A DNA stretch of 64,000 bases, taken from positions 11,972 through 75,971 of the forward strand of contig DATKRZ010000103.1 of assembly GCA_035531955.1 (NCBI GenBank), in the 5' to 3' direction. Under the pieces are notes generated by a model, which saw nothing but the letters and a program-made list of their open reading frames with translations, did not search any database and was not told the DNA's origin. Shown here in pieces: positions 1-64,000 of this stretch. Source of the stretch: Acidimicrobiales bacterium (GTDB lineage Bacteria > Actinomycetota > Acidimicrobiia > Acidimicrobiales > RAAP-2). Position numbers and translations under genes: made by a program. Every line of letters starts with the position of its first letter. The stretch's first letter is position 1.

Positions 1-725
1 TTGTCCGACAGGCCGGTGAGGGTCTGGTTCGGGCCGCCCCCGGTGTACCCGTAGTCCCACCGGGCCGTGTGGAACGAGCGCCCGGCGAAGTCCTCCATGC
101 CCGGGATAGTGGGCAGCTTCATGAGGTTGAGGATCCCGACGGCCAGCACGTACCAGCGACAGCTGACCTCGTCGCCCCGGTCGGTGCCGATCCGCCACCG
201 GGCCACGTCCTCGTGCCACTCGGCCCGGGTCACCCCGGTGTGGAACAGGGCGTCGCCCACCAGGTCGAACCGGTCGGCGATGGCCTGGAGGTGCCCCCGG
301 ATCTCCTCGCCGAAGGCGTAGCGCCGGGTGGGGACGTAGCCGAGTTCCTCGAGCATGGGGAGGTAGATGTACGACTCAACGTCGCACATCACTCCCGGGT
401 AGCGGTTCCAGTACCAGGTGCCACCGATGCCGCCCGCCTGGTCGAGGATACGGATCCGTTCGAGTCCGGCCTGGCGGAGGCGGGCGCCGGCGAGCACCCC
501 GGCGATCCCCCCGCCCACGATCACCACATCGACGTCGTCGACGACCGGGTCGCGCTCGACGACCGGTGTGAACGGGTCGTCACGGTAGCGGGCGAAGTGC
601 TCGTCGGCCCTCAGGTCGCGGATGTCGGCGCGGTTGGGGACCAGCCGCTTGTCGCGCTCGGCGAGATACTTGGCGCGGACGGCCTCGGGGTCGTAGCTCG
701 CAGCCGTTGGAGGGAGCTCAGGCAT
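1..725 (-). CDS. Baeyer-Villiger-type flavoprotein monooxygenase, N-terminal ~241 codons (C-terminus lies beyond the window edge)
   Basis: Own translation of the minus strand from ATG (plus 723-725): MPELPPTAASYDPEAVRAKYL. Contains Rossmann VVIVGGGIAGV, GGTWYWNRYPG, and the BVMO fingerprint FAGRSFHTARWD (FxGxxxHxxxW[P/D]). Absent from the ORF track because no stop lies inside the window. Confidence 0.85.
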   Translation of the reverse strand, partial: MPELPPTAASYDPEAVRAKYLAERDKRLVPNRADIRDLRADEHFARYRDDPFTPVVERDPVVDDVDVVIVGGGIAGVLAGARLRQAGLERIRILDQAGGIGGTWYWNRYPGVMCDVESYIYLPMLEELGYVPTRRYAFGEEIRGHLQAIADRFDLVGDALFHTGVTRAEWHEDVARWRIGTDRGDEVSCRWYVLAVGILNLMKLPTIPGMEDFAGRSFHTARWDYGYTGGGPNQTLTGLSD

Positions 726-826
726 GGCGCAACCCTAGGCCAAGACCGGCTAGAGGCCTCGGGAGCGGCGAGCACCAAACGGGGGGTCGTTCGGGAGGCC
801 CGGAGGCCGGACGGACCGCACGGTGC

Positions 827-2080
827 TCAGGCCGGGGTGAAGGCGACCGGCAGGGAGATCGGCGAGCGGAAGGCCATGCCGCGGATGTGCAGGTCCTGTC
901 CGGGAGCCGGGTCCAGGCGCAGATCGGGCAATCGGTCGAACAGGGTGTTCATCGCCACCCGGGTCTCCATCCGGGCCAGGTGCATCCCCAGGCAGACGTG
1001 GATGCCGAACCCGAATCCCACGTTCTGGCGGGACTCCCGGAACAGATCGAACCGGTCGGGATCGGCGTACTTGCGCTCGTCACGATTGGCGGCGCCGAGG
1101 AGCAGGGCGATGTCGGCCCCCTCCTCCACCGGTACTCCGCCGATGTCGGTGTGCCGGGCGGCCCTCCGCAGGATCACCGTCACCGGCGGTTCCCAGCGGA
1201 TGACCTCCTCGAATGCGGGGACCAACAGCTCGCGGTCGGCAATCACCGCCCGCAGCTGATCTGGGTTGGTCAGCAGACCGTAGAGCAAACTGCCCGAGGC
1301 CCGGTAGGTGGTCTCCACCCCGGCCGGCAGCAGGAGCCGGAGGAACGAGTAGATCTCCTCGTCGCTCAGCACCCGCCCGTCCACCTCGGCCACCACCAGC
1401 TCGCTGATCAGGTCGTCGGCCGGCTGTCGGCGCCTTTGTTCGAGGATCCCGGCGAAGTAGTCGCGGAGCGCCTCCGAGGCGGCCATGCCGCGATCCCAGT
1501 TGGCCGCAACGCTGGTGATGGCGATGGCCCAGCGTTGGAACACCGGGAAGTCGGTTCGTGACAGCCCGAGGATCCGGGCGATCACCTGGACGGGGAAGTT
1601 GAAGGTGAGCTCTTGGACCAGGTCGGCGCGGCCACGATCGGCGAACCCGTCGACGAGCTCGTTCACCACGCACTGCACGAGGTCCTCCTCCCACCGCTGG
1701 AGGACCTTCGACCGGAAGGTGGGCGAGACCAGCGCCCGGTGAACCCGGTGGTCGGGCTCGTCCATCTGCAGGATGGTCCGGCCCATCACCGCCCCCATCA
1801 CGCCCTCGTAGACGCTGGAGGAGAAGGTCTCGTTGTCCCGCAGAACCTGGACCACTTCGTCGAACCCGAACACCGTCACCGGTGGCGGCCGGTCGGGATC
1901 GGCGGGGGTGGCCCCGTCCCCGAGGTCCACCGGGCCCACATGCACCGGGCTCACGCGGCAGAGCTCGTGCATCCGGGGATACGGGTCCCGGATGTCCCCG
2001 GACACGGTGTCCTGCAGTTCGAACGGGTCGAACCGCTCGGGCACAGGGTCAACGCCGGTGCCGGCTGCGACCGTCGACAT
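827..2080 (-). CDS. cytochrome P450
   Basis: ORF 827..2383 trimmed to ATG at 2080 (MSTVAAGTG), which is preceded by GGAGG. Heme-thiolate loop FGFGIHVCLG; EXXR region EEVIRWEPP. Confidence 0.9.
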   Translation of the reverse strand: MSTVAAGTGVDPVPERFDPFELQDTVSGDIRDPYPRMHELCRVSPVHVGPVDLGDGATPADPDRPPPVTVFGFDEVVQVLRDNETFSSSVYEGVMGAVMGRTILQMDEPDHRVHRALVSPTFRSKVLQRWEEDLVQCVVNELVDGFADRGRADLVQELTFNFPVQVIARILGLSRTDFPVFQRWAIAITSVAANWDRGMAASEALRDYFAGILEQRRRQPADDLISELVVAEVDGRVLSDEEIYSFLRLLLPAGVETTYRASGSLLYGLLTNPDQLRAVIADRELLVPAFEEVIRWEPPVTVILRRAARHTDIGGVPVEEGADIALLLGAANRDERKYADPDRFDLFRESRQNVGFGFGIHVCLGMHLARMETRVAMNTLFDRLPDLRLDPAPGQDLHIRGMAFRSPISLPVAFTPA

Positions 2081-2151
2081 GGATGGACCTCCTGGTCTGT
2101 CGGCCTCGAACGACCCGCCGGGACCCGAGGTCGGTTCGGGCCGATTGTAAC

Positions 2152-2161
2152 CGAACGTTCG
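2152..2161. promoter_or_regulatory. perfect 10-bp palindrome CGAACGTTCG in the P450/TetR divergent intergenic region (candidate TetR operator)
   Basis: Seen directly. Further GTTCG/CGAAC half-sites lie at about 2106 and 2133. Sits between divergent starts at 2080 and 2223. Confidence 0.3.
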
Positions 2162-2222
2162 TTGGGTTTCAACCCGACGTCGGTCCGGGCCGCGTTCGAC
2201 GCAGGCCGGATTTGGTCCGACA

Positions 2223-2867
2223 ATGGGTGTCGTGCCCTCCTCCGCCTCCGTCGACCGGCAGCCGCCCCGGCCGGCCGGCCGCGCCCAGCGGCAGCACATC
2301 CTGGCCGTCGCCCTCTCCTTGATGTCCCAGAACGGAGTGGACGGCACCAGCATGCGGGAACTGGCCGCAGCCACCGGTCTCAACGTGGCCTCGCTCTACC
2401 ACTACTTCCCGTCCAAGGCGGACCTGCTGGTGGCGGTGCTCGAGGAGCACGGCTTCGTCGACAACCTGGCCGCCCCCTCGCCTCCGGCACTGGCCCGGGA
2501 CCCGGCCACCGGGCTGGCCGACCTGCTCACCGACATCGTCCTGTCGATGCTGGAGGTGGAGGACTTCGTCCGCCTGATGCTCGGCGAGGTGATGCGCGGG
2601 GACGAGACCGCTCATGCGGTGGGCGTCGATCTTTTCGCTGCCACCCAGACATCGCTCGAGCGGTGGCTCGACGAGGCCCGTCCGAGCCTCTGCGAGCCCG
2701 GGTCCCGGGCCGCCATGGCGCGGGTGCTGAGGGCCGTGGTGGTCGGCGTGTTCATCGAGCACGTGGCCGGTGTGCTCGATGACGACGGCACCGATACGGC
2801 TGACGTGCTCCGGCGGCGGGCCCGGGAGGCGGCCGCCTTCTTCGAGGGCGATCGGCCACCGGACTGA
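2223..2867 (+). CDS. TetR family transcriptional regulator
   Basis: N-terminal HTH RQHILAVALSLMSQNGVDGTSMRELAAATGLNVASLYHYFPSKADLL. Divergent from the P450. Confidence 0.9.
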   Translation: MGVVPSSASVDRQPPRPAGRAQRQHILAVALSLMSQNGVDGTSMRELAAATGLNVASLYHYFPSKADLLVAVLEEHGFVDNLAAPSPPALARDPATGLADLLTDIVLSMLEVEDFVRLMLGEVMRGDETAHAVGVDLFAATQTSLERWLDEARPSLCEPGSRAAMARVLRAVVVGVFIEHVAGVLDDDGTDTADVLRRRAREAAAFFEGDRPPD

Positions 2868-2884
2868 GCCCGGCCCCGAGAGGG

Positions 2885-4084
2885 TCAGGGCAGGCGCTCG
2901 ATCACCATGGCGTTGGACTGGCCTCCCCCTTCACACATCGTCTGGAACCCGTAGCGGCCGCCGACCGCCTCGAGCCGGCTCAGCAGCGACGCGGCCAGGC
3001 GCACCCCGGATGCCCCCAGCGGGTGGCCCATCGCGATGGCGCCCCCGTGGGGGTTGAACACCTCGGGGTCGGGACCGAAGGCACGGGACCACATCAGCGC
3101 GATGGCGGCGAAGGCCTCGTTGCACTCGATGGCATCGAAGTCCCCGACCTTCATCCCCGACCGGTCGAGCAGTCGGTGGGTCACCGGCACCGGGGCGGAC
3201 AGGACGATGGCGGCGTCCTCGGCGGCCACTGCGAAATGGGCGAACCGGGCCCGGATGGGCAACCCGAGGCGCTCGGCCACCGATCGTTCAGCCACCAGCA
3301 TGGCCGCGGCGCCGTCGGTCATCTGGGAGGCGTTCCCGGCGGTGATGTCGGGCGCAGTCTCGGGCTCCCAGGACTGGGCCGGGGGCAGGCCGGCCAATGA
3401 TTCCATCGATCCTCCCCGGCGGATGCCCTCGTCGACGGCGAGCTTCAGCCCGGTGAGCGACCCGTCCTCGGCCTTGGTCGGAACCGGAACGACCTCGCGG
3501 GCGAGAGCGTCGGTGTCCCACGCCGCAGCCGCCCGGCGATGGCTCTCGAGCGAATAGGCGTCCATGTCCCGGCGCGAGATCCCGTAGCGGTCGGCCAGCA
3601 CCTGGGCCACCCGGAACTGGGCCCACAGCCGCCCGTCGATGGCCGAGAGGAAGGACGGAGGGAACGGCCCGGTTCCCCCGCGGGCGTTGCTCGCCATCGG
3701 CACCCGGCTCATCGACTCGACGCCGCAAGCCACTACCAGGTCGTAGTGGCCGGCCACCACGCCGGCGGCGGCAAAGTGCATCGCCTGCTGGGACGACCCG
3801 CACTGCCGGTCCACCGTGGTGGCCGGGACGTGCTGGGGCAGCCCGGCCGACACCCAGGCGTTCCGGGTCACATTGGTGCTCTGCTCCCCGACCTGGGCGA
3901 CGCACCCGCCGATGACGTCGTCGATGGTCGCCGGGTCGACCGCGGTCCGGTCGAGCAGGGAGGAGATGGCGAAGGCGAGCAGGTCGGCAGGGTGCCAGTG
4001 CTGGAGTGCGCCACCCCGCTTGCCGAACGCGGTCCGCACCACGTCGACGACGACCGCGTCGCGGCCTCCGGTGACCGTGCTCAT
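2885..4084 (-). CDS. acetyl-CoA C-acyltransferase (degradative thiolase)
   Basis: Nucleophile context DRQCGSSQQAM, NEAFAA, GHPLGASG, CEGGGQ. 399-aa ORF with ATG at 4084. Confidence 0.92.
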   Translation of the reverse strand: MSTVTGGRDAVVVDVVRTAFGKRGGALQHWHPADLLAFAISSLLDRTAVDPATIDDVIGGCVAQVGEQSTNVTRNAWVSAGLPQHVPATTVDRQCGSSQQAMHFAAAGVVAGHYDLVVACGVESMSRVPMASNARGGTGPFPPSFLSAIDGRLWAQFRVAQVLADRYGISRRDMDAYSLESHRRAAAAWDTDALAREVVPVPTKAEDGSLTGLKLAVDEGIRRGGSMESLAGLPPAQSWEPETAPDITAGNASQMTDGAAAMLVAERSVAERLGLPIRARFAHFAVAAEDAAIVLSAPVPVTHRLLDRSGMKVGDFDAIECNEAFAAIALMWSRAFGPDPEVFNPHGGAIAMGHPLGASGVRLAASLLSRLEAVGGRYGFQTMCEGGGQSNAMVIERLP

Positions 4085-4140
4085 GACTGCTGGCTCATGA
4101 CGGTTGGCTCATGACGGCTGGGCTCATCCTGGTTCCTCCC
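4081..4140 (-). promoter_or_regulatory. SD plus two ATGA-chained mini-ORFs (MSPAVMSQPS 4095-4127; MSQQS 4081-4098) built from a 14/15-nt tandem repeat and ending on the thiolase ATG
   Basis: Minus strand reads GGGAGGAA CCAGG ATGAGCCCAGCCGTCATGAGCCAACCGTCATGAGCCAGCAGTCATGAGCACG. The unit GTCATGAGCC occurs 4 times. The thiolase ATG has no SD of its own. Confidence 0.55.
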
Positions 4141-4175
4141 GGGCACCCGGTTCCTCCGGTTCCCCTCGAGCGAGA

Positions 4176-4934
4176 CTAGGGCAGGTCAACGAGACCCTCC
4201 CAGCCTGCCGGCGGGGGCGCAAGGCGCCAGTACTGCTCCCCCACGTTGGCCTCCAGGCGGGGCGTCAGCGCGTGCTCGGCCTCGAGAGGTGGGATCTGGC
4301 TCGAGTAGCACCAGACGGCCTGCCGTTTGCGCTCGGCATCCGGTTGCTGGGGCACCACAGCCGGGGTGGGCCAGATGCCGGCCCGGAACAGCTTGCCCAC
4401 CCGCCAGGCGAGCAGTCCCGGGAGGTGGGCGTAGCCCGCGTCCTCGTAGCAGAACCAGGCCAGGCTCATCATCCGCCGGCGCACGAGCATTCCGGCGTCG
4501 TGGGCGGTGCCGTGGTCCGGGTTGGCCAGGCCCATGGGCAGGAACACGGCCGTGGCCCCCGCCGACCGGATGGCCGTCTCCAGGTCGGGGGCCACCGCTT
4601 CGGGCGTCGGGCGGTCGGAGAGGGGAAGATACTGGTGCTCCACGAAGTCGAGCCAGACCGGCCGGGCGTCGACGAGTTCCAGCGCGCGACGGTCCTCCTG
4701 GCGGCGGGCACCGACGACGTCGTCACCCGACCGGAAGCCGCCGGCGGCATCCCAGGGCGCGGGCGGATCGGGGTAGCGCGCCGGGAATCCGGCGAACACG
4801 GTCACCACGGTTGACCCGCGGTGGCGCAAGAGGAGGTGGCTCGTGCCGAGCACGGCATCGTCGAGATGCGGTGAGACCACCACGATCCGGCGGAGCAGTT
4901 CCGGTGCCACCAGTCCCCAGGTCGGATCGTCCAT
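4176..4934 (-). CDS. PIG-L/LmbE family deacetylase-like protein
   Basis: VVVSPHLDDAVLG (PHxDD motif) and NPDHGTAHD. ORF 4176..5012 trimmed to ATG at 4934 to avoid overlapping the upstream gene end. Confidence 0.78.
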   Translation of the reverse strand: MDDPTWGLVAPELLRRIVVVSPHLDDAVLGTSHLLLRHRGSTVVTVFAGFPARYPDPPAPWDAAGGFRSGDDVVGARRQEDRRALELVDARPVWLDFVEHQYLPLSDRPTPEAVAPDLETAIRSAGATAVFLPMGLANPDHGTAHDAGMLVRRRMMSLAWFCYEDAGYAHLPGLLAWRVGKLFRAGIWPTPAVVPQQPDAERKRQAVWCYSSQIPPLEAEHALTPRLEANVGEQYWRLAPPPAGWEGLVDLP

Positions 4935-4971
4935 CAGAGCGGCGCATCGCCCGGCGTCGGCGTTGACCCGG

Positions 4972-6189
4972 TCAGAGCACGGCTCCTTTGACCTTGAGGT
5001 CGAGGATCGCATCCATCTCCAACCCCAGCTCCCCGAGAACTTCGTCGGTGTGCTCCCCGTGATCGGGCGCCCGGGTGAGGTCGGGGGGCTCCTCGTCGAA
5101 CTGGAGCGGGGAGGGCACCATGTGGAAGGTGGTGCCTGACGCCGAGACCACCTCCCGGAGGTAACCGTTGGCGATGGCCTGGGGGTCGACGAGCAGCTCG
5201 TCGGCGGTCTGCACCGGGGCCCACACCCCTTCGACGTCCATGAGGATGGGCTTCCACTCCTCCAGGGTGCGGCCGGCGAAGACCTCGTCCAGGGTGCGGC
5301 AGCACTCCTGGCAGTTCTCGGCCCGCGCCGCCGAGTCCGCGTATCGGGGGTCGTCAGCCAGGTCCGGCCGGCCGATCTTGGTGACCAGGTCGCCCCAGTA
5401 CCGGTCCGACTCCAGCATGATGAGGGACAAGAAGCGGTCGTCTTTGGTCTTGAAGTTGTTGACCAACGGGTTGGGCATCTTCGTCCGGTCCCCGCGCGGC
5501 ATACGGCTGAACCCGAAGAGGTCGGCGGCCAGCACCGTGGCCCCGATGGCCCACATCCCGTTGGCCAGCAGAGAATTGTCGACGATCACCGCCTCTCCGG
5601 TCCGCTCCCGGTGGAAGAGTGCCGCTGCCACCCCCCCGGCGATGGTCTGGCCCCCGATGACGTCGCCGAACCCGGGACCCGGCTGGCTGGCCGGGTACTC
5701 ACCCGGGGGGGAGATGATGTCCGCCGCGCCGCCGCGACCCCAGAACGTCGAGTTGTCATAGCCGCCCCGCTCGGCCTCGGGTCCCCGCTGACCGAGGCCC
5801 GAGCCCCGCACGTAGATGATGTCCGGGTTGACGGCCCGGATGTCCTCCACGTCGATCTTCAGCTTCTGTCGCGCCTGCGGGCGGAAGTTGGTCAGGAAGA
5901 CGTCGGCCCCCTTGGCCAGATCGAGGAGGATCTGGTGGCCCCCTTCGGTCTTGAGGTTGAGACCGACGCTCCGCTTCCCCCGGTTCGGCAACTCGATCAT
6001 GTGGTTGACCCCACCGGGGCCGCTCGGGACCAGTCCCGAATTCACCAGGCCCCGCTGGGGGTCACCCACCTCGGGATGCTCGATCTTGATGACGTCGGCG
6101 CCCCATTCGGCCAGGACGGCTCCGGCGATGGGCACATAGGTCCACGCCGCGACCTCGACCACCCGCACCCCACTCATGATGCCCTTCAC
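4972..6189 (-). CDS. family III CoA-transferase (CaiB/BaiF type)
   Basis: N-terminus GVRVVEVAAWTYVPIAGAVLAEWGADVIKIEHPEVGDPQRG. GTG start at 6189 preceded by AAGGAGGAGG. Confidence 0.9.
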   Translation of the reverse strand: MKGIMSGVRVVEVAAWTYVPIAGAVLAEWGADVIKIEHPEVGDPQRGLVNSGLVPSGPGGVNHMIELPNRGKRSVGLNLKTEGGHQILLDLAKGADVFLTNFRPQARQKLKIDVEDIRAVNPDIIYVRGSGLGQRGPEAERGGYDNSTFWGRGGAADIISPPGEYPASQPGPGFGDVIGGQTIAGGVAAALFHRERTGEAVIVDNSLLANGMWAIGATVLAADLFGFSRMPRGDRTKMPNPLVNNFKTKDDRFLSLIMLESDRYWGDLVTKIGRPDLADDPRYADSAARAENCQECCRTLDEVFAGRTLEEWKPILMDVEGVWAPVQTADELLVDPQAIANGYLREVVSASGTTFHMVPSPLQFDEEPPDLTRAPDHGEHTDEVLGELGLEMDAILDLKVKGAVL

Positions 6190-6232
6190 TGCGCCCTCCT
6201 CCTTGACGAGACTGACCTGCCGGCGGTGACGC

Positions 6233-7054
6233 TCATTCGGGGAAGGCGAACGCCGAGATGTCGAGGGTCCCCACTGCCATCGCCCCCATGGTGCCGCCGT
6301 CGGTCAGGATGTTCTCCCCGGTCATGGACGACGCCGCTCCCGAGTTCAGGAAGATGAGCGGGTAGGCCTGCTCCTCGGGGGTGGATCGGCGCCCCAGGGG
6401 GATCGGGTAGTTGTCCATGAAGGCCTTGCCGACCTGCTCCTCGAAGTCCGGCATCATCGGGGTGTCGGTCGGGCCCGGACTGGTGCAGTTGATGCGGATG
6501 CCCAGCTTCCCGAGCTCGAACGAGCGCCACACCGTCCACACGATGATCGCCTCCTTGGAGGGCGCATAACCGCTGGCGATCTCCTCGGGGTGGTCCTCCA
6601 GCCACCGGACGGTCTCGGCGAATCCGTCGCAGGCGACCAGTGGCATCCATTTGGCCACATTCCCCATCCACCCGGCGCCGGCCCCCGAGGAGATGCTGGC
6701 GATGGACGCACCCTCGCTCATACGGGTCACCACCAGGTCGGTGAGGTGCCGCAGGGAGGCGAAGTTCACCACCATGGTGTCGAGATCGGAGAACCGACCG
6801 CCCGGAAGGCCGGCGCAGTTGAACAGGGCGTCGACGCGCCCCCCGATGGCGTCCACGGCTGCGGCGATGGCGTCGGGCTGTCGGAGGTCGACGGCGTGGT
6901 ATCCGGCGACCTCGATCGGGGGCGCCTTCAGATCGAGGACGTGGATCTCGGCCCCGAGCCGGTGCAGCTCCCGGACGGTGGCCGCCCCCATGCCCGCACC
7001 ACCGCCCCCGCTGACGATGACCCGCTTGCCCTCGTAGCTCCACACCGAAGTCAT
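6233..7054 (-). CDS. SDR family oxidoreductase
   Basis: GKRVIVSGGGGAGMGAA dinucleotide fold and YAPSK (YxxxK). Trimmed to ATG at 7054 (MTSVWSYEGK). Confidence 0.88.
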   Translation of the reverse strand: MTSVWSYEGKRVIVSGGGGAGMGAATVRELHRLGAEIHVLDLKAPPIEVAGYHAVDLRQPDAIAAAVDAIGGRVDALFNCAGLPGGRFSDLDTMVVNFASLRHLTDLVVTRMSEGASIASISSGAGAGWMGNVAKWMPLVACDGFAETVRWLEDHPEEIASGYAPSKEAIIVWTVWRSFELGKLGIRINCTSPGPTDTPMMPDFEEQVGKAFMDNYPIPLGRRSTPEEQAYPLIFLNSGAASSMTGENILTDGGTMGAMAVGTLDISAFAFPE

Positions 7055-7108
7055 GTCGATCCCTCTCTCACTGGCTCCTACCAGAGCTCTCACTGTCCCA
7101 CTGCCGGG

Positions 7109-8302
7109 TCACCGCGGCAGGCCGAGCCCGTGCTCGGCCACGATGTTCCGGTTGATCTCGCTGGTTCCCCCGGCAATCGAGACTCCCGGCGAGGCGGTGA
7201 AACTGTCGGTCCAGGCGCCGGTCAGGCCGCCGGAGCCGAGCAGGCCGACGGCCAGGTCGGCAAGCTCTTGGGTGGCCCGGGCCCACATGAGCTTGGTCAG
7301 GCTGCCCATGGCCGCCGAGGGCTCCCCGCCCCCGCCGACCGTTTCCAGCTCACGGGAGGTCATCCAGCGCATGCAGGAGATGACCGCGAAGACCTGGGCC
7401 AGCCGGTCGCGCTGGACCGGCGTCGTCGACACGCCCGCCCGCCGCGCCGCTTCGACCAACTCGTCGAACCGGGCGGTCAGGCCGAGATGGAGGCGGGCCA
7501 CTCCGGCCCGCTCGTGGCTGAGCGTGGTCATGGCCACCCGCCAACCCTGGTGGATCGGCCCGAGCAGGGCGTCGTAGGGAACCCGGACATCGGTGAAGAA
7601 GAGCTCGGAGAAGGTGGAGTCGCCGGTCATCGTGCGCAGCGGACGGGCCTCGACACCGGGCGACCTCATGTCCACCAGCAGACAGCTGATCCCCCGGTGC
7701 TTCGGGGCAGAGGGATCGGTGCGGACGTAGAGCTGGCACCAGTCAGCGTACTGCCCGAGGCTGTTCCAGGCCTTCTGCCCGTTGACGAGGAATCCCCCGT
7801 CGCAGGCGACTGCCGCGGTCTTGAGCGATGCCAGGTCCGAGCCGGCGTCGGGCTCGGACATGCCCTGGCACCAGATCTCGTCGCCCCGCAGCATGGGCGC
7901 CAGGTACCGCTCCTTCTGCTCGGTGCGGCCCGCCGTCATGATGGCGGGCGCGATGTTGGCCACCCCGATGACATTGACCGGACCCGGGGCATGGAACCTG
8001 ACCATCACCTCGTGGAGGGCCAACTGATCTGCCAGCGGGGCGTCGCGGCCCCCGTACTCGGCCGGCCACGAGATCGCCGCCCATCCGGCATCGGCGAGGG
8101 TGCGGTTCCACCCGCGCAGGATCTCGAGCGTGGCGGGGGTGACAGCCCCGTCCCGTCCGGCCGCCACCACCTCGGGGGTGAGGTTGGCAGCGAGCCATTC
8201 GGTCAGCGGGCGGGCGATCCCGTCCTGTGGCCCGTCCTGTGGCCCGGGGCGGAACGGCGACGGCCGGTCGGGGGCCAGGGCGAGCGATCCGTCAGTGTCC
8301 AT
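7109..8302 (-). CDS. acyl-CoA dehydrogenase (catalytic-Glu, alpha-like type)
   Basis: ACAD-like throughout. C-terminal IAGGTSEINRNIVAEHGLGLPR. Trimmed to ATG at 8302 (MDTDGS), preceded by AAGGGGGG. Confidence 0.9.
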   Translation of the reverse strand: MDTDGSLALAPDRPSPFRPGPQDGPQDGIARPLTEWLAANLTPEVVAAGRDGAVTPATLEILRGWNRTLADAGWAAISWPAEYGGRDAPLADQLALHEVMVRFHAPGPVNVIGVANIAPAIMTAGRTEQKERYLAPMLRGDEIWCQGMSEPDAGSDLASLKTAAVACDGGFLVNGQKAWNSLGQYADWCQLYVRTDPSAPKHRGISCLLVDMRSPGVEARPLRTMTGDSTFSELFFTDVRVPYDALLGPIHQGWRVAMTTLSHERAGVARLHLGLTARFDELVEAARRAGVSTTPVQRDRLAQVFAVISCMRWMTSRELETVGGGGEPSAAMGSLTKLMWARATQELADLAVGLLGSGGLTGAWTDSFTASPGVSIAGGTSEINRNIVAEHGLGLPR

Positions 8303-8413
8303 GGCCCCCCTTGAGCGCCATCGGGTCGGCACGCCGTCCGTGCCTTGCCCGAAGTGCGAGACTAGTCCACCCCCGCCAGGGGCGACAATCCCGTTTTCAG
8401 TGCGGGGAGCCGG

Positions 8414-8605
8414 TCAATCCTCGAGTGCGATGGCCTGCTCGGGACAGTTGGACTCCGCCGTCCGGGCCTGACCCTCCGCTCCAGGCGGCACCTCCGGGTC
8501 GATGACCGTGCCGTACCCGCGGTCGTCGCAGTCGAAGAGGCCGGGAGCCAGCGAGTAACAGCGGCCGTGGCCCGTACACCGCTCGGTGTCCAAGACGATC
8601 CTCAC
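8414..8605 (-). CDS. small ferredoxin (3Fe-4S-type Cys pattern, CxxHxxC...CP)
   Basis: 63 aa: MRIVLDTERCTGHGRCYSLAPGLF...SNCPEQAIALED. Confidence 0.85.
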   Translation of the reverse strand: MRIVLDTERCTGHGRCYSLAPGLFDCDDRGYGTVIDPEVPPGAEGQARTAESNCPEQAIALED

Positions 8606-8662
8606 CCCTCCACCCTAGGACCCTCGGCCGTCGTGGGGACCCCGGCGCGGACGCTGCCCGCC

Positions 8663-9301
8663 TCATTCGCCCGGGTCCACCCCGAGCGCGGGGAGGCAGA
8701 AGCGCAGGATGTGCGACCTCGCCCGCTCCCGGTCCATCGGCCGGCGCTGGCGCACGTGGGGACCGGCCACGCTCCACAGCAGGTCGAAGATCGAGTAGGC
8801 ATCGGGGAACGGGTCCGTGTCGGGAAACGAGCCGTCGGCCGAACCGCGGCGGATGGCCTGGAGCAGGGGTGACACCAGCCGGTCCTGCAGGGACGCTTCT
8901 TCCGGCTCGTAGCCGACGGCCTGGCGGGCGACGGCATTGAACATGACCAGACGCTGGATCCGCTTCCGGTCATAGGCGATGGACAGGACCTCGTCGATCC
9001 ACACCCGGACCGCCTCGACGGTGGTCGGCGCCTCGCCGACCCGGCGTGCCACCTCGTCGACGTCGCCAGCGGATGCGGTGCGGAACATGGCCAGCAACAG
9101 ATCGTCCTTGGACTGGAACTGCCGGTAGAAGGCGCGTGTCGAGAGTCCGGCACGATCGAGGATGTCCTGCACGCTCGCACCCTGGAAGCCGTTGCGACGC
9201 ATCACCTTCAACGCCGCATCCATCAACTGGCTCCGCTCTGCCAGGGACTCCGGGGTCACCTGGGCAGCGCCGGAGACCGCATCGTCGGCGACCGCGGGCA
9301 C
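8663..9301 (-). CDS. TetR family transcriptional regulator
   Basis: HTH RSQLMDAALKVMRRNGFQGASVQDILDRAGLSTRAFYRQFQSKDDLL. Start is uncertain: GTG at 9301 or GTG at 9259. The long N-terminal extension in the ORF track would overlap the Rieske gene. Confidence 0.75.
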   Translation of the reverse strand: MPAVADDAVSGAAQVTPESLAERSQLMDAALKVMRRNGFQGASVQDILDRAGLSTRAFYRQFQSKDDLLLAMFRTASAGDVDEVARRVGEAPTTVEAVRVWIDEVLSIAYDRKRIQRLVMFNAVARQAVGYEPEEASLQDRLVSPLLQAIRRGSADGSFPDTDPFPDAYSIFDLLWSVAGPHVRQRRPMDRERARSHILRFCLPALGVDPGE

Positions 9302-9357
9302 CGGCAAAGGATACCGGCGAGCCGGCGGGAGTGCCCGAGCGGTGCCCCCCGGACCGT

Positions 9358-10743
9358 TCAGCCGAACAGGTGACCGTCGATGGCCCGGTGGTAGTTCCAG
9401 ATGGTCATCTCCTGTTCGGTGTTGAGGTGGTGGCCGTCGTAGCCGCGCGAGTGCAGGCCGGCGGTCACCTCTGACATGTTGGAGAAGTCCTGGCTCAGGA
9501 TCTCGCCCACGTCGCCGTCCCGCCAGTCGTCGAAGAACCGGGGCGCGGCGGTCTCCAGCCCGTCGGCTGTCGGGAGCTCGAGAGCCTGGACGTCGAAGAG
9601 GCAGCTGTCCGGATCGGTGCCGTTCGGCCGGGCCCGGTAGGTCAGACAACACCCCATGTCGACCAGGAACACGGTGTTGGGGAACAGATGCCAGTCGTAC
9701 ATGGCCCCCTTCAGCTGCTCGTCGGTCAGGTCGGGATAGTCGATCCCCACCCGGCGGGCATGCTTTTTCCTCAGTCGCTGGTAGATGGCGTTGCCGTCCG
9801 GGCCATCGGCCCCGGCGGTGGTCACCAGCTCGCCGGCGGCGTCGAGATCCGACCTCAGGTACAGGGCCCGGAGCTCGCGCAGCGAGTATTCGACGTTCCG
9901 CTGGATGGCCCCGGGATCCGCCCGGTAGGCGGCGCGCAGGCTGGTGGAGTCGCCCTCGGGCCCGTAGCGGAAGAGGTCGGCGTGCCGGGAGTGGAGGCGG
10001 AACAGCTCGTTGAACGTCGACCCGTACTGCTCACACTCGGCGATGGTCGGCGGCGTGGCGCTCTTGTCGGCTCGCAGGAGCTGCGGATGGGTCCCGGGCA
10101 CGTGCCAGCTCTCGATGAACGCATCGAGCGCCGTCTTCCAGTTGGCGGGAAGGACGACCGACTTGTACCAGGCGATCCGCATCTCCTCGAGCTTGAAGCC
10201 GTCCAGCCGTCGCGGGAGCGGGTCGAGGAAGTCCTCGAGCGGCTCGGCGTCCGCCTTCATGGTGACGAACACCCATCCACCCCACTGCCCCACCCGGCAT
10301 TCGGGTAGGCAGAGCTCCTCCTTCGGCCGGGGCTCGAAGTGGGCGGCATCGGCCTGGTACCTGATCGATCCGTCCAGGTTCCAGCGCCACGCGTGGAACG
10401 GACAGCGGAACTCGCCGATCCGGCCCTGTCCACTCACCAGCCTGGTCCCCCGGTGCCGGCAGGCATTGAAGTACGCCTTGAGTCCCGACTCGGTGCGGAC
10501 CACGACGATCGACTGATCGCCGATCTCGAAATTCACGTACTGCCCGACCTTCTCCACCTCGTCCATCCGACAGGCGTTCAGCCAGGTCTCCGGGAACAGC
10601 CGCTCCAGTTCGAGGCCGAGGAACTCGGGGTCGGTGTAGCGGCCCTTGGGCACGAAGGCCGGGCCCAGCCGCCACCTCGGGGGCACGTCCGACCCGGACC
10701 CGTCCCTCCCGGTCGACTCCATGGTGGTCGTCTCGGTACTCAT
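9358..10743 (-). CDS. Rieske [2Fe-2S] non-heme-iron oxygenase, alpha subunit type
   Basis: Rieske motif CRHRGTRLV...CPFHAWRW and mononuclear-iron region FIESWHVPGTHP. ATG at 10743 overlaps the upstream stop (ATGA). Confidence 0.9.
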   Translation of the reverse strand: MSTETTTMESTGRDGSGSDVPPRWRLGPAFVPKGRYTDPEFLGLELERLFPETWLNACRMDEVEKVGQYVNFEIGDQSIVVVRTESGLKAYFNACRHRGTRLVSGQGRIGEFRCPFHAWRWNLDGSIRYQADAAHFEPRPKEELCLPECRVGQWGGWVFVTMKADAEPLEDFLDPLPRRLDGFKLEEMRIAWYKSVVLPANWKTALDAFIESWHVPGTHPQLLRADKSATPPTIAECEQYGSTFNELFRLHSRHADLFRYGPEGDSTSLRAAYRADPGAIQRNVEYSLRELRALYLRSDLDAAGELVTTAGADGPDGNAIYQRLRKKHARRVGIDYPDLTDEQLKGAMYDWHLFPNTVFLVDMGCCLTYRARPNGTDPDSCLFDVQALELPTADGLETAAPRFFDDWRDGDVGEILSQDFSNMSEVTAGLHSRGYDGHHLNTEQEMTIWNYHRAIDGHLFG

Positions 10744-11366
10744 CGGCCTCCACCCTCCTCGAGCCAGCCTCCGATCCGTCGGGTCAGCGCGTCGTCCCGC
10801 GCCTGTCCCTCCGCGTCCCCCGACCACTGCCAGGTGTCCGAGTCGATGCGGTGAGCGGCGAGGTGGGCCCGGAGCTCACCGAGCGCCGCGGCCCTGCTCG
10901 CGGCGGTGGCCACCAGGAGGAGACGGGGGCCGGGGCCGGCCAGTGCCGCCGGCGGCAGGAGCTCGACGTGGGCCGGCGAGGCGTCGACGCACACCACCGG
11001 GCCGACCTCGTCGGCCCGGAGGAGTCCGGCCCCGAGCGCCACCACCCCGCCCTGCCCGCACCCGATGAGCGCAGGCCGCCCGAGGGCGAGGTCGTCGAGG
11101 AGGTCGCACACCTGCACCACCGCCTTGGTCAGGGAGACGGGATCGGTCCCCTCGTATCCCGGCAGGATCCGGTACCAGCAGGTGCCCGCCACCTCCATGC
11201 CGTTGGCGGTGTGGGCGTAGTCCCCGAAGGGGGCCACCACCCGTCCCAACCCGTCGACGGCCCGTGCGACCCCGGTGAGGTCGATCGAGCCCGTTCCGTC
11301 ACCGTGCAGCACCACGACGGGTAACCCCGGAGCGGCGGAGTCGGTGTCCCGGTAGGCGAGCTTCAC
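10740..11366 (-). CDS. alpha/beta-hydrolase-fold protein (phospholipase/carboxylesterase-like) lacking the Ser nucleophile
   Basis: VVVLHGDGTGSIDL N-terminus. The nucleophile elbow reads GCGQGG where the family has GFSQGG. GTG start overlaps the upstream stop (GTGA) and its own stop overlaps the Rieske ATG. Confidence 0.7.
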   Translation of the reverse strand: MKLAYRDTDSAAPGLPVVVLHGDGTGSIDLTGVARAVDGLGRVVAPFGDYAHTANGMEVAGTCWYRILPGYEGTDPVSLTKAVVQVCDLLDDLALGRPALIGCGQGGVVALGAGLLRADEVGPVVCVDASPAHVELLPPAALAGPGPRLLLVATAASRAAALGELRAHLAAHRIDSDTWQWSGDAEGQARDDALTRRIGGWLEEGGGR

Positions 11367-13087
11367 CGCCCGGCACCCGTCCGGGGCGACGAGGCGGCGG
11401 CGTGCGCCCCGGCCAGAAATCCGAACACCAGCCCCGGGCCGATCGTCGATCCTCCTCCCGGGTAGCCCTCCCCGAAGACGCCGTCGACGCAGTTGCCGGC
11501 GCCGTACAGCCCACTGATCGGTCCCGAGGCTCCGAGCATCTGACCGTTGGTCCCGACGAGCGGACCGCTGTCGGTGTCGAAGGTGGTACCGACCAGTGAG
11601 ATGGCATGCAGCATCCCGCCGGTGTCGATCGGGTACATGAGCGGATTGGGCAAGTGATTGTCGGGCGCGGCAGGACCGTGGAAGGCGAACTCCACTGCTT
11701 TGGACCCTCGACCGAATTCACCGTCGTGACCGGCTTCCGCCATGGCGTTGAAGCGGGAGATGGTGGTGGCCAGTGCCTCGGCGAACCCCGGCACCAACCC
11801 GACCGGGCCGATGCCCGGGGGCATGGCGGCATTGGTCAGTCGGAGCCGGTCCGCCAACGCAACGGTGAGCCCGGCCACCCCGGAGCCGCTCGTCACGTGG
11901 TCGGCGATCGCCCCGGGCGGCGGGATCGGATAGCGGCCGCCGAACCGATCGGCGGTCCGCTGGTCGTAGACCATGAACATGATCCGATTGACGTACTCGT
12001 CGCCGGCGAAGGCGTGGTGCACCCGCCCTCGGGACTCGTACTCGCGCTTCTCGTCGACGGCCCGTACTCCGAGCCGGTTCACCAGCACCATGCTGTCGCC
12101 AGGAATGGCCCAGACGTCGAGTACCGAGTTGGCGTAGTCGTCGACCGCCTCGAGGACCTGTTGGTTCCACCACCCGTTGTGCATCCCCCCGAACCGGGCG
12201 CCGGCCCGGAGCCCGATGTCCACCAGGTCGCCGGTGTTGGAGGGAACCCCCGAGCCGCCGGCTATGGGACCGCGGAGGAACCGCTCCCGGAGCTCGGGGC
12301 TGTGGGCGAAGCCGCCGGATCCGAACACGACGCCCCCGTGGCACCGGATCCTCCGACATGCCCTTCCGTCATCGACGACGACACCGGTCGTCACCCCGCA
12401 CTCCATCTCCAGGTCCACGACCCGGTGGCCGAGGCGGACCTCGGTTCCCCGCCGGGAGGCGAAGGCCATGAGCTGGCGGACCAGCTCACCCCCGTTGCCG
12501 GCTCCGCCGCCGGGGGCCAACGGCTGGATGCCCCGTCCCCGCACCGCTCGATTCTCCGGGAACTCGAAGTAGTCGGGGAACATCCGGCCGTCCCAGGCCA
12601 GCCAGGGAGCCTCCATCCGCACGGCACCGATCTGGGCCAGGCCGGCCATCACCTCGGCGCCCCGGTCGTAGTACGTCTCCAGCAGGGCATGGTCGGCCGG
12701 CTGGAGACCGAGGCACGGGGAGTCCGGGTCGTAGGTGGCCGGATAGCCCACCCGGGCCATGTAGGCCAGCGCCTCCGGGCGGGGGTCTTCGATGCCGGCG
12801 GCCTGCATCACCGAGTTGGCATAGATATGGGCCACACCGCCCGAACAGGCGGTCGTCCCGCCGTGCACCGGGCCCTTCTCGAAGATGACCACCGAAGCGC
12901 CCCGGCTGAGGGCGCCGGCTGCGGCCGAGAGCGCCGCCGCCCCGCTGCCCGCGACGACGACATCACACTCCTCGGGAACCGCGGAAGGGGGGGCTGCCGG
13001 CGACAGCCGGGCCCCGGGTCGGTGGGCCAGCCCGGCCAGCGCGGCCACCCGTTCGCCCAGAGGGAGCCGGTCCGTAGGTTCGGCCAT
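11363..13087 (-). CDS. FAD-dependent oxidoreductase (KstD / fumarate-reductase flavoprotein-like)
   Basis: CDVVVAGSGAAALSAAAGALSRGASVVIFEKGPVHGGTTACSGG and C-terminal GLYGAGNCVDG...GGGSTIGPGLVFG. ATG at 13087 preceded by GGGAGGG (a TTG at 13111 is also possible). Confidence 0.85.
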   Translation of the reverse strand: MAEPTDRLPLGERVAALAGLAHRPGARLSPAAPPSAVPEECDVVVAGSGAAALSAAAGALSRGASVVIFEKGPVHGGTTACSGGVAHIYANSVMQAAGIEDPRPEALAYMARVGYPATYDPDSPCLGLQPADHALLETYYDRGAEVMAGLAQIGAVRMEAPWLAWDGRMFPDYFEFPENRAVRGRGIQPLAPGGGAGNGGELVRQLMAFASRRGTEVRLGHRVVDLEMECGVTTGVVVDDGRACRRIRCHGGVVFGSGGFAHSPELRERFLRGPIAGGSGVPSNTGDLVDIGLRAGARFGGMHNGWWNQQVLEAVDDYANSVLDVWAIPGDSMVLVNRLGVRAVDEKREYESRGRVHHAFAGDEYVNRIMFMVYDQRTADRFGGRYPIPPPGAIADHVTSGSGVAGLTVALADRLRLTNAAMPPGIGPVGLVPGFAEALATTISRFNAMAEAGHDGEFGRGSKAVEFAFHGPAAPDNHLPNPLMYPIDTGGMLHAISLVGTTFDTDSGPLVGTNGQMLGASGPISGLYGAGNCVDGVFGEGYPGGGSTIGPGLVFGFLAGAHAAASSPRTGAGR

Positions 13088-13179
13088 TGGCGATGCCCTC
13101 CCGAGATCCAACCACCTGCCCCTGGCCCTCGGACGTTACGATATCAGCGGCGTCGAGCGTGGGAGCGGCGAGGGGGTCG

Positions 13180-13584
13180 ATGGCGAAGGTGGGGCTGACG
13201 GTAGAGGACCAGCTGGCCATCCAGCAGCTCGCGGCGCGCTACAACCACGCCATCGACAGCGGGGACGGGGCGGCGTACGCGGACACGTTCGTCGACGACG
13301 GGGTGCTCGACGCCGGCGAACTGGTGCTCGAGGGACGCACCGCCCTCCGGCGGTTCGCCTCGGCGTTCCCCGGTTCTGTCCGCAGTCCCCGCCATGTGGC
13401 GACCAGCCTCCTCATCGACGGCGGCGGCGGCGAGGCCGTGCTCCGCGCCTACGTGCAGATGTACGCCCTCGTCGGCGATCCGCCCCGGCCCACGGTCACC
13501 GCCTCGGGGACGTACACCGACTCCCTGGTCAAGCTCGGAGGGGCCTGGCGCTTCGTCCGACGGACATTCACCGCTGACGCATGA
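13180..13584 (+). CDS. SnoaL-like / NTF2-fold family protein
   Basis: LTVEDQLAIQQLAARYNHAIDSGDGAAYADTFVDDGVLD. ORF trimmed to ATG at 13180, after a GGGAGCGGCGAGGGGG purine tract. Confidence 0.72.
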   Translation: MAKVGLTVEDQLAIQQLAARYNHAIDSGDGAAYADTFVDDGVLDAGELVLEGRTALRRFASAFPGSVRSPRHVATSLLIDGGGGEAVLRAYVQMYALVGDPPRPTVTASGTYTDSLVKLGGAWRFVRRTFTADA

Positions 13585-13640
13585 CCCCAGACCACCCGGC
13601 CCCGACCCGCCGGGGCGCTCGGGACCCCGCCACCACGGAC

Positions 13641-14519
13641 TCAGGGACCATCCGGGCCCGTCGGGGCTCCTTCCCCGTCCCGCACCGCCTGTGACTGCCT
13701 CTCGGCCATCTGGCGGGGTCGCAGGCCCTTGCGGGCGGCCATGAACTCCCGCACATCGGTGGCCGAGCTGGCGATGGTGGTGAAGTCCGCGGTGCTCTGC
13801 AGATGGACCCGCATGCCCATCGTCTCCCAGGCCCGCTTGACCCCGGCCTTGATGGTCAGGATGGTGGTGAGCGGCATCTGGGCGATGGTCGACGCGGTCT
13901 GTTCGACCGCGGCCTCGAGGTCGGCCTTCGGAACCACCCGGTTCACCAGTCCCCACTCCTTCGCCTCCTCCGCCGACAGCGTCGGGGACAGGTAGAGGTA
14001 CTCGTAGGCCCGCTTCCAGTTCATCAACGCCCACGGCTCGACCAGGGTCTGGGCCCCTGGTAGGCCGAACCCCTGGGGTAGGGGCATCTGGAAGTACGCG
14101 TCATCCGACGCGATGGTGAGGTCGGTCAGGTAGCCGTAGATGGTGCCACCACCGAGGCAGTAGCCGTGGACCTGGGCGATGGTCGCCTTGGGGAATTCCC
14201 ACAGATTCAGCGGCGGCCAGACGAAGAGGTCGTAGTTGTGGGCCTTCCAGGTCCGCTCCGGCGTCGGCCCGGTGGTGGGGTACACCTCGGCCATCTCCTC
14301 GGGACTGACGATGGCGTGACCGGCGCAGAACCCCTTGCCGTTGGCCTTCACGATGAGGACCTTCACCTCGTCGTCTCGATCGGCCCATTTCAGCGCGTCC
14401 TCGAAGTCCCAGACCTGTTGGGCGGTCTGGATGTTCGCCTTCTCCGGCAGGTTCAAGACGATCCGGGCGATGGCGCCGTCCTTCTCGTAGATGATCGTCT
14501 CCATCTCGGTTCGCTCCAT
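13641..14519 (-). CDS. enoyl-CoA hydratase/isomerase (crotonase) family, long form
   Basis: IIYEKDGAIARIVLNLPEKAN...VLIVKANGKGFCAGHAIV. SD CAGGAG upstream of ATG at 14519. Confidence 0.9.
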   Translation of the reverse strand: MERTEMETIIYEKDGAIARIVLNLPEKANIQTAQQVWDFEDALKWADRDDEVKVLIVKANGKGFCAGHAIVSPEEMAEVYPTTGPTPERTWKAHNYDLFVWPPLNLWEFPKATIAQVHGYCLGGGTIYGYLTDLTIASDDAYFQMPLPQGFGLPGAQTLVEPWALMNWKRAYEYLYLSPTLSAEEAKEWGLVNRVVPKADLEAAVEQTASTIAQMPLTTILTIKAGVKRAWETMGMRVHLQSTADFTTIASSATDVREFMAARKGLRPRQMAERQSQAVRDGEGAPTGPDGP

Positions 14520-14627
14520 GCGGGCTCTCCTGGTCGTGCCGATAGAGCGGCGCAGACCACTCCGCCGGTAGCCGCCTCTCCGGCGGCTGCCGGTCGGGCC
14601 ACCACAGTACTGTGCGCATCGCGCCCG

Positions 14628-14876
14628 TCACGGCCCGTCGATATACCCGACCTCCTCGCCGACCGGGTAGAGCTGGCCGGGTCGGCCGGTGATGTGGATG
14701 ACGCCCGCCGCCGGGCACTCCACCTCCATCTCCACCTTTTCGGTTTCGAGCAGGTAGAGCGGCTGGCCGGGCCGGACACGCTCGCCCTCGGCGGCCAGCC
14801 ATTCGACGATGGTGCCCTCAGCCATCGCCACGCCGGCCTGGGGGATCTGGATGGGAGTTCGCCGGTTCTCGTTCAT
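14628..14876 (-). CDS. stand-alone lipoyl-attachment domain protein (82 aa, no acyltransferase core)
   Basis: IQIPQAGVAMAEGTIVEWLAAEGERVRPGQPLYLLETEKVEMEVECPAAGV, a lipoyl-Lys context (ETEKV). Trimmed to ATG at 14876, 22 nt after the E1beta stop. Confidence 0.8.
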   Translation of the reverse strand: MNENRRTPIQIPQAGVAMAEGTIVEWLAAEGERVRPGQPLYLLETEKVEMEVECPAAGVIHITGRPGQLYPVGEEVGYIDGP

Positions 14877-14898
14877 CGCCGTGGTCGGTGGCCCGGCG

Positions 14899-15918
14899 TC
14901 AGCCCGGCCGGGCCAGGGCACGGATCCGCTCGGCGATCCGATCCCGGTCGGGATAGTGCAGTTTCTCCAACTCCGCCGCATAGGGAACGGGGGAGTATGC
15001 CGCGCCCAACCGTTCCACCGGAGCCGACAGCCGGCCGAAGAGGTCATGGGACACCATCGAGGCGATCTCGGCCCCAGGTCCGGCGAACTCGGTGGCGGCG
15101 TGCACGACGAGCACCCGGCCGGTCCGGGACCCGCTGGCCAGGATGGTGTCCTTGTCCAGCGGCACCAGGGTCCGCACGTCGACGACCTCGACGCTGGTTC
15201 CCTCAGCGGACAAGGCGTCGGCTGCGGCCAGCGCCTCGGGGACCTGCCAGCCCCAGGTCACCACCGTCACGTCGTCGCCCGCCCGCTTCACGTCGGCGAC
15301 ACCGAGGGGGATCTCGAACCTTCCCGGCGGTACGGGTCCCCGGGTGAACAGCAGCGACATCGTCTCCATGAAGATGCAGGGATCGTCGTCGAAGATGCAC
15401 GAGTACAGGAGGCCCTTGGCCTCGCGGGGCGTGCTCGGAACCACCACCTTCAGACCGGGGATGTGCATCATCCACGCCTCGAGCGACTGCGAGTGCTGGG
15501 CGCCGAACTGGCGGCCGCCGCCGACCGCAGTGCGCAGGGTGATGGGCACGTTGGTCCGGCCCCCCGACATGTAGCGGAGCTTGGCGGCATGGTTGGCCAC
15601 CTGGTCCATGGCCACCGCGAAGAAGTCCATAAGCATCACCTCGGCGATGGGCCGCATCCCGACCAGCGATGCACCGATCGCCGCGCCCACGATGGCCTGC
15701 TCGGAGATCGGGGTGTTCCGAACCCGCTCCCGGCCGTACTTGGTCGAGAGTCCCTTGGTCCCCTTCATGACCCCGCCGATGGGGTCCTCGATGTCCTCCC
15801 CGATCACGAAGACGTCCGGATCGTCGGCCATGGCCTGGTCGATGGCCTGGTTCACCGCCTCCGACATGGTGGAGGCCGGGTCGCCCGGGGCTTCCCGCCT
15901 GCCAGGTTCCACCGTCAT
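14899..15918 (-). CDS. TPP-dependent 2-oxoacid/acetoin dehydrogenase E1 component, beta subunit
   Basis: MSEAVNQAIDQAMADDPDVFVIGEDI...RVRNTPISEQAIVGAAIGASLVGMRPIAEVM. ATG at 15918 overlaps the E1alpha stop (ATGA). Confidence 0.9.
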   Translation of the reverse strand: MTVEPGRREAPGDPASTMSEAVNQAIDQAMADDPDVFVIGEDIEDPIGGVMKGTKGLSTKYGRERVRNTPISEQAIVGAAIGASLVGMRPIAEVMLMDFFAVAMDQVANHAAKLRYMSGGRTNVPITLRTAVGGGRQFGAQHSQSLEAWMMHIPGLKVVVPSTPREAKGLLYSCIFDDDPCIFMETMSLLFTRGPVPPGRFEIPLGVADVKRAGDDVTVVTWGWQVPEALAAADALSAEGTSVEVVDVRTLVPLDKDTILASGSRTGRVLVVHAATEFAGPGAEIASMVSHDLFGRLSAPVERLGAAYSPVPYAAELEKLHYPDRDRIAERIRALARPG

Positions 15919-16940
15919 CCGGGCCCGGCCCCGCGGTCCGAGAAGACGTCGGTCAACAGCTCGTCGGGCGCAGGAGGCGCACTGGCCTTGGCCTGAACGA
16001 CTGCGGCATCCACCCGGGCAACGACGTCGCGCTCGATCTCGTCGAGGACCGCCTCTCCGATCCCCCGCTCCTGGACCAGCCACCGGCGGTAGCGGGCCAC
16101 CGGCTCGTCCGCCTCCGCCTCCGCGAACTCGGCGGGATCCATGTACTCGGTGGTCGATCCGAAGGTGTGCCCGCCCAACCGGTAGGTCATGCACTCGAGA
16201 AAGGTCGGGCCGCCGCCGGCCCGGGCCCGCCCGATGGCCTCCCCCGCGGCTTCGTCCATGGCCGGGACGCTGTTGCCGTCGACCGTCCTTGCTTCCATCC
16301 CGTAGCCCCGGAAGCGGTCGGCCAGGCTCACGGTCCTGGTGAAGTCGGCGAACCGGGTGTGCTCGCCGTACCGGTTGTGCTGGCACACGAACACCACGGG
16401 CACCTCCCACAGCGCGGCCAGGTTGCAGGCCTCGTGGGTTGCGCCGATGCTGGTGGCCCCGTCGCCGAAGTTGACCACGGTCACTTGATCGGTCCCCCTC
16501 AGCTTGCTCGACAGAGCCAGGCCCACGGCGATCGGCAGCCCACCACCGACGACCCCGGTGGTGACCATGAGCCCCGATTTCGGGTCCGAGAGGTGCATCG
16601 GCCCCCCCTTCCCTTTGGACGTCCCGGTGGCCTTTCCGCACATCTCCGCCACCAGCTCGTCGAGGGGGACCCCCTTGGCGATGCAGTCGTGGATCCCCCG
16701 ATAGGTGGTGACCATGTAGTCGTCTCGGCGCAGGTGCTCGCAGATCGCCGCCGGGATGGCTTCCTGGCCCCGCACCCCGTAGTAGGTCATCCGGAACTCC
16801 CCCGAGTTCAATCCCGCGGTTATCCGCTCCTCGGTGGACCGGATGGTGCGCATCGTCTTGAAGATGCGCAGCGCCGCATCCACCGCCGGCCCCCGGGTCC
16901 CGTTATCGGTCGGCTTGGTCCCCCCGGCAGAGGTGGTCAT
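15915..16940 (-). CDS. TPP-dependent 2-oxoacid/acetoin dehydrogenase E1 component, alpha subunit
   Basis: TPP motif GDGATSIGATHEACNLAALWEVPVVFVCQHN. ATG at 16940 overlaps the upstream synthetase stop (ATGA). Confidence 0.9.
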   Translation of the reverse strand: MTTSAGGTKPTDNGTRGPAVDAALRIFKTMRTIRSTEERITAGLNSGEFRMTYYGVRGQEAIPAAICEHLRRDDYMVTTYRGIHDCIAKGVPLDELVAEMCGKATGTSKGKGGPMHLSDPKSGLMVTTGVVGGGLPIAVGLALSSKLRGTDQVTVVNFGDGATSIGATHEACNLAALWEVPVVFVCQHNRYGEHTRFADFTRTVSLADRFRGYGMEARTVDGNSVPAMDEAAGEAIGRARAGGGPTFLECMTYRLGGHTFGSTTEYMDPAEFAEAEADEPVARYRRWLVQERGIGEAVLDEIERDVVARVDAAVVQAKASAPPAPDELLTDVFSDRGAGPG

Positions 16941-18490
16941 CCGGCTTCCCCCGCGGTCGGCACCGATCGGGCACCTCCGAGCCGGGCCCGCACCACCCTT
17001 CGATCGACCTTGCCGAAGTCGTTGTACGGGATCTCCTCCACGAACACCAATTGCTCGGGAATCTTGAAGCCGGCGATGCGACCGGCACAGAACTCCCGCA
17101 GCTGCTCGAGAGTCACCGGTTCGCGGACCACGACGGCGGCACCGACCCGGTGGCCCATCTCCGGGTCGGGGAACCCCACCACCGCCACGTCTCGGACCGC
17201 GGGGTGGGTCCGGACCACGGTCTCCACCTCCGAGGGCGAGAACTTCTCCCCTCCCCGGTTGATGGTGTCGGCCAGTCGTCCCCAGGGGTAGAGGTACCCG
17301 TCGGCGTCCTCGGACATCATGTCCCCGGTGCGGAACCATCCGGCGGGGATCGACGGGTCGTTGGCCTGGGAGTCGGGGATCACGCTGTTGTCACTCTTGA
17401 CCCAGAGCTCGCCGACCGCGCCCGTCGGTACCGACTCGTTGGTCACCGGGTCCGCAATGCGCACTTCGACGCCGGGAAGGGGGCGGCCCACCGAGGCCAG
17501 CCGCTCGGCCGAATGGTCACCGGGCCCCAGCAGGGTGATCGAGCCCAACGTCTCGGTCTGGCCGAAGGTGTTGGCCAGGCCCACGCCGGGGAGGGCGTCC
17601 ATGGCCCGGCGGATCAGCTCGGGCGACGCCGGCGCAGCCCCGTAGGTGAGTGCGGTCAGCGAGCTCAGGTCGGTGGTGGCGAAATCGGGATGCTCGAGGA
17701 TCCGGTAGAGCATGGTCGGCACGAGGAACGACGTGTTCACCCGGTGCCGCTCGACCAGCGCCAGCCACCCGCCGGCATCGAACCGGGTCTGGACCACGGT
17801 GGTGCTGCCCTTGGCCAGCGCCACCAACAGCCCCAGCATCCCGCCGATGTGCACGAACGGCACGCACATCAGGGCCACCGACGGAGCAGGCTCGACGGTC
17901 GGCGAGTAGGCGGCGATCCTCGAGGCGACCATGGAATGCGGAAGCGGCACCGCCTTCGGCGTCCCCGTCGTGCCGCTGGTGAAGAGCACCACGGCGTCCT
18001 CTTGCGGGGCGGGATCGAAGACCGGTGCGCCCTCGGGGTGGTGGTCGGACGCCAGCTCCCCGAGCCCGAGGACCACGCGCTGTCCGGCCTGGCGCAGCAC
18101 GTCGGCATAGGCGGCCCCGGCCACCCCGATCGGAGCCGACTCCACCACCTCCATCAGCACGCCCACCTCGTCGGCGGTCAGGCGGGGGTTCATCAGGGCA
18201 GTCGCCGCTCCGACCCGGGCGGCACCGACCAGGGCGGCCACCGACAGCAGGCTGGCGTCGTCGACCAGGGGGATCCGCCACCCGGGCCGGACCCCGGCCG
18301 AACGGAGGGCGGCGGCAGCTTTGCGGATGGACGCGTCGAGGTCGCCGTAGGTGGTCGACGTCCCGTCGATGACCACGGCCACCCGGCCGGGATCCACCTC
18401 GGTCACTCCTTCGATGACCCTTCCGAGTGTTCTAGCCGGGGGCACGCCGGCCCCGGTCCCTCGACGTCCCTCCGTCGTCGGGACCCCCAT
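16937..18490 (-). CDS. AMP-dependent acyl-CoA synthetase/ligase
   Basis: AMP-binding LFTSGTTGTPKAV and C-terminal GKVDRRV. Start is uncertain (ATG 18490, TTG 18508, or an internal GTG). Confidence 0.85.
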   Translation of the reverse strand: MGVPTTEGRRGTGAGVPPARTLGRVIEGVTEVDPGRVAVVIDGTSTTYGDLDASIRKAAAALRSAGVRPGWRIPLVDDASLLSVAALVGAARVGAATALMNPRLTADEVGVLMEVVESAPIGVAGAAYADVLRQAGQRVVLGLGELASDHHPEGAPVFDPAPQEDAVVLFTSGTTGTPKAVPLPHSMVASRIAAYSPTVEPAPSVALMCVPFVHIGGMLGLLVALAKGSTTVVQTRFDAGGWLALVERHRVNTSFLVPTMLYRILEHPDFATTDLSSLTALTYGAAPASPELIRRAMDALPGVGLANTFGQTETLGSITLLGPGDHSAERLASVGRPLPGVEVRIADPVTNESVPTGAVGELWVKSDNSVIPDSQANDPSIPAGWFRTGDMMSEDADGYLYPWGRLADTINRGGEKFSPSEVETVVRTHPAVRDVAVVGFPDPEMGHRVGAAVVVREPVTLEQLREFCAGRIAGFKIPEQLVFVEEIPYNDFGKVDRRVVRARLGGARSVPTAGEAG

Positions 18491-18555
18491 CTCCCCCGGT
18501 CCGGCCAAATCCGGTCATCGGTGTCCCTCCTCGTCGACCCGACGCGGGCCGGGCC

Positions 18556-19761
18556 TCAGTCTGTCGGTTCGCTGCCGACCACGCCGACGAAGCTGACGCA
18601 CTCTCCGGGGCCACCGCCGAGGTTGTGGGTCAGACCCAGGGTGCGCCCCGGGTCGGCCACGGTGGCGATCTGGCGCTCCGACGGCGCCTTCCGCCGCAGC
18701 TGGAGCCAGCACTCGAACAGCATCCGCAGGCCTGATGCGCCGATCGGGTGGCCGAAGCTCTTGAGGCCTCCGTCGGGATTGACCGGGAGCTCGCCGTCCC
18801 GGTCGAAGGTCCCGGCCAGTACCTCCTTCCACGCAGTGCCCCGCTCGGCGAAGCCGAGGTCCTCCATCAGGACCAGTTCGGTGGGAGTGAAGCAGTCGTG
18901 GACCTCGGCCATGGCCAGTTGGGACCGGGGATCGGTGATCCCCGCCTGCCGGTAGGCGTCGGCCGCCGATCGGACCACCTCCTCGAAGCTGGTGTAGTCG
19001 TACTCGGGGTCGATGATCCCGGCCGCCGGACCGGCGACGAAGCTCAGGCCTTTGACATAGAGGGGCGAGTCGGTATAGCGGGACGCGTCCTCGGTCCGGC
19101 ACACCACCACCGCGGCGGCACCGTCACTGACGCCGCTGCAGTCGAAGACGCCGAGCTGCCCGGCCACCAGCGGCGACGAGGCGATCTTCTCCATCGAGAC
19201 CCCGCTGCGGAACTGGGCCCTCGGGTTGACGGCACCGTTCTGGTGGTTCTTGAAGGCGATCCGGGTCATCACCGCCTTCAGCTCCTCGGGATCGACCCCG
19301 TACTTGTGGGCGTACGCGGGCACCAGAAGCGAGAAGACTGCCGGGGAGCTGAGGCCGGCGTTGGTCCCGTCGCCGACCTGGCGGATACCGGTGAGCCCCG
19401 AGTAGCCGGAGTCCTTCAGCTTCTCCACCCCGACGGCCATGGCCACGTCGTAGGCGCCGGATGCCACCGCGTAACAGGCGTTGCGAAACGCCTCCGAGCC
19501 GGTGGCGCAGAAATTCTCGACCCGGGTCACCGGCTTGTAGTCGATCTTGAGCGGCTTGGACAAGGTGAGCCCGGACTGGCCCGAGCCCATGGTCCCCAGC
19601 CAGAATGCGTCGACGTCCCCGAGGGCGATGCCGGCCGACCGGGCGCACTCGGTGGTGGCGTCGGTCAGGAGGTCGTCGGTGCTCTTGTCCCACAGTTCGC
19701 CGAACGGGGTGCAGCCCATCCCAACGATGGCCACCCGGTCACGAATCCCTCTACTGGCCAC
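18556..19761 (-). CDS. SCP-x/lipid-transfer-type thiolase (nucleophile Cys present)
   Basis: VAIVGMGCTPFGELW and VENFCATGSEAFRNACYAVASGAYDVAMAVGVEK. GTG at 19761 lies 1 nt after the upstream stop, with GGGAGAGGGAGG just upstream. Confidence 0.88.
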   Translation of the reverse strand: MASRGIRDRVAIVGMGCTPFGELWDKSTDDLLTDATTECARSAGIALGDVDAFWLGTMGSGQSGLTLSKPLKIDYKPVTRVENFCATGSEAFRNACYAVASGAYDVAMAVGVEKLKDSGYSGLTGIRQVGDGTNAGLSSPAVFSLLVPAYAHKYGVDPEELKAVMTRIAFKNHQNGAVNPRAQFRSGVSMEKIASSPLVAGQLGVFDCSGVSDGAAAVVVCRTEDASRYTDSPLYVKGLSFVAGPAAGIIDPEYDYTSFEEVVRSAADAYRQAGITDPRSQLAMAEVHDCFTPTELVLMEDLGFAERGTAWKEVLAGTFDRDGELPVNPDGGLKSFGHPIGASGLRMLFECWLQLRRKAPSERQIATVADPGRTLGLTHNLGGGPGECVSFVGVVGSEPTD

Positions 19762-19762
19762 T

Positions 19763-21259
19763 TCAGCCTCCCTCTCCCCCGCCCACCTCGGCGGGCACCA
19801 CCCCTCCGACCTGCTCGCCCCGGTCATCGATCCGGTCGGAGACCGGTCGTGCCTTCCAGAAGTAATTATGCACACCTTGGGCGCTGTAGAACCGACGGAA
19901 GGTCATCTCCACCCGGGTTCCGATGGCCAGTGCCTCCGGGTCGACGTCGGTCATCTCCCCCCGGTACCTGCCGCCGCCGTCGAAATCGATGACCGCGCCG
20001 ACCATCGGAGGGGAGAGGCTGAAGGCCAGCCGGTCCACGGTGAAGGTGGCGACCGTCCCCCGCACACCGGCCAGCCGTTGCGGCTCCATGTGGTCCACCG
20101 ATCGGCACGACAGGCAGACCCGGGTCGGGGGAAGGTGGACGAACCCGCACTCGAGGCAGCGGCTGGCGCCGAAGCCGAACTTCCAACCCTCGTTGCGCCG
20201 CATGGCGGGAGCGTCGGGTCGTTCGGGGTCGGGTCGGCGCGGTGGCTCCCGCCGGAGGTGCCCGCGCCAGGTCAGGTACACCGCGTAGGGCAGGTCGCGA
20301 CGCCCCTGGTCGACTGAGGCGGCCACCTCCATCATCCCCTCCCGGCGCCGTGCCTCCTGTACCCCGACCAGTGCGGGAGTGGTGCGGAAGACCACCGCGT
20401 CGGCGCCGTCGCCCACTCCCAGGACCACGACGGCCTGGTCGGGCCCCGCCCTCTCCAGCACCTCGGCCAGGCCGGTGGCGGCCTGGGCTGCGCCAAGGTT
20501 CCCGATCAGCGAGGTGTAATCGGTGGCCACCCGCTGGGGCGCCACGCCGAGTGTCTTGCGCAGGGTGCCGACGGCTCGGGCATGCAGCCCGGCCACCACC
20601 AGGTGGTCGATCTCGTCGACGGTCAGGCCGGCATCGGCGAGCGCCCCGGAAAACGCCGCCCGGCCCAGTGGCACCAGGGCCTCCTCCCCGAACCGGTCCT
20701 CCCACTGGCGCGAGGCGGAATCGCCCGGGACCCTCCAGCGGTCGAGGAATTCGTGGGTGACGGAGGCGTGGCCGAGCACCTCGGCCACCGCCCCCTCCGG
20801 TGCGAAGACGAAGGCGGCGGCTCCGTCCCCCCCCTGGCTCTCCTCGGCTCCCCCAGCCAACCCGGTACGCAGGTCGGAGACCACGGCGATTGATGCGTGG
20901 CGCTCGCCCTCCAGGGCGGCCAGGCGCATGGCCGCCCAGCCCGAACGGACTGATCCGCAGAGGTCGTAGGCGCCGGTGGACGGGGGGAGGCCCAGGGCGG
21001 CGTGGATGGTGGAGGCGTTGGTCTTGTCCAGGTAGGCCGGATCCGGAGTGGAGAAGAAGAGGTCATCGGGGACCGGCACCCCGGCCGGCTGCAACGCCCG
21101 ACGGGCGGCCTCCACGCCAAGGGTGGTGGTGTCCTCGTCGTAGGACGCCACGGCACGGGTGCCGCGGCCGGGCGTGGTGCCGAATGCGACGCCGATGGAG
21201 GCCCGTTCGAGACGCCAGTACGGGAGGTAGGTGGCCCACGACACGATCCCGGAGGCCAT
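19763..21259 (-). CDS. HMG-CoA-synthase-like (thiolase superfamily) domain fused to a C-terminal DUF35 Zn-ribbon/OB-fold domain
   Basis: N-terminus IVSWATYLPYWRLERASIG...ASYDEDTTTLGVEAARRAL, then YDLCGSVRSG and IGNLGAAQA. C-terminal CLECGFVHLPPTRVCLSCRS followed by an OB-like GTVATFTV...GAVIDFDGG. Confidence 0.85.
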   Translation of the reverse strand: MASGIVSWATYLPYWRLERASIGVAFGTTPGRGTRAVASYDEDTTTLGVEAARRALQPAGVPVPDDLFFSTPDPAYLDKTNASTIHAALGLPPSTGAYDLCGSVRSGWAAMRLAALEGERHASIAVVSDLRTGLAGGAEESQGGDGAAAFVFAPEGAVAEVLGHASVTHEFLDRWRVPGDSASRQWEDRFGEEALVPLGRAAFSGALADAGLTVDEIDHLVVAGLHARAVGTLRKTLGVAPQRVATDYTSLIGNLGAAQAATGLAEVLERAGPDQAVVVLGVGDGADAVVFRTTPALVGVQEARRREGMMEVAASVDQGRRDLPYAVYLTWRGHLRREPPRRPDPERPDAPAMRRNEGWKFGFGASRCLECGFVHLPPTRVCLSCRSVDHMEPQRLAGVRGTVATFTVDRLAFSLSPPMVGAVIDFDGGGRYRGEMTDVDPEALAIGTRVEMTFRRFYSAQGVHNYFWKARPVSDRIDDRGEQVGGVVPAEVGGGEGG

Positions 21260-21287
21260 CAGTACTGCCCTTCCCCTCGTCCCACGG

Positions 21288-22838
21288 TCAGCGCCCGACG
21301 CCGGCCAGCTGGGCCGCCCGGGCCTTCAGCGCCGACCGGTCGGGCTTCCCGATGCCCAGCAAGGGTATCTCGTCGACGTGGACGACCAACTCGGGAGTCT
21401 TGAACCGGGCCACGCCCTGTGCGGAAAACCATTGCCGGCACTCTTGCACGTCGAGACGGCCGTCCCCCACCACGAATGCCGCCACCCGCTCCCCCAGGCG
21501 CTCGTCCGGGCACCCGACCACCACGGCCTGGCGAACGCCCGGATACGCCTCCAGCAACCGCTCGACCTCCGCCGACGCGATGTTCTCCCCCGCCCGGATG
21601 ATCACGTCCTTGCACCTCCCCACGATGGTCAGCCAGCCGTCGGCATCGAGGGTGCCCAGGTCACCGGTGGCGAACCAGCCGCGGCGCACGGCCTCCGCCG
21701 TCTCCGACGCCTCGCCGTAGCCGACGAAGAGCTCGGGGCCCCGCAACAGGACCTCTCCCTGCTCACCGGGCGGGACACTCCGGTTGCTCAGCGGGTCCAC
21801 CACCCGGATGACCGCGTCGCCGACGCTGCGCCCGTCGGTGTCACGCGCCTTGTCGGGACCGTCGGCGGCGGTGGACGTGGTCACGGTGGGCGCCTCGGTC
21901 GACCCGTAGGTGCGCTTCACCGTCGCCCCCAGCCCCCGGCGGGCCGCATCGATGAACTCGGGGGTCACTCCCATGCCCCCGCAGGAGACCACCCGCAGGC
22001 TGGACAGTCGAGCCGGCGGGCCGGCCACGTCCATCATGTCGAGGAAGAGGGTCGGTGGACCGATCATGAACGAAACCGAGTGCTCGCCGGCCAGCCGCAC
22101 TCCCGCCTCGGGGTCCCACCTCTCCATCAGCACCACGTTCATGGCTGCGGCCCCCGGGACGAGCACGGCGTTCAGCAGTCCCGAGACGTGGGCCAGGGGC
22201 GAGGGCATGAGAGCCACGTCGGCACTCGAAAGGGCATGGGCCCTCACCATCGAGCGGGCCTTGTAGGCGAGGCCCCGGTTGGTGTGGAGCACGGCTTTGG
22301 GATGCCCGGTGGAACCCGAGGTGAACAGGACCACCGCCACGTCGGCGCCCCGCCCGGCTCCCGTCGCCACCGGGTGGCAGGCCAGCAGCTCGCCGAGGCG
22401 CCCGTTTGCGCCGCGCACTCCGATCGTCCCCTGGCGCTCGGCCAGGGGCATGCCCGGGGCGGCGAAGGACGCCGTCGGCCGGAGGGACTCGACCATCCGC
22501 CCCACCTCGGTCGGCCCGACCTGGTGGTGGATGGGGGCAGCCACCGCCCCGCACCGCCAACAGGCGCGGAACAGGGCGATCGCCTCCCACCAATTGGGGA
22601 GTTGCCAGGTGACGACGCTCCCCCTTCGGACGCCGAGCGACCGGAGCCCGCCCGACAGCGCGGCCACCACCCGCTCCAGGGCGGCCGCGTCGAGCCGGGC
22701 CTCTCCGTCGACGATGGCCGGGCCGGACGGCGGACGGCGGGACGACAGGAGCTGGTCGAGCGTCGGGACATCCCACGCGCCCCCGGGGCGCAGATACCGC
22801 GTGGCCTCGGCCTGGCGGTAGGTCGGTCGGAGGTTCAC
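21288..22838 (-). CDS. AMP-dependent acyl-CoA synthetase/ligase
   Basis: VVLFTSGSTGHPKAVLHTNRG. GTG at 22838 overlaps the upstream crotonase stop (GTGA). Confidence 0.88.
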   Translation of the reverse strand: MNLRPTYRQAEATRYLRPGGAWDVPTLDQLLSSRRPPSGPAIVDGEARLDAAALERVVAALSGGLRSLGVRRGSVVTWQLPNWWEAIALFRACWRCGAVAAPIHHQVGPTEVGRMVESLRPTASFAAPGMPLAERQGTIGVRGANGRLGELLACHPVATGAGRGADVAVVLFTSGSTGHPKAVLHTNRGLAYKARSMVRAHALSSADVALMPSPLAHVSGLLNAVLVPGAAAMNVVLMERWDPEAGVRLAGEHSVSFMIGPPTLFLDMMDVAGPPARLSSLRVVSCGGMGVTPEFIDAARRGLGATVKRTYGSTEAPTVTTSTAADGPDKARDTDGRSVGDAVIRVVDPLSNRSVPPGEQGEVLLRGPELFVGYGEASETAEAVRRGWFATGDLGTLDADGWLTIVGRCKDVIIRAGENIASAEVERLLEAYPGVRQAVVVGCPDERLGERVAAFVVGDGRLDVQECRQWFSAQGVARFKTPELVVHVDEIPLLGIGKPDRSALKARAAQLAGVGR

Positions 22839-23752
22839 CGGCCCGGGACAGGTCCCTCCACCAGGTCCGGAGTCGCCATTCGCACCGGTGGGGCATCCTT
22901 CCAATTGGGTATCCCGTCAGCGGGCTCGGCCACCGGATACTTGCTCTCATGGATCTCCGCCCAGTGGGAGTGGTTCAACTGGTGGAGGGTGAAGCAGGCC
23001 TGCAGGGAGTTGTAGAAGCCCATGTTGTCCACCGTCTGGTTCACCGACTCCTTGATCATCAGTGCGGTCATGGTCGGTACCTGGGCGATCCGGCGAGCGT
23101 AGGCGAGGGTCCGCTCCGACAGTTCGGCCGCGGGGAAGACCTTGCTCACCATCCCGAGCCGGTGGGCCTCGTGGACATCGATGGCGTCGCCGGTCAGCAT
23201 CATCTCCTTGGTGCGTCGCGGCCCGAATTCCCACGGGTGCCCGAAGTACTCCATCCCGCACATCCCGAGGCGGGTGCCGACGACATCGGCGAAGTACACG
23301 TCGTCGGCGGCCACGATCAGGTCGCAGGCCCACATCAGCATGAGGCCGGCCGAGTACACCGTGCCCTGCACCTGGGCCACCGTGATCTTCCGCAGATTGC
23401 GCCACCTCATCGTGTTCTGGAAGTAGTAGTGCCACTCCTGGAGCATGCGGGCCTCGGCACCCTTGCGGGTGGCGCCGTTGATGGTGGCGGTGCGGTGCTG
23501 GCCAGGGCCGGGCTCACGCTCGGCCCTGGCCTCCTTGGACCCCATGTCGTGGCCCGAGGAGAACAGCGGCCCCACCCCACCCAGGATGACCACCCGCACC
23601 TTGTCCTCCTCTTCGGCCCGGCCGAACGCGTCGTCGAGGTCCACCAGCAACCCGCGGTTCTGGGCGTTCCGGGTGTCGGGCCGGTTGAGCAGGATGCGGA
23701 CCACCTCGCCGCCCTCCAGCTCCTCGTACGTCACGTACCTGTAGTCAGTCAT
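22835..23752 (-). CDS. enoyl-CoA hydratase/isomerase (crotonase) family, long form
   Basis: VVRILLNRPDTRNAQN...VVILGGVGPLFSSGHDMG. Paralogous in layout to the 13641..14519 gene. Confidence 0.9.
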   Translation of the reverse strand: MTDYRYVTYEELEGGEVVRILLNRPDTRNAQNRGLLVDLDDAFGRAEEEDKVRVVILGGVGPLFSSGHDMGSKEARAEREPGPGQHRTATINGATRKGAEARMLQEWHYYFQNTMRWRNLRKITVAQVQGTVYSAGLMLMWACDLIVAADDVYFADVVGTRLGMCGMEYFGHPWEFGPRRTKEMMLTGDAIDVHEAHRLGMVSKVFPAAELSERTLAYARRIAQVPTMTALMIKESVNQTVDNMGFYNSLQACFTLHQLNHSHWAEIHESKYPVAEPADGIPNWKDAPPVRMATPDLVEGPVPGR

Positions 23753-23891
23753 CTCCGCATCTCCCTCCTGGTCGCCACCGGTGCCGTCGCAGGGGCCACG
23801 GTATACCTCGTTCCTCTGGGTCCCGCACGGACGGGTGGTGCGGCGAGTGGTGCGGTGGGAATGTGGGAGCAGGTGACGGGTCGGGCCGAAA

Positions 23892-24083
23892 TCAGTCGGC
23901 GATGCTCAGCGCGACCTTGGGGCAGGACCTCACGGCCATCTCGACCTTCGATCGAAGGCCTTCGTCCGGCTCCTCGGCGAGGACATGGAGCTCGTCGTCG
24001 TCGCTCACCTCGAACACCTCGGGGGCTGCGGCCATGCAAAGGGCGTTGGACTCGCACCGGCCCCGGTCCACGATCACCCGCAT
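23892..24083 (-). CDS. small ferredoxin (3-Cys pattern CxxNxxC...CP)
   Basis: C-terminal 63 codons of ORF 23892..25664: MRVIVDRGRCESNALCMAAAPEVF...VRSCPKVALSIAD. ATG at 24083. Confidence 0.8.
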   Translation of the reverse strand: MRVIVDRGRCESNALCMAAAPEVFEVSDDDELHVLAEEPDEGLRSKVEMAVRSCPKVALSIAD

Positions 24084-24278
24084 GGTCGGAGTGTACCGAA
24101 TGTCCTGTACCGGACCACCGTCGGCTCTTACTCCTCCCAGCGAAAACGGCATTTCCACTGGAGGCGCCGCGCTGGTAGTATGGCCACGGCTGCCGGGGAC
24201 CACCGGGAGCCAGGATGCATCACCCCCCGCCGTTCCGGCCGTGTTCGGGACCGGCGGCACAGCGAGCACAGGAAGGCG

Positions 24279-25487
24279 ATGGCCATGTCTCCGCGAACGT
24301 TGGATTTTCCGGTCTTCGATGCCGACAATCACATGTACGAGACAACTGACGCGTTCACCAAATTCCTCCCTCCGGAGTACTCGGGCCTCATCAAATACGT
24401 GGAGGTCGACGGGCGGACCAAGATCGCGGTGAACGGCCTGATCAGCAACTACATACCCAATCCCACCTTCGAGGTCGTGGCGGCCCCCGGCGCGCAGGAG
24501 GAGTACTTCAAGAGCGGCAACCCCGAGGGGAAGTCCCGGCGGGAGATCATGGGCAAGCCCATCCGGTCGCTGCCCGGGTTCAGCGCGCCCGAGCCCCGCC
24601 TCCGGCTCATGGACGAGCTGGGCATCGACAGGGCCTTGATGTGGCCCACCCTGGCCAGCCTGCTCGAGGAGCGGCTGCGCGACGATCCGATCGCCACGCA
24701 CGCGGTGGTGCACACCCTCAACCAGTGGATGCACGAGCACTGGTCCTTCAACTACGAGTCGCGGATCTTCCCCACCCCGGTGATCCATCTCGGGATCGTG
24801 GACCGGGCCATCGACGAGCTCGAGTGGGTGCTCGAGCGGGGCGCCAAGATCGTCCTCATCCGCCCGGCTCCGGTGCCCGGGTTCATGGGGCCGCGTTCGA
24901 TGGCTCTGCCCGAATTCGACCCGTTCTGGAAACTGGTGGTCGAAGCGGGCATTCCGGTGGGCATGCACGCCTCGGACAGCGGCTACCAGCGCTACATGAA
25001 CGAGTGGGAGGGTGTCACCAGGGGTGAGATGACTCCGTTCAAGGGTGGCTCTGGCTTCATGGCCATCATCGGCCACCAGGGCCGGCCCATCATCGACACC
25101 GTGGCATCGCTCATCGGCCATGGCCTGTGCAGCCGCTTCCCCGAGCTGCGGTTCGCCCCGGTGGAGAACGGCAGCAACTGGGTGCGCCCGATCCTCCGGG
25201 ACATGGAGCACGCCTACGCGGCTGCGCCGAAGTCCTTCGACGAGGATCCGGTGGAGGTGTTCAAGCGCAACATCTACGTGCATCCCTTCCACGAGGAGGA
25301 CCCGATCGGTCTGGTGGACATCCTCGGCCCGGACCGGGTGCTCTTCGGCTCGGACTACCCCCACCCCGAAGGAATGGCCGATCCCCTCAGTTTCGTAGAC
25401 GAGCTGTCCGACCTGCCCGACGAGGCGGTGCGGAAGATCATGGGAGGAAACCTGAACCGCCTGATGGGGTTCGAGTCTGCCGCCTGA
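24279..25487 (+). CDS. amidohydrolase-2 (metal-dependent hydrolase/decarboxylase) family protein
   Basis: LDFPVFDADNHMYETTDAF...FGSDYPHPEG. ATG at 24279 after AGGAAGG. Confidence 0.88.
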   Translation: MAMSPRTLDFPVFDADNHMYETTDAFTKFLPPEYSGLIKYVEVDGRTKIAVNGLISNYIPNPTFEVVAAPGAQEEYFKSGNPEGKSRREIMGKPIRSLPGFSAPEPRLRLMDELGIDRALMWPTLASLLEERLRDDPIATHAVVHTLNQWMHEHWSFNYESRIFPTPVIHLGIVDRAIDELEWVLERGAKIVLIRPAPVPGFMGPRSMALPEFDPFWKLVVEAGIPVGMHASDSGYQRYMNEWEGVTRGEMTPFKGGSGFMAIIGHQGRPIIDTVASLIGHGLCSRFPELRFAPVENGSNWVRPILRDMEHAYAAAPKSFDEDPVEVFKRNIYVHPFHEEDPIGLVDILGPDRVLFGSDYPHPEGMADPLSFVDELSDLPDEAVRKIMGGNLNRLMGFESAA

Positions 25488-25495
25488 ATGGAGTC

Positions 25496-25517
25496 GCCTC
25501 GACGGCCCGGTCGAGGC
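25496..25517 (+). terminator. GC-rich hairpin just after the amidohydrolase stop
   Basis: GCCTCGAC-GGCCCG-GTCGAGGC: perfect 8-bp stem starting 9 nt after TGA (25485-25487). No U-tract. Confidence 0.35.
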
Positions 25518-25681
25518 TCCCGGATCGCATATCCACCACGTAGGCGGCCGTGATCGATACTGCCGACGCGTATATCGGTGTCGAACAGAGGCCTGATCGA
25601 CGCGATGAGCGACCCGGCTGTGCCGACGGGAATGGTGAATTCCATCAGATGACCTCCGGTTCATGGTTCTTCACTGTTCAA

Positions 25682-26143
25682 TCAGTCCTCCTCAGGCGCC
25701 CTCCATTCGGCTAGCTCAATGGTGACATCCCCAGGTCCCACAAGGAAGACCAGGCGGCGGTCGTGAAAGTCCATCACTTCATTGCGGGTCTGTACGCCGC
25801 CATCCTCAAGAACCGCAAGGGTGGCGTCGAGATCGTCAACTGCGAAGCAGACATGATTGAAGCCCAAGCGGGCCAGATTCGATTCCGACGGATTGCCGGG
25901 CAGTGTCGGGTGATGGAAGCACAGGAGCTGTACCTCCTGGTGGGTCGGAGCTTCCACCAGCTCGAGGGTGACGTGGTCGGCCTCCCACTCCGGGATTCCC
26001 ATGTACCGGGACATCTCATCGCCGGAGACAACGGTTGCCTTGGTCTCGTGAAAGCCGAGCAGTCCGAAGAATCGCTTTGCCTTGTCCAGGTCGGTAACGG
26101 CAATCGTCACATGATCGAACCCACTGTGCCTGACCCGCACCAT
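25682..26143 (-). CDS. VOC/glyoxalase-fold family protein
   Basis: FDHVTIAVTDLDKAKRFFGLLGF and FNHVCFAVDDLDATLAVLEDGG. Trimmed to ATG at 26143. Visibly lower GC than its neighbours. Confidence 0.85.
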   Translation of the reverse strand: MVRVRHSGFDHVTIAVTDLDKAKRFFGLLGFHETKATVVSGDEMSRYMGIPEWEADHVTLELVEAPTHQEVQLLCFHHPTLPGNPSESNLARLGFNHVCFAVDDLDATLAVLEDGGVQTRNEVMDFHDRRLVFLVGPGDVTIELAEWRAPEED

Positions 26144-26300
26144 CGAATCAGCGTAGATCGCCGTGCGGCTCGAGGGCGCGGCCCCAGTCGACTTTCGTCT
26201 GGCGGCGTCACAGAGGTCGTGTCCAACCCGCCCACTTGGCTTCACCGGGCCAGCAATCGGGAGCACGCTCAGACCCACCGGACTGGAGCATGCGTGCCCT

Positions 26301-27047
26301 CTACCCCTTGAGGACAGCGGCGGCCGCGATCACCGCGTCGGCAAATCCGCGTCGATCGACCGCTGAGAGGAGGCGGTCCACCTCACGGGCGCAGAGATCG
26401 TCGGTGATCGCTTCGGCATCGACCTGGAGGGCCGCAACCCCTGTCCAGTCCGGAAAAGGCTCCGACCAGCCGAAGAACTTCGCCTGACCCGGGCCGTCGC
26501 TGGTGAGGATTGCCTCGAGAGGTGTGAGCCCCACTGCGGTGGTGCCCACCAGGTGCGCGGCACCCCGCCATTCGCGCAGGATCTGGAAGAGCTGGGCTGC
26601 CCGTCCCTCCGTGTCGTCCACCCGGGCCTGGGCCCGCCATCCCGCGAAGAGCGTCAGGGCTGCGCCCTCGGCACCGTCCACCAATCGGTCGGCCAACCTC
26701 ACGAAGGTGGCCAGACCCTCGACGCCTTCCAGGTGGTCCCTCCCCCAGGCCGCGGTCGCCTCCATCATGCGGTCCGCCGCGCCCTGTGGTCCGGCGACGG
26801 CCAGCCCTTCGGCATAGAGATCGGTGAGGACCACCGGATTGAAATAGCCCATGGCCGACGAGATCACGTCGGCGTCTGTCGAGCCGAGGACACCGCCACG
26901 ACCCCCGAAGTAGAAGGCGAACGGGTTCGCCCATCCCCACTCCGCCGCCCGGGCGAACGTCTCGGGGCTGAGGTAGATCGCCGTGCCGATCTCATGGATC
27001 GGATCGGACGTGCTTCGGACCATGTCCAGTGCGCTCAGGTCGTCCAT
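26301..27047 (-). CDS. hypothetical helical protein (reminiscent of SCO6745-type proteins)
   Basis: High third-position GC (GC3) from about 27047 downward. IHEIGTAIYLSPETFARAAEWGWANPFAFYFGGRGGVLG. Start is uncertain (ATG 27047; ATG 27134 possible but codon bias there is poor). Confidence 0.55.
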   Translation of the reverse strand: MDDLSALDMVRSTSDPIHEIGTAIYLSPETFARAAEWGWANPFAFYFGGRGGVLGSTDADVISSAMGYFNPVVLTDLYAEGLAVAGPQGAADRMMEATAAWGRDHLEGVEGLATFVRLADRLVDGAEGAALTLFAGWRAQARVDDTEGRAAQLFQILREWRGAAHLVGTTAVGLTPLEAILTSDGPGQAKFFGWSEPFPDWTGVAALQVDAEAITDDLCAREVDRLLSAVDRRGFADAVIAAAAVLKG

Positions 27048-27315
27048 TGGCGCAATGTACCCCTTCGCACCGACGAGGGCCCGATTGCCGGCTGTGGCAA
27101 CGACACGAAGCGCAGCGGGCATTGCCAGTTGCATTCCGGCCTCGACCGTATGCGCCCGACGCTCGCCAAAGCGGCGACGGTGGACACGCCGATCCAGCCG
27201 TCGCGAGGTATCCTGCGTTTCGTTCATCCAGAGCGACCTGAGGGACCTGGCCCTTTGAAGGTCCGGCAGCCGGCTTCGGCACGGTGCCAATGCCAGGATC
27301 GATGAGGAGGCCGCC

Positions 27316-27891
27316 ATGGCGGATGCCCGGTTCGACCACCACCGACCTGCTCCAGTTGTGCACTATCGAGAGGCCACTGAACAGGATGCAGGTGATATCG
27401 CCGCGCTCCACGCCGACAGTTGGCGGCGCCACTATCGGGGTGCGTACCTGGATTCATACCTTGAGGGCGACGTCGTCGCCGATCGTCTCGAGGTCTGGAC
27501 GGCTCGCCTTGCTCCTCCCCGGCACGACCAATGCACCGTGATCGCCGATGCCGGCGGTGAGGTCGTCGGATTCGCCCACACCGTGTTCGACATCGATCCG
27601 ATATGGGGAGCCCTTCTCGACAATCTGCACGTCAGGAGCCGCTTGAAAGGAACAGGCATCGGCACCCGGTTGTTGTCCCACGCCGCTCTCGGGCTCCTCC
27701 GACATCGGCCATCGGATGCCATCCACCTCTGGGTGCTCGACCAGAACAAGGCGGCGCAGTCCTTCTACGATGCTCGGGGAGGGATCCGGGTCGATAGCCA
27801 GCTCCGTGGGCCGTTCCCCGGGGGTGGAACGGCAATAGGGTACCGGTACTTCTGGCCTGATGCCTCCTCGCTCATCGTGCGGGACGCCTGA
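27316..27891 (+). CDS. GNAT family N-acetyltransferase
   Basis: LHVRSRLKGTGIGTRLL (acetyl-CoA loop) and WVLDQNKAAQSFYDARG. ATG at 27316 after GAGGAGG. Confidence 0.88.
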   Translation: MADARFDHHRPAPVVHYREATEQDAGDIAALHADSWRRHYRGAYLDSYLEGDVVADRLEVWTARLAPPRHDQCTVIADAGGEVVGFAHTVFDIDPIWGALLDNLHVRSRLKGTGIGTRLLSHAALGLLRHRPSDAIHLWVLDQNKAAQSFYDARGGIRVDSQLRGPFPGGGTAIGYRYFWPDASSLIVRDA

Positions 27892-27900
27892 GCCCCGGCT

Positions 27901-27917
27901 GGGCCACCTGGTGGCCC
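27901..27917. terminator. 17-bp perfect palindrome GGGCCACC-T-GGTGGCCC after the GNAT stop
   Basis: Seen directly, 10 nt after TGA (27889-27891). No U-tract; it could equally be a protein-binding site. Confidence 0.25.
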
Positions 27918-28036
27918 TTCGGCGGCATCGGGATTCCGAGAGTCGATGTCTCTCACCGGTGCCCGAGCCCTCTGGCCGACCCGGCAACGGTGACCCTCGA
28001 CACGACACCGACTCCTTCCACGAGTAAGAATGAGGC

Positions 28037-28291
28037 ATGGCACCACATCCAGCCCACTCCACGTGGTCGCTGTGGTCGGAGAATTCGGTCTTGTCGATCG
28101 GCAGTCGCGGATCCTTCATGTCAATCGGCTCGATCGGTTCGGCACTCTCGATCGGCTCGGTCGGGTCGTTCCTCTCAGCCTTCTCGATCGGCTCCTTCGG
28201 CTCGGTCGGGTCGGTGCTCTCGGCCGGCTCCCGATCCTCGGTCATGTCATCGAGGTCGCGCAGGGCGATCATGAAGGCCGGACCGGGATAG
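28037..28291 (+). CDS. 84-aa serine-periodic micro-protein, (Ser-X-X)x23
   Basis: MAPHPAH then STW SLW SEN SVL SIG SRG SFM SIG SIG SAL SIG SVG SFL SAF SIG SFG SVG SVL SAG SRS SVM SSR SRR, then AIMKAGPG. The Ser periodicity holds across TCN and AGT codons. The ORF is cleanly bounded, with a low-GC patch and a TAAGAA -10-like box just upstream. The antisense frame is an alternative (see findings). Confidence 0.5.
   Translation: MAPHPAHSTWSLWSENSVLSIGSRGSFMSIGSIGSALSIGSVGSFLSAFSIGSFGSVGSVLSAGSRSSVMSSRSRRAIMKAGPG
28058..28264. repeat. imperfect 9-bp-periodic tandem repeat (core TCGATCGGC, several exact copies)
   Basis: TCGATCGG recurs at about 28094, 28131, 28149 and 28185, with related TCAATCGGC and TCGGTCGGG units. 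The period is a multiple of 3. Confidence 0.7.
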
Positions 28292-28324
28292 CCCCGACCT
28301 TCGGCCGGCACGACCAAGGGCACT

Positions 28325-28343
28325 CTCAGCCTCCTCGGCTGAG
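28325..28343. terminator. perfect hairpin CTCAGCC-TCCTC-GGCTGAG
   Basis: 7-bp stem, 34 nt after the TAG of the Ser-periodic ORF and followed by TT. On the minus strand the same hairpin would bury an AGGAGG. Confidence 0.3.
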
Positions 28344-28424
28344 TTGCCGGGGGATCGATGACTGCACTTTTCGATGCTTTCCCCGGCCGATCACCGCGGC
28401 CGGCGGCAGCAAGGGAAGACCTCC

Positions 28425-29096
28425 TCAACGGACGGTGAGCACGCGTCCCAGCTGCTTGACCGACATTGGGGGCTGCGCCGGCGGCATATGTCCCGGCCTC
28501 AGGCCATCGAGGGCGAGCTCCAGGAAGCGACGGGAAGTGCCCGGGGCGTCAGCGTCGCAGAGGTCGCCGAGGGCCCGTACCGACATCAGGGTCACCATCA
28601 AATCGGTTGGGACGATGTCGGACCGGACCGTACCCGCCCGCTGGCCGGCCTCGAGGATCCGCCCGATGAGCGGCACCAAGGCGGCCAGAGCCCGGTCAGC
28701 CCCACCCCCGCTCCAGGGTCGCCGCGAGGTGGCGGCCCGCCAACAGCTCGGCGCGTCCACGCAGCGCCGGACGAACTCGAAGGCCCCCTCGCCCGGAGTC
28801 ACCTCGAGGAGGACCTCGTCGGCGATCTGGCGGGTCCGGTCCGTCGCCGCGTCGACCACGGCGGCAAAGAGGTCGGCCTTGTTCGGAAAGCGGCGGTACA
28901 GGGTCCCGATCCCGACCTCGGCCCTGGCGGCGATCTGTTCCATCGACGCCTCGTAGCCGTGCTCGGCGAAGACGTCCCGGGCAGCCAAGAGAATGCGGGC
29001 CAGGTTGAGCTCGGCATCCCGGCGCAGCGACTTGGCCTCGGTCACTCCAGGCACCACCTTTGCGCTTCGGGGACCCACGTCAGTTCTCGGCGACAT
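28425..29096 (-). CDS. TetR family transcriptional regulator
   Basis: LNLARILLAARDVFAEHGYEASMEQIAARAEVGIGTLYRRFPNKADLF. Overlaps the 3' end of the MFS gene by 17 nt. Confidence 0.88.
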   Translation of the reverse strand: MSPRTDVGPRSAKVVPGVTEAKSLRRDAELNLARILLAARDVFAEHGYEASMEQIAARAEVGIGTLYRRFPNKADLFAAVVDAATDRTRQIADEVLLEVTPGEGAFEFVRRCVDAPSCWRAATSRRPWSGGGADRALAALVPLIGRILEAGQRAGTVRSDIVPTDLMVTLMSVRALGDLCDADAPGTSRRFLELALDGLRPGHMPPAQPPMSVKQLGRVLTVR

Positions 29097-30540
29097 AGCC
29101 GATGGCCCCGACGACCACCTCCGCCTCGGCGGTCAGGGCGGGATGAGACTCGCTGAGAACGACCGAGGGCCGGCTGCGAGTCGGGATCATGAGGGCGGCG
29201 ATCGCCGCCACCACCAGTGCCCCGCCGCACACGACGAAAGCCAGCACATAGCCGCCCTCCTTCGGGTAGCCCCGCACCAGCCTCCCGCTCACAATCAGGC
29301 TGGTGGCGACCCCGCTGCCGAGCGCGGCGCCGATATTGCGGATGTTCGTGTTCATACCGGTCGCGACCCCGGTCTGGCTGGGCGGCACGGCCTCGACGAT
29401 CAGGTTCGACATCGAGGCATAGCCAAGCGCCACACCGATTCCCAGCAGACCGGCGGCCACATAGATGTCCCAGGACTCCCCGTGGGCCAGAGCCAGGAAT
29501 CCGTAGCTCGCGGCGGCGAAGAGCGCCCCGAGGATCAAGATTGGCTTGGAGCCGATGGCGACGGTCAGGCGACCGGTCAGCGGGGCGATGACCAGCATGG
29601 CCACGGCGAAGGGAAGGAGGTAGAGGCCCGACTGGGTCACTGAGGCGTCGAACCCGTAACCCACCCGCGCCGGAGTCTGGGCGAACTGGGGCACGGTGAT
29701 GAACATGGCAAACATTCCGAACCCGAACAGCAGAGCGGCCAGGTTCGTGCTCCACACGGCGGGGATCCTCATCATCTTCATGTCGACCATCGGCGTGTCC
29801 GAACGCGTCTCCGAACGGATCCAGCACGGGATCAACACGACGGTGGCGCTGAAGAGCCCGACCACCGAGGCGCTCCCCCATCCCCACAGCGGCCCGTATG
29901 ACAGGGCCAGCAGCCCGGTCACCAGCCAGGCCGACATGATCGATGCACCGAGCCAATTGACCCGACCAGGCGACCGGATCGGTGACTCCGGCACGAACAG
30001 GAACGTCGTCACCGTCGCCCCGACCGACAGGACGAGGGGGATCCAGAACAGCCAGTGGTACGACAGGTGCTCGATGATCGGTCCGGCGAGGACGATCCCG
30101 GTGCCCACGCCCACACCCAGGATGGCCGAGAGCACTCCGATAGCCCCGGCCACCTTCTCGGGGGGGAACTCGTCACGGATGATCCCGAAGGCCAGCGGGA
30201 AGACCGCCCCCCCTGCGCCCTGGACGATCCGGCCGGCCAACATGACCGGGAACGTGGTGGCCAGGGCGCTGATCAGGGTGCCCACCGACAGCGCTACGAG
30301 GACGACGACGATCATCTTCTCCTTGCCGACCATGTCGCCGATCCGCCCGAGGATCGGCGTGGCGATCGCCGCACTGAGCAGGTAGCCCGTCAGGAGCCAG
30401 GTGGCTCCGGAGGTGGTCGTGTGCAGCGTGCGCTCGAGGAGCGGGATCGCCGGAACGATGAGCGACTGCAGGAGGCTGAAGGCCAGGGCCGCCGTCGCCA
30501 GCACGGCGAACGTGGTCACGTGGTGGATGCGCTTCTCCAC
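29080..30540 (-). CDS. MFS transporter (DHA2/EmrB-like drug:H+ antiporter type)
   Basis: 486 aa with many hydrophobic spans. LTGYLLSAAIATPILGRIGDMVGKEKM (MFS motif A-like). GTG start at 30540. Confidence 0.9.
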   Translation of the reverse strand: MEKRIHHVTTFAVLATAALAFSLLQSLIVPAIPLLERTLHTTTSGATWLLTGYLLSAAIATPILGRIGDMVGKEKMIVVVLVALSVGTLISALATTFPVMLAGRIVQGAGGAVFPLAFGIIRDEFPPEKVAGAIGVLSAILGVGVGTGIVLAGPIIEHLSYHWLFWIPLVLSVGATVTTFLFVPESPIRSPGRVNWLGASIMSAWLVTGLLALSYGPLWGWGSASVVGLFSATVVLIPCWIRSETRSDTPMVDMKMMRIPAVWSTNLAALLFGFGMFAMFITVPQFAQTPARVGYGFDASVTQSGLYLLPFAVAMLVIAPLTGRLTVAIGSKPILILGALFAAASYGFLALAHGESWDIYVAAGLLGIGVALGYASMSNLIVEAVPPSQTGVATGMNTNIRNIGAALGSGVATSLIVSGRLVRGYPKEGGYVLAFVVCGGALVVAAIAALMIPTRSRPSVVLSESHPALTAEAEVVVGAIGYVAEN

Positions 30541-30566
30541 GGGCTCTCCCCTGGGCTCCAGATGAG

Positions 30567-30583
30567 CGGAATGAAGGATTCCG
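30567..30583. promoter_or_regulatory. palindrome CGGAAT-GAAGG-ATTCCG upstream of the MFS-TetR operon (candidate TetR operator 1)
   Basis: Seen directly, 27 nt upstream of the MFS start, in a low-GC patch. Confidence 0.45.
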
Positions 30584-30605
30584 ATTGCTCGAAGCTAGCA
30601 GAACC

Positions 30606-30620
30606 GGAACTGAGGGTTCC
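30606..30620. promoter_or_regulatory. palindrome GGAAC-TGAGG-GTTCC (candidate TetR operator 2)
   Basis: Same GGAAY-N5-RTTCC architecture as 30567-30583, with centres about 38 bp apart. Confidence 0.4.
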
Positions 30621-30677
30621 ACTTGTGCAACGGCGGTGGAGGGCTCGGTGATGACGGTCGGAGCGATCGCCCCGAGT

Positions 30678-31961
30678 TCAGTTGTGGCGGATCTCGTCGA
30701 AGGGCTTGTCGCGGTCGGCCGCGTACTCCCTCGGCATGCCCAACACTCGCTCGCTGATGATGTTCCGCTGCATCTCGGTGCTCCCGCCCCCGAGGCTGGT
30801 CCCTTGACGCTGTAGGTAGTGCTCACCCAGGGGCAGGGCTTCATCGCCCATCCAGGCCCCGATGCCGGCGCCGGCGATCTCGAGACCGATGTCGAAGCGG
30901 CGCTCGCTGCTGGTGGCGGCGAACAGCCGGGCCAGTGCGCCCGCAGGGGGCGGGAACGCGCCGGTGCGGATGCCGGTGGTCACCCGCTCGACGAGCTGAC
31001 CTTGGATCCGTTCGTTGATCCGGTCCTCGGCCACCAGCTGGCGGATCCGGGGGTCGCCTTCCTGGCCGGTCGACCGGGCCAAGGCCGCCAGCTCAGATCG
31101 CTGGCCGCCTTGGCCTGCGGCGGCGACCACCGCCCCACTGGCAAAGGGAGAGCCACCACCAACCGCATCGCGCTCGTGGAAGAGCAACCGCGAGGCAACC
31201 GTCCACCCGTCGTTGATGTCCCCCACGACATCGGCCACCGGAATGGGCACGTCATCGAAGAACTCCTGGCAGAACTCGGCCGTCCGGTTGGACATCTTGA
31301 TCTGTCGGACCTCGACCCCGGGCTGATGGATCTTGAGGATGAACATGGTCAGCCCCCGGTGCTTGGGCACACTCCAGTCGGTGCGAGCCAGGCACAAGGA
31401 GTAGTCGGAGCGGAACGCCCCCGAGCTCCAGATCTTCGACCCGTTGAGGACGAAGACGTCGCCGTCCCTGGTCGCCCTGGTCACCAGGCCGGCCAGATCG
31501 GAGCCGCCGCTCGGCTCGGACAGGAACTGGACCCACAGCTCGTCGCCCCGGAGGATGGCGGGGATGTGGCGCAGCTTCTGCTCCTCGGTGCCGAAGTCGA
31601 GGAGGGTCGGCGCCAGGATGGTCAGCGTCGGCACGTTGAACACGGTGGGCATCCGGTACGGTAACGACTCCCGGGTGAAGGCCTGCTGGTGGGCTCGGGA
31701 GAGGCCGAGGCCGCCGTAGGCGGCGGGAAAGCAGATCCCGGCGAACCCGCCGTCGAAGAGGGTCCGCTGCAACTGGCGGGCCAGCGCCCCCGACTCGTCC
31801 TGGCGGGACAGCTGCTGGTTGGTGTACCCCTCGGGGAGGAGCGGCATCGATTCGGCCAGCCACACCCGGGCCCGCTCACGGAAGGAGTCGACGGGCTCCT
31901 GCGAGCCGGTCTCTCCCTCGGCGACCTCGGTACCGTCGTTGTCGCCCCGGTTGAAGCTCAT
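30678..31961 (-). CDS. acyl-CoA dehydrogenase (catalytic-Glu, alpha-like)
   Basis: C-terminal LGGGSTEMQRNIISERVLGMPRE. ATG at 31961 overlaps the upstream stop (ATGA). Confidence 0.9.
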   Translation of the reverse strand: MSFNRGDNDGTEVAEGETGSQEPVDSFRERARVWLAESMPLLPEGYTNQQLSRQDESGALARQLQRTLFDGGFAGICFPAAYGGLGLSRAHQQAFTRESLPYRMPTVFNVPTLTILAPTLLDFGTEEQKLRHIPAILRGDELWVQFLSEPSGGSDLAGLVTRATRDGDVFVLNGSKIWSSGAFRSDYSLCLARTDWSVPKHRGLTMFILKIHQPGVEVRQIKMSNRTAEFCQEFFDDVPIPVADVVGDINDGWTVASRLLFHERDAVGGGSPFASGAVVAAAGQGGQRSELAALARSTGQEGDPRIRQLVAEDRINERIQGQLVERVTTGIRTGAFPPPAGALARLFAATSSERRFDIGLEIAGAGIGAWMGDEALPLGEHYLQRQGTSLGGGSTEMQRNIISERVLGMPREYAADRDKPFDEIRHN

Positions 31962-33100
31962 CCCTCCCCCTTCTCCATCCCCATGGCCACGGCCACCCGC
32001 TCCCGGTGGTCGGCCGGAGTCCCCCACTGGGTACGGTCCACCACCATCCGGCGGAGGTAGAGGTGGAGGTCGTGGTCCCAGGTCACGCCGATGCCGCCAT
32101 GGATCTGCACACAGTCCTGGATGAGGGCTGGGCCCCGCTCGCCGATGTAGGCCTTCGCCACGCTGACCAACTCGGGCGCGTGCTTCGACTCCGAGTCCAC
32201 CGCCCGGGCTGCGGCGTTGGCGGTGGCGTGGGCCGCCTCGAGCCACAGCTTCATGTCGGCGAAGCGGTGCTTCAGCGCCTGGTACGAGTTCAGGGGCCGC
32301 CCGAAGGAGTACCTGTCGGCTGCATACTCCACGGTGAACTCGAACACCCGGTCCAACACTCCTGCCATCTCGGCGCACTGGAGCACCGCTGCCGTCTGCA
32401 GCTGGTGCTCGATGTCGCCGACGGCGCTCCCAGGCGTCCCGAGCGCCGCATCGTCGGCCAGCCGCACCTCGTCGAATCGGACCTCGGCGAAGCGCCTCAC
32501 CAGATCGAGGCTGTGTGCCGGCTCGACCGTCAGCCCCGGCGCATCCGACGGCACCACGAACTGGGCGACCCCATGGGGGGTCCCGGCTGTCACCAGATAG
32601 AGGTCGGTGCGGGCCGCCGCCTCCACGGGGCCGACGGCGCCGTCGAGGACCGCGCCGTCCTCCCGGACGTCAGCCCGAACCTGCCCACCGGGCGCGATCC
32701 CGGCCGCCGGCGCACCCAGGCACCAGGCGGCCACCGAGTCGCCGCTCATCAGGCCGGGGAGGAATTCCATTCGCTGGGCGGGCGTACCCGATCGGACCAA
32801 TGCCTCTGCCACCACGTTGGTCTGCGCCAACGGACCCGGCGAGACCAACCGGCCCATCTCCTCGGCCACCAGGACCAGGTCGAGCAGCCCGTGACCCGAG
32901 ACGCTGCCTCCTCCGTCGTCCTCGGGGACCAGCAGCGATGTCCAGCCCAACTCGGCGCCTCTCCTCCACCAGGCCGCGTCGAAACCTTCCGGCTCGACAT
33001 CCGCCAGCCGGCGGACGGCCTCCAGGGGCACGGTGCTCTCCAGGAACTTCCGGGTCGTCTCCTGAAGCAGCTGCTGTTCGTCGGTGATGCGCAGGTCCAC
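31958..33100 (-). CDS. acyl-CoA dehydrogenase-fold protein (no catalytic-Glu motif, beta-like)
   Basis: VDLRITDEQQLLQETTRKF N-terminus (GTG at 33100). The C-terminus IHGGIGVTWDHDLHLYLRRMVVDRTQWG lacks GG(T/S)xE. Confidence 0.85.
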   Translation of the reverse strand: MDLRITDEQQLLQETTRKFLESTVPLEAVRRLADVEPEGFDAAWWRRGAELGWTSLLVPEDDGGGSVSGHGLLDLVLVAEEMGRLVSPGPLAQTNVVAEALVRSGTPAQRMEFLPGLMSGDSVAAWCLGAPAAGIAPGGQVRADVREDGAVLDGAVGPVEAAARTDLYLVTAGTPHGVAQFVVPSDAPGLTVEPAHSLDLVRRFAEVRFDEVRLADDAALGTPGSAVGDIEHQLQTAAVLQCAEMAGVLDRVFEFTVEYAADRYSFGRPLNSYQALKHRFADMKLWLEAAHATANAAARAVDSESKHAPELVSVAKAYIGERGPALIQDCVQIHGGIGVTWDHDLHLYLRRMVVDRTQWGTPADHRERVAVAMGMEKGEG

Positions 33101-33107
33101 CCGGGCC

Positions 33108-34310
33108 CTACCCGCTCGAGCCGTCTGCGTTGAAGACCAGCGGCAGCTTCTCGATCTGGCGCAGACCCGCCTGGTAGACCAGTTCGGCCCCGGGGGCGAG
33201 CGAGTAGTCGGGAATCCGTTGGTGCCACTCGCGCAGCGCGATGCGAAGCTCCAAGCGGGCCAGGTGGGACCCGAGGCAGCGGTGGATCCCGCCACCGAAG
33301 GCGAGGTGCTTGTTCGGGTTGCGCTCGAGATCCACGGTGAAGGCGTCGGGCAACGCCTCCTCGTCGATGTTGGCGGCGCCGATCATGATCCCGACGGTGG
33401 AGCCCTTCGAGATCGGGCAACCGTCGAGCTCGAGGTCGGAGGTCGTCGTTCGGGACACGGTGGTGACCGGTGACTCCCATCGCAGGAGCTCTTCCACCGT
33501 CGAGGGGATGAGCGACGGGTCGTCCACGATCCGGCGCCGTTGGTCGGGATGCTGGGCCAGGTAGGCGAAGAAGCACTCGAGGCTGTCGGTCACCGTGTCG
33601 AGGCCGGCGAGGATGAACAAAAAGCAGATCCCCACGATCTCGTCGACCGTGAGCCGTTGGCCCTCGACTTCGGCGCCGAGGAAGAGGCTCAAAAGGTCGT
33701 CCTGTTCCCCGGGGCTCGTCTGGCGTCCGCGCACGATCTCGGCGAAGTACTCCTCGATCTGGCGGGCCGCCGCCTTCTGGCTGGCCTGGATCTCGACGAG
33801 GTCCGAGCCGGATGGCCGGAGGATCCCGTCCTTCATGGTCAAGAACAGGTCGAGCTGGGACAGCGGGAGGCCCACCAGTCGCAGGAACACCGATGACGGC
33901 AGGGGTACCGCCAGCTCGTCGGCGAACTCACACTCGCCCCGGCCGATGAACCCGTCGATACGCTCATTGACCAGCCGGGCGATGTCCGGCTCGAGCAGGT
34001 TCATCTGGCGGGGAGCGAATATCGGATCGAGGAGCCGGCGATACTTCCGGTGGTCCGGAGGGTCCACCTGCAGGGGGATCAGCGGCACCGACTGGCCCAG
34101 CTCGACCGCCTCCATTGCCGAGGAGAATTCCTCTGGATGCTGGAGGGCGTATTCCACCGCCGACCGGCGGACGACCTGGGGTCCGAACGTGCCCGCGACC
34201 ACCGTTCCGGCGGCTTGCGCCCGGCGGTAGAAGGGCTGCGGATTGGCGCTCACGTCCGGGTCCATGAACCCTTCCGGCTCGAAGGCCCCAGACTCCTCAG
34301 CCTGCGACAT
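33108..34310 (-). CDS. cytochrome P450
   Basis: Heme loop FGGGIHRCLGSHLA; EELLRWESP. ATG at 34310 after GGGAGG. Confidence 0.92.
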   Translation of the reverse strand: MSQAEESGAFEPEGFMDPDVSANPQPFYRRAQAAGTVVAGTFGPQVVRRSAVEYALQHPEEFSSAMEAVELGQSVPLIPLQVDPPDHRKYRRLLDPIFAPRQMNLLEPDIARLVNERIDGFIGRGECEFADELAVPLPSSVFLRLVGLPLSQLDLFLTMKDGILRPSGSDLVEIQASQKAAARQIEEYFAEIVRGRQTSPGEQDDLLSLFLGAEVEGQRLTVDEIVGICFLFILAGLDTVTDSLECFFAYLAQHPDQRRRIVDDPSLIPSTVEELLRWESPVTTVSRTTTSDLELDGCPISKGSTVGIMIGAANIDEEALPDAFTVDLERNPNKHLAFGGGIHRCLGSHLARLELRIALREWHQRIPDYSLAPGAELVYQAGLRQIEKLPLVFNADGSSG

Positions 34311-34491
34311 GGCTTACCTCCCTGGCCGCGTCCCGGCGGGTCGGAGCCGAGGGGCCCCGAGGTGAGAATCGGCTTTTCGCTCACAGTACCCCAAGGCGCA
34401 TCCGCCTTCAGGTTTCCGACGGTCCGGCCCTCCGGATGGCCCGGACCCAGGCCCGGCAACGGCAGCGCCGACCCTTCCTACCCCTCGGCGC

Positions 34492-35538
34492 CTACCCCTC
34501 GGCGATCTCATCGATGAGCCCCCAGTCACGTCCGGTGTCCGCGCCGATGAATCGACCGGTGAGGGCCAACCATCCGGTCCGGTGCCGCCCGATCCGTCTC
34601 GGGAGCGTCGCCGTGCCGCCGGCCCCGGGGATCAGCCCCATGGCCACCTCGGGGAGGCGGAGGCGGGTGTCCGAGCGGGCCACGACGCCGGCAGCCAGGG
34701 CGGGGAGCTCGACGCCCGCGCCGACACACGCCCCGTGGAGGTGGGCCACGGTCCGGTCCCTGACGACGGCCAGCAACCGGGCCGCGCTGCGCGAGGTTCG
34801 GATCAGGTGGGCGGTGGCGGGGTCGGGGAGCGTGCCGAAATCGCTGAGGTCGCCCCCGCTGCTGAAGTCCGGTCCGCTCCCGTGCAGGTGTACCTCCCGG
34901 ACGGACGGGTCGGCGCACGCCACCGTCAGCGCCTCGCACAGCTCGTCGCGCATGGCTCCGTTGTAGGCGTTGCGGACCCGGGGTCGATCGAAGGTGATCG
35001 ACAGCCGGTCGCCGATCCGTTCGACCAAAAGGGAGGGGACCCCGGTCGGCGTCGTGGGCGTCGTCGGCGTGGCGGCCAGCCAGCGGGCGAACTCCGGTCC
35101 GCCCTGCAGCGTCGAATAGGCCAGGGACTCGAGGACCAGGTCGTGGTCGAGCGATTCGGAGCGGCCCGACCGGAGGACCTGAACCAAGGCGACCGACGCC
35201 ATCGGTGAGCGCTGCACCGCGACTGCCATGGCGTCCAACTCGGCGTCGAGATCGGCCACCGAGACCCAGGGGCGTGCCGACCGGTCCGCCTCGGTGATGG
35301 CGACGTCCACCCCGGACAGCCCCTCGCACGAGGCTCCGGTGCGGCTGATCCCGACGACCACCGACCCGAAGGCCGGGGGGATGTCGAGCCGGCCGGCCCG
35401 CGTGGGGCGGTCGAGGTCCACGACCAGCATCGGATCCCCCTCCAGCGTGCCGAGGATCTCCGCCGATCCCCCGCGCACCCGCTCGAACAGGTCGGCAAGG
35501 GCCGCTTCGTCGAGCAGGTCTGAACCGGAGGCCGGCAT
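34492..35538 (-). CDS. crotonase-fold protein with atypical domain order (degenerate/partial crotonase segment + TP-rich linker + crotonase core lacking C-terminal helices)
   Basis: C-terminal half: LLVERIGDRLSITFDRPRVRNAYN...HGSGPDFSSGGDL...HGACVGAGVELP...LPEVAMGLIPGAGGT, and it ends at GLIDEIAEG. N-terminal half ends with RSPMASVALVQVLR...ESLAYSTLQGGPEFARWLA. ATG at 35538. Confidence 0.8.
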   Translation of the reverse strand: MPASGSDLLDEAALADLFERVRGGSAEILGTLEGDPMLVVDLDRPTRAGRLDIPPAFGSVVVGISRTGASCEGLSGVDVAITEADRSARPWVSVADLDAELDAMAVAVQRSPMASVALVQVLRSGRSESLDHDLVLESLAYSTLQGGPEFARWLAATPTTPTTPTGVPSLLVERIGDRLSITFDRPRVRNAYNGAMRDELCEALTVACADPSVREVHLHGSGPDFSSGGDLSDFGTLPDPATAHLIRTSRSAARLLAVVRDRTVAHLHGACVGAGVELPALAAGVVARSDTRLRLPEVAMGLIPGAGGTATLPRRIGRHRTGWLALTGRFIGADTGRDWGLIDEIAEG

Positions 35539-35635
35539 GACACGAGCGTAACGTGCACCGGCGATGCCGCCCCTCGACCTGATCATGGCAACGGCGATCA
35601 TGCATAATGGCCGTCCATGACACCGGTCCCACACC

Positions 35636-37120
35636 ATGGGAGCTGACGGCCGGCCCCTGCCCGTCACCGTGGGCATCGACATCGGGACCACCGCGGTAAA
35701 GGCCCTGGCCGTCACCGAGGACGGGGTGGTGGTGGCCCGCTCCCGGGTGCCCCACCGGATCATCCACACATCGGCTGACCACATGGAGCACGACGCCCGG
35801 GCCGCCTGGCGCAGGGGTCCCCGTCGCGCTCTGGCCGCGGTCCGAGCGGCGGTCACCGGTTCGGACGGCGGGGAGCGGCGGCCGGCGGATTCTGTGCGCG
35901 TTGCCGGAATCTGCGTTGCCGGCATGGTCCCGTCCCTCACCGCGGTGGATCGTCGGGGGATACCTCGGACCTCCGGGCTCCTGTACGGCGACGTCCGCGG
36001 TCGGACCGGGGGCACGCCTCCGGAGGACCACCGGGCGGGGCCGATGCCGGATGCCGAGGGATTCCTCCAATGGACGTCCCGGCAGATGCCGGATGCCTAC
36101 GGCTACTGGCCGGCCCAGGCGGTGGCGACCCATGCCCTGAGTGGCCACGCGGCCATCGACACCGCGGTGGCGTCGACCCTCGGCGACCTGCAGGTGTCGG
36201 GACGGTGGAACGACGAGTTGATGGCCCGGCTCGGCGTTGAGCTGCGCCAGCTTCCGAGGGTGGTGCCGACCGGCCAGGCCGCGGGCACCTTGCGGCCGGA
36301 CCGGCGCGTCCCCCCCGGCCGCGTCACCCCCCGCGTCGAGGGAGCCTGGGACGACCGGGGAGCCGTCGTTGCCGGCGGCTCCATCGATGCCTTCTGCGAT
36401 CAGATCGTCGCCGGGGCGGACCAGGTGGGCGACGTACTGGTCATCTTCGGTGCCACCCTGATCGTCTGGGTGGTCACCGACACCTGGATCGAAGCCCCCG
36501 GCCTGTGGACAGTGCCGCACACCGAGCCCGGCCGGGTACTCATCGGGGGGCCCTCCAACGCCGGAGCGCTTTTCGTGGATTGGGCCCGGTCCCTGCTTCG
36601 GGGGGCGCACGCCCCCGACACTTCGGCAGACGGCCCGGCGGACTGCCGTTCAGGGGATCCGCGTCGTGTGCCGCTGTGGCTCCCCTACCTCCGAGGCGAA
36701 CGCGTGCCGTTCCACGACACGACGCTGCGGGCCGGCCTGTTCGACCTCGACATCACCGACGGCCCATCGGGTGTCTCCCGCGCCGCCTACGAGGCCAGCG
36801 GATTCGTGGTGCGGAGCATGATCGAACGTTCGGGAGTCACGGCGCGGAGAATCGTGGCCAGTGGCGGCGGCACACGGGTGGGGGCATGGATGGCCGCCGT
36901 GGCCGACACCACCGGCCTCCCGGTCGAGACGGTGGCCGTCCCCGAGGGCGCCGCCCTCGGTGCCGCCTTCCTCGCCCGCATGGCGGCGGGGCTCGAGCCG
37001 TCCCTCGACGGATCGGGTCGATGGGCCCGGCCTGGAACCCGGGTCGACCCCGACGACCGGTGGAGGCCGGCGGCTGACGACCGCTATCGGCGCTTCACCG
37101 ACCTGGGTTCAGGGCCGTAG
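35636..37120 (+). CDS. FGGY-family carbohydrate kinase
   Basis: VGIDIGTTAVKALAV near the N-terminus; GGGTRVGAWMAAVADTTGLPVE near the C-terminus. Confidence 0.85.
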   Translation: MGADGRPLPVTVGIDIGTTAVKALAVTEDGVVVARSRVPHRIIHTSADHMEHDARAAWRRGPRRALAAVRAAVTGSDGGERRPADSVRVAGICVAGMVPSLTAVDRRGIPRTSGLLYGDVRGRTGGTPPEDHRAGPMPDAEGFLQWTSRQMPDAYGYWPAQAVATHALSGHAAIDTAVASTLGDLQVSGRWNDELMARLGVELRQLPRVVPTGQAAGTLRPDRRVPPGRVTPRVEGAWDDRGAVVAGGSIDAFCDQIVAGADQVGDVLVIFGATLIVWVVTDTWIEAPGLWTVPHTEPGRVLIGGPSNAGALFVDWARSLLRGAHAPDTSADGPADCRSGDPRRVPLWLPYLRGERVPFHDTTLRAGLFDLDITDGPSGVSRAAYEASGFVVRSMIERSGVTARRIVASGGGTRVGAWMAAVADTTGLPVETVAVPEGAALGAAFLARMAAGLEPSLDGSGRWARPGTRVDPDDRWRPAADDRYRRFTDLGSGP

Positions 37121-37127
37121 TCGTAGG

Positions 37128-38372
37128 TCAGCCGGTGGTGGCCGGTTCGAAGGCCACCTTCACCGCCCCGCTCTCCTCCTGGGTGGAGAGGGCGCGGAGG
37201 GCGTCGTGCCAATGGTCGAGCGGGAAGCGGTGGGTGAGCATGCCGGTGAGGTCCACCCGCCCCTCCTGTACGAAGTCGAGATAGTGGCGTATGGCGTGTT
37301 GGCGCACCCCCTCCACCTCCTCGATGCCGAAGGCGTTGGAGCCGACGATGGACAGTTCCTTGAAGTAGATGGGCGTGTACTCCCACCGCCCGGGAGTGTG
37401 CACCCCGGTCTGCACGAGGGAACCGCGCTCGGCGAGCACCCGGACACCGACTTCGAGGGTCTCGGGTCGGGCCACCGTGTCGTAGACCACGTCGATACCT
37501 CCGGGGTGGGCCATCGGTAGCCCGGCGAATGCGGTGTGCAGCACGCCCCCCGACCATTCGGCCAGGGACTCGATCAACTCCAACCTTGGCTCGTGGGGGA
37601 GCACCAGGCCGGCGCCGAACCTGGCGGCCAGGTCGGCCTGGGCGGGGAAGCGGGCCACCACCGCCACCTCCACTTCCGGGTACAGCGAATGCAGGATGGC
37701 GACGCTGGTCACCCCGAGCGCCCCAGCACCGTAGACGAGGGCGCGGCCATTCGGAGGCGGCGGGCAGCGGAGGATGGCGTGAAGTGACACGGCGAACGGA
37801 TCGGCCAGTACCGCCACCTCGTCGGTGACCGAATCGGGAACCGGAATGAGCATCGAGTCGTGGGCCGCCATCAGGTCGGCCCAGCCACCGGGCGCGTCAC
37901 TGGCCACTCCGACGTGGACTCCCGGACCGAGGGCACCGGTGGTGAAACTCCAGCACAGGTTCAGCTCGCCGCGTCGGCAGGCCGGGCACGGCGGATCCAC
38001 CCCACGGGGACCACACGTCAACCACGGATTGAGCAGTACCCGCTGGCCGACCTCGAGGCCCGAGGCATCCGGGCCGAGGCTCACCACCTCGGCTACCACC
38101 TCATGGCCGGGGATGTGGGGAATGGAGGAGAACGCGGCCATCGGATTGTCGATGTCGCCGGTGTCGAAGTCCCCCAGCACGAGCTTGGTCTCCGACCCGC
38201 ACACCCCGGAGAGAAGCGGCCGGGTGATGACCCAGTCTGGACGGACCATCCGGGCGTCATCGACCTCGTGCAGGCCGAAGGGGAGCGAGTCGATCCGGCG
38301 ATCGAGATCGTCGCCCGGACCCTCATGGGCGTCGTCGGCGTCGCGTGGCACGCCGAACACCAGTGCTCTCAT
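37128..38372 (-). CDS. zinc-binding medium-chain alcohol dehydrogenase family protein
   Basis: GHEVVAEVVSLG and the Cys cluster CPACRRGELNLC. 414-aa ORF with ATG at 38372. Confidence 0.88.
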   Translation of the reverse strand: MRALVFGVPRDADDAHEGPGDDLDRRIDSLPFGLHEVDDARMVRPDWVITRPLLSGVCGSETKLVLGDFDTGDIDNPMAAFSSIPHIPGHEVVAEVVSLGPDASGLEVGQRVLLNPWLTCGPRGVDPPCPACRRGELNLCWSFTTGALGPGVHVGVASDAPGGWADLMAAHDSMLIPVPDSVTDEVAVLADPFAVSLHAILRCPPPPNGRALVYGAGALGVTSVAILHSLYPEVEVAVVARFPAQADLAARFGAGLVLPHEPRLELIESLAEWSGGVLHTAFAGLPMAHPGGIDVVYDTVARPETLEVGVRVLAERGSLVQTGVHTPGRWEYTPIYFKELSIVGSNAFGIEEVEGVRQHAIRHYLDFVQEGRVDLTGMLTHRFPLDHWHDALRALSTQEESGAVKVAFEPATTG

Positions 38373-38428
38373 CGACGGCAGTTTCTCATCGGCGACACAG
38401 CTTCATCGGTGACACGGTAGCCACCTCC
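38369..38428 (-). promoter_or_regulatory. SD plus two ATGA-chained mini-ORFs ((V)SPMKLCRR 38386-38415; MRNCRR 38369-38389) built from a 17-nt tandem repeat and ending on the ADH ATG
   Basis: Minus strand reads GGAGG TGGCTACC GTGTCACCGATGAAGCTGTGTCGCCGATGAGAAACTGCCGTCGATGAGAGCACTG. Three CG(Y)CGATGA units are spaced 17 nt apart. The ADH ATG has no SD of its own. Confidence 0.55.
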
Positions 38429-38445
38429 GAGCCCGGTCGGCACGG

Positions 38446-40101
38446 TCAGGCCAGCATGGCCGCAGCGGAGCGGGCCGCCAGGGCGGCCAAGGTCAGAGTG
38501 GGTCCGTAGCCCGAGGAGGTGACGAAGACCGAGGAGTCGGCGATGACCACGTTCTCCAACTGGTGGAGCCGCCCGTGGCCGTCGGCCACCGACGTCGCCG
38601 GGTCCGTCCCCATCCGAACCGTGCCCATGACATGGCGGCTCATGGGCGCATGCTCGGTGGTGCGGCCCCCCGGCCCTCCGGCGGTCCCGGGCGAGGTGAC
38701 GATGGAGGTCCAGCCCGCGCCCATGACCTCGAGGATTGCGGCCAACCGGGGGCCATGGTGGGCGGCGGCGGCCAGCTCGTGGCGGTGGGGCTTGTAGGTG
38801 TAGCGGGCGACGGGGAAGCCCCGGACGTCACGGATGGTCGGGTCCAGGTCGATCCGGTTGGTGGCCACCGGGAGGTCCTCCCCCTGCATGGTGAAGGCCC
38901 ACATCCGGTCGCGCATGGGCGACGAGCGCATGCTCTCCTTGTGGGACCGTCCCCACGGGTAGATCTTCGCCTCGAGGATGGGGAGCGATGGCCCACCGTG
39001 CTCGACCATCCCCCCCTTGATCCAGGGAAGCCCTGCCTCCTTGGCCGCGGCCCGCGAGGCGTCGTCGGGGACCAGGGCGTCGTCCTGCATCTCGGTGACC
39101 GCCCGGCCCCGCTCGCCGTGAAGGCGGAGGTGGGCGAAACCGCCCACCACGATGGTCTGGAAGTGGGTCATCAGGTGCCGGCCGATCAGCGGATGGTCGA
39201 TCCCCGACAGAAGCAGCAGACGCGGGGTCTCGACCGCTCCGCCCGCCACCACCACATGTCGGGCGTCCATCGAGTGCTCGATGCCGTCGGGGCCGATGTA
39301 GTCCACCCCGGTGGCGCGATCGCCCGCGGTTCGTATCCGGGACACGAAGGTCTCCGGCCGGAGCTCGGCGTTCCCGGTCAGGAGGGCCCGCTGCAACATG
39401 GCCACCGGGTCTCCCTTGGCGTGGATCGGGCAGCCGAAGAAGGCGCAGAACCCACAGTTGTTGCAGGCGGGCCGGCCGTCGTAGTGCTCGGAATTGGTGG
39501 CGCCCGGAGCCGGGTAGGGATGGAACCCGAGGGACTCGGCGGCTGCCGATGACAGGTTCGAGCCGTACATCGACGGCCCTGGCGGCATGGGGTACGGGCC
39601 CGACCGCCATGCCGCGAACGGGTTGGCGCCCGCTTGCCCGGAGACGCCGATCATGCGTTCGGCCTCGGCATAGAAGGGCTCGAGCTCGGCATAGTCGAGG
39701 GGCCAGTCGGCCACGGACGCACCCTCGTGGGGGCCGCGGCTGGTCAGCATGGCGAAATCCTCTTCGCGGAAGCGGGGGACCTTGCCGTCGGCATGGGTGC
39801 CCCCGCCTCCGACGGTGGAGGGGATGGAGTTCACCTCCCCCACGAAGGAGTGGTCACCGTCGTCGGGACCGACCCGGAAGGTGCGCGGCTCGAGGAACGG
39901 GTCGGGACCGAGGAAGTGGCGATCGATGAACTTGATCTCGTCGTTCGAGAAGTCGCCCAGCAGCCGGGCGGGCTCGTCGAGATCGATCAGATGGTTGCGG
40001 CCCTTCTCGAAGATCACCACCGACCATCCGGCCGCGGTCAGCACGTCGGCGGCAGTCGCTCCCCCGGGCCCGGACCCGACGACGATGGCGTCGGCGGTCA
40101 C
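38446..40101 (-). CDS. GMC family FAD oxidoreductase
   Basis: AIVVGSGPGGATAADVLTAAGWSVVIFEKG. GTG at 40101 overlaps the upstream stop (GTGA). Confidence 0.9.
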   Translation of the reverse strand: MTADAIVVGSGPGGATAADVLTAAGWSVVIFEKGRNHLIDLDEPARLLGDFSNDEIKFIDRHFLGPDPFLEPRTFRVGPDDGDHSFVGEVNSIPSTVGGGGTHADGKVPRFREEDFAMLTSRGPHEGASVADWPLDYAELEPFYAEAERMIGVSGQAGANPFAAWRSGPYPMPPGPSMYGSNLSSAAAESLGFHPYPAPGATNSEHYDGRPACNNCGFCAFFGCPIHAKGDPVAMLQRALLTGNAELRPETFVSRIRTAGDRATGVDYIGPDGIEHSMDARHVVVAGGAVETPRLLLLSGIDHPLIGRHLMTHFQTIVVGGFAHLRLHGERGRAVTEMQDDALVPDDASRAAAKEAGLPWIKGGMVEHGGPSLPILEAKIYPWGRSHKESMRSSPMRDRMWAFTMQGEDLPVATNRIDLDPTIRDVRGFPVARYTYKPHRHELAAAAHHGPRLAAILEVMGAGWTSIVTSPGTAGGPGGRTTEHAPMSRHVMGTVRMGTDPATSVADGHGRLHQLENVVIADSSVFVTSSGYGPTLTLAALAARSAAAMLA

Positions 40102-40658
40102 GGCTCCGAGACCTCCCGGTCGGTCCATCCCCGGGGCTGGACGTCACCGGCGAACCCGATGTTCGACCATCCGACCCCGTCCCGGTTCCCCCCGTACTCG
40201 GGTGCCCCGTACATGCCCTCGCAGGCGTGCCCGTAGACCAGCCCGGTGAAGTCGGGGTCGGCATGGAGCCGGGCACCCTGTTCCTCGGGGCCGCAGTCGG
40301 CGAAGTCGGGCCCGAGCGCGGCCAGACCGGCCCGGTAGCGCTCCTGCAGACCGACCACCGGGCCGTTGAACTCGCGCTCGGGCAGGCCGAGCGAGCCTTC
40401 GATCCGGGTGCGCCAGGCCAGCTCGTCCAGAGCGGTGAGAGGATGGAACCCGGCGAATCCGCCCGGGCCACCGAATCGTCCCGAGGCCGGACCACCGGCC
40501 CAGATCCGCGGTGGATCGAAGGAGAACGCACCCAGAAGACCGTCGATGTAGTCGGCGACGCCGGCGTCCGTCGCCCCGGGCGTATGGTCGGCGGGAATGA
40601 GTCGCTCGCACACCGCGGTCAGCGTCCGGTACTCGTCGTCTGTCAACCAGGTCGCCAC
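40098..40658 (-). CDS. gluconate 2-dehydrogenase subunit 3-like small subunit
   Basis: LTDDEYRTLTAVCERLIPADHTPGATDAGVADYIDGLL. Directly coupled to the GMC gene. No twin-arginine leader visible. Confidence 0.78.
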   Translation of the reverse strand: MATWLTDDEYRTLTAVCERLIPADHTPGATDAGVADYIDGLLGAFSFDPPRIWAGGPASGRFGGPGGFAGFHPLTALDELAWRTRIEGSLGLPEREFNGPVVGLQERYRAGLAALGPDFADCGPEEQGARLHADPDFTGLVYGHACEGMYGAPEYGGNRDGVGWSNIGFAGDVQPRGWTDREVSEP

Positions 40659-40723
40659 CGACAGGGAAGCTAACAGAACCGACCGGCGCGCGACACCGTG
40701 GCCGGCGCCGCCGGGACGCCGGT

Positions 40724-41194
40724 TTGGCTAGCATCCGGCCGGTGTTCGCAAACGGCCCCGCCATCCGACTGCTTCCCCGGCTCGATGCCGACAACCGGTT
40801 CTTCTGGACGGGGGGAGGAGACGGGACCCTGCGGTTCCTGCGGTGCCGATCGTGTCGTCAGTTCATCCACCCACCGGTTCCACGTTGCCCGGCCTGTCTC
40901 AGCGACAGACTGGGCCCGGAACCGGTCAGCGGGCGCGGCACGGTCCATTCGTTCACCGTCAACCACCAGGCTTGGATCCCGGGGTCGGACCCGTATGTGA
41001 TCGGTCTGGTCGCCATCGACGAGCAGCCGGACGTGCGCCTGATGACCAACCTCGTCGACTGCGAGCCCGACGACACCCTGATCGGCCGCGCCGTCGAGGT
41101 GACCTTCGAACACAGCGAAGACGTGTACCTGCCTTTGTTCCGACCCGCATCGACCCTGCCGGACGACCCGTCGGCCACCGGCGGTGGGCAGTGA
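40724..41194 (+). CDS. DUF35 Zn-ribbon/OB-fold protein
   Basis: FWTGGGDGTLRFLRCRSCRQFIHPPVPRCPACLS...GRGTVHSFTVNHQ. Start is uncertain (TTG at 40724). Confidence 0.8.
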   Translation: MASIRPVFANGPAIRLLPRLDADNRFFWTGGGDGTLRFLRCRSCRQFIHPPVPRCPACLSDRLGPEPVSGRGTVHSFTVNHQAWIPGSDPYVIGLVAIDEQPDVRLMTNLVDCEPDDTLIGRAVEVTFEHSEDVYLPLFRPASTLPDDPSATGGGQ

Positions 41195-42399
41195 ACGGAT
41201 CTCCGGCCGAGCGCCGGGCGGCCATCACCGGCATCGGCCAGTCGGCCGTCGGGCGGCGCCTCGGCCGCACCGATCTCGACCTGACCCTCGAGGCCTGTCT
41301 GGAGGCCATGGCGGACGCCGGCTTGACCAGGGACGACATCGACGGCCTGGCCACCTACCCCGGGGCCGGGCTGGGTACCGGCGGATTCGCGGGACCGGGA
41401 ACACCCGAGGTGCAGGACGCCCTGCGCCTCCGGCTCAACTGGCACGACGGCGGGGCCGAGGGCCCCGGCCAGATGAGGGCGGTGATCGCCGCCTGCTTCG
41501 CCATCGCCGCCGGCGCCGCCCGTCATGTGCTCGTCTACCGCACGGTCTCCGAGTCGACGGCCCAGGGCGAAGGGGGCCGCCAGGGAATCGGCGGGAGCGG
41601 TGGCGGCGGGAGTACCCCCCGCTTCTCTGGCTTCCTCCAGTGGTCGCTGCCCTTCGGCGCAGTCTCAGCCGTCAACTGGATCGCCCTGGTGGGCCAGCGC
41701 CGCGTCCACGAATTCGGGCTCACCCGCGAGCAGCTGGCCCAGGTGGCGTTGAACGGAAGGCGCAATGCCGGACTGAATCCGAAGGCCATCTACCGGGAGC
41801 CGATGACCCTGGACGACTACCTGGACGCCCGCATGATCTCGTCCCCACTGTGCCTGTTCGACTGCGATGCGCCCTGTGACGGGTCCACCGCGTTGGTGGT
41901 GTCCCATGCCGGCTATGCCGCGGACGCGCCGCATCCCTCCTGCCACGTCAACGCAGTGGGCACCGCTCTGCGGGGGCGGCCCAGCTGGGACCAGTTCGAC
42001 GACATGACCTCCATGGCGGCCAGGGACGCCGCCGCCAGCATGTGGGAGCGGACCGATCTGCGTCCCACCGACGTGGACATCGCCCAGCTCTATGACGGCT
42101 TCAGCATTCTGGCCATGGTGTGGTTGGAGGCGCTCGGGTTCTGCGGAAGGGGCGAGGGCGGGCCCTTCGTCGAGGGCGGTTCGCGTATCGCCCTCGACGG
42201 CCGGCTTCCGCTCAACACTGCGGGTGGGCAGCTCTCGGCCGGCCGGCTCCATGGATTCGGCCTGCTGCACGAGGCTTGCGTGCAGCTCCGCGGCGACGGA
42301 GGGGCACGCCAGGTCCAGGGCCGTCACGAAGTAGCGGTGGTGGCCAACGGCGGCGGTCCCATCGCCGGATCCCTGCTTCTGACCCGTGGGCCTGGATGA
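41191..42399 (+). CDS. thiolase-fold lipid-transfer-type protein (nucleophile Cys context not recognisable)
   Basis: AAITGIGQSAVGRR...CDAPCDGSTALVV...NTAGGQLSAGRLHGFG. GTG at 41191 overlaps the DUF35 stop (GTGA). The segment where CxxG is expected reads DGGAEGPGQ. Confidence 0.85.
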   Translation: MNGSPAERRAAITGIGQSAVGRRLGRTDLDLTLEACLEAMADAGLTRDDIDGLATYPGAGLGTGGFAGPGTPEVQDALRLRLNWHDGGAEGPGQMRAVIAACFAIAAGAARHVLVYRTVSESTAQGEGGRQGIGGSGGGGSTPRFSGFLQWSLPFGAVSAVNWIALVGQRRVHEFGLTREQLAQVALNGRRNAGLNPKAIYREPMTLDDYLDARMISSPLCLFDCDAPCDGSTALVVSHAGYAADAPHPSCHVNAVGTALRGRPSWDQFDDMTSMAARDAAASMWERTDLRPTDVDIAQLYDGFSILAMVWLEALGFCGRGEGGPFVEGGSRIALDGRLPLNTAGGQLSAGRLHGFGLLHEACVQLRGDGGARQVQGRHEVAVVANGGGPIAGSLLLTRGPG

Positions 42400-42441
42400 C
42401 CGTTTGCCGCCGGCGCTGAGCCGGAGGCGTCCACCCGGAAC

Positions 42442-43569
42442 TCAGAAGAGGTCATGGTCGGTGCCCCGCTGATCGGACAGCATGGCTGCGATCCGCTCGC
42501 GGTGGAAGTCGGCGTCACCCCAGCTCACCTGGTCGAGCTGGGACCGCTTCACGTACAGATGCAGATCGTGCTCCCAGGTGAACCCGACGCCACCGTGCAC
42601 CTGGAGGCCAGACGCCATCACCCGGCGGGATGCATCGGAGCACCAGGCCTTGGCAGCCGACGCGGCCAGGGACGCACCGGGATGGCCCGAGGCGATGCAC
42701 CACGCGGCGTAGAACACACCCGATCGCATTCCCTCGACGTCCACCAGTGCATCGGCCAGACGGTGCTTGACCGCCTGGAAGCTGCCGATCGGCTTGCCGA
42801 ATTGGACGCGTTCTGTGGCGTACTCCACACTCATCTCGAGCACCCGGCTCGATGCGCCGAGCATCTCGGCCGCCAGCGCCGTGGCGGCCCGGTCGAGCAT
42901 GCGGCGGGCCGCGGCCGCGTCGCCGATCCGATGGGCGGGCGCGCCCTCGAGCGGTAGCCACGCCAGGGTCCGGGTCCGGTCCATGGCCGGTTCGGGCGCG
43001 GGGCGGGCGTCCGGACCGAGGGGGACCTCGTAGACCGCATCGCCGGTGACGACGACGGCGACGTCGGCGACGGACGCGTACACGGTCGGCTCCGGGCACA
43101 GGGTGAGGAGGCAGTCATCGCCGGCGGACGCGATGGTGGCGGCCGGCGAAGCCGACCAGGCCAGGCACCCGACCACCTCGCCGGTGGTCAGCCGGTCTAC
43201 CCGGGTCTTCGATTCCACCCTGGTTGCCGGGGACAGGCTCTCGTCGGCGGCCGCGGCCCGGAAGGCGCTCTGGGCCAGGGTGGTCCCGGTGAACGGGACC
43301 GGAGCCACCCGGCGCCCCAACTGCTCGCACAGGATGGCCACCTCGACCATCCCCAGCCCGAGCCCGCCGTCGTCCTCGGGCTGCTCGATGGCGAGCCAAC
43401 CCTGCTCGGCCATGGCCAGCCACAGGCGGCGGTCGAAGCCCCCGTCAGCGGGAGCCGAGTCCGCCGGTCCGACGCACTCGCGCACCCGATCGCCGGAGGC
43501 GAGGTCATCGAGCACCCGACCGGCCGCCTCGCGGAGGGCCACCTGTTCCGACGACAGCTCGAAGTCCAC
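42442..43569 (-). CDS. acyl-CoA dehydrogenase-fold protein (beta-like, no catalytic-Glu motif)
   Basis: VDFELSSEQVALREAAGRVL (GTG at 43569). C-terminus VHGGVGFTWEHDLHLYVKRSQLDQVSWG. Confidence 0.85.
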   Translation of the reverse strand: MDFELSSEQVALREAAGRVLDDLASGDRVRECVGPADSAPADGGFDRRLWLAMAEQGWLAIEQPEDDGGLGLGMVEVAILCEQLGRRVAPVPFTGTTLAQSAFRAAAADESLSPATRVESKTRVDRLTTGEVVGCLAWSASPAATIASAGDDCLLTLCPEPTVYASVADVAVVVTGDAVYEVPLGPDARPAPEPAMDRTRTLAWLPLEGAPAHRIGDAAAARRMLDRAATALAAEMLGASSRVLEMSVEYATERVQFGKPIGSFQAVKHRLADALVDVEGMRSGVFYAAWCIASGHPGASLAASAAKAWCSDASRRVMASGLQVHGGVGFTWEHDLHLYVKRSQLDQVSWGDADFHRERIAAMLSDQRGTDHDLF

Positions 43570-43595
43570 GAGCCGGGAGTCTACGGTTGCCCGAC

Positions 43596-44777
43596 ATGGA
43601 CCTGGGGATGACACCGGCACAGACCGAGCTGCGAAACCAGCTCCACGGCTGGCTGGTGGCGAACCTGCCGTGGGAGTACGGCGTCGGCCTCCCGCCGCGG
43701 TCCCCCGACCTCGAGGAGGAGGTGGCCTTCGGACGCCGATGGCAGGCGCTGCTGGCCGCCGACCGGTGGGTGGGGATCACCTGGCCGGTCGAGCTCGGCG
43801 GTCGTGGCCTCGGGCCGACCGACCACTTCGTGGTCACCGAGGAGCTGGCGCGGGCCCGGGCCCCCGAATTGGTCGGGCGGATCGGCATCAACCTGGTCGG
43901 ACCCACCTTGTTGGCCAACGGTACCGAGGAACAGCGCCGGCGCTGGCTCCCGCCCATCCTCGGAGCCGAGGAGTTGTGGTGCCAGTTGTTCTCCGAGCCC
44001 GACGCCGGCAGCGACCTGGCGTCGCTTTCCACCCGCGCCGAGCGGGTGGACGGCGGCTACGTGGTGACCGGTCGCAAGGTCTGGACGTCGTACGCCCAGT
44101 TCGCCGACTGGGGTCTGTGCCTGGCCCGCAGCGACCCCGATGCCCCCAAGCGGCAACTGGGCATGACCTGCCTGGTCGTCGACATGCATGCGGCAGGTGT
44201 CGAGGTCCGGCCCCTGGTGCAGATCACCGGCGAGGCCGAGTTCAACCAGGTGTTCCTCGATGAGGTCTTCGTCCCCGACGACCACGTCGTCGGGGACCCC
44301 GGGGCCGGCTGGACCGTCGCCAACTCGACCCTGTCCCACGAGCGGGGCGTCAACCCGCGCCAGCTCGGCATCCACTGCCAACTCCTGTTGGGCCTCCTCG
44401 AATTGGCCCGGGACCGCACGCCCGGCTTCGGCGACTGGGGCACGCGCCAGCGCCTGGCCGAGGCCTATATCGAGGTGAAGCTGTTCCAACTGCACAACTG
44501 GCGGACCCTGACCCGGCTCGAACGGGGCGAGCCTCCGGGACCGGAGGGGAGCACGCTCAAGCTCTACTGGAGCGAGATGTCCAAGCGGGTGCACGACACG
44601 GTCCTCGCCGTGCTCGGGCCCAGTGCCGGGCTGTGGCTGGGCGCCACCGGCAATCCGGGCGACGGCACGTGGCAGCGGTCGTGGCTCTACTACCAGGCGG
44701 CGTCGATCTTCTCGGGGACCAACGAGATACAGAGGACCCTGGTGGGCGAACGGGTGCTCGGCCTGCCCAGGGGCTGA
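43596..44777 (+). CDS. acyl-CoA dehydrogenase (alpha-like)
   Basis: MDLGMTPAQTELRNQL. C-terminus IFSGTNEIQRTLVGERVLGLPRG. Confidence 0.88.
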   Translation: MDLGMTPAQTELRNQLHGWLVANLPWEYGVGLPPRSPDLEEEVAFGRRWQALLAADRWVGITWPVELGGRGLGPTDHFVVTEELARARAPELVGRIGINLVGPTLLANGTEEQRRRWLPPILGAEELWCQLFSEPDAGSDLASLSTRAERVDGGYVVTGRKVWTSYAQFADWGLCLARSDPDAPKRQLGMTCLVVDMHAAGVEVRPLVQITGEAEFNQVFLDEVFVPDDHVVGDPGAGWTVANSTLSHERGVNPRQLGIHCQLLLGLLELARDRTPGFGDWGTRQRLAEAYIEVKLFQLHNWRTLTRLERGEPPGPEGSTLKLYWSEMSKRVHDTVLAVLGPSAGLWLGATGNPGDGTWQRSWLYYQAASIFSGTNEIQRTLVGERVLGLPRG

Positions 44778-44828
44778 CGCCCGGTCCGGCGCAAGGCGGT
44801 CAGCCGTCGGCGGCCCGGCATCGAGGGG

Positions 44829-47048
44829 TCAGGCCCCCGGCTCCGGGTCGCGGGGAAGGCCGAGTAGCCGCTCGGCGATGACGTTGCGCTGGATCTCGCT
44901 GGTCCCGCCGGCGATGGTGAGGCACCGGGTCACCAGAAATCCGTGCGCCCACCGTTTGGCATGGCCGTCGAGGGCCGAGCCCTCGGGGCCGAACATGAGA
45001 AGTCCCATCTCCTGCACCCGTTGCTCGTGCTCGGCCCCGAGCAGCTTCCGCACGCTCGTCCCGGGCCCGGGGTCGGTGCCCGCCAGCGTCTGCAGCATCG
45101 AGCGGTGGGCCATCAGGCCGAGCGACTGTGCCTCGACCACCAGCTCAGCGAGCCTCAGCCTGGTGGCGGCCGCCACCGGCGCCTCCTGCCGTTGTGCGAG
45201 GCGGAGCAGGGATTCGATCCCGATGCCGAAGGTCGACCCCGACGACATCGACACCCGCTCGTTGGCCAGAGTGGCGCGGGCGATCTTCCAGCCGTCCCCC
45301 ACCGATCCGATGACGCAGTCGTCGGGGACGAAGAGGTCGTCGATGAACACCTCGTTGAACATCGCCTCGCCGGTGATCTCGCGCAGCGGCCGGACATCCA
45401 GGCCCGCCGAGCGCATGTCGACGATGAAATAGCTGATGCCCTGGTGCTTGGGCACCGAGGGATCCGTCCGCGCCAGGCAGATGCCCCAGTCCGACTCGAG
45501 GGCCATCGACGTCCACACCTTCTGGCCGTTGAGCAACCAGCCGCCGTCGGCCCGCTCCGCCCTGGTGATGAGGCTGGCCAGGTCGGATCCGGCCCCGGGC
45601 TCGGAGAACAGCTGGCACCACTTCAGCTCGCCGAGCAGTGTCGGGCCCACCCACCGGCGACGTTGCTCCTCCGTTCCGTGGGCGATGATCACCGGAAGTG
45701 CCCACGCCCCCACCCCGAGGTGGGGGCGGATGATGCCCGCCGCGGCCAACTCCTCGTCGATGACCAGCTGCTCGACGGCGGTGGCATCCCTTCCCCAGGG
45801 GACGGGCCAGTGGGGCACCACCAGTCCGGCGTCCACCAGGCCCCGCCGCCGGTCCGCCCCGTCGAGGGCCGCCACCTCGTCGAACACCGGGGCCAGCCGG
45901 GCGCGGACCCGGGCGGCTTCCTCGGGGAGCTCGGTGGACATGGCCCGCCGGGCACCACCGAGGGCCAGGTCCACCACCTCGTCCAGGTACCGGTCGGACC
46001 CACCGAGCAGCTGGCGGGTGGCCAGCGCCCGCCGCAGACGGAGATGGGTGTCGTGCTCCCAGGTGAAGCCCAGTCCCCCCAACAGCTGCACGCAGTCCTT
46101 GGCGCGGTCGACGCACCCGTCGAACACCATGGCCCCGGCGGCGGCCACCGCCAGGGCCGACGCCTCGGAGCGGCCCGAAGCCGCGGCCAGCACGGCGTCC
46201 CATGCCAGCGCGGTCATCTGCTCCACCCCGACCAGCATGTCGGCCAGCCGGTGCTTCACCGCCTGGAACTGCCCGATCGGGCGGCCGAACTGCTCGCGCA
46301 CCTTGGCGTAGTCGGAGGCCGTCTCGAGGCACCAACGGGCTCCGCCGACGAGCTCGGCCGCGCCCAGGGAGACCACCATCTCCCGCACCCGTTCCGTGGT
46401 GAGCGAGGGGAGTTGCCGCCAGGCCGGGACGCTCACTGCGCCGACGGTGAGCGTGCCCACCCGGCGGGTCGGATCCAGGCTGTCCAGCGGGCCGGCCTGC
46501 ACCGCTCCCCCGCCCGGGCCGACCTCGAGGAGGCACCACACCGTCGGGCCGTCTCCGTCTCGGGCCGGAACCAGGACCAGTGATGCGGTTGACGCGCCGA
46601 GCACGGGCCGGAGGGTGCCGGAGACGATGACGGAACCCGCGTCCCCCCTCCTGACGACATCGAGGTGCCCCGACCCGAGAGAGACCGCACCGGTGGTGCT
46701 CCCGTCGACGAGCCCGGGGAGCAGGTCGCCGGCCTGGCCACCCGTCCCCGCCTCGGCGATCAGCGCCGACAGGGCGACCGTCGGGAGGAGCGGACCGGGG
46801 AGCAGGGATCGACCGGCCTGTTCGAGCACGACGGCCAGCTCGAAGAGCCCGTGGCCCTGGCCGCCCCACCGCTCCGGGATGTGGATGCCGAGCCAGCCCT
46901 GCGCGGCGAACTCCTTCCAGACCGGTTGGAGGTCCTCGACGGCCGCATCGAGGAGGGCACGGGGAACGGCGGGCGGGCAGTGGACCTCGAGCCAACGGCG
47001 CGCCGTGGCCCCGAGTGCCTCGTGCTCTTCGGAGATGGCTAGGGACAT
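44829..47048 (-). CDS. two-domain acyl-CoA dehydrogenase (beta-like N-half fused to alpha-like C-half)
   Basis: 739 aa. N-half ends LLGGLGFTWEHDTHLRLRRALATRQLLGGSDRY (no Glu motif). C-half has WCQLFSEPGAGSDLASL and IAGGTSEIQRNVIAERLLGLPRD. ATG at 47048 (MSLAISEEHEAL). Confidence 0.88.
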   Translation of the reverse strand: MSLAISEEHEALGATARRWLEVHCPPAVPRALLDAAVEDLQPVWKEFAAQGWLGIHIPERWGGQGHGLFELAVVLEQAGRSLLPGPLLPTVALSALIAEAGTGGQAGDLLPGLVDGSTTGAVSLGSGHLDVVRRGDAGSVIVSGTLRPVLGASTASLVLVPARDGDGPTVWCLLEVGPGGGAVQAGPLDSLDPTRRVGTLTVGAVSVPAWRQLPSLTTERVREMVVSLGAAELVGGARWCLETASDYAKVREQFGRPIGQFQAVKHRLADMLVGVEQMTALAWDAVLAAASGRSEASALAVAAAGAMVFDGCVDRAKDCVQLLGGLGFTWEHDTHLRLRRALATRQLLGGSDRYLDEVVDLALGGARRAMSTELPEEAARVRARLAPVFDEVAALDGADRRRGLVDAGLVVPHWPVPWGRDATAVEQLVIDEELAAAGIIRPHLGVGAWALPVIIAHGTEEQRRRWVGPTLLGELKWCQLFSEPGAGSDLASLITRAERADGGWLLNGQKVWTSMALESDWGICLARTDPSVPKHQGISYFIVDMRSAGLDVRPLREITGEAMFNEVFIDDLFVPDDCVIGSVGDGWKIARATLANERVSMSSGSTFGIGIESLLRLAQRQEAPVAAATRLRLAELVVEAQSLGLMAHRSMLQTLAGTDPGPGTSVRKLLGAEHEQRVQEMGLLMFGPEGSALDGHAKRWAHGFLVTRCLTIAGGTSEIQRNVIAERLLGLPRDPEPGA

Positions 47049-47127
47049 GGTCGGACCTTTCGGGCCTGGCGGAGTTGGCACCCCCGCCCCATCAGCATGC
47101 CATTTTGCGTCCCCGAGCCGATCAGGG

Positions 47128-48648
47128 TCAGCCCGGGGGACGGTGCTTGGCGCGGAGCAGCCGCTTCAGTACCTTGCCGTTCTGGTCACGTGGGATCTCC
47201 GGGACCAACTCCCATGCGCGGGGGACCTTGTAGCTCGCCAGCCTCGCCCCGACGTGGGACTCCAGCTCGTCGGTTCCCACCGTCCCGCGGACCTGCACCA
47301 TGGCGCACAGGCGTTCACCGTCACGCTCGTCGGGAATGCCGTAGACGGCACAGTCGACCACCTCGGGATGCTCGTAGAGGACCTCTTCGATCTCTCGGGG
47401 TGCGATGTTGACCCCGCCCCACAGCACCATGTCCGAGATGCGGTCGGTGATGGTGAGGTAGCCGTCCTCGTCGAGGTGGCCGATGTCGCCGACCGTGAAG
47501 GCATCGCCGCGCCACGCCCGGGAGGTGGCGGCATCGTCGTTGCGGTAGGAGAAGCGACGGTCACCGGGCGGTCGGATGTAGACCAGGCCGGGCTCGCCGG
47601 TCGGCACGGCGGAGCCGTCCTCGCCGAGGATGCGGATCTCCACGCCGGGCCACGGCCGGCCGACACTCCCGGGATGCGCCCGCCACTCCTCCGGCGAGAT
47701 CTTGGTGGCCCCGCCCTCGCTGGCGCCGTACAGCTCGTGGATCTCGGTACCGGGGAAGGCGTCCATCATCCGGGTCTTGACGACGATCGGACACGGTGCG
47801 GCGGCATGCACGATCAATTTGAGGCTGGAGAGGTCAATGGCGGCCAGCTCCTCGGCGGGGATCTCCAGGATCCTGATGAAGTGGGAGGGAACCATGAACG
47901 ACCGGGTGCCGCGGGTCCGGCTGACCTCGGCCAGCCACAACCTGGCCTCGAAGCGGTCGGTGATCACCGTGGTGGCCCCGATGTAGAGGGCGCAGAGGGC
48001 CCAGCCGGCGTGGGAGGCGTGGTAGGAGGGACCGCTCATCACATAGACGTCGTCGGGGGTCCATCCCCACAGGGCCACCTGGCCCTCGGTCCCCTGGCGG
48101 CGGCCGGCGGCGTCGGCCATGGCCCCGTGCACCACCCCCTTGGGCCGCGCCGTGGTGCCCGAGGTGTAGAACATCAGCCCCGGCCCCGAGCCGCTGTCCG
48201 CGCCGGGGAGGGGCGGGGCCGCGGCGATGGCCGCCTCGTATCCCCGGCCCACCAACAGCAACGGGATGACAGGCTCCGTGCCGTCGATCGCCCCGGCCAG
48301 CTCCTCCTCGAAGTCGGTGTGGCCGACGATCACCGCGGCGTCCGCATCGGAGAAGATGTAGGCCAGCTCGCCCGAGCGGAGATGGTGGTTGACCGGCAGG
48401 TACGGGGCCTCGGCCATGGCTGCGGCGATGGCCACCTCGAATTGCTCCGCCCCGTTGGGCAGGACCGTCGCCACCGGGCGCCCCGGCCCGGCTCCGTACT
48501 CCACCAGCACCGAGGCCAGGCGGGCGGCCCGGTCCTGGAGCCGGCCGTAGCTGAGGACCGACTGCCCCACCACGATGGCCGGTCGGTCGGGGCCGCTCCT
48601 GGCGTGGGTGGTGACCCCTCGGTCCTGGGCAATGGTCGGCGCTCCCAC
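47128..48648 (-). CDS. AMP-dependent acyl-CoA synthetase/ligase
   Basis: LMFYTSGTTARPKGVVHG. Start is provisional at GTG 48648, downstream of GGAGGAGG. Confidence 0.83.
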   Translation of the reverse strand: MGAPTIAQDRGVTTHARSGPDRPAIVVGQSVLSYGRLQDRAARLASVLVEYGAGPGRPVATVLPNGAEQFEVAIAAAMAEAPYLPVNHHLRSGELAYIFSDADAAVIVGHTDFEEELAGAIDGTEPVIPLLLVGRGYEAAIAAAPPLPGADSGSGPGLMFYTSGTTARPKGVVHGAMADAAGRRQGTEGQVALWGWTPDDVYVMSGPSYHASHAGWALCALYIGATTVITDRFEARLWLAEVSRTRGTRSFMVPSHFIRILEIPAEELAAIDLSSLKLIVHAAAPCPIVVKTRMMDAFPGTEIHELYGASEGGATKISPEEWRAHPGSVGRPWPGVEIRILGEDGSAVPTGEPGLVYIRPPGDRRFSYRNDDAATSRAWRGDAFTVGDIGHLDEDGYLTITDRISDMVLWGGVNIAPREIEEVLYEHPEVVDCAVYGIPDERDGERLCAMVQVRGTVGTDELESHVGARLASYKVPRAWELVPEIPRDQNGKVLKRLLRAKHRPPG

Positions 48649-48712
48649 GACCGGCGACGCTACCTCCTCCGCCGTGGCCCGCTCTCCTTCTCGTGACCCG
48701 GCCACGGGGGCG

Positions 48713-50659
48713 ATGCCCGTCGGTCCGGGTACGGTGGCAGCCGTGACCGAGCTCGCCGGATCCGTCCGCACCCCGGCCCACCCCCTGGAGCCGGTCACCG
48801 GGGAGGAGATCCGCGCCGCGGTCGCCGCGGTACGGGCCACCGGGCGACTGGACAAGCGGGCGCGCTTCGCCGCCATCACCCTCGAACCTCCGACCAAGGA
48901 GGTGCTGGCCGCCCACCGTCCCGGCGATCCGTTCCGACGCCTGGTCCGCCTGGTCGTCGTGCCCGGCCTCGACAGCTCGGTGATCGAGGCCCTGGTCGAC
49001 GGTGCCTCCGGGGAGATCGTGTCGTGGGAGCCGCGGCCCGACGTCCGCCCGGCCCTCCTCTTCGACGATTCCCTCCGCTCCATCCAGGCCCTGGAGAAGC
49101 ATCCCGACTGGCAGGCGGCGATGCGGCGGCGGGGCATCTTCGACTTCGACAAGGTGCAGATCGACCCGTGGCCGACCGGCAACTTCGGGAGGGAGATGGA
49201 GGAGGGCCGGCGGGTCACCCGATGCCTCGCCTACTACCGCGAGAACCCGACCGACAACGGCTACGCCCGGCCCATCGAGGGCGTGGTCGCCACCGTCGAC
49301 GGGGCCCGCGGCGAAGTGCTCGAGGTACTCGACTTCGGGGTCGTACCCCTTCCGCCCGAAGCCGGCAGCTACTACCCCGAGGACCACCAGCCCCAGCGCA
49401 CCGACCTGCTGCCCCTCGAGATCATCCAGCCCGAGGGGCCCAGCTTCACCGTCGAATCCAACCTGATCCGCTGGCAGCGCTGGTCCCTGCGGGTGTCGAT
49501 GGACCCCAACGACGGGTTGGTCCTGCACACCGTCGGCTATCTCGACGGTGACCGGGTACGACCCGTCCTGCACCGTGCCTCGATCACCGAGATGGTGGTC
49601 CCCTACGGCGACCCCGGTCCCCTGCACGGATGGAAGAACGCCTTCGATGCCGGCGAGTGGGGCCTCGGCCGCATGGTCAACTCGCTCACCCTGGGCTGCG
49701 ACTGCCTCGGGGTCATCTCGTATCTTGACGCCACCTTCGCCACCGAGCGGGGCGAGCCGTACGTGGTGGAGAACGCGGTGTGCATCCACGAGGAGGACTA
49801 CGGGATCCTCTGGAAGCACCAGGACCAACGCGCTGGCCGGACCGAGGTGCGGCGGTCGCGGCGGCTCGTGGTCTCCTCCATCTCCACGGTTGGCAATTAC
49901 GAGTACGGCTTCTACTGGTACTTCTACCTCGACGGCACCATCCAGTTCGAGGTGAAGCTGACCGGGATCCTCTCGACCCGGGCCATGGCGCCCGGTGAGC
50001 GCTCGCCCTTCGCCCCCCTCGTCGCACCCGACCTCGCTGCTCCCGTCCACCAGCACCTGTTCTGCGCCCGACTCGACCTGGAGGTCGACGGCCGGGTGAA
50101 CGAGGCCTTCGAGGTGTCCACCGAGCCCCTGCCCGGCGGGGACGACAATCCGTGGTCCAACGGGTTCGTCCCCGTGGCCAGGAGGCTCGAGTCGGAACGG
50201 GAGGCGCAACGGGACGTCGACCCCGCCTCCGGCCGATTCTGGAAGTTCGCCAATCCCGCTGTCCGCAACCGCCTGGGCGAGCCGGTGGCCTACAAGCTGG
50301 TCCCGTCGTCCACACCCACCATGCTGGCCCACCCCGACTCGAGTGTGGGGCGAAGGGCGGGCTTTGCCCGCCACAACCTGTGGGTCACGCCGTTCGCACC
50401 CGACGAGCGGCGGGGTGCCGGGGACTACCCCAACCAGCACCCGGGCGGTGACGGGCTACCCCGGTGGGCGGCGCAAGACCGGCCGCTCACCGGCACCGAC
50501 ATCGTCGCCTGGCACACCTTCGGTATCACCCACGTCCCCCGGCCCGAGGACTGGCCGGTGATGCCCGTGGAGTACTGCGGGTTCCATCTCGTCCCGGTGG
50601 GCTTCTTCGAGGCCAACCCGTCCCTGGACGTCCCCCCGCCCGACGGGGCGTGCCACTGA
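48713..50659 (+). CDS. copper-containing primary amine oxidase (topaquinone type)
   Basis: TPQ consensus STVGNYEYGFYWYFY (TxxNY[DE]Y), His-x-His APVHQHLF, and third His region WHTFGITHVPRPEDWPVMP. Start at ATG 48713 (GTG 48743 possible). Confidence 0.9.
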   Translation: MPVGPGTVAAVTELAGSVRTPAHPLEPVTGEEIRAAVAAVRATGRLDKRARFAAITLEPPTKEVLAAHRPGDPFRRLVRLVVVPGLDSSVIEALVDGASGEIVSWEPRPDVRPALLFDDSLRSIQALEKHPDWQAAMRRRGIFDFDKVQIDPWPTGNFGREMEEGRRVTRCLAYYRENPTDNGYARPIEGVVATVDGARGEVLEVLDFGVVPLPPEAGSYYPEDHQPQRTDLLPLEIIQPEGPSFTVESNLIRWQRWSLRVSMDPNDGLVLHTVGYLDGDRVRPVLHRASITEMVVPYGDPGPLHGWKNAFDAGEWGLGRMVNSLTLGCDCLGVISYLDATFATERGEPYVVENAVCIHEEDYGILWKHQDQRAGRTEVRRSRRLVVSSISTVGNYEYGFYWYFYLDGTIQFEVKLTGILSTRAMAPGERSPFAPLVAPDLAAPVHQHLFCARLDLEVDGRVNEAFEVSTEPLPGGDDNPWSNGFVPVARRLESEREAQRDVDPASGRFWKFANPAVRNRLGEPVAYKLVPSSTPTMLAHPDSSVGRRAGFARHNLWVTPFAPDERRGAGDYPNQHPGGDGLPRWAAQDRPLTGTDIVAWHTFGITHVPRPEDWPVMPVEYCGFHLVPVGFFEANPSLDVPPPDGACH

Positions 50660-50679
50660 GCGGGCGCCAGGGCGCCCGG

Positions 50680-51774
50680 CTACGCGGTGTCGACGAGCAT
50701 GGCGGCCAGCCGTTTGCGATGGGTGGCGTGGCCACCGAGCAGCACGTCGTTCTGCTTGGCCCGCTTGAACAGGAAGTGGGCGTCATTCGCCCATGTGAAG
50801 CCCACACCCCCGTGGAGCTGGATGTCCTCGCCGGTGACCTTGACCGCCGCCTCGGTGGTGTAGCCGGCGGCCATGGCCGCGGCCCGCTGGCGGGCCGGGT
50901 CCTCGGCGTCGGACGCCCACGCCGCGAACTGCACCGCCACCCGGGCCATCTCCACCTGGTGGAACATGTCCACGATCTTGTGCTTGACCACCTGGAAGGA
51001 CGCCACTGGCCGGTCGAACACCACCCGTTCCTTGGTGTAGCCGATGGCCAGCTCCAGAGCCCGGTCCGCCACCCCGAGCGTCTCGGCGGCCAGTGCCACC
51101 GACGTGTCGTCGACGATCCGACGCCAGATGGGGGCCTGGTTGCCAGCCGGGCCGATGGGTACGCACGGGCGGTCGTGCAGGTCCAGACGCGCCACCTTGC
51201 GCAGGGGGTCGAGAGCAGGGACCGGCTCGCCGTCGGGCTTCTCGACCAGGAAGGCGCGCCGGCCCTGCTCGGTTCCGGCGACCACGATGGCCCAGTCGGC
51301 GGTGTGGCCGTCGAGGACCAGCGGCTTCAGGCCGTCGAGGACCCATCCCGCCCCTCTTCGCCGTGCCCGGGTCCGCACGGTGTCCAGCGGGTCGCCATGG
51401 CCGGACTCGTGCAGGGCTACGGTCCCGCGGGTGCGACCGGCCGCCAGGTCGGCGAGGAGCTCGTCGGCCTCGAGAGCCCGGGCGGCCAGCGTGGCCAACA
51501 CCCCCGACGAGAAGAAGGGTCCGGGTAACGGCACCCGACCCGTCTCATGGAGGACGATGCAGAGCTCGGCCAGGCCGGCTCCCGCACCGCCGGATCCGAC
51601 GGGAATGACCAGACCGGTCCAGCCCAGGTCGACCAGCTTCTGCCACAGGGCGGCGTCCACTCCGTCGGGATCGTCGGCCATCCGGCGCACCAGGGCACTG
51701 CCGACCTCGCGGTCCATGGCCTGCCGGGCCACATCCGCGAGCGCCTCCTGTTCGGCGTCGTACGTGAAGTCCAT
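50680..51774 (-). CDS. acyl-CoA dehydrogenase-fold protein (beta-like)
   Basis: MDFTYDAEQEALADVARQAM. C-terminus LHGGVGFTWANDAHFLFKRAKQNDVLLGG lacks the Glu motif. Confidence 0.88.
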   Translation of the reverse strand: MDFTYDAEQEALADVARQAMDREVGSALVRRMADDPDGVDAALWQKLVDLGWTGLVIPVGSGGAGAGLAELCIVLHETGRVPLPGPFFSSGVLATLAARALEADELLADLAAGRTRGTVALHESGHGDPLDTVRTRARRRGAGWVLDGLKPLVLDGHTADWAIVVAGTEQGRRAFLVEKPDGEPVPALDPLRKVARLDLHDRPCVPIGPAGNQAPIWRRIVDDTSVALAAETLGVADRALELAIGYTKERVVFDRPVASFQVVKHKIVDMFHQVEMARVAVQFAAWASDAEDPARQRAAAMAAGYTTEAAVKVTGEDIQLHGGVGFTWANDAHFLFKRAKQNDVLLGGHATHRKRLAAMLVDTA

Positions 51775-51934
51775 GCCTTCTCCCGCTTCGGCTTTCCCCT
51801 GGTCGGAGGCCGTCCCGCCTCACCTGACGGTGGACGACCCTGACAGGAGCGTCAGTGTAGACCCCCCGCCCGCCCGGCCGGGCGGAACGGGATCCGGTCG
51901 CACATGATGAAGGCCCAACCTCGACGGAACTGAG

Positions 51935-51970
51935 TTGTACGTATCGGTACAATCCGGTACAATCACCGCC
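51935..51970 (+). promoter_or_regulatory. leaderless-type promoter and operator of TA cassette 1
   Basis: TTGTAC (51935-51940), 17 nt, TACAAT (51958-51963), 7 nt, ATG. Inverted repeat TTGTAC-N6-GTACAA, plus a perfect 10-bp tandem CGGTACAATC x2 (51945-51964). Confidence 0.5.
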
Positions 51971-52264
51971 ATGGCCCGAACGGTGACCGCGAGCGAGGCC
52001 CGGGCGGGGCTCCCGGAGATCCTGGACACCGTGAGCCGAGGGGAAGAGGTGACGATCACCCGGCATGGCCGTGCCGTCGCGGTGGTCGTCCGGCCCGACG
52101 CCCTCCGGGTGAGGAGGGCTGATGCGGCCCTCGAGTCGGCGGCGACGGTACGAGAGCTGGTCGAGCGCAGCCGGAAGAACCCGCTCGACGTAAGTCCCGC
52201 CCTCTCCGAGGCGCGTGCCGAGGAGCTGGTGACGGACGTCCGTGCCGGTCGTTCGCGGCACTGA
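51971..52264 (+). CDS. Phd/YefM-type antitoxin
   Basis: MARTVTASEARAGLPEILDTVSRGEEVTITRHGRAVAVVVRPD. Trimmed to ATG at 51971. Confidence 0.85.
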   Translation: MARTVTASEARAGLPEILDTVSRGEEVTITRHGRAVAVVVRPDALRVRRADAALESAATVRELVERSRKNPLDVSPALSEARAEELVTDVRAGRSRH

Positions 52265-52279
52265 GGCCGGCGGCGGTCG

Positions 52280-52711
52280 ATGGACGCCTTCGACGCCGAC
52301 GTCTTGATCTATGCCGCGGCCCCCGGCCACCCGCTCGGACGGCGGGTGCGGGCGCTGTTCCCCGCCGGACCGGTTGAACGGTCAGGCCCGGTTGCCGGTG
52401 TCGGCTCCGTACTCCTGGTCCCGGAGCTGTTGGCCCAGCCCATGCACGATCGGTCCACAGACGAGCTGGTTGCCCTCGGTGCGATTCTCAGCCGGCTCGA
52501 GCTTCTCCCGACCGATCAGTCGACGGCTGAGCTGGCCGCGGCGCTGGGAGCGTCGTACGGAATGCGAGCCGCAGATGCAGTTCATCTCGCCACCGCCGTC
52601 ACCGCCGCAGCTGACCGCTTCATCACCAACAACCGGGCGGACTTCCCGCAGTCGATCTCCGAGATAGCCATCACCTACCCGGACGAGCTCCCGGATCCGT
52701 CCCGACATTGA
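52280..52711 (+). CDS. vapC: PIN-domain ribonuclease toxin (VapC type)
   Basis: MDAFDADVLIYAA...AADAVHLATAV...FITNNRADF. Starts 15 nt after the antitoxin stop. Confidence 0.85.
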   Translation: MDAFDADVLIYAAAPGHPLGRRVRALFPAGPVERSGPVAGVGSVLLVPELLAQPMHDRSTDELVALGAILSRLELLPTDQSTAELAAALGASYGMRAADAVHLATAVTAAADRFITNNRADFPQSISEIAITYPDELPDPSRH

Positions 52712-52793
52712 CCGGGCCCCCGACCGGTCAATGTCGGCACGGCATTCCCGGGTCGGCTCGGGGGTCACGCCTCGTACACTGCAGGTTGCTGTC

Positions 52794-53738
52794 ATGACCT
52801 ACCTGTTCGCACTCGGAGCGGCACTATCGAACGCCCTCGTCAGCGTGCTCCAGCGCATGGGCGTGGAGGACGCCGGGGAGGGTGACACCCTCCGGCTGAG
52901 CCTTCTGACCCACGCCCTGAGACGAGGGGTGTGGCTCCTCGGATTCGCCTTCATGGTGTGCGCGTTCGTCCTCCAGGCACTGGCACTGCATGCCGGTGAC
53001 CTGACCGAGGTCCAGCCCATATTGGTCACCGAGCTCCTGTTCCTGGTCTTCATCCTGTCCACCTGGTTCGGCTATCGGACCGGTCCCCGCGAATGGCTCG
53101 GGATCGGGCTGGCGTCGGCAGGCCTCGCCGGCTTCTTGGCCTTCTCCGCCCCGACCGGGGGGGACGGAGTGCCCGGCAGCCTCGGATGGATCGTCGTCGG
53201 CGGGTCGTGCGTGGCCGGCATGGTGCTGACGGCGGCGTTGGCGCTCCACGGACCGCGCTGGTGGCGGGCGGCGATGTTCGGTTCGTCGGCGGCCATCGGC
53301 TTCGCCTTCACCGCGTCGCTGACCAAGGTGGTCTCGCACTTCGTCGCCGCCGATTGGACGACGATGTTCTCCCACTGGGAGACCTACGCCCTGGCGGTGT
53401 TCGGAGCGACCTCGTTCTTCCTCACCCAGAACGCCTTCCACGCCGGGCCGATCGGCGCCTCCCAGGCCGCCCTGGTGCTCGTCGACCCTCTGGTCAGCAT
53501 CGCCATCGGCATCGCCCTGTTCGGCGACGACCTGCAGACCAACGGGGCCCGCGGACCGCTCGAGGCGGTCTCGCTCCTGTGCCTGATCGTCGGCGGGTTC
53601 GTGCTGTCGCACTCCTCGGCGGTGACCATGTTGAAGGGCGAGGACGCGGCCGCAGGGGACCTCCTCACCCCCCGACTCCGCGCCCGCCGGCCGGCGCCGG
53701 CCCGCCCCGAGCCGTTGCCGCCGGGCCTCACCCCCTGA
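52794..53738 (+). CDS. DMT-superfamily-like integral membrane protein
   Basis: About 10 hydrophobic spans. MTYLFALGAALSNALVSVLQRMG. Trimmed to ATG at 52794. Confidence 0.72.
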   Translation: MTYLFALGAALSNALVSVLQRMGVEDAGEGDTLRLSLLTHALRRGVWLLGFAFMVCAFVLQALALHAGDLTEVQPILVTELLFLVFILSTWFGYRTGPREWLGIGLASAGLAGFLAFSAPTGGDGVPGSLGWIVVGGSCVAGMVLTAALALHGPRWWRAAMFGSSAAIGFAFTASLTKVVSHFVAADWTTMFSHWETYALAVFGATSFFLTQNAFHAGPIGASQAALVLVDPLVSIAIGIALFGDDLQTNGARGPLEAVSLLCLIVGGFVLSHSSAVTMLKGEDAAAGDLLTPRLRARRPAPARPEPLPPGLTP

Positions 53739-53768
53739 GCGGCGGAGGCCTTCGCTACACTCCCGTCC

Positions 53769-54977
53769 GTGGACTTCTCTCTGACTGCCGAGGACGAGGC
53801 GTTCGGTGCCGAGCTCCGGGGGTGGCTCGACGAGAACCTCGAGCGGTTCCTGACCGAGACCGAGGACGAAGACCAGCGGAACGCCGGGGTTCCCTCCCAG
53901 TCGCGCCGCAAGGCATGGCAACACCTGTTGAGCGAGGGGGGCTGGGCCGCCGTCCACTGGCCGACCGAATGGGGGGGCCGGGAGACCACACCCGTCCAGC
54001 GCCTCCTCTACTCGGAGATCATGGCGGAGTACCGCACACCGGGCGTGTTCAACGCCAACGGCCTCTGGCAGATCGGTCCCATGCTCATCCAATGGGGAAC
54101 CGAGGAGCAGCAGAACCGCTGGCTCCCTTCGATCCTCAACGCCGAGGACCACTGGTGCCAGGGATTCTCCGAGCCCGACGCCGGCAACGACCTGGCCAAC
54201 CTGCGGACCATGGCCATCCTCGACGGCGACCACTACGTGGTCAACGGGCAGAAGATCTGGATCTCGACGGCTCACCTGGCCAAGTGGGGCCTATTCCTGT
54301 TCCGCACCGATCCGACGGCCATCGAGCGCGGGGCCAAGCACGAGGGAATCACCGCGTTCATCGTCGACCTCGAGTCCCCGGGCGTCGAGCGTCGACCCAT
54401 ACGCGACATGTCGGGCGACGAGATGTTCAACGAGGTCTACTTCCGGGACGTCCAGGTCCCGGTGGGCGACCGGTTGGGAGGCGAGGGCGAGGGGTGGATG
54501 GTGGCCATGGGCACCCTCGGCCACGAGCGCTTGGGCATCGCCGGGCAGATCACCGGCCTGGCCGCCGACCTCCGGGCCATGATCGAGGCGGCCCGCGCCG
54601 TCAACCCCGAAGCCCTGGACGATCCCGGGATCACCGATCGGCTGGCCCGGGCCTGGACGGAGATCGAACTGACCCGACTGCTGGTCTACCGGGCCCTGAG
54701 CAAGGTCATCCGCGGCGAGAAGAACTGGCCGGAGGTGCCGTTCTCCAAGCTCCAGTACTCGATGCTGGCCCAGACCCTGGCCGAGTTGGCCGTCGACCTC
54801 CTCGGCCCGGTCGGGCTCCTCGCCCGGGGTGGGCCCGAGACGGTCGACCGCGGCAAGTGGACCCGGCTCTACTCGTTCCAGCGGTATACGACGATCGGCG
54901 GCGGGTCGACCGAGGTCCAGAAGAACATCATCGCCGACCGGGCCATCAAGCTGCCCGGTCAGACCCGGTTGTCATGA
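53769..54977 (+). CDS. acyl-CoA dehydrogenase (alpha-like)
   Basis: VDFSLTAEDEAFGAELRGWL (GTG start), WCQGFSEPDAGNDLANL, and IGGGSTEVQKNIIADRAIKLPG. Confidence 0.9.
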   Translation: MDFSLTAEDEAFGAELRGWLDENLERFLTETEDEDQRNAGVPSQSRRKAWQHLLSEGGWAAVHWPTEWGGRETTPVQRLLYSEIMAEYRTPGVFNANGLWQIGPMLIQWGTEEQQNRWLPSILNAEDHWCQGFSEPDAGNDLANLRTMAILDGDHYVVNGQKIWISTAHLAKWGLFLFRTDPTAIERGAKHEGITAFIVDLESPGVERRPIRDMSGDEMFNEVYFRDVQVPVGDRLGGEGEGWMVAMGTLGHERLGIAGQITGLAADLRAMIEAARAVNPEALDDPGITDRLARAWTEIELTRLLVYRALSKVIRGEKNWPEVPFSKLQYSMLAQTLAELAVDLLGPVGLLARGGPETVDRGKWTRLYSFQRYTTIGGGSTEVQKNIIADRAIKLPGQTRLS

Positions 54978-54989
54978 CCGGCCGGAGCG

Positions 54990-56531
54990 GTGCCGACCAC
55001 CCGTAGCGGGCGCGCCCCCTGCCTCATCGGGGTGGGGCGACGGACCTGGCGGCCCGGGGAGTGTGGGCCCGACGGCGCGCCCGAGCCGCTGGACATGTGG
55101 GAGGAGGTGGCCAGGCTGGCCGCCGACGACACCGGCCGGCCCGGGGCGATCGACGGGTTCGAGCGGATCGACGGCGTCTACTGCCAGGCCTGGCAGTACG
55201 ACGATCCGCCAGCACGCCTGGCCGAGCGGTTGGGTGCCCACCCCCGGGCGGGGCGCTACTCGGGGATCGGGGGCACCGTCCCCCAGACCATCGTCTCGGA
55301 CGTGTCCCGGGACATCCTGCGGGGCGGCCTGGACCTGGCCCTGGTCGTCGGCGGGGAGGCTCTGGCCACCCGGCGGCGACTGGCCAAGGAGGGGCGCAAG
55401 CCGGCCTGGAGCTTCCGACCCGAGGAGCGGCGACCCTTCCCCTTCGACGTCCCGCTCCACCCGGGCGAGGTGGCCAACGGCATCTTCGAGGCGTGGCTCA
55501 CCTTCGCCCTGTTCGAGAGCAGTCGTCGAGCGCACCTGGGCCAACCCATGGACCCGTACCGCCACTCGCTCGGGCAGCTGCTGGCCCCGATGACCGCGGT
55601 GGCCGCGGCCAACCCCTACGCCTGGTTCCCCGTCGAGCGGACGGCCGACGAGATCGTCGGGCCGTCGCCGCAGAACCGGATGGTCGGCTATCCGTACTCG
55701 AAGCTCATGACGGCCATCATGGACGTGGACATGGCGGCCGCGGTCATCGTGGCCAGTGACGCCATGGCCGACTCACTCGGAGTCCCTCTCGACCGGCGCG
55801 TCTACCTGCGCGGCTGGGGGTACGCGGAGGATCCCCCGGCCGTCGCCCAGCGGTCGGAGCTGTGGCGCTCGGGGGCCATGGAGGCCGCAGGGGCGGCGGC
55901 GCTGCAAGGGGCGGGGGCGGGGATCGATGACATCGCCCACTTCGACCTGTACTCGTGCTTCGCCAGTTCGGTCGGGTTCGCCCTCGACGCGCTGGGCATC
56001 GACCCGTTGGCCGCCCGGAGCGCGGCCGGCGCGGCGCCCGAACGCCCTGTGACGGTCACCGGGGGCCTGGCCTACCACGGCGGGCCCGGGAGCAACTATG
56101 TGACCCACGCCCTGGCCTCGATGGTCGAGACGCTCCGGGCCGACCCCGGCTCGCTGGGGATGGTCAGCGGGGTCGGGATGCACATGCACAAGCACGCCTT
56201 CGCCACCTATTCGACCACGCCGGGGGACCTCTCCCCTCCCGATGACCCAGCCGTGTCGGCCCGCGGGTCCATGGCGGAGACCCCCGTCCTCGCCACCTTC
56301 GACGGGGCGGCGAAGGTGGCGACCTACTCGGTCGTCCACGGGAGGGACGGCCGGCCCGAATGGGCGGCCCTGGTCTGCGACGTCCCGTCGGACGGCGTGC
56401 CCGTTGCGGCCAGGTGCTATGCCCGGCTCACCGATCCGGAGGCGCTGCTCTCGGCCGAGTCGCAAGAGTTGATCGGGCACCCGGTGCACCTGGCGACCGA
56501 CGGCGACGGCCGCACCACGGCCCGGGTGTAG
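54990..56531 (+). CDS. thiolase-fold protein with a ~100-aa C-terminal OB-like extension
   Basis: PCLIGVGRRTW...LALVVGGEAL...DLYSCFASSV...VTGGLAYHGGPGSNY. C-terminal GAAKVATYSVVHGRDGRPEWAALVCDV. GTG start at 54990. Confidence 0.78.
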   Translation: MPTTRSGRAPCLIGVGRRTWRPGECGPDGAPEPLDMWEEVARLAADDTGRPGAIDGFERIDGVYCQAWQYDDPPARLAERLGAHPRAGRYSGIGGTVPQTIVSDVSRDILRGGLDLALVVGGEALATRRRLAKEGRKPAWSFRPEERRPFPFDVPLHPGEVANGIFEAWLTFALFESSRRAHLGQPMDPYRHSLGQLLAPMTAVAAANPYAWFPVERTADEIVGPSPQNRMVGYPYSKLMTAIMDVDMAAAVIVASDAMADSLGVPLDRRVYLRGWGYAEDPPAVAQRSELWRSGAMEAAGAAALQGAGAGIDDIAHFDLYSCFASSVGFALDALGIDPLAARSAAGAAPERPVTVTGGLAYHGGPGSNYVTHALASMVETLRADPGSLGMVSGVGMHMHKHAFATYSTTPGDLSPPDDPAVSARGSMAETPVLATFDGAAKVATYSVVHGRDGRPEWAALVCDVPSDGVPVAARCYARLTDPEALLSAESQELIGHPVHLATDGDGRTTARV

Positions 56532-56601
56532 GTAGTCTTCATGACATGGGCGTCAGGCTCCCAGGGGAACCGGGAGCTGCGCGGACCAAGGAGGGATGCC
56601 G

Positions 56602-57891
56602 ATGCATGCCGAGGACCTGATTCTCGTGAGCGTGGACGACCATGTCGTCGAGCCACCCGACATGTTCGAAGGCCGTCTCGAGGCCAAGTATCAGGATCTG
56701 GCACCAAAGCTGGTCCGCAAGGACGACGGCACCGACGTCTGGGTCTACGACGGGAACGAGATCCCAAACATCGGGCTCAACGCCGTGGTCGGGCGACCAC
56801 CCGAGGAGTACGGCATCGAGCCCACCTCCCTCGACGACATGCGCAAGGGTTGCTACGACATCGGCGAACGGGTCCGCGACATGAACGCCAACGGTGTGCT
56901 CGGCTCGATGTGCTTCCCGTCGTTCCCGCAGTTCTGCGGCCAGCTCTTCGCCCGCACCGAGGACAAGGATGTCGCCCTGGCCATGCTCCGTGCCTACAAC
57001 GACTGGCACATCGAGGGATGGTGCGGCGCCGCCCCTGGCCGCTTCATCCCGCTCGCCCTGCCGGTCATCTGGGATCCCGACATGGCCGCGGCGGAGATCC
57101 ACCGGATGGCCGCCAAGGGCTGTCACGCGGTGACCTTCTCGGAGAACCCGGAGAAGCTGGGCTGGCCGAGCTTCCACTCCGACCACTGGGACCCGTTCTG
57201 GCAGGCCTGCTCCGAGGAGGGCACGGTCGCCTGCCTGCACATCGGCTCCTCCTCGCAGTTGGTCATCACCTCGGTCGAAGCACCAATCGACGTGCTCATC
57301 ACCCTTCAGCCGATGAACGTGGTCCAGGCCGCGGCCGACCTCTTGTGGTCGCCGGTCTTGCGCAAGTTCCCCGATCTGCGGGTCGCCCTGTCCGAGGGTG
57401 GGATCGGGTGGATCCCCTACTTTCTCGAGCGGGCCGACTACGTCTACCAGCACCACAAGGCCTGGACCGGCCAGGACTTCGGCGACGTCCTGCCCAGCCA
57501 GTTGTTCAAGGAGCGGATCATCACCTGCTTCATCGACGACGCCTTCGGGGTGGCCAACCGGCACTACCTCAACATGGACAACATCACCTGGGAGTGCGAC
57601 TACCCCCACTCCGACTCCACCTGGCCCCAGGCCCCGGAGATGGCCATGAAGTATCTCGAGGGCGTCCCCGATGACGAAGTGAACAAGATCACCCACCTCA
57701 ACGCCATGCGCCACTTCTCCTACGATCCCTTCAGTGTGCGACCTCGTGAGAAGTGCACCGTGGCCGCCCTGCGGGCCGAGGCCGGCGATGTCGACCTGTC
57801 CGTCATGCGTCGCTCGGCGGGGGCGATCGGGCACAAGGACACCTCGATCAACGCATTGAGCAAACTCAACCGGTCGTCCGACAGCGACTGA
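56602..57891 (+). CDS. amidohydrolase-2 family protein
   Basis: LILVSVDDHVVEPPDMFEGRL...NITWECDYPHSDSTWP. ATG at 56602 is 7 nt after GGAGGG (ATG at 56596 is also possible). Confidence 0.88.
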   Translation: MHAEDLILVSVDDHVVEPPDMFEGRLEAKYQDLAPKLVRKDDGTDVWVYDGNEIPNIGLNAVVGRPPEEYGIEPTSLDDMRKGCYDIGERVRDMNANGVLGSMCFPSFPQFCGQLFARTEDKDVALAMLRAYNDWHIEGWCGAAPGRFIPLALPVIWDPDMAAAEIHRMAAKGCHAVTFSENPEKLGWPSFHSDHWDPFWQACSEEGTVACLHIGSSSQLVITSVEAPIDVLITLQPMNVVQAAADLLWSPVLRKFPDLRVALSEGGIGWIPYFLERADYVYQHHKAWTGQDFGDVLPSQLFKERIITCFIDDAFGVANRHYLNMDNITWECDYPHSDSTWPQAPEMAMKYLEGVPDDEVNKITHLNAMRHFSYDPFSVRPREKCTVAALRAEAGDVDLSVMRRSAGAIGHKDTSINALSKLNRSSDSD

Positions 57892-57945
57892 CCCGACACC
57901 ACACACCAACCGCAACCAGGCCGAGCAGATAGAGCGGACAGCACC

Positions 57946-58755
57946 GTGCCCATCCACTACCGGTTGGGCGATGACCACATCGCCCGCATCGTCATCGACC
58001 GTCCCGAGGCGAAGAACGCCATGGACATGGACCACTTCTTCCAGCTCCGCAGCGCCTGGGACCGGTTCGGGGAGGAGGACGATGCCTGGGTCGCGGTGAT
58101 CACCGGCGTGAAGGACGTCTTTCTGGTGGGCGCCGACCTCAAGACCTACATCCCCCAGATCACCGAGCACCAGAAGAAGATCAGCTCCGGCGACGTGGAC
58201 ACCGTCGGCGGCTACCGCCTCGATGACGGGAGCCGGGCCGTGCTGCGCGGGGTGAAGCTCTACAAGCCGATCATCGCCGCCGTCAACGGGACGTGCGTGG
58301 CCGGCGGCATGGAGATGCTGGGCGGCTGCGACATCCGGGTCGCCGCCGACACCGCCACCTTCGGTGTGCTCGAGCCGAAGCGGGGCCTGTTCGCCGGCGG
58401 GGGGACGACCGTCCGCCTTCCACGCCAGATCCCGTATCCGGCGGCCATGGAATTCCTCCTCTGCGCCGACCAGATCGGGGCCCGGCAGGCCCTGGCCATG
58501 GGCCTGCTCAACGAGGTGACCGATCCCGGTCGGCTGATGGAGCGGGCCGATGACTTCGCCCACCGGATCATCGCCAACGGCCCGCTGGCGGTCCGCAAGA
58601 CCAAAGAGTCGGTCCTCCGGGGCCTGGCCACCGACATGCGGGAGGCCTATCGCATCGAGTCGGAACTGGCCGGGGAGGTCTTCGGCAGCGACGACGCCAA
58701 GGAGGGTCCGCTGGCGTTCAAGGAGAAGCGCCCGCCGGTCTGGACGGGCCGGTAA
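57946..58755 (+). CDS. enoyl-CoA hydratase/isomerase (canonical crotonase)
   Basis: IARIVIDRPEAKNAM...VITGVKDVFLVGADLK...AVNGTCVAGGMEMLGGCDIRVA...EGPLAFKEKRPP. Confidence 0.9.
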   Translation: MPIHYRLGDDHIARIVIDRPEAKNAMDMDHFFQLRSAWDRFGEEDDAWVAVITGVKDVFLVGADLKTYIPQITEHQKKISSGDVDTVGGYRLDDGSRAVLRGVKLYKPIIAAVNGTCVAGGMEMLGGCDIRVAADTATFGVLEPKRGLFAGGGTTVRLPRQIPYPAAMEFLLCADQIGARQALAMGLLNEVTDPGRLMERADDFAHRIIANGPLAVRKTKESVLRGLATDMREAYRIESELAGEVFGSDDAKEGPLAFKEKRPPVWTGR

Positions 58756-58818
58756 TACCTCTGGCAGCAAAGCCGCCACAGCCACGCTGAACTGATCCCA
58801 AAACGGCCCTCCAGGCGT

Positions 58819-58856
58819 GATTGCAGATTGCAAGCTGGTTGCTAGTATTGTGCAAC
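58819..58856 (+). promoter_or_regulatory. leaderless-type promoter and TTGCA-repeat operator of TA cassette 2
   Basis: GATTGCA x2 in tandem (58819-58832). TTGCAG, 16 nt, TAGTAT, 8 nt, ATG. Inverted partner TGCAA at 58851-58855. Confidence 0.4.
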
Positions 58857-59078
58857 ATGAGGACTCTCTACCTGCGCAATGTGCCGGATGAAGTCATCGA
58901 GCGCTTGGAACGGCTCGCCGCTCGTGACGCCACCTCCGTTGGGGCGGTAGCGGTGAGGGAGCTCGCCGAGGTTTCGCGCCGAGCGGACAACCCCGCGTTG
59001 CTGGGTGCCCTTCCTGACCTCGGTGTGGACGTGGCGACGATCCTGGGTGACCTGGACACCGGCCGAGCCGATCGGTGA
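58857..59078 (+). CDS. ribbon-helix-helix antitoxin (FitA/VapB-like)
   Basis: [39 protein letters not shown]. Trimmed to ATG at 58857. Confidence 0.75.
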
Positions 59079-59458
59079 TCGTTGTCGACGCTTCGGCGGC
59101 CTTGTCCGCCGTGCTCAACGACGGACCGGCACGAAGGGCGCTCGCCGACGACCAGCTGAATGCTCCCCACCTCATCGACTCCGAGGTGGCCAGCGGGCTC
59201 CGCCGCAGGGTCGCCGCCCGACAGCTGGGTGCGGACGCCGGTTGGACCGCCCTGGACGCTTTCCGGCGGCTCGGGATGATGCGGTACCCGGTGTTCTCAC
59301 TTCTGGACCGAATCTGGGAACTCCGCGACGACTTGACGGCCTACGACGCTTCGTACGTCGCGCTGGCGGAACTACTGGACTGCAACTTGCTCACCGCCGA
59401 TGCCCGATTGGGCCGGGCGGTCGGCACCCGGTGCCCGATCACGGTGGTACCCCGTTAG
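59075..59458 (+). CDS. vapC: PIN-domain ribonuclease toxin (VapC type)
   Basis: [14 protein letters not shown]...[26 protein letters not shown] overlaps the antitoxin stop (GTGA). Confidence 0.85.
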
Positions 59459-59515
59459 CGGGTAGCCAACGACGTCCGTGAGCGCCGGCCGCAACGTCGG
59501 GAGCGCTCAGGCGGA

Positions 59516-60172
59516 TCAGCCCTTGTAGGTTCGCATGAAGCCGCTGTAGACACCGGCGAAGCCGGAGTTCACGTCGTCCGGCAGCGGGTGGAGCTCGCCC
59601 ATCTGGCTGGCACCCCAGAGGATGTGGGCGCTGCGCTCCACCAAGGCGGTGATGTGGAGCACCTTCTCCGGCGTGGGCCCGACCGCCACCATCCCGTGGT
59701 TGGCGATCAACGCCGCGCCCCTGTCCTTCAGCGCCGCCACCGCCTGGTTCCCGACGTCGGCCGTGCCGCTGGCCGCGTACTCGGTCACCCGGACATCGCC
59801 GCCGACATAGATGGAGAACTCGTCGATGCACGGGGGGATCGACCGGTGGGCCACCGCGAACATGGTGGCGTGCACCGGATGGGAGTGGATCACCGAGCCC
59901 ACGTCTTCGTAGGCCGCGTAGCAGGCCAGGTGCAGCGCCATCTCGGACGAGGGGGAACGGGTGCCGGCGATCACCTTCCCCTCCGGATCCACGGTCACCA
60001 GGTCGTCGAGCACCATGGCGGCGTAGCTGATCGACGACGGCGTGATGCAGATGGTGCCGTCCTCGTTTCGGGCCGAGATGTTCCCGGCCGTGCCCTCCAC
60101 CAGGCCGCGGGCCAGCATGTCCTTGGCCGCGGCCAAGACCGCGTCGGCGGCGCCTTCCACGAATGCAGCCAC
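59516..60172 (-). CDS. class II aldolase/adducin-domain protein
   Basis: VEGTAGNISAR and VIHSHPVHATMFA. GTG at 60172 is 7 nt after AGGAGG. Confidence 0.88.
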   Translation of the reverse strand: MAAFVEGAADAVLAAAKDMLARGLVEGTAGNISARNEDGTICITPSSISYAAMVLDDLVTVDPEGKVIAGTRSPSSEMALHLACYAAYEDVGSVIHSHPVHATMFAVAHRSIPPCIDEFSIYVGGDVRVTEYAASGTADVGNQAVAALKDRGAALIANHGMVAVGPTPEKVLHITALVERSAHILWGASQMGELHPLPDDVNSGFAGVYSGFMRTYKG

Positions 60173-60310
60173 TCCCCTACCTCCTGGACGGTCGTCGGGA
60201 CCCACGGCGTTCCGATTCTGCGCAGCACGCCTGCGCCGATGGTATCCGGCGGCGCCCGGCATTGCCTGACACCAGAGTCAGGGACGGTCGACTGTGGCTA
60301 TCCTGGCCCG

Positions 60311-61216
60311 ATGGGACTACTCGACACCCGGGTCGCCATCGTCACCGGTGCCGGGAGGGGCATCGGCCGCCGGGTGGCCCTGTGCCTGGCCGCGGAGGGG
60401 GCCAAGGTGGTGGTCAACGACATCGGGGTCGGCCTCGACGGTCGCAGCGGATCCGAGGGGGGCGGGGACGAGGGCCCGGCCGCCCAGGTCTGCCGGGAGA
60501 TCACCGCCTCGGGCGGGCAGGCGGTGGTCAGCCACGACTCGGTGAGCGACTACCAGGGAGCCGGACGGATCGTCGACACCGCCATCGATGCCTTCGGACA
60601 GGTGGACATCCTGGTCAACAACGCCGGCATTGTGCGCGACCGCTCGCTGCTCAAGATGACCGAGGACGACTACGACGCCGTCGTCGCCGTGCACCAGAAG
60701 GGCACCTTCAACACCACCCGGCATGCCGCACCCCACATGAAGGAGGCCGGGTACGGGCGCATCGTCAACATGACCTCGTCGGCCGGGCTGCGGGGGAACT
60801 TCGGACAGACCAACTACGGCGCGGCCAAGGCGGCCATCATGGGCATGACCTTCGTGTGGGCCGTCGAGCTCGGCAAGTACGGGATCACCGTCAACGCCCT
60901 GGCCCCGTCCGGAACCACCCGGATGACCGAGGGCCTGTACCAGGGGGCCGAGCCTCCGGCCAACGAGGATCCCGCCCTCAACGCGCCGATGGTGGCCTTC
61001 CTGGCCTCCGAGGCGGCGTCCTTCGTGAACGGACAGGTCCTGGGTCGGACCGGATACGGGTACACCTTGTTCCAGACGCCGCGCCAGATCGCCACCATGT
61101 GGCAGGAGGGCGGGTGGACCCCGTTGGAGGTGGCCGACCACTTCCACGAGGTCCTGGGCCAGCACCTGCAGCCGGTGGGCATGCCCAGCCATCCCCTGCT
61201 GGGCAAGCGGGACTGA
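60311..61216 (+). CDS. SDR oxidoreductase resembling the (3R)-hydroxyacyl-CoA dehydrogenase domain of MFE-2 type enzymes
   Basis: VAIVTGAGRGIGRRVA, NNAGIVRD, and NYGAAKAAIMGMT (YxxxK). ATG at 60311. Confidence 0.86.
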   Translation: MGLLDTRVAIVTGAGRGIGRRVALCLAAEGAKVVVNDIGVGLDGRSGSEGGGDEGPAAQVCREITASGGQAVVSHDSVSDYQGAGRIVDTAIDAFGQVDILVNNAGIVRDRSLLKMTEDDYDAVVAVHQKGTFNTTRHAAPHMKEAGYGRIVNMTSSAGLRGNFGQTNYGAAKAAIMGMTFVWAVELGKYGITVNALAPSGTTRMTEGLYQGAEPPANEDPALNAPMVAFLASEAASFVNGQVLGRTGYGYTLFQTPRQIATMWQEGGWTPLEVADHFHEVLGQHLQPVGMPSHPLLGKRD

Positions 61217-61220
61217 GACC

Positions 61221-61239
61221 GGGGCGGACCTACCGCCCC
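61221..61239. terminator. hairpin GGGGCGG-ACCTA-CCGCCCC between convergent genes
   Basis: Seen directly between the SDR stop (61216) and the synthetase stop (61253). No U-tract. Confidence 0.3.
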
Positions 61240-61252
61240 CAGACAGTGGTTC

Positions 61253-62878
61253 TCAGGAGCCCTCGTTCACGGCGATGCCGTCGGCGAAGCGGGCCCGGAG
61301 CTCCTGTTTGAGGACCTTGCCGGCCGGATTGCGGGGCAGTCCGTCGGTGAACTCCCACCGTCGGGGCACCTTGTAGGCGGCCAGCGAGGGAAGGCAGTGG
61401 CGGCGGAGGTCGTCGGCATCGAGCCCCCACCCGGGGCGCACCACCACGATGGCAGCCAGGTCCTCGCCCAGGACGTCGTGGGGGACGCCGATCACCGCCG
61501 CTTCTTCCACGCCCGGATGCGACAGGATCGCAGACTCGACGTCCACGGCGTACACGTTGGAGCCGCCCCTGATGATCACGTCCTTGGCCCGGCCCACGAT
61601 GTAGAGGTAGCCGTCCTCGTCGATCCGGCCGATGTCGCCGGTGCGAAGCCAGCCGTCGACCCACGTGGCGGCCGTCGCCTCCGGGTCCTCGAAGTACTCG
61701 CGCGGGCGCCCGGGGATCCGCAACTCGATCTCCCCGTAGCCATCGGCCGCGGCCGGCTCTCCGTCAGGGCCGACACAGCGGACCTCGGCGGGGGGGACCG
61801 GCCTTCCGACCGAACCCGGGCGCCGAACCGCCTCGCCCTTCGGCATCACGCAGTAGACCGACCCGGCTTCGGTCATCCCGTAGTTGTTGGAGACGACGGC
61901 GTCGGGCATCCGCGCCTGCAGGCGGTCGATGGCCGAAGGCGCCAGCGGAGCGCTGCCCACCGAGCAGATGGCCACCGAGGAGAAGTCGACCTCCTCGAAG
62001 CGCGGGTGGCCCAGCAGCAGCTGCACCATCGAGGGCACGAGGAAGAGCGCCTGGGGGGCGTCCGACTCGATGAAGTCCAGCCACTGGTCGGCGTCGAAGC
62101 GGGGCTGGTACACACAGGTCATCCCGAGCTTCATGGGGGCGTAGACGAAGGCCAGACCGGCGAAGGTGGTCAACGGGCTGGCGTGGAGCCAGAGCCGCCC
62201 GGTCCACGTCGGCACACCGTTGGGGACGGTCGACGCGTTGGCATGGCGCACGGCGACACCCTTGGGCCGGCCGGTGGTCCCCGACGTGAACATGATGTCG
62301 GCGAGGTCGTCGTCGTCGACCGGGACCTGGTAGGCGGACCCGTCCTCGTCGAGCACCTCGTCCCAGTGGATGCACCGGGGCCGGTCCCCCCGGGCCCCGC
62401 CCGGCGACGGAGGCACGACGCCGGTCGGGGGCCGCTCACCCCTCGAGGCGTCGATGACCACGTCCAGCGGGGAGCCATCGTCCGGTCCCCCCAGGGCACC
62501 GTCCACGGCATCGTGGACCCGCTCGTCGTCGGCCACCTCGGCCACCACGTGGGCGTGGACGAACATGTGCCCGATCTCTGCCGGCGCAAGTCGGGGATCG
62601 AGGGGCACGGCCACCCCGCCGGAGCGGTGGATGGCCGCGTAGGCAATGACCCAGCGCAGCGCGTTGGGAGCAGCCAGCCGGATGGCCACGCGGTCGCCGC
62701 GGTTGATGCCGAGCCCGGCCATTCCCCGGGCCAGCCGATTGGCCTCGCCGTCCCACTGGCCGAAGGTGAGCTGGCCCTCCCCGATGACCCGGAAGGCGAC
62801 CTCGTCCGGATAGCGCTCCGCCATGGCGGCCAACTGGGCCACCTGGAGCGCCGAGCCACCCTTTCCCGTTCCACTCAC
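61253..62878 (-). CDS. AMP-dependent acyl-CoA synthetase/ligase
   Basis: IMFTSGTTGRPKGVAVRHAN. GTG at 62878 is 4 nt after GAGGAG. Confidence 0.88.
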   Translation of the reverse strand: MSGTGKGGSALQVAQLAAMAERYPDEVAFRVIGEGQLTFGQWDGEANRLARGMAGLGINRGDRVAIRLAAPNALRWVIAYAAIHRSGGVAVPLDPRLAPAEIGHMFVHAHVVAEVADDERVHDAVDGALGGPDDGSPLDVVIDASRGERPPTGVVPPSPGGARGDRPRCIHWDEVLDEDGSAYQVPVDDDDLADIMFTSGTTGRPKGVAVRHANASTVPNGVPTWTGRLWLHASPLTTFAGLAFVYAPMKLGMTCVYQPRFDADQWLDFIESDAPQALFLVPSMVQLLLGHPRFEEVDFSSVAICSVGSAPLAPSAIDRLQARMPDAVVSNNYGMTEAGSVYCVMPKGEAVRRPGSVGRPVPPAEVRCVGPDGEPAAADGYGEIELRIPGRPREYFEDPEATAATWVDGWLRTGDIGRIDEDGYLYIVGRAKDVIIRGGSNVYAVDVESAILSHPGVEEAAVIGVPHDVLGEDLAAIVVVRPGWGLDADDLRRHCLPSLAAYKVPRRWEFTDGLPRNPAGKVLKQELRARFADGIAVNEGS

Positions 62879-62974
62879 CGATCTCCTCTTTTCCGCACCG
62901 GACGGCGGTGCCGTCCATCGGCCCGTCCCCGGCGCGTGGGACCCCTACTCTGGCCGATCAGCTCCATCGGCCGC

Positions 62975-63808
62975 TCAGCCCAACGCCCGGCGGAGGAATC
63001 CCACCAGGCCCACCGAGGTCAGCACCGCCAACGAGAAGACCGCCACCACGAAGCAGATCCAGGTTTGGATGTGGGGCACATCGGGAGCCATCAGTCCTCT
63101 GAGCCCCTCGCTCACATAGGTCATCGGGTTGAGGGCGGAGACGACCTGGAACCACCGGATGTGGGAGAGCGAAGGCCACGGGTATTGACTCGATCCGGTG
63201 AACAGCAGGGGCGTCGTGACCAGGGCGAACGTGAGGTTGATCCGGTTGGGGGAGACAAAGGTCCCCAACACGAGGCCCATGGCCGCGCCGATGAGGGCGC
63301 CGATCACCGTCATCGCCGCCACACCGGCCGCCGCTCCGGCGCTCCACGGGATCGATCCCAACAGCCAGAGCCCGATGGGGAACATCACGGCGGCGGCGAT
63401 CACTCCCCGCATGGCCGAGACCACCACCTTCTCCAGGGCCACCGCCCCGATGGGGAGCGGCGCCAACAGGCGGTCCTCGATCTCGTTGCTGTAGGAGAAC
63501 TCGATGACCAGCGGCAGCGCCGTGCTCTGAAACCCGGTCAGGACGGCAGCCAGGGCCACCAACCCCGGAAAGAGCACATCGACGTAGCCGGGTCGGGCGT
63601 ATCCCAACTGGGTGAGGACCTTTCCGAACACGAAGAGCAAAAACAGCGGCTGGAGGATCACCTGGGCGAGGAAGAAGGGGAACTCCCGGCCGGTCACGAA
63701 GAGGTCTCGGCGCAGGATGGCCAGTGCGGCGCGCCAGGGGGTCCACGGACGGGCTCGCTCCGAAGGGGTCGGGTCAACCACCTCCTCCGTCCCTGCCGCG
63801 GTCGTCAT
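62975..63808 (-). CDS. ABC-2 type transporter permease
   Basis: About 6 hydrophobic spans: FFLAQVILQPLFLLFVFGKVL...ALNPMTYVSEGLRGLM. ATG at 63808 overlaps the upstream stop (ATGA). Confidence 0.85.
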   Translation of the reverse strand: MTTAAGTEEVVDPTPSERARPWTPWRAALAILRRDLFVTGREFPFFLAQVILQPLFLLFVFGKVLTQLGYARPGYVDVLFPGLVALAAVLTGFQSTALPLVIEFSYSNEIEDRLLAPLPIGAVALEKVVVSAMRGVIAAAVMFPIGLWLLGSIPWSAGAAAGVAAMTVIGALIGAAMGLVLGTFVSPNRINLTFALVTTPLLFTGSSQYPWPSLSHIRWFQVVSALNPMTYVSEGLRGLMAPDVPHIQTWICFVVAVFSLAVLTSVGLVGFLRRALG

Positions 63809-64000
63809 CGCAGCGACCTCCCGGTGAGGTGGATGAAGACGTCCTCCAGGGTCGGTTCGCCGAGCCGGACGTCGATGAGCCGGGCACCGACCTCGCCGAT
63901 CGCCTGGGCCACCGGCGCCACCACCGAGGCCGGATCGGCCTGTACGTAGACCCGGAAGCGCCATCCGCCGGCCCCGGGGTCGTCGAGCTCCTCCACCCGG
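63805..64000 (-). CDS. ABC transporter ATP-binding protein, C-terminal end only (rest lies beyond the window)
   Basis: Ends ...RLIDVRLGEPTLEDVFIHLTGRSLR, a typical ABC ATPase C-terminus. Coupled to the permease. Confidence 0.7.
   Translation of the reverse strand, partial: RVEELDDPGAGGWRFRVYVQADPASVVAPVAQAIGEVGARLIDVRLGEPTLEDVFIHLTGRSLR

Follow-up and report, generated by a model that had tools for sequence, protein, structure and literature searches.

Translation of a Zn-dependent alcohol dehydrogenase (ADH) gene from an Acidimicrobiales bacterium appears to be fed by a chain of overlapping mini-ORFs located directly upstream of its start codon. The locus was analyzed within a DNA stretch of 64,000 nucleotides (the window) and compared with related loci. 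We assign a probability of about 0.6 to the reading that it represents a leaderless, translationally coupled entry ramp for ADH, rebuilt by a small variable-number tandem repeat. RNA polymerase would recognize a −10 element TACCGT at the end of the preceding GMC gene and initiate transcription at the A of ATG 38406 or an adjacent base. The 5'-terminal AUG 38406 would load a 70S ribosome and MKLCRR would be made; termination at the UGA overlapping AUG 38389 and subsequent re-initiation would yield MRNCRR, and termination at the UGA overlapping the ADH AUG 38372, again followed by re-initiation, would deliver ribosomes to a start codon without Shine-Dalgarno (SD) sequence. We infer promoter, leaderless start, and re-initiation from sequence comparison. 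Since full efficiency is unlikely at any re-initiation step, the number of repeat copies probably changes ADH output, which is a speculative extension of this mechanism.

Architecture of the ADH start region

All features are located on the minus strand (Table 1). The ladder geometry described in an earlier sequence-only reading was reproduced: three CGATGA motifs place ATG codons at 38406, 38389, and 38372, spaced 17 and 17 nt, and each TGA overlaps the next ATG. The TGA of mini-ORF 1 (38388-38386) overlaps ATG 38389 of mini-ORF 2 as ATGA, and the TGA of mini-ORF 2 (38371-38369) overlaps the ADH ATG (38372-38370). Reading of the sequence also bore out the lack of an SD for ADH itself, as there is no SD-like run 5' of ATG 38372. 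MKLCRR and MRNCRR both end in ATGA and therefore belong to the type of coupled small ORFs of 5-50 codons whose TGA lies over a downstream RTG; no second coupled short-ORF chain of leaderless type was found in the window. Alignments of all fetched homologues (160/160) begin at ADH residue 1 or are truncated by a contig end, indicating that ATG 38372 is the real ADH start.

Table 1. Features of the ADH start region (window positions)
Feature	Position	Strand	Basis or remark
GMC-family FAD oxidoreductase gene, 560 aa	38446..40128	-	ORF list, translation, Pfam GMC_oxred_N + GMC_oxred_C
Stop codon of GMC gene	38448-38446	-	Upstream neighbour of ADH
GGAGG, SD-like pentamer, 8 nt 5' of GTG 38415	38424..38428	-	Sequence
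TGGC-TACCGT, putative actinobacterial-type −10 (TANNNT), G at −14	38414..38423	-	Conservation
Mini-ORF 1, ATG AAG CTG TGT CGC CGA TGA (MKLCRR)	38386..38406	-	Sequence
Mini-ORF 2, ATG AGA AAC TGC CGT CGA TGA (MRNCRR)	38369..38389	-	Sequence
Array, three diverged copies of 17-nt unit	38367..38417	-	By-eye alignment to relatives' arrays
Zn-dependent alcohol dehydrogenase family gene, 414 aa, MRALVFGV...	37128..38372	-	ADH_N + ADH_zinc_N domains
GAAACT, weak −10-like hexamer, 7 nt 5' of ADH ATG	38380..38385	-	Only A2 + T6 match

A strict pattern was defined, in which three ATGA recur at equal spacing, each ORF terminates on the following one, and the last opens an ORF of at least 100 codons. This pattern was found twice in the window, at 38406 (period 17) and at 4112 (period 14), as compared to a mean of 0.002 expected from 1000 second-order Markov simulations. 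Looser chains, comprising any series of at least two short NTGA-linked ORFs that leads into an ORF of 100 codons or more, were not unusual, with 10 observed vs 6.25 per simulated window.

The ladder had been described as being built from a 17-nt repeat, with a period of 2 mod 3; homologous near-perfect arrays in relatives confirm that it is a tandem repeat. A TRF run on the window did not report the 17-nt array because its copies are diverged here. By-eye alignment of the units in the arrays of L001, L081, L082, and L168-L175 gave the consensus CCGTGTCACCGATGAAG, with which the window copies agree at 17/17 (38417-38401), 13/17 (38400-38384), and 9/17 positions (38383-38367). No copy of the unit was detected elsewhere in the window or in 176 loci; being confined to the ADH locus, it does not belong to a mobile or dispersed repeat family, and this possibility was rejected. 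An assembly artefact is unlikely, because three further assemblies from the window's own population contain an identical 3-copy array.

Entry point of ribosomes

The sequence-only reading had placed the ladder entry at the SD-led GTG 38415 and had regarded ATG 38406 as an internal in-frame ATG. Comparison of the loci points the other way on both counts. A promoter-like motif, T(G/T)GCTACCGT, is conserved in 33 loci, where TKGC-TACCGT stands at the orthologous position and an ATG or GTG always follows 6-8 nt downstream, suggesting that ATG 38406 lies at a probable mRNA 5' end. The motif of the window consists of TGGC (38423-38420) and TACCGT (38419-38414, minus strand); GTG 38415-38413 shares two bases with the 3' end of TACCGT, the spacer GTCACCG comes next, and 7 nt separate TACCGT from ATG 38406 (38406-38404). 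The distance between TANNNT and the start codon in the window is 5 nt for one gene, 6 nt for five, 7 nt for four, and 8 nt for four genes, and other spacings were found 0-1 times; the peak at 6-8 nt comprises 13 long ORFs with high GC3. TACCGT thus shows the spacing of the window's leaderless-type genes, and ATG 38406 is therefore the probable beginning of the mRNA and most likely a 5'-terminal leaderless first start, with TACCGT as its putative −10 promoter element. A conserved −35 element was not seen in the comparison of loci, and a scan of the locus for E. coli-type promoters gave no match. An mRNA starting at ATG 38406 would have its 5' end inside the feature, an outcome that the sequence-only reading itself had named as speaking against it; SD and GTG 38415 would fall outside such a transcript.

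Alternatively, and with a rather low likelihood, a leadered or polycistronic GMC-ADH mRNA is translated from GTG 38415 by SD-led initiation, so that (V)SPMKLCRR is made and two re-initiations lead to ADH. The GGAGG at 38428-38424 is ideally spaced by 8 nt, with a chance of about 0.017 for finding GGAGG 5-10 nt from a given start; the corresponding position in the ladder subclade reads GGAGG, GGAGA, CGAGG, or GAGG, all ladder alleles thus having GGAG or GAGG. Furthermore, GTG 38415 is in frame with ATG 38406 and hence would feed the same chain, and a scan found no terminator-like site between the GMC and ADH genes. However, only the ladder subclade has the SD: the pentamer is missing from other coupled lineages with the same architecture (L002-L008, L019, L085) and from the SDR-bearing L009-L022. 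The GTG is also part of a TACCGTG motif whose distance to the downstream ATG or GTG is the conserved feature, and a 1-nt insertion in L173 leaves the GTG and the first ATG in different frames, whereas the TACCGT spacing stays in the leaderless range. An SD-led route may exist alongside the leaderless one, or in its place. Under the leaderless model the GGAGG lies in the promoter spacer and is possibly used only on read-through mRNA.

Conserved coupling and origin from an SDR gene

The GMC gene is located upstream of ADH in all loci of the clade. Where CTACCGT is present and GMC directly precedes ADH, an RTG follows 7 nt past TACCGT (8 nt in L173) and opens a uORF of 6-48 codons or a mini-ORF chain. 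These fall into about eight unrelated sequence types, all of which finish in a TGA overlapping the ADH ATG or GTG. The non-ladder uORFs of the window's clade have 19-48 codons and no conserved peptide, and they are always in frame to the overlapping TGA; coupling would be kept by chance with a probability of roughly (1/3)^7 if the frame were free. Repeats within the uORFs of L006 (9 nt) and L008 (12 nt) are both frame-preserving, and in L023 a coupled uORF is still present although the motif is missing. Stop-start overlap is kept between relatives, the peptide is not. As peptides vary while frame and overlap persist, it is apparently the geometry that matters and not the peptide sequence of the mini-ORFs.

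Sister loci show the gene order GMC-SDR-ADH, and the SDR ATG follows the TKGC-TACCGT motif at a distance of 6-7 nt. In most of these loci the ADH start is overlapped by the SDR stop; in a few, SDR ends 2-25 nt upstream. When 5' ends were aligned by MAFFT, the first ~10 codons of the L002-L004 uORF matched the SDR N-terminus (MDEHGCIGLA vs MDDKARIALV). Judged from this comparison, promoter and leaderless start once belonged to an SDR gene between GMC and ADH, the stop of which overlapped the ADH start. This SDR gene was deleted in the window's clade, its start and coupled stop surviving as a short uORF, and in the window's subclade the remnant is seen as a 17-nt repeat, present in 2-7 copies, that extends from inside the putative −10 element as far as codon 2.

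Copy-number alleles in close relatives

Near-identical Acidimicrobiales carry eight distinct alleles with 1 to 6 mini-ORFs, i.e., 2-7 repeat copies. One mini-ORF is present in L082/L083, two in the window and in L173, three in L081, four in L001/L169-L171, L168, and L175, and six in L172; contigs from one sample series which encode an identical ADH protein have 2, 4, or 6. The chain to the ADH ATG is unbroken in 8/8 alleles and the junction spacing is 17 nt throughout, except for one unit of 15 nt, which joins two mini-ORFs in the same frame. Besides those of the window, point-diverged units were found at the last position of L081 and in L175. Mini-ORF peptides in relatives are MKPCHR, MNPCHR, MKQCHR, MKPFHR, MKPSRA, and MKPCRS, and the CRR common to both window mini-ORFs reflects shared descent of the repeat units.

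The unit includes ATGA and its length of 17 nt is 2 mod 3, so that each copy ends the preceding ORF on its own start codon. Owing to this automatic stop-start, slippage can add or remove copies without cutting ADH from ribosome supply. The copy-number series alone is thus not evidence of selection, since gain or loss of whole units keeps the chain for purely mutational reasons. The window contains only 4 constrained ATGA positions independent of the ADH start; they show no substitutions, which is weak evidence (p about 0.16 by our own count).

The repeat may even be a neutral slippage scar, irrelevant to ADH translation, with ribosomes starting directly at the ADH AUG, either internally and independently of an SD or on a minor transcript beginning at 38372. 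Unit-wise slippage preserves the geometry without selection, the unit is absent elsewhere, and many actinobacterial genes have no SD (general knowledge; PMC4633059). In addition, GAAACT (38385-38380), located 7 nt 5' of the ADH ATG, matches at both key −10 positions and could serve as the weak −10 of a minor internal transcript for direct leaderless ADH translation; however, it is not conserved in other alleles. Frame and overlapping stop were kept through about eight unrelated uORF types and point-diverged units, the sole unit of deviating length (15 nt) preserves the frame, as do the 9- and 12-nt periods in L006 and L008, and the ADH start is stop-start coupled to SDR in most other family members. 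A neutral scar is thus an improbable explanation.

Very little speaks for regulatory leader peptides, i.e., mini-ORFs that sense charged tRNA via Cys and Arg codons (including the rare AGA and CGA) and attenuate ADH. Each mini-ORF does have one Cys and one or two Arg codons, and Cys-rich leaderless uORFs were proposed as attenuators in mycobacteria (PMC4633059). However, the single Cys per ORF derives from the promoter-proximal sequence CCGTGTC, the uORFs of L005, L019, and L085 have no Cys, and an ADH is unconnected with Cys or Arg metabolism. The ladder also does not combine a regulatory codon run with terminator and antiterminator hairpins as transcription attenuators do: neither alternative hairpins nor a terminator were found, an Rfam search of the locus matched no family (leaders included), and the RNA fold of the locus was no more stable than that of shuffled sequence (z = +1.25).

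The least probable explanation is an operator array binding a DNA-binding regulator, as might be suggested by three direct repeats that separate a promoter-like element from a gene start; like the attenuator, it was rejected. Copy numbers of 2 to 7 among near-identical strains argue against it, as do the 17-nt spacing, which is out of helical phase, the lack of dyad symmetry, and the unrelated sequence at the same position in lineages sharing the promoter.

Further ladders and repeat periods

The ladder upstream of a thiolase gene (4112, period 14) stood as an independent instance, its unit being unrelated to the 17-nt unit of ADH. Two more independent ladders were detected in relatives at SDR genes, with a 17-nt unit in L028 and a 20-nt unit in L009. 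All four periods are 2 mod 3, a count that is ascertainment-biased because scan and eye both looked for NTGA. A census of start-proximal repeats over about 1.1 Mb of loci gave 5, 3, and 5 by period mod 3, mostly low-complexity GTGG hits and redundant homologues.

Comparison with known systems

In the simple-sequence-repeat contingency loci of Neisseria and Haemophilus, a change of copy number switches a gene on or off via frame or promoter spacing. The ADH ladder resembles these loci in having a slippage-prone repeat near a gene start with copy numbers differing between close strains. It differs in that every observed copy number keeps the chain to ADH connected, so that any effect would be graded and not a switch; the repeat is located downstream of the putative −10 element and leaves the promoter spacing unchanged. 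A recent example of phase-variation contingency loci is found in PMC12721329.

Leaderless small ORFs that are RTGA-coupled to a downstream gene are over-represented in mycobacteria, with linkage being conserved and the peptide not (PMC4633059, Shell et al. 2015). They comprise 5-50 codons, the transcript 5' end is the start, and ribosome delivery to the downstream gene was proposed (PMC4633059). The ADH locus shares the TGA over a downstream RTG, the conserved linkage, and the variable peptide, together with a probable leaderless start. Unlike those ORFs, it belongs to a member of the Acidimicrobiales, its uORF goes back to an SDR gene that was deleted, and in the window's subclade a variable-number repeat has put 1-6 six-codon ORFs in series in place of the single uORF. 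In M. tuberculosis, NUGA-overlapping uORF-ORF and uORF-uORF "translational units" were described and 70S termination-reinitiation was proposed (bioRxiv 10.1101/2022.06.01.494293). These also contain at least two ORFs with 4-nt stop-start overlaps and downstream ORFs often without SD, but they are not described as repeat-generated or variable in number.

Ribosome delivery by uORFs and the MIRU ORFs coupled at −4 nt were reviewed in PMC12548453. As far as Supply et al. (1997) is recounted there, MIRU repeats occur, e.g., in the senX3-regX3 intergenic region of M. tuberculosis, and their coupling is thought to render the insertion harmless for the downstream gene. On that account, the ADH ladder is MIRU-like: it is an intergenic tandem repeat between co-oriented genes, its copy number varies, and the ORF of each unit is coupled at −4 nt. 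MIRU units of 77 and 53 bp (PMC4213456) are, by our own arithmetic, 2 mod 3, as are 17 and 14 here. Unlike MIRU, a dispersed and apparently mobile family of 46-101 bp at many loci, the 17-nt unit is found at a single locus, has no sequence relation to MIRU, and derives from promoter-proximal and start sequence of the gene itself; it is about the shortest unit possible. Copy-number variation of tandem repeats was also reported for the upstream promoter regions of the leaderless M. tuberculosis genes lpdA and cysG, and tuning of expression was proposed (PMC12817950). These repeats likewise differ in copy number among close strains beside leaderless starts (PMC12817950). Their units of 54-58 bp are located upstream and duplicate promoter elements, whereas the unit described here is too short for a promoter and includes the start codon; if it acts, it would act at the level of translation. 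The ADH ladder is a novel variant that joins two known types of element, the leaderless coupled small ORFs of mycobacteria and MIRU-like repeats.

Implications

If the mechanism holds, these loci constitute a natural allelic series of 0 (inferred ancestor) to 6 serial re-initiations before one reporter-sized gene. Such a series could yield the per-step efficiency of termination-reinitiation on leaderless mRNA, a still debated number. The history of the locus would also mean that a coupling-dependent gene can outlive its upstream partner by keeping the partner's promoter, first codons, and overlapping stop as a uORF. A tolerance rule for tandem duplications in start regions would follow, with periods of 0 mod 3 being tolerated, or of 2 mod 3 if the gene begins with ATGA. 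As to annotation, mini-ORFs that were left unannotated may supply ribosomes to SD-less starts in Actinomycetota, and start-site repeats of 14-20 nt should not be taken for assembly noise.

More tentatively, and with considerable doubt on our part, ATGA start-codon micro-repeats with 3n+2 periods may represent an evolvable translational rheostat that has arisen repeatedly in Acidimicrobiales. If this were true, its repeated origins would be those of ADH (17 nt), thiolase (14 nt), and the SDR genes (17 nt and 20 nt), and slippage would vary the number of serial termination-reinitiation events (1 to 6), thereby grading output while promoter and coding sequence remain untouched.

The ladder in the window

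The minus-strand ladder, a 17-nt repeat chain of six-codon mini-ORFs leading into the Zn-dependent alcohol dehydrogenase (ADH) gene, was reread, and all coordinates and spacings given for it by the sequence-only reading were correct. The interval of 73 nt between the ADH gene and the upstream GMC-family FAD oxidoreductase gene (GMC) consists of ccgtgccgaccgggctc, GGAGG, TGGC, TACCGT and GTCACCG, followed by the mini-ORFs. G+C content of the window is about 70%, and the nearest relatives of both genes belong to Acidimicrobiales metagenome-assembled genomes.

Features of the GMC-ADH locus (window coordinates)
Feature	Position	Strand	Remarks
GMC-family oxidoreductase gene	38446..40128	minus	stop TGA 38448-38446
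Mini-ORF 1	ATG 38406 to TGA 38388-38386	minus	ATG AAG CTG TGT CGC CGA TGA; TGA overlapped by ATG 38389
Mini-ORF 2	from ATG 38389	minus	ATG AGA AAC TGC CGT CGA TGA; TGA overlaps ADH ATG
Zn-ADH family gene	37128..38372	minus	start ATG 38372

Loose chains of NTGA-linked short ORFs are frequent in random high-GC sequence; 10 were observed as compared to 6.25 expected from simulation. The strict pattern, i.e. three ATGA at equal spacing, with every ORF stopping at the one that follows and the final one leading into a long ORF, occurred twice in the window (ADH; thiolase start, 4112 to 4084), with 0.002 expected per simulated window. It exceeds chance at both sites because both are tandem repeats. 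TRF detected the 14-nt thiolase array and missed the diverged 17-nt ADH array; the unit of the ADH array occurs nowhere else in the window or among the loci retrieved. These ladder searches were biased towards NTGA, and a census of start repeats was too noisy to reveal selection against periods of 1 mod 3.

Entry of translation

Translation had been proposed to enter at GTG 38415, led by the Shine-Dalgarno (SD) sequence GGAGG. The spacing is indeed correct, but conservation of GGAGG does not extend beyond the ladder subclade. Instead, 33 loci share T(G/T)GC-TACCGT at the orthologous position, with ATG or GTG 6-8 nt on. The actinobacterial -10 consensus is TANNNT, which TACCGT fits, and ATG 38406 is located 7 nt after it. 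Leaderless transcripts, with the 5' end at the start codon, are widespread in mycobacteria (PMC4633059). The 5' end of the ADH mRNA would lie at ATG 38406, leaving GTG and GGAGG upstream of the transcript. A read-through mRNA could also be translated from GTG 38415 with the help of the SD: the chance of GGAGG at such spacing is about 0.017, no terminator was found after the GMC gene, and this GTG shares the frame of ATG 38406 and would feed the same chain. Entry is most likely leaderless, at ATG 38406, in agreement with the conserved geometry. In this allele only, a minor direct ADH transcript could arise from the weak -10-like GAAACT (38385-38380), which precedes the ADH ATG by 7 nt. Searches of the ADH ladder region for RNA families, unusual folding and terminators gave no hit.

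Among long high-GC3 ORFs of the window, TANNNT-to-start spacing was 5 nt in one, 6 nt in five, 7 nt in four and 8 nt in four cases; none of the remaining spacings between 0 and 15 nt was seen in more than 1 ORF. Leaderless genes of exactly this geometry would therefore be common in the organism. These 14 ORFs, with TANNNT 5-8 nt before ATG or GTG, have no room for an SD; they start at 60311, 40742, 48743, 51431, 53769 and 43596 (plus strand) and at 35538, 27047, 9301, 725, 48648, 43569, 40658 and 31652 (minus strand). Leaderless genes appear to account for about a quarter of the window's genes.

Single upstream ORFs and a deleted gene

In L002-L008, L019, L085 and L176, loci of relatives with GMC directly upstream of ADH, a single upstream ORF (uORF) of 19, 19, 21, 21, 36, 39 or 48 codons begins at the start codon located 7 nt after TACCGT. 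The peptides show no relation between lineages, and the TGA overlaps the ADH ATG or GTG every time. Frame and overlap were retained in about eight sequence types, for which chance with a free frame is roughly (1/3)^7, the lineages being not fully independent. As to whether peptide or geometry matters, a question raised by the sequence-only reading, the geometry is constrained and the peptide is not. The coupling architecture predates the 17-nt repeat.

Remnant uORFs with the frame kept hold CCGTGACTC about seven times with period 9 (L006, 3851-3915, plus strand) or the 12-nt unit CCGACCGCGCCN (L008, about 3900-3975, plus strand). The GMC-ADH intergenic spot seems slippage-prone in many lineages.

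The sister loci L009, L013-L015, L017, L018, L020-L022 and L028 have the gene order GMC-SDR-ADH. In L009-L022 the SDR start follows the same TGGCTACCGT motif by 6-7 nt, and in most of these loci, as in most of the more distant ones, SDR stop and ADH start overlap. Furthermore, the SDR N-terminus can be aligned with the opening ten or so codons of the uORF in L002-L004 (ATGGACGAGCACGGGTGCATCGGGCTGG in the uORF, ATGGATGACAAGGCACGCATCGCGCTGG in the SDR). Shared motif, coupled stop and N-terminal alignment therefore identify the uORF as the remnant of a deleted SDR gene. The deletion would have kept the SDR promoter, leaderless start and coupled stop, as expected if the ADH start, lacking an SD, relies on an upstream supply of ribosomes. 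Within the ladder subclade, the remnant has given way to copies of the 17-nt segment.

The ADH 3' end faces a convergent gene on the opposite strand, which encodes an FGGY-family carbohydrate kinase (window 37128 and downstream; L165-L176). Together with GMC, the lost SDR and ADH, it suggests a cluster for sugar or polyol oxidation.

A short uORF whose TGA overlaps the ADH GTG, here SD-led, was also seen in an ADH clade further removed (about 75% identity), where the upstream gene is a different one: AAGGAGGA-CACC-GTG opens about 20-27 codons in L027, L098 and L100, and GGGGGAG + 6 nt + ATG opens six codons (MTGRIT) in L029 and L101. Across the family, this ADH start seems almost always to be coupled to some upstream element.

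Copy-number alleles

ADH loci were gathered from genomes, metagenomes and exact-protein look-ups, and the array was found to exist in eight different alleles. They hold one mini-ORF (L082/L083), two (the window and three further assemblies of the same population; L173, with unit sequence unlike the window's), three (L081), four (L001/L169-L171; L168, with one variant unit; L175, built from five upstream units) or six (L172). L168-L173 stem from one JGI sample series and encode an identical ADH protein, yet have two, four or six mini-ORFs. The chain to the ADH ATG is unbroken in all eight alleles, which contain no unit of 16 or 18 nt and no lost ATGA. Junction spacing is 17 nt throughout, except for a 15-nt unit in L175 which joins two mini-ORFs in frame, the fused ORF stopping at TGATG.

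The 17-nt segment begins within the -10 element (CCGT) and extends to codon 2; in the window, the second unit has retained ATGAGA, as at the ADH start. Among distinct units, 11 of the 13 non-ATGA positions vary, and the peptides are MKPCHR, MNPCHR, MKQCHR, MKPFHR, MKPSRA, MKPCRS, MKLCRR and MRNCRR. In a repeat with ATGA and a period of 2 mod 3, each copy's ORF ends at the start of the copy that follows; slippage then does no harm to coupling. Preservation of the chain across copy-number alleles is mutational, with the evidence for selection residing in the diverged units and the non-repeat uORFs.

Other ladders

The thiolase ladder, a 14-nt tandem repeat (4084-4127, minus strand; TRF score 75), comprises four units, of which the first measures 15 nt and keeps the frame. 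Its first ATG is preceded by GGAGGA at 6 nt and by a -10-like hexamer, TAGTCT, about 48 nt upstream; hence, this ladder is SD-led, not leaderless. In a 93%-identical relative (L162) the units number three and GTG serves as the last start; two 88%-identical relatives (L163, L164) have no units, plain SD and ATG, and a different upstream gene. The proposal that the architecture arose more than once was borne out: the thiolase ladder follows the same logic, and L028 and L009 provide two further independent cases.

In L028 (3058-3137, plus strand) an unrelated ladder of five copies of ATGACGGAGATGTGGCC, period 17, directly follows the GMC stop and feeds the SDR gene. GGAG recurs in every unit, 8 nt ahead of the following ATG; thus, whole ribosome-binding sites are duplicated. 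In L009 (about 3165-3205, plus strand) the 20-nt GTCGCTCATGAAGGACGGGG is tandemly duplicated (two copies) at the leaderless SDR start, which gives rise to an ORF of seven codons (MKDGGRS) with its TGA overlapping the SDR ATG; close relatives L011 and L088 lack the duplication. At 28125-28231 of the window, TRF reported a 36-nt repeat (3 copies, 70% match), also read as 9-nt with 11.8 copies (TCGGCTCGG-like).

Comparison with known systems

The ADH uORF and ladder, known here from sequence alone, share their core arrangement with coupled leaderless small ORFs of mycobacteria, in which RTGA is over-represented and the linkage, not the peptide, is conserved (PMC4633059; reviewed in PMC12548453); ribosome delivery is their proposed role (PMC4633059; PMC12548453). 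For M. tuberculosis, chains of uORFs with NUGA overlaps have been described (bioRxiv 10.1101/2022.06.01.494293). In the repeat aspect the ladder resembles MIRUs, which contain ORFs coupled to the flanking gene at -4 nt (PMC12548453) and have unit lengths, 77 and 53 bp (PMC4213456), that equal 2 mod 3 like the ladder periods. Unlike the 17-nt unit, to which they have no sequence relation, MIRUs are long and dispersed. Promoter repeats varying in copy number beside leaderless genes of M. tuberculosis have 54-58-bp units upstream of the gene (PMC12817950). Compared with these cases, the ADH ladder would be a minimal, locally generated and hypervariable mini-ORF chain at a putative leaderless start, in an actinobacterial class other than that of the mycobacteria.
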